Positions 1 through 28,923 of a stretch of DNA of 28,923 nt are shown here, in pieces (positions within the stretch are counted from its first letter, which is position 1; every line of letters begins with the position of its first letter). Source of the DNA: an uncultured Clostridia bacterium. GTDB taxonomy: Bacteria > Bacillota > Clostridia > Christensenellales > Borkfalkiaceae. Where the stretch lies: contig CAMOVY010000001.1 in NCBI GenBank assembly GCA_946627905.1, positions 1 through 28,923 of the forward strand, written 5' to 3'. The notes under the pieces were generated by a model. The model made no database searches. It was given only the letters and a program-made list of their open reading frames with translations, and was not told where the DNA came from. A program made the position numbers and the translations under genes.

Positions 1-216
1 TAACCTGTCCCGCTGAAAGACCATCGACACTTTTTCCGCGCCCGTTATTTCCCCGTCGAAACAGGTAAGGCGCGCTATCATATTTAAAAGCGTGGTTTTA
101 CCCGAACCGTTTTCCCCTAAAATGACCGTTATGGCGTTTTCTTCGATATCGAGATTAAAATTTTCAAACACGGTTTTATCGCCGTATCTTTTGGTTATGT
201 TTTTAAGGCTTATCAT
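1..216 (-). CDS. ABC transporter ATP-binding protein, NitT/TauT type (5' part; runs off the window)
   Basis: Not in the ORF track. Manual translation from ATG at 216 gives MISLKNITKRYGDKTVFENFNLDIEENAITVILGENGSGKTTLL, with Walker A GENGSGKT. The ATG overlaps the permease stop (ATGA). Confidence 0.9.
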   Translation of the reverse strand, partial: MISLKNITKRYGDKTVFENFNLDIEENAITVILGENGSGKTTLLNMIARLTCFDGEITGAEKVSMVFQRDRL

Positions 217-1004
217 TTTTTCACCGCCTTTTTAGCCCAAAGCCCGAACGCCCACTCTATAATAAGCCCCGTGATTACGGTTATAATCACTAAAGCGAGC
301 ATTGTGGGGTACTCGTAATAGGTTTTCGAATTCTTAAGCAAAAACCCCATAGAGTGCGCCGTCTGCGCAAGCACTTCGGCGGCGACCATAAGTTTAAGGT
401 TAAGGGTAAGCCCCGCCCCAGCCGCGGAAATAAATTCGGGCGCGATTTGCGGAAACACTACTTTTTTCAGCCGTTCCGCATTGTTGACGCCAAAAACTTT
501 GCACATTTCGTTAAGTTCTGTGTCTATCCCGCAAAGGGCGGCGTAAAGGTTGTTGTAAAGGGTGGGAAAAACCACGAGCATAGTAATTATAACGGGCGCT
601 ACTTCGGAATTCGTGAATAAAACCAGCCAAAGCACCACCGCTATAGTCGGAAGCGCGCGGATAATCACTATCAAAGGCGTTAGCGCCCGCCTTGCCTTTT
701 CCGACTTATACGCGGAAAACGCGACAATATAAGCAAGCGAAAAAGAAACCGCGCACGCTAAAACGCTGCGTAAAAGCGTACTGCAAAATGCACGGTAAAA
801 AACCGCGCTGTCATACGCCCCTGCGCCGATAAACAACTTTACCGTCTCGGCAAAAGTATCGCTGACCGACGGTAAATAGTCTTTGTCGACGATTTTTGCC
901 GACGCCGCCCATAAAAGCAATATAGCGGAAACGGTAATTAACGGCAGAGATATATTTAAAACCTTGTTCTGGGTTTTGATTTTTTTATTATTTAGAGATT
1001 TCAA
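213..1004 (-). CDS. ABC transporter permease, NitT/TauT (SsuC/TauC-like)
   Basis: Multiple TM segments; RALPTIAVV and EAA-like loop (ELNEMCKVFG); lies between the binding protein and the ATPase. Confidence 0.88.
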   Translation of the reverse strand: MKSLNNKKIKTQNKVLNISLPLITVSAILLLWAASAKIVDKDYLPSVSDTFAETVKLFIGAGAYDSAVFYRAFCSTLLRSVLACAVSFSLAYIVAFSAYKSEKARRALTPLIVIIRALPTIAVVLWLVLFTNSEVAPVIITMLVVFPTLYNNLYAALCGIDTELNEMCKVFGVNNAERLKKVVFPQIAPEFISAAGAGLTLNLKLMVAAEVLAQTAHSMGFLLKNSKTYYEYPTMLALVIITVITGLIIEWAFGLWAKKAVKK

Positions 1005-1995
1005 ATTTATAACCTATTTTATTTAAAACCGCCCTGAAAGTAAGGTCGGGCACGCCACCCATATTGAAAACCCCTATCGTTTTATCTTTCAGACCGTCGA
1101 CCGTAATTTCTTCGGAACACATAAGATAAAGATTACCGTGCGTTAAAACGGAAACGAGTTTATACGGGTCGGCGGTATTTTTCTTATAAAGTTTGCTCGC
1201 CGCGTTTACGGGCAGAATAACTATATCGCCCGTACCTTTAATAACTATCTCTCCGATATTTTCCGCTTTCACTACGTTATACTCGAAAGTCTTATCCGTG
1301 CCGAACGTTTCGTTTTCATTTATAAATTTTGCGATTGCAAGGGCGGGTGCACCGTCGGGCGCGTAAACTTTTACGGTATCTTCGGTAAAATCACCCGTCG
1401 CCGTGCCGTCGTAGAACAAGTCGTCGGCAGCGGGATTTGCCGATAACTTTTCAATATCTATTATGGTGTTAAGATAATTTTTGACCGCGCTTGCGGCTTC
1501 CTGCGCGCCTTGCCACCTTATATTGCAATTTACCACCGCGTTTGACGTAAGCGCGGCGGGTTTTAACGACGGCGTCGCGCCTTCCGGAAGAACGGAATTA
1601 ACCGCAGTCGCCGCTTGCGCCGGATTTGCAGTCGCCCACTCTACGTTTTCGGCAAACTTGTCCGCAATAGAATTTACGAGCGTTGCGTTAGTATTTAAAA
1701 GGCTTTCCTTTACGAGCATAACGGCTTGCGGATAAGATTTTGTTTCCGCATCGTAAAGTTCCTGAATATCCAGCCTATACCAGATTTTCGTACCTTTCGT
1801 CGTATTTTCAAGCGTTGTGGCGGCAGGTTCTGCTAAAATACCGTAAGCAATTTCGCCCGATTTTAACGCGGGCATAAGTTCCGACGCGTCTGCGTAATAT
1901 TTAAGGCTTATTTCTGCACTGTTCCCACACGCGGAAAAGGCGAAGACGGTTAGCGCAGACACTATGCTTAAAATAAGTGCAATAAGTTTTTTCAT
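988..1995 (-). CDS. ABC transporter substrate-binding lipoprotein, NitT/TauT family, circularly permuted
   Basis: Start reassigned to MKKLIALILS (ATG at 1995, GGAG RBS upstream). Lipobox FSA-C. Family motifs APDGAPAL, DIVILPVNAASKLY, GILAEP, YPQAV and DDLFY are present, but the two halves are in swapped order. Confidence 0.85.
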   Translation of the reverse strand: MKKLIALILSIVSALTVFAFSACGNSAEISLKYYADASELMPALKSGEIAYGILAEPAATTLENTTKGTKIWYRLDIQELYDAETKSYPQAVMLVKESLLNTNATLVNSIADKFAENVEWATANPAQAATAVNSVLPEGATPSLKPAALTSNAVVNCNIRWQGAQEAASAVKNYLNTIIDIEKLSANPAADDLFYDGTATGDFTEDTVKVYAPDGAPALAIAKFINENETFGTDKTFEYNVVKAENIGEIVIKGTGDIVILPVNAASKLYKKNTADPYKLVSVLTHGNLYLMCSEEITVDGLKDKTIGVFNMGGVPDLTFRAVLNKIGYKFEISK

Positions 1996-2031
1996 GAATA
2001 TACTCCTATAAAAAGTTATTTCATATAAACG

Positions 2032-2064
2032 CAAAAAGAAACTCCCTTCGCATAGCAAAGGGAG
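2032..2064 (-). terminator. Intrinsic terminator in the 5' leader of the ABC operon
   Basis: Minus strand CTCCCTTTGC-TAT-GCGAAGGGAG (10 bp with one G-U) followed by TTTCTTTTTG; lies about 36 nt upstream of the lipoprotein ATG and downstream of the promoter. Confidence 0.8.
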
Positions 2065-2158
2065 GGACGTAAATCAATAAGGCATATTTTGCCTTAAAGT
2101 TCCAGAAATTTCTCCCCTTTGCCGTTAGGTGTTGCCCTTTCGGTTCAGGTTTATCGTC
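2032..2158 (-). promoter_or_regulatory. Candidate riboswitch or attenuator leader, class unassigned
   Basis: About 125 nt between promoter and terminator, with several hairpins and a segment (2112-2122) complementary to the terminator 5' arm. Confidence 0.6.
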
Positions 2159-2161
2159 TTT

Positions 2162-2190
2162 ATTTTAACATAATAAAGCGCGAAAGTCAA
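2162..2190 (-). promoter_or_regulatory. SigA-type promoter of the ABC operon
   Basis: TTGACT-N17-TAAAAT with a TG extension. Confidence 0.75.
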
Positions 2191-2199
2191 ATAAAAAAA

Positions 2200-2460
2200 T
2201 CAGGCTTTATTTTGCGCTTTCAAATATTTTTCGCGCGTGGCAATTCCGCCGCGGATATGCCGTTCGTCAAGATTTTTACGCAAAACCTTTTTAACCTTGT
2301 TAAACAGCGTTTTGTCAATAAAGTACAGCCGTTCGGACACGTCTTTATGCACCGTCGACTTGGAAAAATGAAAAACTTTCGCCGCGTCCCTTACGGTTGC
2401 GCCCGTTTCGGCAATATACTGCGCCTCTTTAAGCGTTCTGTCGATAAGGTCTTCACGCAT
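2200..2460 (-). CDS. spoIIID: Sporulation transcriptional regulator SpoIIID
   Basis: AQYIAETGATVRDAAKVFHFSKSTVHKDVSERL and RHIRGGIATREKY match SpoIIID. Start moved to MREDL (GGGGGA RBS). Confidence 0.95.
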   Translation of the reverse strand: MREDLIDRTLKEAQYIAETGATVRDAAKVFHFSKSTVHKDVSERLYFIDKTLFNKVKKVLRKNLDERHIRGGIATREKYLKAQNKA

Positions 2461-2491
2461 TGTATTATCCCCCGAATTAAAAGAATAATAC

Positions 2492-2520
2492 ATTTTATGC
2501 GCTTATCTTTCAGTATATAC
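2492..2520 (-). promoter_or_regulatory. Putative SigE promoter of spoIIID
   Basis: GTATATA-N14-CATAAAAT resembles the SigE consensus; spoIIID is an established SigE-regulon gene. Confidence 0.6.
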
Positions 2521-2533
2521 CGTTTTTCGACGG

Positions 2534-3268
2534 TTATTTTCCTTCCGCTACCGCCGCAATCTTTGCCCGCGCTATTTCGGAAAGTTCGTGCGAAGAAAGC
2601 GCTTTAACCGTTTCCGCGTCTATTACGTCCACCACGTCTACGTATACCACCGTCTTTTTCCACGGCGCTCTTTCGTGCACTTTTTCAGAACCCCTTATGC
2701 CGACTACGACGACGGGGGCTTCCGCCTTTTGCGCAATCTTAAACACCCCGTCGTGGAAAGGCAGCATATTTACGCTTTTACTGCGCGTGCCTTCGGGATA
2801 TACGCCGTAAGACGTCGCGCCGTTTTTAATGAGTTCCGCAGACATAACTATCGTTTTTAAAGCGTTTCTCGCGTTGTTCCTGTCTATCGGCAAATAAAGG
2901 CATTTTTTCGCAATTTTGCCGAGCAAAGGAATTTTAAAGTTTTCGGGCTTGGAAATAAAAGCAAAGTCTTTGAGTTTCAAACCCGTCTGCGTAATAATCG
3001 GGTCAAAATCGGAACGATGGTTTCCTACTAAAAGGTATTTGCCTTTTATCCCCGTAAGTTTGTCCGTTCCGCTTGCCACTACTTTTACGTGGCAAAAAAA
3101 CAATATAAGCCGCATATGGTAAATAATCACCGAACGGTAAAAACGGTTGGCTTTACGATAGTCTTTATTCCTTACAAAAAGCGACAGCGCAAACAAAAAC
3201 AGGACGTGCAAAAAAGCCACGCCTAAAATTCCGCATACTATCCCCAAAGCCACGTATAACGCTATCAT
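2534..3268 (-). CDS. plsC: 1-acyl-sn-glycerol-3-phosphate (lysophospholipid) acyltransferase, PlsC family
   Basis: NHRSDFD (HX4D) and YPEGTRS motifs; N-terminal TM helix. Confidence 0.85.
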   Translation of the reverse strand: MIALYVALGIVCGILGVAFLHVLFLFALSLFVRNKDYRKANRFYRSVIIYHMRLILFFCHVKVVASGTDKLTGIKGKYLLVGNHRSDFDPIITQTGLKLKDFAFISKPENFKIPLLGKIAKKCLYLPIDRNNARNALKTIVMSAELIKNGATSYGVYPEGTRSKSVNMLPFHDGVFKIAQKAEAPVVVVGIRGSEKVHERAPWKKTVVYVDVVDVIDAETVKALSSHELSEIARAKIAAVAEGK

Positions 3269-3281
3269 TTTTTACCTTTCG

Positions 3282-4208
3282 TTATAATTTTTCCGTCTGC
3301 AATCTGGAATAAATTTCCTTGTATTTATCCTTATAGAAAAGGTTAGTTCCGCTTGTCGTCACAGCGGCAGTACCCGCGGCAACCGCTTCTTTTAAAATCT
3401 CGCGCATAGGAACGCCGTTATATATCCCCACGCACGCGGCGGCGACCATACTGTCCCCCGCGCCAACGGTGGAATTAACCGCAACCGACGCGCTTTTACA
3501 GTAAAAACTATCCGTACCGTCGGTAAGCACCGCGCCTTCCGTTCCGAGCGAAGCAAGCACGTATTTCACGCCCTTTTCAAAATATTTTCGCGAAGCCGAA
3601 ATAACGTCGGTAAGTTTACGTATTTTTACGCCCGAAAAGTTTTCGAGTTCTTTCACGTTGGGTTTTACCATAAACAGTTCGCGCGCGGAAAGCGCGGCAA
3701 GCATATTGACTTTTTCCGCGTCCACCACAACCTTTACCCGCGGCGACAGATGTTTTATCACTTCGCCGTAAAATTCGGGGTTAAGTCCTTTCGGCAGGCT
3801 GCCGCTCATAACCGCGATATCTGCGTCCGCAGACAGCGATTTTGCCTTTTCAATAAGTTGCGCCTGCTTATTAAGGCTGACTTCTTCGCCCACGTCGTTT
3901 ATCTCGGTAAGCATTGATTTTTTGTCGATTATCTTATAGTTTACGCGCGTGTTGCCTTCGCAGGAAACGAAGTCGCACTTAATCCCTTCTTCGGTTAAAA
4001 CGTGCTCGAACGTACGTTGTTGGTTTTCGAACATAAAGCCCGTGGCGGTGCAGGCTTCGCCAAGGCGGCTTACGCCTATCGCCACGTTAAGCGCTTTGCC
4101 CGAATAGGTTTCCACTTTACCCTGTATGCGGTTAAGCATACCGACGTTTAAACTTTCAAGTTCGATTGTGCAGTCTATGCTCGGATTCGGGCATATGGTA
4201 AGTATCAT
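3282..4208 (-). CDS. 1-phosphofructokinase-family hexose kinase (PfkB/FruK/LacC)
   Basis: NPSID, GKALNVA, KPNVKEL and the STVGAGDSMVA PfkB signature. Confidence 0.9.
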   Translation of the reverse strand: MILTICPNPSIDCTIELESLNVGMLNRIQGKVETYSGKALNVAIGVSRLGEACTATGFMFENQQRTFEHVLTEEGIKCDFVSCEGNTRVNYKIIDKKSMLTEINDVGEEVSLNKQAQLIEKAKSLSADADIAVMSGSLPKGLNPEFYGEVIKHLSPRVKVVVDAEKVNMLAALSARELFMVKPNVKELENFSGVKIRKLTDVISASRKYFEKGVKYVLASLGTEGAVLTDGTDSFYCKSASVAVNSTVGAGDSMVAAACVGIYNGVPMREILKEAVAAGTAAVTTSGTNLFYKDKYKEIYSRLQTEKL

Positions 4209-4280
4209 AAATTATCTCCGTAAAGGCGTTCTCTTTTTTGCTCGTAAAGTCGGTTTGTCAAATTAAAAACGCCCGAAACT

Positions 4281-4309
4281 ATCATACAACAATTTCGGCG
4301 CGTTTTCAA
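4281..4309 (-). promoter_or_regulatory. Possible SigA promoter of the pfkB-plsC unit
   Basis: TTGAAA-N17-TATGAT, embedded in an imperfect inverted repeat that may also terminate ylmC. Confidence 0.45.
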
Positions 4310-4339
4310 TACATTTTATAAAAATTTACCTTCCGCGGC

Positions 4340-4801
4340 TCAATAATCTTCAAAGTCTATCCTAACGTCTTCTTCATATTCTCCGGCGTTTTCCACAAAG
4401 TCGCAGGGTGTAATCTGCGGCGGCGGGCAAGGCGGTTTGGGCGGACAGGGCGGCGCGGGTTTAACACACGGCGGACATTTAGGCGGCTTTTTTGCCGTTT
4501 GGCTTCCGCTCTGCGCGGCTTTGGCGTTTATATCCACAACCGACGGCACTACCGTGTCGGAATTTTTTATATTGACGAGTATCACGTCCCCGCCTATCCT
4601 GATTATGTTTTTTTCGTCAATAAATATTTCGTTTTTACACCACAGCCCCAAAAACCCGCCGCGCTTTCTGTCGCAGACCACTATACCTTTAAGCACTCCG
4701 CACGGGAAATCGAGTTTCAAATCGGTAAGTTTTCCGAAAGACCTGCCGTCCGCGATATTTACCACGTCGCGCTTTTTAAGTTCTTTATACGATAATATCA
4801 T
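4340..4801 (-). CDS. ylmC: YlmC/YmxH family sporulation PRC-barrel protein with a Pro/Cys-rich C-terminal extension
   Basis: LSYKELKKRDVVNIADGRSFG and IIRIGGDVILV match YlmC/YmxH. Start reassigned to ATG at 4801; close to sigG. Confidence 0.85.
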   Translation of the reverse strand: MILSYKELKKRDVVNIADGRSFGKLTDLKLDFPCGVLKGIVVCDRKRGGFLGLWCKNEIFIDEKNIIRIGGDVILVNIKNSDTVVPSVVDINAKAAQSGSQTAKKPPKCPPCVKPAPPCPPKPPCPPPQITPCDFVENAGEYEEDVRIDFEDY

Positions 4802-4913
4802 AGTGTATTTTATGCCGAAACTGTTTGTCCGTATTACCGTACAAAAAATATTGCTTTTCCCGAAAACAAATGATATAATATTAAAATCGTATTTATTCGG
4901 GGATTTAAAAAAT

Positions 4914-5783
4914 ATGTATCGCAAACAAAAGACTTCGGATATCTTAAAACGCTATATATTTATGGTCGTAGGCTGCATAAGTTATGCTTTGAGTTTGAGA
5001 ATTTTCTTGATTCCTAACGAAATTGTCGGCGGCGGCGTATCGGGTGCGGCGTCTCTTATCGAAATATTGACCGCAATACCCGCGGGTTATTTTATTCTCG
5101 CAATAAATATCCCTATACTTATAATGGGTTTTAAAATGATGGGCTGGCGCTTTATAGTGAGATGTCTTATAACCACGGCTTCGCTTTCGCTGTTCACCAA
5201 CTTCTTCGGGCTGTCTTGGTTTGATTTTTTACAGGGAATTACGAGCAATCAGATACTTGCTTCCCTTTACGGCGGCGTATTGCAAGGCATAGGTATAGGT
5301 CTGTTTATAAAATTCGAGATGTCAAGCGGTGGCACGGAACTTCTCGGCAGAATAACGCATAACATTGTTCCCGTATCTTCCATTGCAACGCACGTGGCGA
5401 TTTTCGACGGGCTTGTCGTTATAGCGGGTACAATCGTGCTGGAAAATCCCGAAAACGTTTTGTACGCGCTGATACTCGTGTTCGTAAGCGCCAAAGTCAG
5501 CGACGTTTTAGTGTTAGGTCTTAACAAGGCTAAACTGTGCTATATAATAACCGATAAAGCCGACGAAATAGGCGACTATCTTATACACCACAGTCCGCGC
5601 GGCATCACCCTTTTGCACGGCAAAGGTATGTACACGGGGAACGAAAAAGGCGTGCTGCTTACATGCGTTAAAAACCATCAGATACAAAACCTTAAATCTA
5701 CGGTAAAGAGTATGGACGAACACGCGTTTGTTATTGTCGGCGAAGCGACCGAAGTTTACGGACAAGGTTTTACTCGTATTTAA
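4914..5783 (+). CDS. YitT family membrane protein
   Basis: IVGGGVSG, SSGGTELLG and C-terminal RGIT...KGMYTG...DEHAFVIV motifs. True start MYRKQ at 4914; the upstream part of the tracked ORF is antisense to ylmC. Confidence 0.9.
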   Translation: MYRKQKTSDILKRYIFMVVGCISYALSLRIFLIPNEIVGGGVSGAASLIEILTAIPAGYFILAINIPILIMGFKMMGWRFIVRCLITTASLSLFTNFFGLSWFDFLQGITSNQILASLYGGVLQGIGIGLFIKFEMSSGGTELLGRITHNIVPVSSIATHVAIFDGLVVIAGTIVLENPENVLYALILVFVSAKVSDVLVLGLNKAKLCYIITDKADEIGDYLIHHSPRGITLLHGKGMYTGNEKGVLLTCVKNHQIQNLKSTVKSMDEHAFVIVGEATEVYGQGFTRI

Positions 5784-5801
5784 AATAATTAAAAATAAAA
5801 T

Positions 5802-5840
5802 TGCCGCCCCCGCGCTTTAGCCTAAGCGCGGGGGCGGGCA
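5802..5840. terminator. Shared terminator hairpin between convergent yitT and sigG
   Basis: GCCCCCGCGCTT-TAGCCT-AAGCGCGGGGGC, a perfect 12-bp stem. Confidence 0.8.
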
Positions 5841-5854
5841 TATATTATACAGTT

Positions 5855-6625
5855 TTATGCTTTAATGGCGTTTTTTATACTTGACAGCGCGTTCTTTTCT
5901 AAACGCGACACCTGCGCTTGAGATATGCCTACCGCTTCGGAAATTTCCGTCTGCGTTTTGCCTTCGAAATATCTTAAATAAATGATATTCCTTTCACGCT
6001 GCTCCAAAAGTCTTAAAGCGCTTTCTATCGCCACCTTGTCAGACCAGTTTTCTTCGGTATTGCGACTGTCGCCTATACTGTCCATTAAAAGCAGTTCGTC
6101 GCCGTTTTTATTGTACACGGGGTCGTAAAGCGACACGGTGTCAGATATGGCGTCTAAACAGTACACCACTTCGGAAAGAGCTACCTGCATTTCGCCCGCT
6201 ATACGCTCTAAAGTCGCTTCTTCGTCCTTTTTCTCTATTTCCGTGCGGGTTTGCAAAATCCTGTACGCCTTGTCGCGTATAGAACGCGCTATTCGAAGCG
6301 AATTGCCGTCCCTTAAATAGCGCTTTATTTCGCCGATTATCATAGGCACGGCGTAGGTGGAAAACTTGACTTGAAATTTAGCGTCGAAATTATCTATCGC
6401 CTTTATTAAGCCCGTCATACCCGCCTGAAACATATCGTCCGAATTGTTTTTGCGCCAGAACCGTTTTATTACCGAAAGCACCAAGCGCATATTTGCGATA
6501 ATAAATTCTTCCCGTGCGTTTTTATCGCCCGCGGCGATTTTTTCAAGCATTTCGGCAGATTGTTTTTCGGTTATTTTCGGAAGAGTAGCGGTGTTGATAC
6601 CGCAGATTACTACTTTACTTGCCAT
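5855..6625 (-). CDS. sigG: RNA polymerase sporulation sigma factor SigG
   Basis: N-terminus KVVICGINTATLP is typical of SigG; DNFD...VKFSTYAVPMIIGEIKRYLRD; region-4 HTH TQTEISEAVGISQAQVSRLEK. Confidence 0.9.
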   Translation of the reverse strand: MASKVVICGINTATLPKITEKQSAEMLEKIAAGDKNAREEFIIANMRLVLSVIKRFWRKNNSDDMFQAGMTGLIKAIDNFDAKFQVKFSTYAVPMIIGEIKRYLRDGNSLRIARSIRDKAYRILQTRTEIEKKDEEATLERIAGEMQVALSEVVYCLDAISDTVSLYDPVYNKNGDELLLMDSIGDSRNTEENWSDKVAIESALRLLEQRERNIIYLRYFEGKTQTEISEAVGISQAQVSRLEKNALSSIKNAIKA

Positions 6626-6666
6626 AAACCCTCCTTTATGTACATAAGTCCAAGGAAAGGTTATTT

Positions 6667-6695
6667 TAGTATTGCACTTAAAAAAATTATTATTC
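6667..6695 (-). promoter_or_regulatory. Possible forespore (SigF/SigG-type) promoter of sigG
   Basis: GAATA-N14-TGCAATACTA resembles the SigF/SigG consensus; match is imperfect. Confidence 0.35.
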
Positions 6696-6704
6696 GTTTA
6701 AAAT

Positions 6705-6729
6705 AAAAAAAGGGGGAATTATGCCCCCT
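6705..6729 (-). terminator. Intrinsic terminator after hit (end of the heat-shock operon)
   Basis: AGGGGG-CATAATT-CCCCCT followed by a T run on the minus strand. Confidence 0.65.
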
Positions 6730-6747
6730 ATAATGTACTGCTAAATT

Positions 6748-7089
6748 TTATGCAGGTGTCCAGCCCATTTTCTGCCCCGACAAAATGTGAATATGCAGGT
6801 GAAATACCGACTGCCCCGCGTCGTCCCCCTGATTTATTACTAAACGGTAGCCGTTTTCTAAGCCCAACTCTTTTACAAGCGTGGGGATTTTCTTAAAGCA
6901 CTTTAAAAGCATTTCGCCCTGCGTTTCCGTCATATCGGCTAAAAGTTTAAAATGGCTTTTCGGAACGCATAAGTGGTGGTTTTTGGCTTTAGGGTCTATA
7001 TCCTTAAAAATTACCATATCGTCGTCTTCGTATACTTTAGTTGCGGGAATTTCACCCTTGATTATTTTACAGAACAAACAGTCTTCCAT
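6748..7089 (-). CDS. Histidine triad nucleotide-binding protein (HinT-like)
   Basis: DCLFCKI at the N-terminus and the HLHIH triad. Confidence 0.93.
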   Translation of the reverse strand: MEDCLFCKIIKGEIPATKVYEDDDMVIFKDIDPKAKNHHLCVPKSHFKLLADMTETQGEMLLKCFKKIPTLVKELGLENGYRLVINQGDDAGQSVFHLHIHILSGQKMGWTPA

Positions 7090-7101
7090 AATTTTCTCCT
7101 T

Positions 7102-8340
7102 TTAATCTATTATTTCGGCGGTAGCGCCGTCTTTAAAACTCTCGCCTACTTTTACTTTTACAATTTTCCCGATAGGGATTTCCCCTTTAACGTAAAGCCG
7201 TAAATAATTTTCAGAATACCCTTCTGTATACCCGTCCTTTACTTCTTCGGGTAAAAAGTCCGCATATTTACCTTTCATAAGCGCCGCGAAATCCGCTTTT
7301 ACCCGCGCTTTCGCAATCAAAAGGCGGTTAAGCCGTTCTTTTTTAATTTCGGGCGAAAGGTCGGGCATTTTATACGCGGGCGTACCGCGGCGGGGGCTGA
7401 AAGAAAACGGATGTATATCCGAAAACCGCACTTCGTCTATTATAGAAAGTGTGTCCTTAAAATCTTCTTCCGTCTCGGTCGGAAAGCCCGCTATTATATC
7501 GGTGGTTATCCCCGCAAGCGGGAAATGTCGCCGTATCAGCGCCACTTTTTCGATAAATTCTTCACGCGTATATTTACGGTTCATTTTTTTAAGCACCGCG
7601 TTTGATCCCGACTGCAAAGACAAATGAAAATGCGGCGCAAAATTATTAAGTTCCGACAGCGCGGTAAGCAGTCTGTCGTCAATTACCCGCACTTCCAAAG
7701 AACCGAGCCGTATCCTAGCGTTTACGCCTTTAAGTGCTTCCATAAGCCCCGCTAAATCCGTTTCCCCATAGCGGTAATCGGAAAGGTTTATGCCCGTAAT
7801 TATCGCTTCGGAACATTTTAAGCCTTCTATTTCGGCACGGACCTTTTCGGGCGCGCGGCTACGGCTTCTGCCACGCAGATGCGGAATAATGCAATAAGTG
7901 CAAAAAGAATTGCACCCGTCCTGCACCTTAATAAACGCGCGGGTTTTTAAGGATAGCGGCGCGGGCAATTCTTCGTAAGTTTCGCTCTTTTCGGCTATCA
8001 TAACGCCCGACTTTTCCAGGGCGGAAAGAATATTGTTTTTATTGAAAACACCCGTTATAAGATACGCCGCCGACTTATCGGCAAACGCTTTGTAATTATT
8101 TTCCGCCGCACAACCTGTAAACACAACTTTTGCGCTGGGGTTAAGTTTTTTTATTCTGCTTGCCGTCTGGCGGGACTTTTTTTCCGCTTCGGCGGTTATC
8201 GCGCAGGTGTTTATTATGTATAAATCGGCTTTTTCGAGTTTGTCGGAAACATCATAGCCGCGCTCTTTTAGTCCAGCGATAAGCGATTCGCTTTCGCACT
8301 CGTTCACCTTACAGCCGAGCGTAAAAACCACCGCTTTCAT
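7102..8340 (-). CDS. mtaB: tRNA (t6A37) methylthiotransferase MtaB
   Basis: TLGCKVN, NTCAIT, radical SAM CNSFCTYC, HFHLSLQSGS; conserved position after prmA. Confidence 0.92.
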   Translation of the reverse strand: MKAVVFTLGCKVNECESESLIAGLKERGYDVSDKLEKADLYIINTCAITAEAEKKSRQTASRIKKLNPSAKVVFTGCAAENNYKAFADKSAAYLITGVFNKNNILSALEKSGVMIAEKSETYEELPAPLSLKTRAFIKVQDGCNSFCTYCIIPHLRGRSRSRAPEKVRAEIEGLKCSEAIITGINLSDYRYGETDLAGLMEALKGVNARIRLGSLEVRVIDDRLLTALSELNNFAPHFHLSLQSGSNAVLKKMNRKYTREEFIEKVALIRRHFPLAGITTDIIAGFPTETEEDFKDTLSIIDEVRFSDIHPFSFSPRRGTPAYKMPDLSPEIKKERLNRLLIAKARVKADFAALMKGKYADFLPEEVKDGYTEGYSENYLRLYVKGEIPIGKIVKVKVGESFKDGATAEIID

Positions 8341-9275
8341 TATTTTTCACCTTTTAGCGCAATCGCCGCCCACTCGCCCTTGATTTTTGTTTCTATAAGG
8401 CTAAACCCCTGCGCTTTATACGCCGCTATAACTTTATCAAGCCTGTCTGTCAGTATCCCCGAAAGAATAACTCTGCCGCCGCCATTTAAATTGCTTTTAA
8501 GCCCCGCGGCAAACGAAATCAATACTTCCGCCATAATGTTAGCGACAATCACGTCGCCTTTAACGGTATTGTCGTCAAGCAGATTTTTCAAATACACTTG
8601 GGCGTTTTTAACACCGTTAAGCGCGATATTCTGTTTAGAAGCGGTAATGGCGCACTCGTCAATATCGGTCATAATAACCTTTTTCGCACCGAGTTTGGCG
8701 GCGGCTATACCTAAAATGCCGCTGCCACAGCCTACGTCTATCACCGTGTCGCTTTTATCAACGTATTTTTGCAATAACTCTACGCACATAGAAGTGGTTT
8801 CGTGCTCGCCCGTGCCGAACGCCATATTAGAACCGATAATAACGGTTTTTTCGTCCTTTTCCGGTGTATACTCCATCCACTCGGGCACTATAACTATGTT
8901 ATCTATATGTATAGGCTTAAAATTTTCCTTCCACTTTTCGCGCCACAGGTTGCCGTCCACTTCCGTTTCCGAAACGGACAGTTCGCCCATATCGAAGGGC
9001 GAATTTTCTTTTAAGCCTTTAAGCGCGCGGGAAATATCCGCGAGTTTTTCTTGTTTTTCGGAAATTTTAACGTAGCATTTTACTATTACGGTTTTATCTT
9101 TAGCATAAACGCTCTCTTCGGCGTAATCCCAGTTCTTGCCCGAATTTTCAAGGTCGATAACGTCCTGCACGTCGGAAACGGAAACGCCGCCTTCAGAAAA
9201 TTCCGAAAGTGCGTCCGCAACGAGTTCCGAACCCAAATGAGTGGTTTTTACCGAAATTTCAATATAATCTTTCAT
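8340..9275 (-). CDS. prmA: Ribosomal protein L11 methyltransferase
   Basis: AFGTGEHETT, DVGCGSGIL, VANIMA. Confidence 0.95.
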   Translation of the reverse strand: MKDYIEISVKTTHLGSELVADALSEFSEGGVSVSDVQDVIDLENSGKNWDYAEESVYAKDKTVIVKCYVKISEKQEKLADISRALKGLKENSPFDMGELSVSETEVDGNLWREKWKENFKPIHIDNIVIVPEWMEYTPEKDEKTVIIGSNMAFGTGEHETTSMCVELLQKYVDKSDTVIDVGCGSGILGIAAAKLGAKKVIMTDIDECAITASKQNIALNGVKNAQVYLKNLLDDNTVKGDVIVANIMAEVLISFAAGLKSNLNGGGRVILSGILTDRLDKVIAAYKAQGFSLIETKIKGEWAAIALKGEK

Positions 9276-9279
9276 CTTA

Positions 9280-10407
9280 TCAATAGGGGTCTTTGCCGTA
9301 CATTGACTGCATATTGTCCGAATACTGTTTCATTTTGGGGCATTGTTTAATATCAGTCTCTTCGTCCAACTCGGTAAACGCGCTCTTTTGCGCCTTTGAA
9401 AGTTTAGTCGGAATTTCCACCACCGTTTCTATATACAGGTCGCCCGTCCCGCGCGAAGTCTTTATGCCCTTGCCCCGCACGAAAAACACTTTGCCGCTTT
9501 GCGTGCCTTCGGGAATAGTGTATTCCATGGTTTCGTCGATTAGCGGAATTTTAACCTTGCCACCGAGTGCCGCCGTTTTAATGCTTATCGGCACGCTTAC
9601 GTACAAATCGAAATTCTTGCGTTTAAAAATCTTACTCGGTTCTACCTTAATTACCACTATAAGGTCCCCCGCAGGACCGCCGCTTACCGACGCTTCGCCG
9701 AAGCCCGCTTTACGTAAATAACTGCCCGTATCCGCGCCCGCGGGGATATTTAGCGACACTTTGGTAGCCGCGCGGGTATAACCCTTACCCTTACAGTCGG
9801 GGCAGGCTTCCAAAATCTTTTTGCCCGTTCCCCCGCAATCGGGACAGGGGCGCACGGTCTGCGAACGGAAAAACCCGTTTGACGAAGTATATATGACTTG
9901 CCCCGTGCCGCCGCACTTTTCGCAGGTCTTATACGCCGTGCCGCCTTTAGCGCCCGTGCCATTACACGCTTTGCACGGTTCGTTCCTGTTATAAACCACT
10001 TCCCTTACGCAACCTTTCGCCGCGTCCAAAAAGGAAAGGGAAATTTCTATCGTTATGTCGTCGCCCTTGGTTTTGGTTTGTTGCTGACGTCTGCCGCCGC
10101 CGAAACCGCCGAATATATCGCCGAAAATATCGCCGAAATCGGAAAAGCCCGAAAAACCCGCGCCGCCTGCGCCGCCGAAACCGCCCATATTCGGGTGTTC
10201 CTGCTGAAAGTCGTACTCTTTCCTGCGTTTTTCGTCGGATAAAACTTCGTTGGCTTCGTTTATTTCCTTGAATTTTTCCGCCGCGGCGGCATCACCCGGA
10301 TGCAAATCGGGGTGATATTTTTTAACCAGCGTTCTGTACGCCTTTTTTATGTCGTCTTGGGTGGCGTTTTTATCGACGCCTAAAGTTTCGTAATAATTTT
10401 TAGCCAT
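9280..10407 (-). CDS. dnaJ: Chaperone DnaJ
   Basis: J domain with HPD, G/F-rich region, four CxxCxGxG repeats. Confidence 0.97.
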
Positions 10408-10445
10408 AATTTACCCTTAAAGCCAAGTGCTTTATTAAACGCGTT

Positions 10446-10476
10446 GAACTGAAAGGCAAAAATAGCCTTTCAGTTC
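10446..10476. other. Perfect 12-bp stem-loop between dnaK and dnaJ
   Basis: GAACTGAAAGGC-N7-GCCTTTCAGTTC; no U tract immediately after it on the coding strand. Confidence 0.7.
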
Positions 10477-10517
10477 CGCGGTTCTATGTCTTAATATGTC
10501 GTTTTAAGTTCTTAAAA

Positions 10518-12323
10518 TCAATTCTGATGGAACTCCGTGTCTCCCGCACCTGCGCCGCCGTCGTTCGGTTCACCGTTCGGGTTTGCGCCCTGCGCCTGCT
10601 GATAGATTTTAGCGAACACTCCTTGCGACGCGTTAGACAAGTTCTCGAACGCCTTATCCATACGGTCTTTATCGTTGCTGTCAAGTTCCGTCTTCGCAGT
10701 CTTGATTTCTTCTTCGAGTTTTGCCTTATCTTCTGCGGAAACTTTATCGCCCAAGTCTTTCAGCGTCTTTTCAACGGTAAATATCATACCGTCGAGTTTG
10801 TTGTGGGCTTCTACGCCCTCTTTACGCTTTTTGTCCTCTTCTTCGTACTGCTTGGCTTCGTTTACCGCTTTATTTATGTCCGCTTCGGAAAGATTGCTTG
10901 ACGCGGTTATCGTAATGTTCTGCGACTTACCCGTGCCTAAATCTTTTGCCGAAACGTTGACTATGCCGTTAGCGTCGATATCGAAACTAACTTCAATCTG
11001 CGGTACGCCGCGCGGTGCGGGGGCAATACCCGTAAGTTCGAAACGCCCGAGCGTTTTATTGTCTTTAGCGAATTCCCTTTCGCCCTGTAAAATGTGTATG
11101 TCAACCTGCGTCTGATTATCCGCCGCCGTGGAGAATACCTGCGATTTCTTAACGGGGATAGTGGTGTTTCTCTCTATAAGTTTGGTGCAAACGCCGCCCA
11201 AGGTTTCGATACCTAACGAAAGCGGGGTTACGTCGAGTAAAAGCACGTCTTTAACTTCGCCGGATAAAACGCCGCCCTGAATTGCCGCGCCGATAGCCAC
11301 GCACTCGTCGGGGTTGATGCCCTTAAATGGTTCTTTGCCCGTGATTTTTCTGACTTCGTCGATAACCGCGGGGATACGCGTAGAACCGCCGACCAAAATT
11401 ACCTTGTCTATATCAGAGTATGAAAGTTTAGCGTCTTCCATCGCCTTTTTCATAGGAATAACCGTCGCTTCGACAAGGTCCGCGGTCATCGCGTCGAATT
11501 TCTGCTTTGTTAAATCTACGTCCAAATGTTTAGGGCCTGTCGCGTCCGCCGTTATAAACGGCAGGTTTATGTTGGTTTTACTCATACCCGAAAGTTCGAT
11601 TTTCGCCTTTTCAGCCGCTTCTTTAAGTCTCTGCATAGCGAGTTTGTCGCCGGATAGGTCAATGCCTTCCTTTGCCTTGAATTCGGAAACGAGATAGTCC
11701 ATAATTCTCTTATCGAAGTCGTCGCCGCCCAGCATATTGTTGCCGTGGGTTGCCAAAACTTCGAACACGCCGTCGCCTATTTCCATAATGGAAACGTCGA
11801 ACGTGCCGCCGCCCAAATCGTAGATAATAACTTTCTGCGTTTTGCCTTCTTTGTCAAGCCCGTAAGAAAGCGCCGCCGCCGTCGGTTCGTTGATGATACG
11901 GAGAACGTTTAAGCCCGCAATCTTGCCCGCGTCTTTAGTCGCCTGACGCTGACTATCGGTAAAATACGCGGGGCAGGTTATAACCGCGTCCGAAACCGTG
12001 CCGCCAAGGTACGCTTCCGCATCCTTTTTGAGTTTAGAAAGTATCATAGCGGAAATTTCCTGCGGGGTGTAATTTTTGCCGTCAATACTAACCTTATAAT
12101 CCGAACCCATATGTCTTTTAATAGAAGACACCGTTCTTTCGGGGTTAGAAACCGCCTGACGCTTTGCAACCTGACCTACAAGTCTTTCGCCGTCTTTCTG
12201 AAAGCCTACGACCGAAGGCGTAGTTCTTGAGCCTTCAGCGTTCGCTATTACCACCGGTTCGCCGTTTTCCATAACGGCTACGCACGAGTTTGTCGTTCCT
12301 AAATCGATACCTATTGTTTTCAT
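10518..12323 (-). CDS. dnaK: Chaperone DnaK (Hsp70)
   Basis: [20 protein letters not shown] and LVGGSTRIP signatures. Confidence 0.98.
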
Positions 12324-12350
12324 AATAATAAATCTCCTTGTCCTTATATT

Positions 12351-12872
12351 TTATTTGACTACGCTAACTTTAGCGTATCTTATAATCTTATCTTTAAGTT
12401 TGTATCCCTTTTCGAATACCTGTTTCACCGTGTCGCTCGTATCTTCTTCGCCTTTTTCCACCTGCATTACCGCTTCGGCAATATTCGGGTCGAAGACTTC
12501 GCCCACGGGGTTTATTTCTTCTATTTCGAGAGAAGAAAGCGTTTCGTCGAACTTGCGCTTTATTCCCGCTAAACCAGCTTGCGTCTTTTCGTCAAGTCCA
12601 AGAGACAGCGCCCTGTCGAGCGTGTCGCCCACGACGAGAATTTTAAGTATCACGCTCGCTATCCCTTCATTAAAAGCGTCCTGCCACAATTTCGCGTTGC
12701 GCTTTTTGTAGTTGTCGAATTCCGCCACGTTTCTCATCCACTTGTCTTTGAATTCGTCCGCGCTTTTTTTGGCGTCTTCGACTTCCTTTATAAGCGCTTC
12801 GTTTTCCGCGATAAGCGCCGCCGTCTTGTCGCCCGCCGCGCTTTCGGGTTTTTTCTTTTTCTTTTCTTCCAT
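12351..12872 (-). CDS. grpE: Nucleotide exchange factor GrpE
   Basis: AEFDNYKKR, FDPNIAEAV, KGYKLKDKIIRYAKV. Confidence 0.95.
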   Translation of the reverse strand: MEEKKKKKPESAAGDKTAALIAENEALIKEVEDAKKSADEFKDKWMRNVAEFDNYKKRNAKLWQDAFNEGIASVILKILVVGDTLDRALSLGLDEKTQAGLAGIKRKFDETLSSLEIEEINPVGEVFDPNIAEAVMQVEKGEEDTSDTVKQVFEKGYKLKDKIIRYAKVSVVK

Positions 12873-12883
12873 ACCGTCTACCT

Positions 12884-13903
12884 TTATTTTTTATTCTTCA
12901 TAATGTCTTCTAAAACTTTGCCGACGCCTTCTAATACCGAAACGACTTTCTGATAGTCCATACGAAGTGGACCTATAACGCCGTACGTTCCCACCTTTAC
13001 GCCGCTTGCGGAGTACGTTGCGGAAACTATCGAACAGTCTTTCGGCACGTTTTCGTCTTCACCGCCTATCTTTATATTTATCTCTATGTTTTCGTCGCTC
13101 TCGGTCAAAAGTTCTTTGAGTTTGTCTTTGCTCGTTATCACCGACAGGAAATTTTTGACCTTTTCCCCATCAAGATTGTCGTGATTTAAAATCTTGCTTT
13201 CGCCTTTTATAACTACGTCCGCATTATCGCGCTCCACGTACTCTTCGATAGCGTCCATAACCCCGTCGAAAATTTCCCTGTAGGACGCAAACTCTTCGCA
13301 GATGGCTTTGCCCGTTAAAAGCACTTCATCAAGCGCCTTGCCGACAAACGCCTTCATCATAAACCTGCTTGCGTCTTCTATCTCCGCGTCCGTCATATTT
13401 TCGGGAATTTCTATAAACTTGTCGCGGATAAGCGTGTTTTCGGTAAGCACCAAAAGCAGCGCCTGCGTGGGTTTATACCTGAAAATCTGAATTTTTACGA
13501 TTTTTTCCTTTCCGCTGTGGGACGCGACGGCAACCGAAGTGTAATCGGTCAGTTCGCTTATAACGTCTACGGCGTTTTTAACAACCGTTTCTAAACTGTC
13601 TACGTGATTATTGAAAGCCGCGCGGATAAGCCCCGTCTCTTCACGCGTAAGTTTGCTTTTATCCATAAGTTCGCTAACGTAAAGTTTATACGCGTCGATA
13701 GAAGGCACTCTGCCGCTTGACGTGTGCAGTTGGTTAAGATAGCCCATCTCTTCAAGTCCCGCAAGTTCCGACCTGACCGTTGCCGAAGAAATGCCTTTCA
13801 TATACTTTTCCGTTATGCTCTTACTCGAAACGGGTTGCGCCGTAGATATATAATCGTCCACGACGTACTGTAAAATCTTCTTTTTTCTGTCGGAGAGTTT
13901 CAT
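12884..13903 (-). CDS. hrcA: Heat-inducible transcription repressor HrcA
   Basis: SSATVRSELAGLE, HTSSGRVPS, IGPLRMDY. Start reassigned to MKLSDRK (ATG at 13903). Confidence 0.96.
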   Translation of the reverse strand: MKLSDRKKKILQYVVDDYISTAQPVSSKSITEKYMKGISSATVRSELAGLEEMGYLNQLHTSSGRVPSIDAYKLYVSELMDKSKLTREETGLIRAAFNNHVDSLETVVKNAVDVISELTDYTSVAVASHSGKEKIVKIQIFRYKPTQALLLVLTENTLIRDKFIEIPENMTDAEIEDASRFMMKAFVGKALDEVLLTGKAICEEFASYREIFDGVMDAIEEYVERDNADVVIKGESKILNHDNLDGEKVKNFLSVITSKDKLKELLTESDENIEINIKIGGEDENVPKDCSIVSATYSASGVKVGTYGVIGPLRMDYQKVVSVLEGVGKVLEDIMKNKK

Positions 13904-13937
13904 ACCCCTTACCCTTGGCAATATTAAAAGTTTTGTG

Positions 13938-13964
13938 TTAGCACTCTTTATGATTAACTGCTAA
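13938..13964 (-). promoter_or_regulatory. CIRCE element (HrcA operator)
   Basis: Plus strand TTAGCACTC-N9-AACTGCTAA; two mismatches to TTAGCACTC-N9-GAGTGCTAA; sits between the promoter and hrcA. Confidence 0.9.
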
Positions 13965-13975
13965 CTTTTGAATAA

Positions 13976-14004
13976 ATTGTACTCTTATTATTTGTGTTTG
14001 TCAA
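13976..14004 (-). promoter_or_regulatory. SigA promoter of the hrcA-grpE-dnaK operon
   Basis: TTGACA-N17-TACAAT. Confidence 0.85.
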
Positions 14005-14039
14005 GGTTTTACGCCAACATTTTAAAAATATTTTTTAAA

Positions 14040-14067
14040 AAGAAAAAAACCTTTGAAAATTCAAAGG
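14040..14067 (-). terminator. Intrinsic terminator after proA
   Basis: CCTTTGA-N4-TCAAAGG followed by a T run on the minus strand. Confidence 0.6.
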
Positions 14068-14096
14068 GTTTTAACGTATGTATGGCTGTTTTTTCG

Positions 14097-15356
14097 TTAT
14101 TTTCTCACCGCGCCGTTGCCTTTAACTATATACTTCGTGGTTGTAAGCGCGTCAAGCCCCATAGGACCGCGGGCGTGCAGTTTTTGCGTGGAAATGCCTA
14201 TTTCAGCGCCAAGCCCGAATACAAACCCGTCCGAAAACCTTGTGGACGCGTTGTGATAAACGCACGCGCTGTCTATTGAGTTTAAAAACTTCTCCGCGTT
14301 CTCTTTATTTTCGGTGATTATCGCTTCCGAGTGGCGGGTAGAGTGTTCGTTTATATGACTAATCGCACTATCTATACTATCAACCACTTTTACGGAAATT
14401 ATCGCGTCGCCGTACTCGGTATAAAAGTCTTCTTCGGTTGCGGGAAGGACGTTGTTTTTGCCGCTTAAAATCCGCAAACTTTTCTCATCACAGCGCATTT
14501 CAACCTGTTTTTCCGAAAGTCTGTCGTAAATCATCGGCAAAACTTTTTCTGCGATTTTTTCGTGAATAACAAGCGATTCGCAGGCGTTGCAAACGCTGTA
14601 TCGTTGGGTTTTGGCATTAAAAATAACTTCCGCCGCCATTTCGGGGCTAGCGAACTCGTCCACGTAAACATGGCAGTTGCCCGTACCCGTTTCGATAATC
14701 GGCACGGTGGCGTTCTCGAGCGCCGCTTTTATCAGCCCCGCACCTCCGCGCGGAATAAGCAAGTCCACGTACTTATTAAGCCGCATAAACGCCTTTGCCG
14801 TTTCGTGCGATAAGTCTTCTATTAAACTTACCGCGTTTTCGTCTATGCCCGCTTGCTTTATCGCGCCGCGCAGAACTTTGACTATCGCGGTATTAGAATT
14901 TATCGCGTCGCTGCCGCCCCTTAAAATCACGGCGTTTTTGGTCTTTAACGAAAGTCCGAACCCGTCCGCCGCAACGTTGGGGCGGGATTCGAATATAATA
15001 CCCACGACCCCGAACGGCACTTTCTTTTTTACTATTTTTATGCCCTGTTCCTTATTTTCGTACTCGTACACCGTTTCGCCCACGGGGCTTTTAAGCGCGG
15101 CAATCTGTTTTAAGCCTTCCGCCATAGAATTTATAACTTTATCGGTAAGCGTAAGCCTATCGATAAACGCGGCGGAAAGTCCTTTCTCTTCAGCGTTTTT
15201 TATATCTTGGGCGTTTGCCGCTTTAATTTCTTCCGCTTTTTCAATAAGCGCGTTCGCGCAAAGTTTAAGCGCGTTATTTATAACGTTTTCGGGCGTTTCG
15301 GCAAGTGCCGCCGCCGCGGCTTTGGCTTTTATTCCCAAATTATTTAAATCAAACAT
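14097..15356 (-). CDS. proA: Gamma-glutamyl phosphate reductase
   Basis: [47 protein letters not shown]. Confidence 0.96.
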
Positions 15357-15846
15357 TTTTTTCTTCCTTTTCGGTTTTTTTACGCACGAACAGTTTAAGC
15401 CACGCGCGTTTAGGCAAGTTTTTCAAAAATTCAAAAAAGAAAAACGCTTTTACCAAAAATTTTCTGCGCCGAGTGCCTGAATACAGTTTTTTCACCCGTT
15501 TTATATAGTCAAGGCCGTTTACGTCCACGTACCGTTTGCCCCTGTAAAAACCCGCCATCACGCCGAAAACCTGTTCTTCTTTTACCTTTTCGCAGGCAAA
15601 CTGGCTGTCGCCGCAAATTATATAGCCGAAGTCTTCGGCTTTTATAACCCTGTGCAACACGAAAGTGCCGTTATCCCTTTGATACAGCGCAACGTCCATA
15701 GGGCGCAGTTTTTCGGTTTTTTGCTTTACTATTACCGATTGCTTGCCGTTTTTAAGCGTCGGCCACATACTGTTGCCGTGCGGAACGAAGGCTATAACGC
15801 CGTTTTTATCTAGTTCCGCCCTGTAATCGGTTGTTTTGTCTTCCAT
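15349..15846 (-). CDS. S24/S26 family peptidase-like protein
   Basis: GNSMWPTL (Ser box), VLHRV (His where bacterial SPase I has Lys), CGD. Confidence 0.75.
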
Positions 15847-15874
15847 ATGGATTTGCTCCGTTATATAATCCGTA

Positions 15875-16549
15875 TTATAAAATATTCTTTACGTCCGACA
15901 ATTTTTCTATCGTATAATCGCAAAGCCCGAAGACGGGTTTTTCACCCGTGCGGTTAAACCATACGGTAGTTATGCCTATACTTTTGCCGCCCGCTATGTC
16001 CGCGGAAAGAGAATCGCCTATTATTGCCACTTCTTCCTTTTTCGCGGGGCTTACCGCATTTAAACACTCTTCAAAGAACCGTTTTTGCGGCTTGTTTATA
16101 CCCTGATTTCCAAAATTCAGAATCTTTTCGATATAAGGTATCATACCCGACAGCGTAAGCCTTTTAACCTGCTGGGCGTAAGGCGCGTTGCTCGCCGTAT
16201 ATAATTTGTATTTTGCCGAAAGATATTTCAGTATATCGATAGCGCCGTCGACGGGGATGGCAAAATTTTCCAACCTGCTTAAAAACAGCCCTTCCATTTC
16301 ATGCCCGTCCGCAGTTATGCCAAGTTCATCGAATATAATACTCCACCTTATACGGTGCAATTCTTCGCGCGTTAACTCTTTTTTCTCTATTCTGTGCCAA
16401 AGGGTATCGTTGACGCGCAAAAACACGTCTAAAATATCCGCGGAATATTTTATACCGAGTTCTTTAAATGCGCTTTTTATCGTTTCGCTTGCGCTTTTAT
16501 TGAAATCGAGAAGCGTGTTATCCACGTCTAAAAGTACGGCTTTTATCAT
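15875..16549 (-). CDS. HAD-superfamily nucleotidase, YjjG-like
   Basis: DVDNTLLDF motif I, KP motif, IGDSLSADIAG motif IV. Confidence 0.88.
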   Translation of the reverse strand: MIKAVLLDVDNTLLDFNKSASETIKSAFKELGIKYSADILDVFLRVNDTLWHRIEKKELTREELHRIRWSIIFDELGITADGHEMEGLFLSRLENFAIPVDGAIDILKYLSAKYKLYTASNAPYAQQVKRLTLSGMIPYIEKILNFGNQGINKPQKRFFEECLNAVSPAKKEEVAIIGDSLSADIAGGKSIGITTVWFNRTGEKPVFGLCDYTIEKLSDVKNIL

Positions 16550-16565
16550 CTGCTGAAAATTAACG

Positions 16566-16850
16566 TTAAATTTCGTAATCTACGGCTACGGAACTCTCGC
16601 GCGCCTTATGCATGTATTCTTTTACAACCGAACAATGGTACGGATCGCTCTGATATCTGTCGAGCGCGGCTTTATCCTTTAACACAACCTGCAATATAAC
16701 GTCGTAAGAACGTTCGCTTTTCAAAAAATCCACGCCCACTTCCATATCGATTATTTCGGGAACTTTGCCTTTCATGGAGTTTAAGATTTCCGCCGCTTTT
16801 TCGGCGCTTTCGCCCGCTTTTAACTTGAAACAAACTATATGCTTTATCAT
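16566..16850 (-). CDS. Dabb family (stress-responsive A/B barrel) protein
   Basis: MIKHIVCFKLK...YQSDPYH...AVDYE pattern. Confidence 0.85.
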   Translation of the reverse strand: MIKHIVCFKLKAGESAEKAAEILNSMKGKVPEIIDMEVGVDFLKSERSYDVILQVVLKDKAALDRYQSDPYHCSVVKEYMHKARESSVAVDYEI

Positions 16851-16866
16851 TGTCGCCCGTTTTTTC

Positions 16867-18588
16867 CTATTTTTTCATTATCTCTTCAAAGTCTTTCTTT
16901 ACGGCTATAAAACTCGCTTCCGCCGCAGCCTTATCCTTACCCGTAAGCGAATAGTAAACCTTTAATTTGGGTTCTGTGCCGGAAGGTCTTAAGCAAATAA
17001 AGCCGCCGCCTTCAAGTTCGTAGTATATAGCGTTCACCGCGGAACAGTTTATCTTGGTTATTTTGTCGCCTTCCGTTCTTATTAAAGTCGAATAGTCGCG
17101 CTTTGCGATAACTTTAACGCCGCCGACCTGTTTTATCGTCTTCGACTTCATTTTGTCAACGACGGCGTTCATATCGCGCATAGCATTAAGCCCGCTATAT
17201 ACCGTGCTTACGCTATTATCGCATACGTAGCCGTACTTTTCGTAAATCTGCTGTAATCTGTCGTACACCTTTATGCCGTGCGCGGTGTAATAACACACCA
17301 TTTCAGCAAACAGCATACTCGCCACAACCGCGTCTTTATCCCTTGCGTGCGTGCCGCGAAGATATCCGCAACTTTCTTCGAACCCGAAAATGAAACGGCG
17401 TTTACCCGTATCGTCGAATTTCTTGATTTTTTCGCCTATAAACTTAAATCCGACGGGTACTTCCATCATTTCCACCTTATAGTCGTCGGCGATAAGTTTA
17501 GCAAGGCTTGTAGACACGAAAGATTTTACCACGAAACATTTTTTGTTGATATCGCCTTTCTTCTTTAATCTGCCTAAAATGTAATCGAGCAAAAGTATCC
17601 CCGTCTGATTGCCCGAAAGCGCCATAAAGTCGCCCGAACCGTCGCGGATGGCAACGCCTAATCTGTCGCAGTCGGGGTCAGTTCCGAATACCACGTCCGC
17701 ACCTTCGGCGTTCGCTTGGGAAATAGCAAGCGACAACGTCTCTTTATATTCGGGGTTCGGCACTTCCACCGTGGAAAATTCGGTATCTTCGTCTACCTGT
17801 TCCTGCACTACCGAAACCTTTATGCCGAGTTTTTTAAGTATCGTCATTACGGGCACGTAGCCGCTGCCGTGTACGGGAGTGTAAACGAGTTTTATATCCT
17901 TTCCCACCTCTTCGGTTTCTTCGGGCGAAAGCACTAGTTTCTTTATTTCGTCAAAATACCGCTTATCAAGTCTTTTACCGATAAATTTGACGTATTTTAA
18001 CGCTAACTTTTTCGAATACGGTATTTTGTCCGAAAGCGGCGATTTTATCTGTTCTATAAAGTTAACGACTTTCGCCGTCGCTTCGGGCGACATCTGTGCG
18101 CCGTCTTCGCCGTATACTTTGTAGCCGTTATATTCTTTGGGGTTATGGCTTGCCGTAATCATTATACCCGCAACGCAGTTAAGGTCGCGAACGGCATAAG
18201 ATAACATAGGTACGGGATGCACGTGTTCGAAAATATATACTTTTATTTTATTCGACGCAAGCACGACGGCGGCGGCGGAAGCAAATTCCTTTGACAGCCT
18301 TCTCGTGTCGTAAGAAATAGCGACGCCGCGAAGTTTCGCCACAGGTCCGCGCTTTTTTATGTATTCCGCAAGTCCTTGAGTCGCGCGTTTAACGGTATAA
18401 ACGTTCATCATATTAGTGCCCATACCTATTATGCCGCGCATACCCGCCGTGCCGAATTCAAGGTCTTTACCGAAACGATATTCTATTTCTTTGTCGTTAT
18501 CTTTAATCAGCGACAATTCCTGTCTCTCAATCGGTTTAAGTTTTGCGCTCTTTACCCACTCTTCATACAAATCTCTGTACATAGCCAT
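16867..18588 (-). CDS. Phosphoglucomutase/phosphomannomutase
   Basis: FGTAGMRG, TASHNP, DPDCDR, FEESCGY, RPSGTEPKLK. Confidence 0.95.
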   Translation of the reverse strand: MAMYRDLYEEWVKSAKLKPIERQELSLIKDNDKEIEYRFGKDLEFGTAGMRGIIGMGTNMMNVYTVKRATQGLAEYIKKRGPVAKLRGVAISYDTRRLSKEFASAAAVVLASNKIKVYIFEHVHPVPMLSYAVRDLNCVAGIMITASHNPKEYNGYKVYGEDGAQMSPEATAKVVNFIEQIKSPLSDKIPYSKKLALKYVKFIGKRLDKRYFDEIKKLVLSPEETEEVGKDIKLVYTPVHGSGYVPVMTILKKLGIKVSVVQEQVDEDTEFSTVEVPNPEYKETLSLAISQANAEGADVVFGTDPDCDRLGVAIRDGSGDFMALSGNQTGILLLDYILGRLKKKGDINKKCFVVKSFVSTSLAKLIADDYKVEMMEVPVGFKFIGEKIKKFDDTGKRRFIFGFEESCGYLRGTHARDKDAVVASMLFAEMVCYYTAHGIKVYDRLQQIYEKYGYVCDNSVSTVYSGLNAMRDMNAVVDKMKSKTIKQVGGVKVIAKRDYSTLIRTEGDKITKINCSAVNAIYYELEGGGFICLRPSGTEPKLKVYYSLTGKDKAAAEASFIAVKKDFEEIMKK

Positions 18589-18621
18589 TATGTTCCCTAG
18601 ATAATTTTATTGATATTTTAT

Positions 18622-18650
18622 ATTATATTGTATAGTTTATTAGTTGTCAA
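18622..18650 (-). promoter_or_regulatory. Consensus SigA promoter of the pgm operon
   Basis: Exact TTGACA-N17-TATAAT. Confidence 0.9.
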
Positions 18651-18720
18651 AGTTTTTCGTAATTTATTTGCCGAACTTATGATAATAGCAAAGTTTTTTT
18701 TAAAAAGGAATTGCAAACAG

Positions 18721-18749
18721 TTGACATTAAAAGGACATTTTGATACAAT
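18721..18749 (+). promoter_or_regulatory. SigA promoter of the tRNA cluster
   Basis: TTGACA-N17-TACAAT with a TG extension, 29 nt upstream of tRNA-Gly. Confidence 0.88.
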
Positions 18750-18778
18750 TTATAAGCGTCTTGTGAAAACGACGGCGT

Positions 18779-18849
<71 letters not shown>

Positions 18850-18852
<3 letters not shown>

Positions 18853-18888
18853 TCTGATAAACCGAAAATAATTCGGTTTATCAGATGG
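18850..18888. repeat. 17-bp perfect inverted repeat starting at the tRNA-Gly CCA
   Basis: CCATCTGATAAACCGAA-AATAA-TTCGGTTTATCAGATGG; no U tract follows. Confidence 0.85.
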
Positions 18889-18973
18889 GGCGAGTATTTG
18901 CGGAGAGAACATAAATTCTGTCGTTGTTTTTAGAAAATGCCGCTTAAAACAAGACGTATCAAGAAGGGTGTAT

Positions 18974-19050
18974 GCACCTGTAGCTCAGTTGGATAGAGCA
19001 CCGGCCTTCTAAGCCGGGTGTCAGGGGTTCGAATCCCTTCAGGCGCACCA
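18974..19050 (+). tRNA. tRNA-Arg(TCT)
   Basis: Anticodon arm CCGGC-CTTCTAA-GCCGG, GGTTCGAATCC, CCA; A3-C70 mismatch. Confidence 0.93.
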
Positions 19051-19054
19051 TTAT

Positions 19055-19132
19055 GGCGGGCGTAGCTCAGTTGGTTAGAGCGCAAGATTGTGGTCCTTGA
19101 GGTCGTGGGTTCGATTCCCATCACCCGCCCCA
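19055..19132 (+). tRNA. tRNA-His(GTG), including encoded G-1
   Basis: Loop TTGTGGT, C73 discriminator, G-1; C6-A67 and A31-C39 mismatches. Confidence 0.9.
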
Positions 19133-19401
19133 AATATAAAACGAGCGTTGCTCGTTTTGGATTTGGGTGGGTACTTGCGGAGAGAACACAGGGACGGTCG
19201 TCATTTGACGGACTACCCTGACGGTACGAGACCATCGTAGCAAACTTTGTTTGCGGAGATGCTTCCCACGTCTATATCAACCTTAAATCAAAGCGCGTTT
19301 TCGGTTTTGATTTTTGGGCAGGGTACTTGCGGAGAGAACACAGGTTTCGCGCGGCAAGACAGCGACGAGGTGCGGAAAACAAAAAATCCGACCCTTTAAA
19401 T

Positions 19402-19477
19402 AGGGGTGTAGCCAAGTGGTTAAGGCACCGGATTTTGATTCCGGCACTCGTAGGTTCAAATCCTGCCACCCCTGCCA
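19402..19477 (+). tRNA. tRNA-Gln(TTG)
   Basis: AGGGGTG/CACCCCT acceptor, CCGGA-TTTTGAT-TCCGG, CCA. Confidence 0.93.
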
Positions 19478-19493
19478 AGAACAAATATTTTAC

Positions 19494-19569
19494 GGCCCAT
19501 TAGCTCAGTTGGTAGAGCACGTGACTTTTAATCACGGTGTCCGGGGTTCGAATCCCCGATGGACCACCA
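19494..19569 (+). tRNA. tRNA-Lys(TTT)
   Basis: CGTGA-CTTTTAA-TCACG, GGTTCGAATCC, CCA; C3-A70 mismatch. Confidence 0.93.
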
Positions 19570-19716
19570 CGTCAGAGCAAGGCTTTTTATAAGCCGTTCG
19601 CACAGGGCGCAAACGGCATTATTTTTCAGCCTGCTCTTCCTTTTCCCAAAAATCTTTTGCAAAGCAAAATATTTTCGGGAGCCCTGATTTTTACAAGCGG
19701 AAACGCTTGCTAAATT

Positions 19717-19792
19717 GTTCCATTAGCTCAGTTGGTAGAGCACCTGACTCTTAATCAGGGTGTCCAGGGTTCGAGTCCCTGATGGAGCACCA
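19717..19792 (+). tRNA. tRNA-Lys(CTT)
   Basis: CCTGA-CTCTTAA-TCAGG, GGTTCGAGTCC, CCA. Confidence 0.94.
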
Positions 19793-19958
19793 TAAAAAAC
19801 CGATAGGAAAACCCTATCGGTTTTTTATGTTTGTTTCTAAACGACTCGCATAAATTCGCTTGCGAATTTTTCGGTTATCTTTTGCGATAGCAAAAGTATC
19901 TTGCCGAGGGGTGCCCCTTTTAAGGGGTTTCGGCAAAATCCCTGATGGAGCACCATAA
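19776..19958 (+). repeat. 20-bp direct repeat of the tRNA-Lys(CTT) 3' end (19776-19795 and 19939-19958) enclosing a palindrome-rich 143 bp
   Basis: TCCCTGATGGAGCACCATAA occurs twice, exactly. Confidence 0.9.
19791..19835 (+). terminator. Intrinsic terminator of the tRNA cluster
   Basis: CATAAAAAACCGATAGG-AAAAC-CCTATCGGTTTTTTATG followed by a T-rich tail. Confidence 0.8.
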
Positions 19959-19982
19959 GATAGCGTGCGGCTTATTCCACAC

Positions 19983-20024
19983 GCAAAAAAAGCGCAACTC
20001 CAAACGAATTGCGTCTTTTTTTGC
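19983..20024. terminator. Likely bidirectional terminator downstream of the ZIP gene
   Basis: GCAAAAAAAG-CGCAA...TTGCG-T-CTTTTTTTGC. Confidence 0.6.
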
Positions 20025-20043
20025 TGTTTTTTATCTTATTACA

Positions 20044-20835
20044 CTACCCCAAAGCGACGTCCAGCGCCATCATTATAACAAATCCGAACATTACGCCCCA
20101 TGTGCCGAGATGCGGATTTTTTTCAAACTTAGCGTCGGGAATAAGGTCTTCCGCCACGACGAAAATCATAGCGCCCGCCGCGAACGCAAGTAGCCACGGT
20201 TGGGCTTTAATCAAAGAAGACGCTAAAAAGTAGCCTATAACCGCGGCAAAGGGTTCTACCGCCCCGCTACCCATACCGAACAGAAAAGACTTCGTACTGC
20301 TGCCCGTAGCCCTTTTAAGCGGTAAAGACACCGCCGCCCCTTCCGGAAAATTCTGCACCGCTATACCGATTGCAAGCCCCAACGCGGCAACCGCCGCTTC
20401 CTGCGTGCCGATAACTGCCGCAGCGCCGAACGCAAACCCCACCGCCAAGCCTTCGGGGATATTATGTATCGTCATCGCAAGAAACATTTTTATGGGTTTA
20501 TTTAGCGCGGAAACAGGTCCTTCTTCCTGACTTGTGCCCGCGTGGAAGTGCGGCACAGCCTTGTCTAATAGCACTAAAAACAACCCGCCCGCTATAAAGC
20601 CCACTACTGCAGGCACAAAGTTCCAGTCGCCGTAAGTTTCCGCCGCGCCTTCGATAGAAGGAATAAGAAGCGACCAGACCGACGCCGCTATCATTATTCC
20701 CGCGGCGAAACCCAAAAACAACGCGTTCGCCTTTTCCGAAATATCTTTTTTGAAGAAAAACACCAAAGCAGCCCCCGAAGTCGTTGCTAAAAATATAATA
20801 GCAAACCCTAATATCGTCATCCATGCGGTACTCAT
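20044..20835 (-). CDS. ZIP family divalent metal transporter (ZupT/GufA-like)
   Basis: HNIPEG and QNFPEG motifs, multiple TMs; start MSTAW after an AAAGGAGA RBS. Confidence 0.92.
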   Translation of the reverse strand: MSTAWMTILGFAIIFLATTSGAALVFFFKKDISEKANALFLGFAAGIMIAASVWSLLIPSIEGAAETYGDWNFVPAVVGFIAGGLFLVLLDKAVPHFHAGTSQEEGPVSALNKPIKMFLAMTIHNIPEGLAVGFAFGAAAVIGTQEAAVAALGLAIGIAVQNFPEGAAVSLPLKRATGSSTKSFLFGMGSGAVEPFAAVIGYFLASSLIKAQPWLLAFAAGAMIFVVAEDLIPDAKFEKNPHLGTWGVMFGFVIMMALDVALG

Positions 20836-20930
20836 AATATCTCCTTTGTACAAAATTAAAGTTTTTTTCAGTTTACCATATATTATACGTTTTCGGCAAC
20901 TTTTTCGTTCGGTTAAAACGCGTTTAAACT

Positions 20931-20963
20931 TTTCCGCGGCGCGGTATCACCGCGCCGCGGAAA
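20931..20963. terminator. GC-rich 14-bp perfect stem-loop after the adhesin operon
   Basis: TTTCCGCGGCGCGG-TATCA-CCGCGCCGCGGAAA; U tract is weak. Confidence 0.55.
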
Positions 20964-20996
20964 GACACAGACGGTTATAAATTGCTTATACTTACA

Positions 20997-21746
20997 TTAT
21001 TCTGCGGCGACTTTTGCCGCTCTTCTTTTTTCCGCTCTCTGCAATCTACGCGCTTCCGCCGCCGCTTCTCTTTCGCGCTTATTGTTCTCTATAGCAACGT
21101 CGATAAGCCCTTTAGCCGTTTCGTACGCGGCGACGTCGATAACCTTGATTTCCGTATCTTTAACGGAAATTTTAGTTTCCGCGTCGTTTTTACGGTACTG
21201 TTTCATCAAATCGTTTTCCAGATGAAATTTAGCCACCGTTATACCGCGCTTAATCGTAAGGCGTATAACCGATTTTCTGTCCGCTTTTACCTGCACTTCG
21301 GTTTTGGCGCGGTTTTCTTCGGCGTTGTCTTTACTCATACCGTAAGCGAGCAAGCCGTCGAAAAATCCTTTCTGTTCCTGCGTAAGTTCCGCATAGTTTT
21401 CTTCTAAAGTTTTGCGCGCCGCTTTAGGTACGGTAAACGAATTTTCATCCGTCAGCACGGCAGTAGCCGTCTCTTCCGCCGCCTGATTTACGACCGTTTC
21501 GCGCGCCGCAGTTCCCGTATATCCCACGGGCAAAAGCATCATACCCTTGGGAACTAAAGTATAATCGGGAGTATCGGCTTTTGCATCGTCGCCTTTCCCC
21601 GCTTTCTTTCTGCGCGCTAATTTCACTATCGCCCAGATAATAAAGCATACTAAAAGAAGCGCAAGTATCGCGGTATCCACCCCGAGCAGTATAGCGACTA
21701 AAGTTTCGTTTTCGGAAACGACGCCCGCTAATAAATTGATCAACAT
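20997..21746 (-). CDS. Hypothetical single-pass membrane protein, apparently co-transcribed with the adhesin
   Basis: GGAGG RBS 18 nt after the adhesin stop; hydrophobic helix followed by basic residues; charged helical C-terminus; no family recognised. Confidence 0.75.
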   Translation of the reverse strand: MLINLLAGVVSENETLVAILLGVDTAILALLLVCFIIWAIVKLARRKKAGKGDDAKADTPDYTLVPKGMMLLPVGYTGTAARETVVNQAAEETATAVLTDENSFTVPKAARKTLEENYAELTQEQKGFFDGLLAYGMSKDNAEENRAKTEVQVKADRKSVIRLTIKRGITVAKFHLENDLMKQYRKNDAETKISVKDTEIKVIDVAAYETAKGLIDVAIENNKREREAAAEARRLQRAEKRRAAKVAAE

Positions 21747-21764
21747 TTTTCTTCCTCCGTTTTT

Positions 21765-24700
21765 TTATTTTTCCGCGTATTCTTCGCGAATTTTCCTGAT
21801 TAGTATTACGATAACGATAAACCCGCAAAGCGTAGTTCCCGCTATTACCGGCCAGAAGAACCACCCGTTAATATTCAGCCCTTCCGCTATATTGCTCGCG
21901 ATAAGCGTAATCACGCCGTTATCCGTTTGTGCGTTAAAACCTATACCGCCGTTTCCGTCGTACGTACCGGAAAGGCTTTCGAGCGTTCCGCCGTTTACAA
22001 TGTACATTGCGCCCGTATCGGCGTCGTACCCGTTAGGCGGATAAACAATATACGTCAACTCGTCGTCAATCGCGGGGTTGCCGTTTTCATCTGTTATGGT
22101 TATAACCATTTCCACGCCGTTTTCGCCCACCTGTTCGGAATACGCTTCCGTATGATTTTCCATAAGCGTTGCCGTATACTCGTAATCGGGGTCAAGCCCT
22201 ACGATATAACCCCTTATTTCTCCGTTTTCGTCTATAATGGCGGTTTTAACCGAAATACGCAGCCTTGCGGTAAGCGTTATGTCCTGCGCGTCGTAATTTT
22301 CGTTTACCGAAGATATCAGGGCGGTTATTCCGTAATTCCCCGCTAGCGAAGCACCGTCAAAATCCACACCGTCTTTATCCTTATACGCTATAACTTCGAT
22401 AAATTCCGCCGCTTCGCCGCTGATTTGTGCGTATATCATATGAACGTTTCCGTCTTCAAGCACCGTCTTACCGTTGAAAATCACGTCGCCGCCGTTTATC
22501 CAGTTCGCAAGGTCGCCTGATGTTATCGCTTTCCTGTTTACCGTAAGCGTCGCGGCGTTTATGACGGTTATCTCGTAGTTATCAAGGAATGTCATCGGCG
22601 AACGTCTGTTCTCGTCTTCCGCCTTATCAAAATCCAAGGTTATAAGATACGTGCCTACGTTATCGCCTGCCATATAACCCGTTATCAACGTTTTCAAAAG
22701 CGCGTTGTTTGTTTCTTCCGAAGATAAAAGCCATACCGCCCCTACGTGTGCTTGCATTTCGCTCCCGAAAGTTATAACGTCTTCGTCGAGCATTACGACA
22801 ACTTCGATTTCCGCGCGGTTTATCACCAAAGTCGCGGTAGTGTTGGTAATCGTAAAATTATCTTTGTCCGCACCGTTGTATTCCGCGTTTACAGCGAAAC
22901 TACCCGCGTTTATTCTTTCCGCGTCAACTACCGTGGGCGCGCTTTCGGGCATTACCGCCGTATTTTCCCATACAGCCGTCGGGTCTTTCTGCGTGCCGTC
23001 GTAAGTGCAAGTTAAACCGCTCCATACGATAGTCGCCGTCGCTTTCTTTATTTCATAACTTTTCGTCGTCGTTATAACGCCGCTGTCAAACTCGAAATTA
23101 TCCGTGTCTGCGGAACTTATCGCCGCCGTCGCAATATAATCGTTTGCCGCGTTTTTAAATTCTTTGTTTACTGATATTTCAAGGTCTATAACTACGTCGT
23201 TTGCCGTTTTGCCCTGCGCCGTTATGACTTGCACCGCTCCGTTATACGTATAGTCGTTTTCGTTCCATTCTATGGAAACGATTGTGGCAATTCCCGCGGT
23301 AAAGTATCCTTTATACCAGTTTATCGAGTAATTTTCAAGCAAATCTTCGTCTCCGTAATAATTCAGATGCCCGTATCCCGCAATCATTACGTAATACGAT
23401 TCCCCGACGGTGCCGGTCGGCGTCCAATCGGTTTCCAAATCGACACCGTTTAAGGTCTGAAAGACGAAATCTCTCTCGCTTTCGGGAATATTGCCGCTAT
23501 ACTCTTCGATAATCGAATAACTTAAAACCGCTTCCTGCCCGTAATTAGCATAGCCGTTAAGGCTTATACTGAGCGATACTTTCCGTATTTCGGCAACCGT
23601 TTCATTATAAGTAATCGTAAAGTTATCTTTATCTGCGCCGTCATACGTCGCGATTGCCGAGTAAGTGCCCGCGTTTATCATTTCGTCGTGATTGACCGTC
23701 GGTTCACCTATGGGGAAAATATCCCCCTTCCACCAAGTCGCCTTAGCGGATTTCGGCGTGCCGTCGTAAACGAAACTGTTTGCTGTCCAAAGTACGATAG
23801 CCGTTCTTTTCCCTATCGTGAAACTCTGCGTATCGTTGGTTATAGTAAAGTTCGTTGCGTCAGCGCCCGTTATAGCCGCCGTAGCGGTGTACGCCGTATC
23901 GCTCGCGTTTACCTGTTCGCCTGAAACGACGAGGTCGCTACCCGCGTTAAGCGCTACCGTGTCCGTCCATGTTGCGGTGGGCTTTTGCGCCTGCGCGTTA
24001 TAGGTAAACGAAATATTTGTCCAACTTACCGAAACGTTCCGTTTGATTATCGTGTAATTATAATCGCAACCCGTGCTCGGCAGAACGTAGTTTTCCGCCA
24101 CCGTGCCGTTTTCCGCCGTAAAGCCCGTTATCGTTTTAACGTACGGCGTTTCACTTGCGTTTACGCCGTTATCGCCCGTAATTACGGGTATTAACGTATC
24201 TCCCGATACTAAATTCGTAAAGGTTGCGCTAACCGTATACTCCGTTCCGTCGTATACTTTCGTTCCGCCGTTTGCGTCGCTCCAAGAGATTACGAGTTCT
24301 ATCGGACTTATCACCAAAGTCGCGGTTGTGTTCGTAATCGTAAAATTATCTTTGTCCGCGCCGTTGTATTCCGCGTTTACGGCGAAACTACCCGCATTTA
24401 TTCTTTCCGCGTAAACTACTGCGGGCGCGCTTTCGGGCATTACCGCCGCTACTCCCCATACAGCCGTCGGGTCTTTCTGCGTACCGTCGTAAATTGCCGT
24501 TAAACTACTCCATACTATTGTCGCCGTCGCTTTTTTTATCTCATATCCTTTGGTTTTGGCAACGCCGTAAGCAAAATCGAAATTCGTAGCGTCCGCCGCG
24601 CTTATCGAAGCCGTGGCGATATAATCCGCCGCGGCGTTTTTAAATTCTTTGTTTACCGTTATTTCAAGCGTAATCACTTGCCCGTAACCGGTGCTGCCCG

Positions 24701-27506
24701 TCGCCGTAATCGTCTGCACCGTTCCGTTATACGTATAATCGTTCTCGCTCCATTCTATCGAGTTTATCTGCGCTTTCATCGGATAAAACGTCGCTTTATG
24801 AAACTCGAAGTCGTAGTTAGGCATAAGATTGTAGTCGTGATAAACAGTCTGATTATAACCCGCTACTATAACGTAATACGACTGTCCCATCGGGCTTGAA
24901 GTCGTCCAGTTGGTTTCGAGCGTTACAGTTGCAAGCGCCGCGTTTATCTCCGTCATCTCGTCGGACGGTATTGTATCGCTCATTCCCGTGTTTACCATAG
25001 GTCTTAAAATCGCTTCCTGCCCGTAATACGCCCTACCGCTTAAACTAATCCATAATTTCACCCTTTCGATAGTCATCGTTTCCGTCGCATTGACAAAAGT
25101 AAAATTATATTTGTCCGCGCCGTCGTAAGTCACGGTTACGGCATAATATCCCGCGTTTATTCTTTCTTCGGAATTGACGGTCGGGGTGCCTATGGGCACG
25201 ACTTCCGCAGTTTCCCACGCCGCGGACGGATTTTTTTGCGTGCCGTCGTATTTAACGGTCAAATCGCTCCACGCTATCGTCGCCGTCGCTTTATTAATCG
25301 TGAAACTCTCCATAGGGTTGGTTATGGTAAAGTTGTCGGCGTCCGCCCCGTTATATTCCGCGGTAACCCCGTAATTACCCGCGTTTATTCTCGTTTCAAA
25401 AACGACTTCGGGGTCGCTTACGGGCATCACCGCCGCGCTTTCCCACGCCACGGACGGGTCTTTCTGCGTGCCGTCGTAAGTCACGGTAAGATTGCTCCAA
25501 ACAATCGTTATAGACGCTCTGGTTATGGCGTAAGGATAAGAAATGTTCGTAAAAGAGTAATTGTCTTTAAGCGTGGCAGTTCCCGCGCTGTAACCGTACA
25601 CATAGAACCTGTAAGGCGTGTCGGAAGCGTCAATTTGATTCCCGCCGCTCGTTATCGCGGTGAGCGTGTCGCTACCGACGAGGTTCGTAAATTCTACACG
25701 TATCTTATAAGGCTGACCGTTATAAGGTCGCGTGCCGCCCTCTGTGTTGCTTATCTTATAATCGTCGATAAAATTAACCGTAAGCGGTCTGGGATTTATA
25801 ACGAGATACGCAACGTCCGAAACCGCCTCCATATAATTTTCGCTTGGCGCGCCGTACGCACGGACCGCATATCTGCCCGCGCTCGTCGGAACGGTCGTCG
25901 TCCACTCGCCGCTCAAGTCTTCGTCGTTATACTGAATCACGTAATCGTAAGGACTTACCTCAACGCCGAAGTCCGTTTCGATAGCGGTTGCGATAACGGG
26001 ATTGTAAGAATTACCGTAAACGCGCGCCTCGACCTCGTACGAAGAGTTATCGGGGTTATATGTCAAGTTATTTAACGAAAGCGTGATATGCTTTTTATTA
26101 GTAATCTGAACGACGGCTTTATCGGTACAGTAGGACAATTCGTTCCCGCTTGCCGATTTATAACCGAACGTTTCAAGGGTATAACCGTCTTTAAGTAAAC
26201 CGTTTTCCAAAACGGAAGAATCAAGCGCAATGGCGGAACTACCCTGATAATCGCCCAAATTTACGCTGCGGCTTGAAACGACGTTCCCCGCTTCGTCCTT
26301 TACTACGAGCATATATTTATTGATATAGTTATTGCCGTCGGACGCGGAAAGGTCTATATATAATTTCCCGCGAAGCACGTACGCGGAAGTCGGGAACATA
26401 CCCGAAGTAGAACCTATATCCGTGCCGTTTTTAAGATATAATTTATACGCGGGGCGATTACCTTGCGAACTCGCCACCGTGCCGTTGACCCAGCCCGATT
26501 CGGGCGAGCCGCTGATTGCGAAGATAAAATCGCTGTGGCTTACGTTCATTGCAACCTGATAATTCGTCATAGGATTCGTCGTCACGCTGTCGAATATGCT
26601 GTTTGAATTTATCATCATACGCGCAGTAGCGGATACGCCCCTTTTGACGCTGTTGCGAAGGTCCATACTTCCGACCTTTACCCCGTCGGCATGCGCCACG
26701 TAAACGGAATTCCGATTGACGCTTTGTCCTTGAACTATATTCGTCGGCGAAAGGTTGCCGCTATCATCCATAAACGTGAATCCGTTATCCGCGGTTATGT
26801 CGTTCGCACCGAGCAAGAACAGATAATCGTAAGTATATTCGGATTTTTCTCCGAACGCGGCTTTCGTAGTGGCGTAATTATCTTGCACGGTGTTTATATA
26901 AGTGGAATTAAGATGCGAACCGTTTGCGTTAAAAAACGTGTCGTTGTCGTAATATATCATCGTACTGTTATACGTTTCGAGCAACTTATCCCTTAACGTA
27001 CTGCTTGTCCCGAAAATCGTGTCAATAAGCGTATTGCCGTTCCACGCTTCGAGCGTTTCGGGGTTTCTTGCATAAGGCGTTCCGTTAAGAAACGAGCGTA
27101 TGTGCGACGTTGACCACGTATTATAACCGTACGCCGCAGAATTCGACATATTGAAATATTGATAATAAAGCTGAGACGCCAGATTTTTATCCTTCGAATA
27201 CAACATAGTTCCCGCACCGTTATTCATTGTGCCGTTTTGAAGGATAGACCACTTAACGGGTGTGCCGTTGTACTTTCCCATATAAACCGAACTCTGCTGC
27301 TTATCGGAAAGCTGATAAAGCGCGCTGTTTCCGCCGTTCTTTATGTACGCGGCGTAAACGGGGTTTTCTTCCGCCTGTACCACCTTGGTAGTTCTGTCGT
27401 ATCCTACGTTCGTAGAAAATCCGATTCCTACCGAAGCGCATAAGAAAATCACTGCCATTACCATAATAAGCAGCGACTTGTAAACGACATTATTTTTGAT
27501 ATTCAT
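21765..27506 (-). CDS. 1913-aa cell-surface repeat protein (putative adhesin): signal peptide, DUF6273-like domain, MBG-like repeat stalk, C-terminal TM anchor
   Basis: N-terminal hydrophobic signal; VKWSIL / TWSTSHIRSFLN / DYLFLL motifs; repeated IxKATATIVWSxLTxxYDGTQKDP modules; C-terminal WFFWPVIAG...IVILIRKIR; no LPxTG. Confidence 0.8.
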   Translation of the reverse strand: MNIKNNVVYKSLLIMVMAVIFLCASVGIGFSTNVGYDRTTKVVQAEENPVYAAYIKNGGNSALYQLSDKQQSSVYMGKYNGTPVKWSILQNGTMNNGAGTMLYSKDKNLASQLYYQYFNMSNSAAYGYNTWSTSHIRSFLNGTPYARNPETLEAWNGNTLIDTIFGTSSTLRDKLLETYNSTMIYYDNDTFFNANGSHLNSTYINTVQDNYATTKAAFGEKSEYTYDYLFLLGANDITADNGFTFMDDSGNLSPTNIVQGQSVNRNSVYVAHADGVKVGSMDLRNSVKRGVSATARMMINSNSIFDSVTTNPMTNYQVAMNVSHSDFIFAISGSPESGWVNGTVASSQGNRPAYKLYLKNGTDIGSTSGMFPTSAYVLRGKLYIDLSASDGNNYINKYMLVVKDEAGNVVSSRSVNLGDYQGSSAIALDSSVLENGLLKDGYTLETFGYKSASGNELSYCTDKAVVQITNKKHITLSLNNLTYNPDNSSYEVEARVYGNSYNPVIATAIETDFGVEVSPYDYVIQYNDEDLSGEWTTTVPTSAGRYAVRAYGAPSENYMEAVSDVAYLVINPRPLTVNFIDDYKISNTEGGTRPYNGQPYKIRVEFTNLVGSDTLTAITSGGNQIDASDTPYRFYVYGYSAGTATLKDNYSFTNISYPYAITRASITIVWSNLTVTYDGTQKDPSVAWESAAVMPVSDPEVVFETRINAGNYGVTAEYNGADADNFTITNPMESFTINKATATIAWSDLTVKYDGTQKNPSAAWETAEVVPIGTPTVNSEERINAGYYAVTVTYDGADKYNFTFVNATETMTIERVKLWISLSGRAYYGQEAILRPMVNTGMSDTIPSDEMTEINAALATVTLETNWTTSSPMGQSYYVIVAGYNQTVYHDYNLMPNYDFEFHKATFYPMKAQINSIEWSENDYTYNGTVQTITATGSTGYGQVITLEITVNKEFKNAAADYIATASISAADATNFDFAYGVAKTKGYEIKKATATIVWSSLTAIYDGTQKDPTAVWGVAAVMPESAPAVVYAERINAGSFAVNAEYNGADKDNFTITNTTATLVISPIELVISWSDANGGTKVYDGTEYTVSATFTNLVSGDTLIPVITGDNGVNASETPYVKTITGFTAENGTVAENYVLPSTGCDYNYTIIKRNVSVSWTNISFTYNAQAQKPTATWTDTVALNAGSDLVVSGEQVNASDTAYTATAAITGADATNFTITNDTQSFTIGKRTAIVLWTANSFVYDGTPKSAKATWWKGDIFPIGEPTVNHDEMINAGTYSAIATYDGADKDNFTITYNETVAEIRKVSLSISLNGYANYGQEAVLSYSIIEEYSGNIPESERDFVFQTLNGVDLETDWTPTGTVGESYYVMIAGYGHLNYYGDEDLLENYSINWYKGYFTAGIATIVSIEWNENDYTYNGAVQVITAQGKTANDVVIDLEISVNKEFKNAANDYIATAAISSADTDNFEFDSGVITTTKSYEIKKATATIVWSGLTCTYDGTQKDPTAVWENTAVMPESAPTVVDAERINAGSFAVNAEYNGADKDNFTITNTTATLVINRAEIEVVVMLDEDVITFGSEMQAHVGAVWLLSSEETNNALLKTLITGYMAGDNVGTYLITLDFDKAEDENRRSPMTFLDNYEITVINAATLTVNRKAITSGDLANWINGGDVIFNGKTVLEDGNVHMIYAQISGEAAEFIEVIAYKDKDGVDFDGASLAGNYGITALISSVNENYDAQDITLTARLRISVKTAIIDENGEIRGYIVGLDPDYEYTATLMENHTEAYSEQVGENGVEMVITITDENGNPAIDDELTYIVYPPNGYDADTGAMYIVNGGTLESLSGTYDGNGGIGFNAQTDNGVITLIASNIAEGLNINGWFFWPVIAGTTLCGFIVIVILIRKIREEYAEK
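22824..25799 (-). repeat. Tandem 1488-nt (496-aa) super-repeat inside the adhesin (24312-25799 and 22824-24311)
   Basis: Module starts INPRPL (25799), ISPIEL (24311) and INRAEI (22823) are exactly 1488 nt apart; near-identical DNA at about 22822-23280 versus 24310-24768. Confidence 0.85.
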
Positions 27507-27604
27507 TTGTATTCTCCCGACCGTTAAGTCTTTTTTTTACCAACGTTCGTTAAATTATATACGGCCTCGCTATAGTTCTAATTTTTTACTTTAACTTGTG
27601 CCCC

Positions 27605-27633
27605 ATTATACACGAAGGGCGTAAAATTTACAA
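27605..27633 (-). promoter_or_regulatory. SigA promoter of the adhesin
   Basis: TTGTAA-N17-TATAAT about 100 nt upstream of the ATG. Confidence 0.7.
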
Positions 27634-27679
27634 TAGCCGTGTGTTGCAAAATGTTGTCATTTAGTTGCCTTTGGGATTT

Positions 27680-27712
27680 AGTGCCCCGTTTTTACACTAA
27701 AAACGGGGCACT
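27680..27712. terminator. 15-bp perfect inverted repeat closing the tRNA-Asn trailer region
   Basis: AGTGCCCCGTTTTTA-CAC-TAAAAACGGGGCACT. Confidence 0.6.
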
Positions 27713-27838
27713 TTATAAGAACAAGCGTGCCGCTTTGCGGCAAAACCGCTGTCCGTCAGGCTTGCCCATCACAGGCGGCGAACTTTCAAATTTCCAATGA
27801 CAGGCTCGTAAGGAGCAAGCATTGCTTGCGACGGAATA

Positions 27839-28059
27839 GCTGCCCCTGACAGACTCGGGCGACTTGCCCCCATATTGACACTGAACAAAAAACGCGCTAT
27901 CGAGCAACAAAGTCCTGCGTAGCGTAAGTGGAGCAGCGTCGACGACTTATCTTGCAATAGCAAGATAATCGGAGAGTTCATCTCCGTCGGGACGACGGCA
28001 AAAGGAAAACACCAACCGTTTGGTTGGTGTTTTCCTTTTGGCTGCCCCTGACAGACTCG
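27839..28059 (-). repeat. 19-bp direct repeat of the tRNA-Asn 3' end (27839-27857 and 28041-28059) enclosing a palindrome-rich 183 bp
   Basis: GCTGCCCCTGACAGACTCG (plus strand) occurs twice, exactly. Confidence 0.9.
27999..28040. repeat. 19-bp perfect inverted repeat at the tRNA-Asn fragment CCA
   Basis: CAAAAGGAAAACACCAACC-GTTT-GGTTGGTGTTTTCCTTTTG. Confidence 0.85.
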
Positions 28060-28086
28060 AACTGACGACACTGCGGTTAACAGCCG
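28039..28086 (-). pseudogene. 3' half of tRNA-Asn(GTT), from anticodon loop to CCA; att-site remnant
   Basis: Minus strand CGG-CTGTTAA-CCGCAGTGTCGTCAGTTCGAGTCTGTCAGGGGCAGCCA. Upstream is AT-rich with no D arm or 5' acceptor strand. Confidence 0.85.
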
Positions 28087-28164
28087 ATATTTTATTTTTT
28101 AAAGAAAAAATAATAATTTTACCTGCAAGGCATTTGCCACAAAACCCACTAAAAAACCCGTTTT

Positions 28165-28193
28165 TTGATACTTTTTTTCAAAAAAAGTATAAT
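28165..28193 (+). promoter_or_regulatory. SigA promoter with an overlapping 23-bp perfect palindrome
   Basis: TTGATA-N17-TATAAT; ATACTTTTTTT-C-AAAAAAAGTAT at 28168-28190. Confidence 0.75.
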
Positions 28194-28198
28194 AGCCC

Positions 28199-28366
28199 CT
28201 ATAACCCAAACAGGCGCGGAAACGCAACACCAAGAGAGAACCAAACCCAAAGCGGGAAGAACACTCTTTCCGCTTTATTAGCCCACTTTAACGAGTAGAG
28301 AGAAAAACAAAAAGAAAAGACGATGCGCAGAGCGGTTTAGCGCCGGCGCGTCGTCTTTTGTTTTTC
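28199..28366 (+). ncRNA. Candidate small RNA of about 165 nt
   Basis: Bounded by a near-consensus promoter and a terminator; internal 12-bp hairpin; no ATG before the terminator. Confidence 0.5.
28315..28365. terminator. Bidirectional terminator between the candidate sRNA and the repressor gene
   Basis: AAAAGACGATGCGC...GCGCGTCGTCTTTT with T tracts on both strands. Confidence 0.75.
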
Positions 28367-28379
28367 CGATACGAAAAAG

Positions 28380-28760
28380 TTAAATATAATCTTCTATTTT
28401 AAATTTTGGAAAATTAGTTTTTATTTTATCGATTATTGCATTTTGATTTTCTGCGGTAATAATTCTGTGTAAAAATACATCTTCGATTGTTGTTTCGTTA
28501 TTTTCAATAATTCCGCAATTTATAAATGCATTTAACGTTAAATTGAAATAATTACATATTTTTATTGCTTGCGATATTGTTGGTTCATTTTCCCCTATTG
28601 CATAACGGTAAATAGTTTGTTGGGGTATTTCAATTTTTTTAGAAAGAAATGTCGGGTTCGTTTTTGTAAACTGCATTATTCTTGTTAGGCTATTTCCAAA
28701 GGCTTTTTTAAAATTCTTGTAATCATTTGACACAAATAAATCGTATACTTCTATTTCCAT
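28380..28760 (-). CDS. XRE-family helix-turn-helix repressor (CI/ImmR-like)
   Basis: FLSKKIEIPQQTIYRYAIGENEPTISQAIKICNYFNLTLNAF fits the XRE HTH pattern; start MEIEV after an AAGGTGGT RBS; no peptidase domain. Confidence 0.82.
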   Translation of the reverse strand: MEIEVYDLFVSNDYKNFKKAFGNSLTRIMQFTKTNPTFLSKKIEIPQQTIYRYAIGENEPTISQAIKICNYFNLTLNAFINCGIIENNETTIEDVFLHRIITAENQNAIIDKIKTNFPKFKIEDYI

Positions 28761-28783
28761 TTTTACCACCTTGAAAAATTTTA

Positions 28784-28854
28784 ACACGAATTAGTGTTTT
28801 TTTGTTGACTTACACGAATATGTGTGATATTATTTATTTAACACGAATTCGTGT
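28784..28854. promoter_or_regulatory. Three palindromic operators (consensus ACACGAATTCGTGT) and rightward promoter TTGACT-N17-TATTAT (28805-28833)
   Basis: ACACGAATTAGTGT 28784-28797, ACACGAATATGTGT 28812-28825, ACACGAATTCGTGT 28841-28854. Confidence 0.85.
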
Positions 28855-28892
28855 ATATTTAATCCCCGAGAAACGGGAAAGGAGAAAAGAAA

Positions 28893-28923
28893 ATGAAAGA
28901 ACAAAACAAAAAGACAGTAGGCG
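28893..28923 (+). CDS. Start of a gene divergent from the repressor (MKEQNKKTVG...), truncated by the window; positionally Cro/antirepressor/Xis-like
   Basis: AAAGGAG RBS and ATG at 28893, downstream of the operator-bearing promoter; only 10 codons visible. Confidence 0.6.
   Translation, partial: MKEQNKKTVG

Follow-up and report, generated by a model that had tools for sequence, protein, structure and literature searches.

Does the gene that precedes an ABC permease gene near one end of this contig encode a substrate-binding lipoprotein whose halves have changed places, and, if so, how could such an order have arisen and persisted? The gene lies in a 28,923-nucleotide stretch of DNA from an uncultured Clostridia bacterium (hereafter the window, meaning the whole stretch that was analysed), and its product is P0001. 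We found that P0001 is circularly permuted: after the signal peptide, the chain starts at about position 165 of the family's canonical order, runs to the former C-terminus, is joined there by a linker to the former N-terminus, and stops near canonical position 160.

Gene setting and order of the chain

The operon is arranged as binding protein, permease, and ATPase (Table 1), and the company of a BPD_transp_1 permease and an ABC ATPase was confirmed. Permease and ATPase genes also follow the binding-protein gene in all related loci examined. The 5' neighbours of the operon are spoIIID, an acyltransferase gene, and a pfkB kinase gene. The gene for P0001 is single copy in a 981-kb, 75%-complete genome bin, a MAG of 126 contigs. 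Related records are uncultured Christensenellaceae and Clostridia MAGs from ruminant and human guts, and the public runs containing the window's DNA mostly carry sheep or goat gut metagenome labels, with no RNA runs listed among them. The window also contains a cluster of six tRNA genes at 18779–19789 (Rfam RF00005, 61–70 bits).

Table 1. Features of the binding-protein operon and its upstream region, in window coordinates.
Feature	Position	Strand	Remarks
Permuted substrate-binding lipoprotein P0001, complete CDS	988–1995	minus	ATG at 1995, stop 988–990, 335 aa
Signal peptide with lipobox, codons 1–24	1924–1995	minus	Cys23 at 1927–1929
First block, residues 28–196	1408–1914	minus	canonical ~167–332; later lobe II part and C-terminal helices
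Linker DGTATGDFTEDT, 12 residues, 196–207	1375–1410	minus	joins former C-terminus to former N-terminus
Second block, residues 208–335	991–1374	minus	canonical ~29–160; begins VKVYAPDGAPAL
ABC permease (BPD_transp_1), same operon	213–1004	minus	permease start overlaps end of binding-protein gene
ABC ATPase, N-terminal 72 aa only	1–216	minus	truncated by contig end
Promoter-like site (2190–2162) and leader with intrinsic terminator (2064–2042)	2033–2190	minus	upstream of operon

By inspection of the sequence, without a dedicated predictor, the signal peptide of P0001 consists of MKK, a hydrophobic core, and FSAC ending in Cys23, a cysteine that is invariant in 87 homologues. It is identical at 24 out of 24 residues to the signal peptides of two canonical homologues (P0083 and the protein of locus L079) and differs from those of other lipoproteins in the same genome.

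After the signal peptide, the chain continues with the family's C-terminal part, a 12-residue linker, and the family's N-terminal part, so that the canonical N-to-C order of the NMT1/SsuA-like family is absent. BLASTP against the canonical relative P0059 (335 aa) returned two crossed alignments, one matching query residues 207–335 to subject residues 35–163 (63% identity, E 4e-57) and the other matching residues 28–194 to 169–333 (50% identity, E 2e-51); the signal peptides match too. Alignment to PDB entry 3hn0 was crossed as well (residues 204–326 to chain positions 2–118, residues 35–182 to 130–265, E 3.6e-07). A canonical HMM, built from 27 canonical homologues, mapped residues 27–194 of P0001 to canonical 167–332 and residues 202–333 to canonical 29–160. 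Since each part was mapped exactly once, P0001 carries no duplicated segment. Within the first block, an ISLKYY strand stands at the start and DDLFY at the end, while the second opens with strand 1, which bears the PDGAPA motif, and runs past the VPDLTF helix to the new C-terminus, which follows a short KFEI strand.

These results bear on a sequence-only reading of the locus, which had claimed swapped halves in one intact open reading frame with a normal signal peptide, no duplication, and a linker at about 1375–1410. All of these claims held, given the 335-aa frame, the crossed alignments, the HMM mapping of each part once, and the position of the linker at residues 196–207. The same reading had described the canonical family as having the PDGAPA half first and the DDFF tail last, and this order was found in real canonical homologues. 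Two crossed high-scoring pairs, with no single collinear alignment, support a natural circular permutation, and so does the coverage of the junction by other assemblies. A Logan contig from one public run (X1) spans 900–2018 with 12 differences, and a contig from a second run (X2), belonging to a separate study, spans 1042–1691 with 3 differences. Because independent contigs from two studies bridge the linker without a break, misassembly at the linker junction is ruled out.

Family, predicted fold and likely function

P0001 is similar over both lobes to NMT1/SsuA-like NitT/TauT binding proteins (COG0715; PF13379, PF09084), but it reached none of the curated family cut-offs among the Pfam and NCBIfam models. 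Its sole Pfam match was weak and to an unrelated family (DUF6414, E 0.016, 15.4 bits against a cut-off of 25). The SsuA family model TIGR01728 scored 21.6 bits against a cut-off of 163.5 and aligned residues 38–137 to profile positions 140–232, out of register. The canonical relative P0059, in comparison, passes PF13379, and we interpret the missed cut-offs as a consequence of altered order, not of decay. The motifs PDGAPA, NAA, THGN, VPD, EPA, and YPQA are conserved in permuted and canonical forms alike. By family assignment, P0001 is shown to be the substrate-binding component of an ABC importer, intact and lipid-anchored, while the binding and delivery of a ligand are inferred from sequence. 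As the presumed binding-site motifs are conserved in both forms, we argue that ligand chemistry is unchanged, and we infer, without binding data, that P0001 binds the same class of ligand as its canonical relatives, the ligand itself being unidentified.

Structure models were consistent with a circular shift of one fold. The AF2 models of P0001 and P0059, each with a pLDDT of 94, contain the same ~25 secondary-structure elements in circularly shifted order: canonical E169 to H303–320 correspond to permuted E28 to H164–181, and canonical E35 to E159 correspond to permuted E207 to E330. The canonical model matched 3hn0 over its full length (E 1e-19, TM 0.71/0.85), followed by PqqT, TauA, SsuA, ThiY, Thi5, and MqnD, whereas the permuted model gave only weak matches with order-dependent aligners (E 2e-5, TM about 0.3, Z up to 7.5), including a Z of 7.3 over 163 residues against 3hn0. 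A permutation should produce exactly such a contrast. The weak generic matches of the permuted model in the PDB Foldseek, VIA-wide, and AFDB searches were likewise to be expected, and we reject them as a sign of a new fold. We infer that P0001 adopts the same two-lobe type II alpha/beta fold; this is a prediction by model, compared by order-dependent aligners only. Separately, three ESM Atlas clusters of Methanobacteriota proteins annotated as NMT1_2 were collinear with the permuted model (TM 0.71–0.72, ~295 residues). Archaeal relatives with the same permuted order are possible, on the basis of structural alignment only.

The permuted order of elements means that the lipid anchor attaches at a different strand. 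From known type II topology, the cut is inferred to fall inside lobe II, after the VPDLTF helix and before the strand that follows it, and the anchor would therefore shift from lobe I to lobe II. The earlier claim that the anchor had moved to another part of the fold thus held as to the strand, while the other lobe is an inference from the known type II fold. Its companion claim of changed ligand access or permease docking remains a suggestion, and the conserved binding-site motifs point to the same ligand chemistry. The tether between the cysteine and the first strand is ~5 residues long in the window's subclade, with medians of 9 residues in permuted forms and 12 in canonical forms. A single permease gene adjoins the binding-protein gene, from which a homodimeric membrane part can be inferred as a possibility. 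If the permease is a homodimer, the two lobes would have equivalent subunits as docking partners, and little would be lost by the swap.

The leader upstream of the operon is conserved in loci of both topologies within the same genus (L002, L005, and L014). We considered a riboswitch as a clue to the ligand, and in that search no Rfam family reached its gathering score in the window or in 20 related loci. A PyrR-binding site (RF00515) scored 32.1 bits on the leader, below the gathering score of 54, and the sub-threshold hit recurs upstream in four same-genus loci. This hit is the genome's second best, after the site before pyrR, and the genome encodes PyrR. We did not find the identity of a PyrR attenuator convincing, as the score is below threshold and the operon's leader does not clearly resemble the one in front of pyrR in the same genome; a pyrimidine ligand is possible, as a weak lead. 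Additionally, the contig from run X1, which is 99% identical across the gene, has 8 bases at 2018–2027 upstream of the start replaced by 128 others, which we interpret as variation between strains in the leader or the ribosome-binding region.

Topologies across the family and at single loci

The window's order, which we term P1, occurs in at least 130 homologues. Of the 120 closest, 93 were P1 (45%–75% identity) and 27 were canonical. A wider survey, in which 1.84 billion representatives were searched and 268 proteins were then mapped by HMM, found two more permutations, P2 with a cut near canonical position 207 and P3 with a cut near 121. Both were confirmed by crossed BLAST alignments, P2 with P0172 against canonical P0248 (71% and 63% identity) and P3 with P0221 against canonical P0206 (51% and 68% identity). 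In a distant branch of the family, we also found tandem double proteins, P0187 (611 aa) and P0269 (613 aa), which are 78% identical to each other. The two units of P0187 are 70% identical, and both proteins are encoded ahead of a permease gene in an ABC operon. The tandem doubles indicate that this family contains the first step of a duplication–truncation route in a stable form. No protein with one and a half copies was among the 268 that were mapped, a set made up of the best 120–150 hits per search and limited by length.

Some irregular forms were also seen. One protein in canonical order (P0213, 444 aa) has an unexplained N-terminal extension of 150 residues. Split binding-protein genes were seen at L105 2367–3172, with ORFs covering canonical 5–172 and 283–333, and at L115 1158–2204, with ORFs covering canonical 2–138 and 180–333. 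The split ORFs in these two MAGs could be pseudogenes, deletions, or assembly errors.

Trees were built from all sequences after re-ordering into canonical order. In the 283-row tree, permuted and canonical forms interleave, with P1 requiring no fewer than 33 changes, of which well-supported branches impose 21, and P2 and P3 requiring 5 each. An IQ-TREE analysis (LG+C20) of 84 rows, which were picked partly for sister pairs, agreed, and a single P1 clade was rejected by the AU test (dlnL 1358, p 3e-38). Sister pairs have lineage-specific loops and tails in common. We note that patch-wise gene conversion between alleles could conceivably mimic this sister relation of permuted and canonical genes. 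With regard to phylogenetic spread, the permuted form is common, probably has several origins, and occurs alongside the canonical form at a single locus, none of which the sequence-only reading had foreseen.

Across a host-family sample of 121 genomes, 102 had a hit, and each of these had a single locus with the exception of one MAG, G114. Reading of the match table gave ~14 P1 genomes and 2 P2 genomes, the rest having canonical or one-half matches only, and five genera appeared by the same reading to contain both permuted and canonical forms, in different species. In the window's genus, both topologies are located directly behind spoIIID. No second copy of the binding-protein gene was found within 3 kb in the 80 loci examined. 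The G114 MAG has two loci, L031 (G114:C70) and L015 (G114:C106), one of which is a canonical operon. In the second operon, the B half ends the binding protein before the permease gene, as it does in permuted forms, and this binding-protein gene is truncated where the contig stops. At 77%–81% DNA identity, the two operons may represent true paralogues or a mixed bin.

Comparison within the window's clade suggests that the two topologies are old alleles. The nearest genome by flanking sequence (locus L079) has spoIIID at 96% identity, pfkB at 92%, and an identical signal peptide, yet its gene is canonical, with a mature part only 51% identical to that of the window. A 2,492-bp alignment to L079 at 86% identity stops at 1924, the last base of codon 24. 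Within the gene, there were only weak crossed matches, in which the halves were 62%–65% identical. Because the 86% identity ends exactly where the signal peptide does, we interpret the mature part as an old divergent cassette at one locus. On the other side, the first ~500 bases of the permease gene (compared over window 213–961) are 59%–70% identical in nucleotides and share the excess divergence of the cassette; similarity resumes inside the permease gene, and ~90% DNA identity is regained in the ATPase gene. Downstream, the divergent segment thus fades out gradually, in contrast to its sharp border at the signal peptide. Identity was 65% between the clade's P1 proteins (window and L042), 66%–78% between canonical proteins, and 48%–54% in mixed pairs. 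Similarity in the clade thus follows topology, not flanks, which points to old alleles rather than a new local event. The flanks, including the signal peptide, are inferred to have been homogenised or retained around the cassette.

A different pattern was seen in genus g15, where a P1 locus (L004) can be compared with a canonical locus (L024). The binding proteins and the permeases of this pair are each 75% identical, and in DNA the halves are 76%–78% identical and the flanks 72%–82%, evenly along the length. The junctions are still readable. The P1 linker contains the canonical tail through its last sense codon, with TCT replacing the TAA stop, followed by ~7 new codons; it closes with the final codons of the canonical N-linker. 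At its N-terminus, the P1 protein retains a lineage-specific loop (NNTPDAK versus NQTPAADK), and its C-terminus lies three residues past the YE of that same loop. With binding-protein genes as alike as the flanking DNA and with legible junctions, it looks as though topology switched in place within this genus, an inference drawn from sequence. There were no relics of a lost half 3' of the canonical g15 stop codons, as in-frame translation enters the permease directly, and we dismissed read-through matches past these stops as chance extensions. The closest pair of mixed topology is only 75% identical, so no recent event has been caught.

Origin of the permuted forms and comparison with known systems

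As the simplest account of these data, we consider it likely that permutation occurred repeatedly by tandem duplication and truncation, and that the resulting topologies persist and are exchanged through recombination in the flanks; the route is inferred, not shown. In this scenario, the mature region would be duplicated in tandem and in frame, and the first and last half-copies would then be lost. The first deletion must be internal, since the signal peptide has to be retained. Such events would have recurred several times in the family, at three permissive loops, and each topology, once made, would persist as a divergent cassette. Related species could then swap cassettes by recombination in conserved flanks, with the signal peptide and leader upstream and the permease and ATPase downstream, and the window would be the carrier of one such old permuted cassette. 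A search for DNA repeats where the signal peptide meets the first block, at the linker, and at the stop gave short chance matches only. Site-specific recombination or cassette shuffling is for this reason unsupported.

The main rival is a single origin for each type, followed by long coexistence as alleles or paralogues, with gene conversion homogenising the halves. Under this explanation, the interleaved tree reflects homogenisation rather than repeated rearrangement. In its favour, the two forms in the window's clade behave as long-standing allele classes of a single locus and have sharp borders, the G114 MAG has a canonical operon together with a second operon resembling the permuted form, and allele conversion would require merely incoming DNA from another strain. 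However, G114 is the only one of ~100 family genomes with a hit to have two loci, and the 80 loci examined had no second copy nearby. The window's clade has not been homogenised despite flanks that are 86% identical, and the g15 pair would need homogenisation that was complete and even, including the junction loops and tail. A separate assumption would also be needed for each of P1, P2, and P3, as each is scattered on the tree. We regard this rival as unlikely.

Less plausible still is that the permuted protein no longer serves a transporter. The gene might be in decay, or its product might have taken on a different role as a surface lipoprotein, for example as a phage or immune target under diversifying selection. 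This view would fit the divergence of the mature region, which in the window's lineage far exceeds that of the flanks, as well as the very short tether and the fact that no curated family model was met at its cut-off. Against it, the open frame is kept in more than 130 homologues with conserved binding-site motifs, permease and ATPase genes always follow, the fold prediction is confident, and the family models fail through changed order, as the result for P0059 indicates. We judge this second rival very unlikely. Finally, an artefact of assembly or binning can be all but excluded as the source of the swapped order, because, although the MAG is fragmented, the junction is bridged by contigs from two separate studies and the same order is encoded in dozens of independent assemblies.

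Returning to repeated permutation, a bolder version is that this family, in gut Christensenellaceae-like Clostridia, is a natural hot-spot for circular permutation. Three loops would have been re-cut repeatedly, probably via tandem doubles that are still extant, and the topologies would be allelic cassettes, retained and swapped at a single locus, with the signal-peptide cleavage site as boundary. The balance of the evidence leans, by a small margin, towards this view. If it is true, the hot-spot would provide a living series for the duplication–truncation model as well as an example of a surface receptor that is polymorphic in structure.

The usual view of natural circular permutations is that they are rare, ancient, and single events, known by inference from distant structures. 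In the present family, permuted proteins are 50%–75% identical to their canonical partners and share the same operon and the same locus with them, and the DNA of the junctions is still legible. With three cut points, a tandem form, and readable junctions, pairs of natural proteins allow a direct test of the duplication–truncation route and of how well a two-lobe receptor tolerates re-cutting. There are also practical consequences. Pfam and NCBIfam models and order-dependent structure searches miss permuted proteins, and in the source databases most of the permuted proteins found here carried neither a Pfam annotation nor an informative name. Biosensors based on binding proteins might accept new termini or insertions at the sites that the natural cut points mark.

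In the literature that we searched, coverage of which was incomplete, there was no report of a permuted NMT1/SsuA-like binding protein, nor any account of close homologues cut at several different points or of topologies that are alleles of a single locus. What appears to be new here is permutation in the NMT1/SsuA-like group, as natural permuted binding proteins are already known elsewhere. The closest solved relative by sequence is BDI_1369 of Parabacteroides distasonis (PDB 3hn0), an NMT1/SsuA-like protein with unknown ligand, whose order is canonical and to which P0001 aligns in two crossed pieces. The type II NitT/TauT proteins SsuA, TauA, ThiY, PqqT, and Thi5/NMT1 have the fold family in common with P0001, as judged from the canonical model, and the same operon type, but all of them are collinear, unlike P0001.

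Permuted binding proteins have been described in other groups. TpMglB-2 (Tp0684) of Treponema pallidum, proposed as 'Type Ic', is a natural permuted, lipid-anchored ABC binding protein that binds ligand, and its authors raise a link to tethering (PMC4990184). It is a type I (cluster B) sugar binder with ~13% identity to its E. coli counterpart in the permuted part and with one topology (PMC4990184), whereas the family of P0001 has a type II fold, partners that are 50%–75% identical, and three cut points in addition to a tandem form. Closer in fold are the circular-permutation relations that CPSARST detected among OpuAC, ProX (glycine-betaine binding), ModA, and CysB (PMC2395249). Order-dependent structural alignment of the permuted model ranked OpuAC first (Z 7.5), and the permutation concerns the same type II fold. 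Those relations, however, are deep, with less than 24% identity, and are visible in structure only (PMC2395249), while in the family of P0001 the permutation is visible in sequence and in the DNA of the junctions. Duplication followed by truncation is the classical model of permutation (discussed in PMC13552848). Unlike the series expected under that model, no one-and-a-half-copy forms were found among the mapped proteins of this family, but the predicted first step, a tandem double, is present, and the linker is made from the old tail and the old N-linker.

Follow-up and report, generated by a model that had tools for sequence, protein, structure and literature searches.

What does the structured leader of an ABC importer operon in an uncultured Clostridia bacterium respond to, and which other genes stand under the same control? 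The leader lies on the minus strand of the 28,923-nt stretch of DNA analysed here (the window), downstream of spoIIID (2200-2493, minus strand), which is a conserved synteny marker outside the regulated unit. The regulated genes are on the minus strand as well. The first encodes the substrate-binding protein (SBP; 988-1995), a lipoprotein of a NitT/TauT-type ABC importer, with the Shine-Dalgarno sequence GGAG at 2006-2003 and an ATG at 1995. It is followed by an ABC permease (213-1004; BPD_transp_1, SaoP/TauC/SsuC-like) and by the N-terminal 72 residues of an ABC ATPase (1-216), whose gene is cut by the contig end. A sequence-only reading of this region had proposed a novel or variant metabolite sensor whose ligand would reveal the substrate of the transporter. 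Here we describe the leader and its predicted switching, trace its relatives through the Clostridia, and weigh the candidate effectors.

Leader architecture and predicted switching

A sigma-70-type promoter (2190-2162, minus strand) precedes the leader, where the sequence-only reading had placed TTGACT-N17-TAAAAT. Its -35 box TTGACT (2190-2185) and -10 box TAAAAT (2167-2162) match the consensus at 10 of 12 positions, and the 17-nt spacer carries a TG extension; orthologous leaders have TTGACA-N17-TAAAAT at equal spacing to the hairpin. Transcription would start at about 2157-2155, some 8 nt before a three-tier sensor hairpin of 34 nt (2149-2116, minus strand) that is built of three 3-bp helices. 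The outer helix P1 pairs CCU (2149-2147) with AGG (2118-2116), the middle helix P2 pairs CCG (2143-2141) with CGG (2124-2122), and the inner helix P3 pairs AGG (2138-2136) with CCU (2129-2127) around the loop GCAACA (2135-2130). P2 and P3 are the helices previously written as CCG-AA-AGG(GCAACA)CCT-AA-CGG, and they turn out to be the inner part of a conserved, covarying element. Purine-rich internal loops (GAA/CAA and AA/AA) keep the three helices apart, and the hairpin has two-fold symmetry, both of its strands reading YCU-RA-NNNN-RA-AGR.

Two further structures follow on the same strand. The second hairpin, UAAGGCA-AAAUA-UGCCUUA (2096-2078), is the perfect 7-bp stem already recognised in the sequence, and it is conserved in orthologous leaders. 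The intrinsic terminator, CTCCCTTTGC-TAT-GCGAAGGGAG followed by a T-run (2064-2033), consists of a 10-bp stem (2064-2055/2051-2042), the loop TAT and a U-tract (2041-2033), and the 3' end of the transcript is predicted near 2033. Its compensatory changes in relatives, described below, corroborate the U-tailed terminator proposed before the first gene. The 136-nt leader as a whole folds better than 200 of 200 shuffled versions (z = -3.15).

The strand GCAAAGGGGAG (2122-2112, minus strand) links the hairpin to the terminator. It overlaps the 3' strands of P2 and P1, is a near-duplicate of the terminator 3' arm, and is complementary to the terminator 5' arm (2064-2055); the 3' strand of P1 and the bases that follow it can therefore pair either with the 5' strand of P1 or with the terminator 5' arm. 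The predicted minimum-energy fold of the full leader is the terminator state. For a transcript cut at the end of the terminator 5' arm, the minimum-energy fold opens P1, keeps P2 and P3 and forms the antiterminator, at -28.0 kcal/mol vs -25.7 kcal/mol with the hairpin enforced; the second hairpin caps the antiterminator helix. Over 107 distinct leaders the native antiterminator duplex has a mean of -11.2 kcal/mol, compared with -9.95 kcal/mol for swapped partners (0 of 200 permutations reach the native mean) and -6.85 kcal/mol for shuffled strands. Because the truncated fold opens P1 and the native antiterminator and terminator pairs are coupled, P1 is the predicted switching helix, and its stabilisation would favour termination, making the leader an OFF switch. 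The mutually exclusive antiterminator of the sequence-only reading is thereby upheld by both conservation and folding. A closing helix suggested alongside it, GACG(A)TAAA/TTTACGTC, fared differently: 44% of its cells are paired in 26 leaders vs 43% in shuffles, and it is local to the window and its closest relatives.

At several other loci (L208-L210, L228, L317, L318 and L322) the hairpin occurs without a terminator, and the 3' strand of P1 runs into a Shine-Dalgarno sequence that lies a few bases upstream of the start codon. In L208-L210 and L228 this version is a second copy, located between the gene for a TM1266-like protein and the SBP gene, and in L317, L318 and L322 it stands before hydG. 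Judging from their layout, these occluding copies are predicted to apply the same OFF logic to translation. The 3' strand of P1 is thus common to hairpin and expression platform, by way of the antiterminator in the window and the 107 leaders and by way of the Shine-Dalgarno sequence in these versions.

Conservation and covariation of the hairpin

Three models were used to follow the hairpin: R1 in the genus search, R2 in the family and class search, and R3, which was built from 53 diverse members. For the window hairpin (2149-2116) the bit scores are 46.5 (R1), 44.6 (R2) and 46.4 (R3), and a search of the window's own genome by BLAST and R1 found no further copies. R1 recovers the hairpin in 116 of the 120 genomes of the genus, nearly always as one copy per genome. 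Every inspected locus of the genus has it before the importer, and nearly all orthologous importer loci of the genus have the leader. In the family sample R2 detects it in 60 of 150 genomes, which represent 15 of 23 genera. The hairpin was also found in further families both of the order and of the class, R2 accounting for one such family in the class. All diverse hits that were inspected precede the gene order [TM1266]-SBP-permease-ATPase, save two weak variant hits. Four weak look-alikes found by R1 or R2 (L070 at G126:C75:1625-1686, L071 at G116:C8:5224-5285, L227 and L229) were excluded from membership. Their outer part, CCUAAACUG...UAGUGAAGG, is shared, but their inner stem (CACNNACAAGUG) differs and is longer; the genes behind them, of ~240 aa, are unrelated, no terminator is present, and the look-alikes may be a relative of the element or a chance resemblance.

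Orthologous leaders keep both hairpins, the terminator and the antiterminator pairing. The core of 26 leaders reads CCU-RA-ACYN-AA-AGG-loop-CCU-RA-NRGY-RA-AGG, and RNAalifold applied to these leaders gives the nested three-helix hairpin and the terminator, whose stem shows many compensatory changes. The second hairpin is extended in relatives by a GAAUU...UAAUC base, and paired changes can be made out by eye in its stem (AAGGC/GCCUU, CAAGG/CCUUG and AAAGCC/GGCUUU). At the level of the genus P2 alone covaries, P1 and P3 being invariant. In the diverse sets all three helices covary, with compensatory changes in 8 of 9 pairs, and the covariation on which the metabolite-sensor proposal had been made to depend is thus present. 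P1 occurs as CCU/AGG, UCU/AGA, CUU/AAG, UUU/AAA and GCU/AGC, and P3 as AGG/CCU, AGA/UCU and GGG/CCC. A topology of two separate hairpins was also considered; it is contradicted by variants that combine UCU/AGA with AGG/CCU or CCU/AGG with AGA/UCU, which fit the nested topology. The unpaired loop bases are invariant across families. Over all alignments, 95-98% of the cells of the sensor hairpin are paired vs 77-92% in shuffles. In the diverse set, pairing amounts to 97.7% of cells in the model-fitted alignment vs 81.5% in shuffles and to 94.8% vs 76.5% in a plain MAFFT alignment of the 53 hand-picked members, two figures that lean towards structure since some of the 53 members were picked with a descriptor requiring pairing.

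At the gathering threshold, Rfam 15 finds tRNAs only in the window and matches the hairpin to no family, and it returns nothing relevant on the related and hyd-linked loci, in keeping with the earlier description of the leader as unassigned.

A regulon of hydrogenase maturation genes and the importer

Searching 150 sampled Clostridia with R3 gave matches in 36 genomes, with 42 matches at E up to 0.05. Of these 42, 33 lie directly before a gene for TM1266, hydE, hydG, hydF, an aspartate-ammonia-lyase-like protein (aspA-like) or an SBP, including all 25 with E below 0.005. Judged by these sequence matches, the window leader is a member of an uncatalogued leader class that precedes [FeFe]-hydrogenase cofactor-maturation genes. 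In this light, the idea of reading the transporter's substrate from the ligand has to be refined, the wider regulon being [FeFe]-hydrogenase cofactor maturation (hydE, hydG, hydF, TM1266, aspA-like), and none of the candidates put forward earlier (thiamine, flavin, folate, purine and sulfonate) gained support. Our search of the literature on TM1266, hydrogenase maturation and riboswitch candidates of the Christensenellales found no description of this RNA or of a link to the importer. To our knowledge, the control of [FeFe]-hydrogenase cofactor assembly is essentially unknown.

Outside the genus, the usual first gene after the hairpin encodes an 82-aa TM1266-like protein (PF21699, TIGR03959; nearest structure 2NZC; ACT/NikR-C-like) and is followed by the importer; the importer operons of other genera of the family and of f55 start with TM1266 behind the same hairpin. 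TM1266 is called a "putative regulator", a name drawn from its gene neighbourhood. Its genes are present in 98 of the 150 sampled Clostridia genomes, normally before the radical-SAM maturases HydE and HydG. A recognisable hairpin precedes a minority of them, in about one third of TM1266-positive genomes by R3, and a strict descriptor finds it in 12 of 76 regions upstream of TM1266 vs 1 of 76 reverse-complement controls. The genus keeps TM1266 in 117 of 120 genomes, unlinked from the importer, and no convincing hairpin was found near these TM1266 genes. The one TM1266-like gene of the window's genome (G000:C9:15163-15399, L198) lies 60 nt from a contig end, its upstream region is unassembled, and the genes after it encode a short-chain dehydrogenase and thymidylate synthase. 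Distant TM1266-SBP operons in G051 and G045 have terminator-bearing leaders in which no model recognises the hairpin. In one Clostridia genome, a gene for a HutP-family RNA-binding regulator (L239, 2119-2532, minus strand) lies directly upstream of a hairpin-TM1266-radical-SAM unit.

The searches made with the SBP point to no substrate of the importer. A sequence search for structures returned 3HN0 as its sole match, a structural-genomics entry labelled "nitrate transport protein". The AlphaFold model of the SBP has a pLDDT of 89, and its comparison with the PDB by Foldseek gave TM-scores of ~0.3, which are uninformative because the SBP is circularly permuted relative to most homologues, as had been recognised in describing the transporter as permuted. 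PDB 3HN0 and the proteins of many genus members have the segment that corresponds to SBP residues ~204-334 first and the one corresponding to ~27-195 second. Permuted and non-permuted forms are both found behind the same leader, and G094, which has two paralogous importers with a leader each, carries one of each form. Its two operons (L068/L069) have after the permease no ATPase but a 240-aa protein with no assigned family and an 88-aa protein that is PqqD-like by eye, both conserved in the two paralogous operons. In several genomes of the genus (L008, L015, L026, L027, L030, L032 and L034), 200-300 nt of short palindrome-rich repeats, with units such as TTATAAACGGCGCAATACTGCGTT..., lie between the leader terminator and the SBP start; they resemble REP-like or miniature mobile repeats.

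We examined five genomes of the genus, of which four reach a completeness of 94% or more: all contain [FeFe]-hydrogenase catalytic domains, none has HydG, and none has HydE or HydF above curated cut-offs. HydE and HydF were surveyed in these five genomes, and HydG in the 150 genomes of the family sample, where it occurs in 0 and HydA in 141. In this family of gut bacteria HydA thus looks intact and HydG is missing, and the control element of hydrogenase maturation stands before an ABC importer. Five more families of the order that have TM1266-importer operons follow suit, with 0/5 for HydG and 5/5 for HydA. In the class sample TM1266 adjoins this type of importer at 7 of 11 loci in genomes that lack HydG vs 0 of 68 in HydG-positive ones, and the five genomes checked among those HydG-lacking carriers have HydA; all these counts of HydG, HydA and importer ignore phylogeny. 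In G282, hydA lies directly upstream of the series leader-TM1266-leader2-SBP. In the window's genome HydA has retained its H-cluster motifs, which read TSCSPGW, MPCSCKKFE and EIMGCPGGCING. The main [FeFe]-hydrogenases of G000 (C72:1150-2007, L334) and G025 (L333) have TSCSPGW instead of the canonical TSCCPxW as motif 1, and a congener (L337) has the canonical TSCCPAW.

In terms of gene content, these counts suggest that the importer may be an alternative to maturase-based synthesis, possibly by uptake of a cofactor precursor. A fuller version, which we regard as unlikely, is that the importer, together with TM1266, would replace HydE, HydG and HydF in Christensenellales and in a few more lineages of gut Clostridia, by importing a preformed [2Fe]-subcluster precursor or a late intermediate released by neighbours, sensed by the hairpin alone or together with TM1266. 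Were this so, it would amount to an H-cluster salvage route that could explain active enzyme in HydA owners without maturases. Import of a precursor would represent a new form of cross-feeding between gut bacteria, one based on a metal cofactor, and would be relevant to the long-standing puzzle of hydrogenase owners that have no maturases. Should the importer bring in no precursor, the element would still be a new riboswitch or attenuator class. An RNA element common to hydE, hydG, hydF, TM1266 and the importer offers a concrete regulatory target, and a 34-nt RNA and an 82-aa protein are small enough for direct binding tests.

Candidate effectors and likeness to known systems

Our preferred explanation, to which we assign a probability of roughly 45%, is that the leader is an off-type attenuator of the importer operon with the TM1266-like protein as its effector. 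Binding of the effector to the hairpin would hold P1 closed and leave the terminator free to form, and transcription would stop near 2033; in the absence of the effector the antiterminator would win and the importer would be expressed. The TM1266-like protein would bind the symmetric RNA as an oligomer loaded with its ligand, in the fashion of PyrR or TRAP, and the signal would be the cell's supply of a precursor of the H-cluster, the hydrogenase cofactor. An oligomeric effector is favoured because the stem is two-fold symmetric (L301 has two near-identical half-sites), and TM1266 in particular because the order leader-TM1266-leader2-target resembles the pyr operon and because TM1266 has no DNA-binding domain. 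The retention of TM1266 in the genus, though unlinked from the importer, also counts for an effector role. In the class sample TM1266 is present in 31 of 31 motif-positive genomes vs 65 of 118 motif-negative ones, and if the genomes are restricted to HydG-positive ones, 26 of 81 that encode TM1266 carry the motif vs 0 of 11 that lack the protein (Fisher 0.03), a co-occurrence that is partly circular, many motifs adjoining the TM1266 gene, and that ignores relatedness. Where the motif and TM1266 are apart, in 13 genomes, the two co-occur no more often than expected from background. TM1266 has a median pI of 7.9 and a net charge of about +1, untypical of a nucleic-acid binder and not decisive either way, and we know of no RNA-binding activity for it. 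A TM1266 effector is further weakened because most TM1266 genes have no recognisable hairpin before them and because two expression platforms and single-copy regulons are equally typical of riboswitches.

That point leads to the alternative of a true riboswitch, a serious if tentative contender, in which the hairpin would bind a small molecule or metal species directly and thereby close P1 and cause termination. As ligand one would expect the importer substrate, or else a building block or intermediate from the H-cluster pathway, with TM1266 as a co-regulated carrier or transport regulator. Conserved bases in internal loops flanked by covarying helices, one sensor domain joined to two platforms (terminator and Shine-Dalgarno occlusion) and the spread of the motif over many families before functionally related genes all fit a riboswitch, as does the persistence of the motif in the genus, where TM1266 is encoded at another place. 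Aptamers in the form of small rod-like hairpins are known, among them xanthine/NMT1, THF-II and NAD+-II. Against this stand the very small size of the aptamer (9 canonical pairs) and its strict two-fold symmetry, an uncommon design where the pocket must hold an asymmetric metabolite, as do the count of motif-positive genomes without TM1266 (0 of 31), a gene set that points to no ligand candidate, and the lack of a match to any Rfam riboswitch class. The metabolite-sensor proposal stands in part: the leader is uncatalogued, conserved and covarying, with an exclusive terminator and antiterminator, but a protein effector is at least as likely as direct metabolite sensing because of the two-fold symmetry and the constant association with a TM1266-like gene.

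The remaining explanations, taken together, claim a small share of our belief. One is a constitutive structured leader, consisting of a stabilising 5' hairpin and a leaky terminator, or else a small RNA gene, with no effector switch. It agrees with the terminator state being the lowest in energy for the full leader, but is improbable given that changes in the 3' strand of the hairpin go along with changes in the terminator 5' arm, that the hairpin is re-used with Shine-Dalgarno-occluding platforms, and that its unpaired loop bases do not vary between families. Another, which the evidence largely refutes and to which we give hardly any credence, is a variant PyrR attenuator or a degenerate TPP riboswitch governing an importer of a pyrimidine or thiamine precursor. 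NMT1/ThiY-type binding proteins do belong to the same transporter family, CCUGA...AAAGG resembles the P4/P5 arm of TPP aptamers, and in E-value mode the sole Rfam match of the leader is PyrR (RF00515; 32.1 bits, E 0.0077 in a 311-nt search). This match falls below the gathering score of 54, however, and its alignment covers the second hairpin and the terminator, the 26 positions of the PyrR-binding loop being replaced by 8 unrelated bases. The echo of a TPP aptamer heard in the sequence-only reading came to nothing, there being no RF00059 match at E up to 10 and no P2/P3 arm with CUGAGA in the sequence. Elsewhere the motif stands before hydE, hydG, hydF and TM1266, not before pyr or thi genes.

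Among known systems, the likeness to TPP aptamers is local and consists of ACCUGA-helix-...-AAAGG in the P4/P5 (pyrophosphate-sensor) arm; the element described here has no P2/P3 pyrimidine-sensor arm and is a duplicated half-site, not half of a TPP aptamer. The rod-like riboswitches xanthine-I (NMT1 motif), THF-II (folE motif) and HMP-PP (thiS motif) are single hairpins of ~35-55 nt with conserved internal loops, and the NMT1 motif precedes NMT1/SsuA-type binding proteins. Our element shares with them its size, the single hairpin with conserved internal loops and the frequent control of transporters, whereas their internal loops are asymmetric, their gene associations differ, and Rfam assigns it to none of them. 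TRAP, in the trp system of Bacillus, uses one RNA element for termination and for hiding the ribosome-binding site at different genes, and binds 9-11 single-stranded GAG/UAG triplets around an 11-mer ring. The two control modes at different genes recur here, and so does a regulator gene that may lie apart from the genes it controls, as is the case for TM1266 in the genus; the RNA itself, in contrast, is a short folded hairpin carrying purine internal loops. PyrR attenuation in the pyr operon of B. subtilis has the same succession of a 5' hairpin acting as anti-antiterminator, an antiterminator and a terminator, and the regulator gene directly follows the first leader with more leaders downstream, an order matched by leader-TM1266-leader2-SBP in L208-L210. 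In contrast to the pyr system, the PyrR loop consensus is absent here, the candidate regulator is an 82-aa ACT/NikR-C-like protein rather than a phosphoribosyltransferase, the RNA is two-fold symmetric, and the regulon comprises hydrogenase maturation and the importer instead of pyrimidine synthesis.
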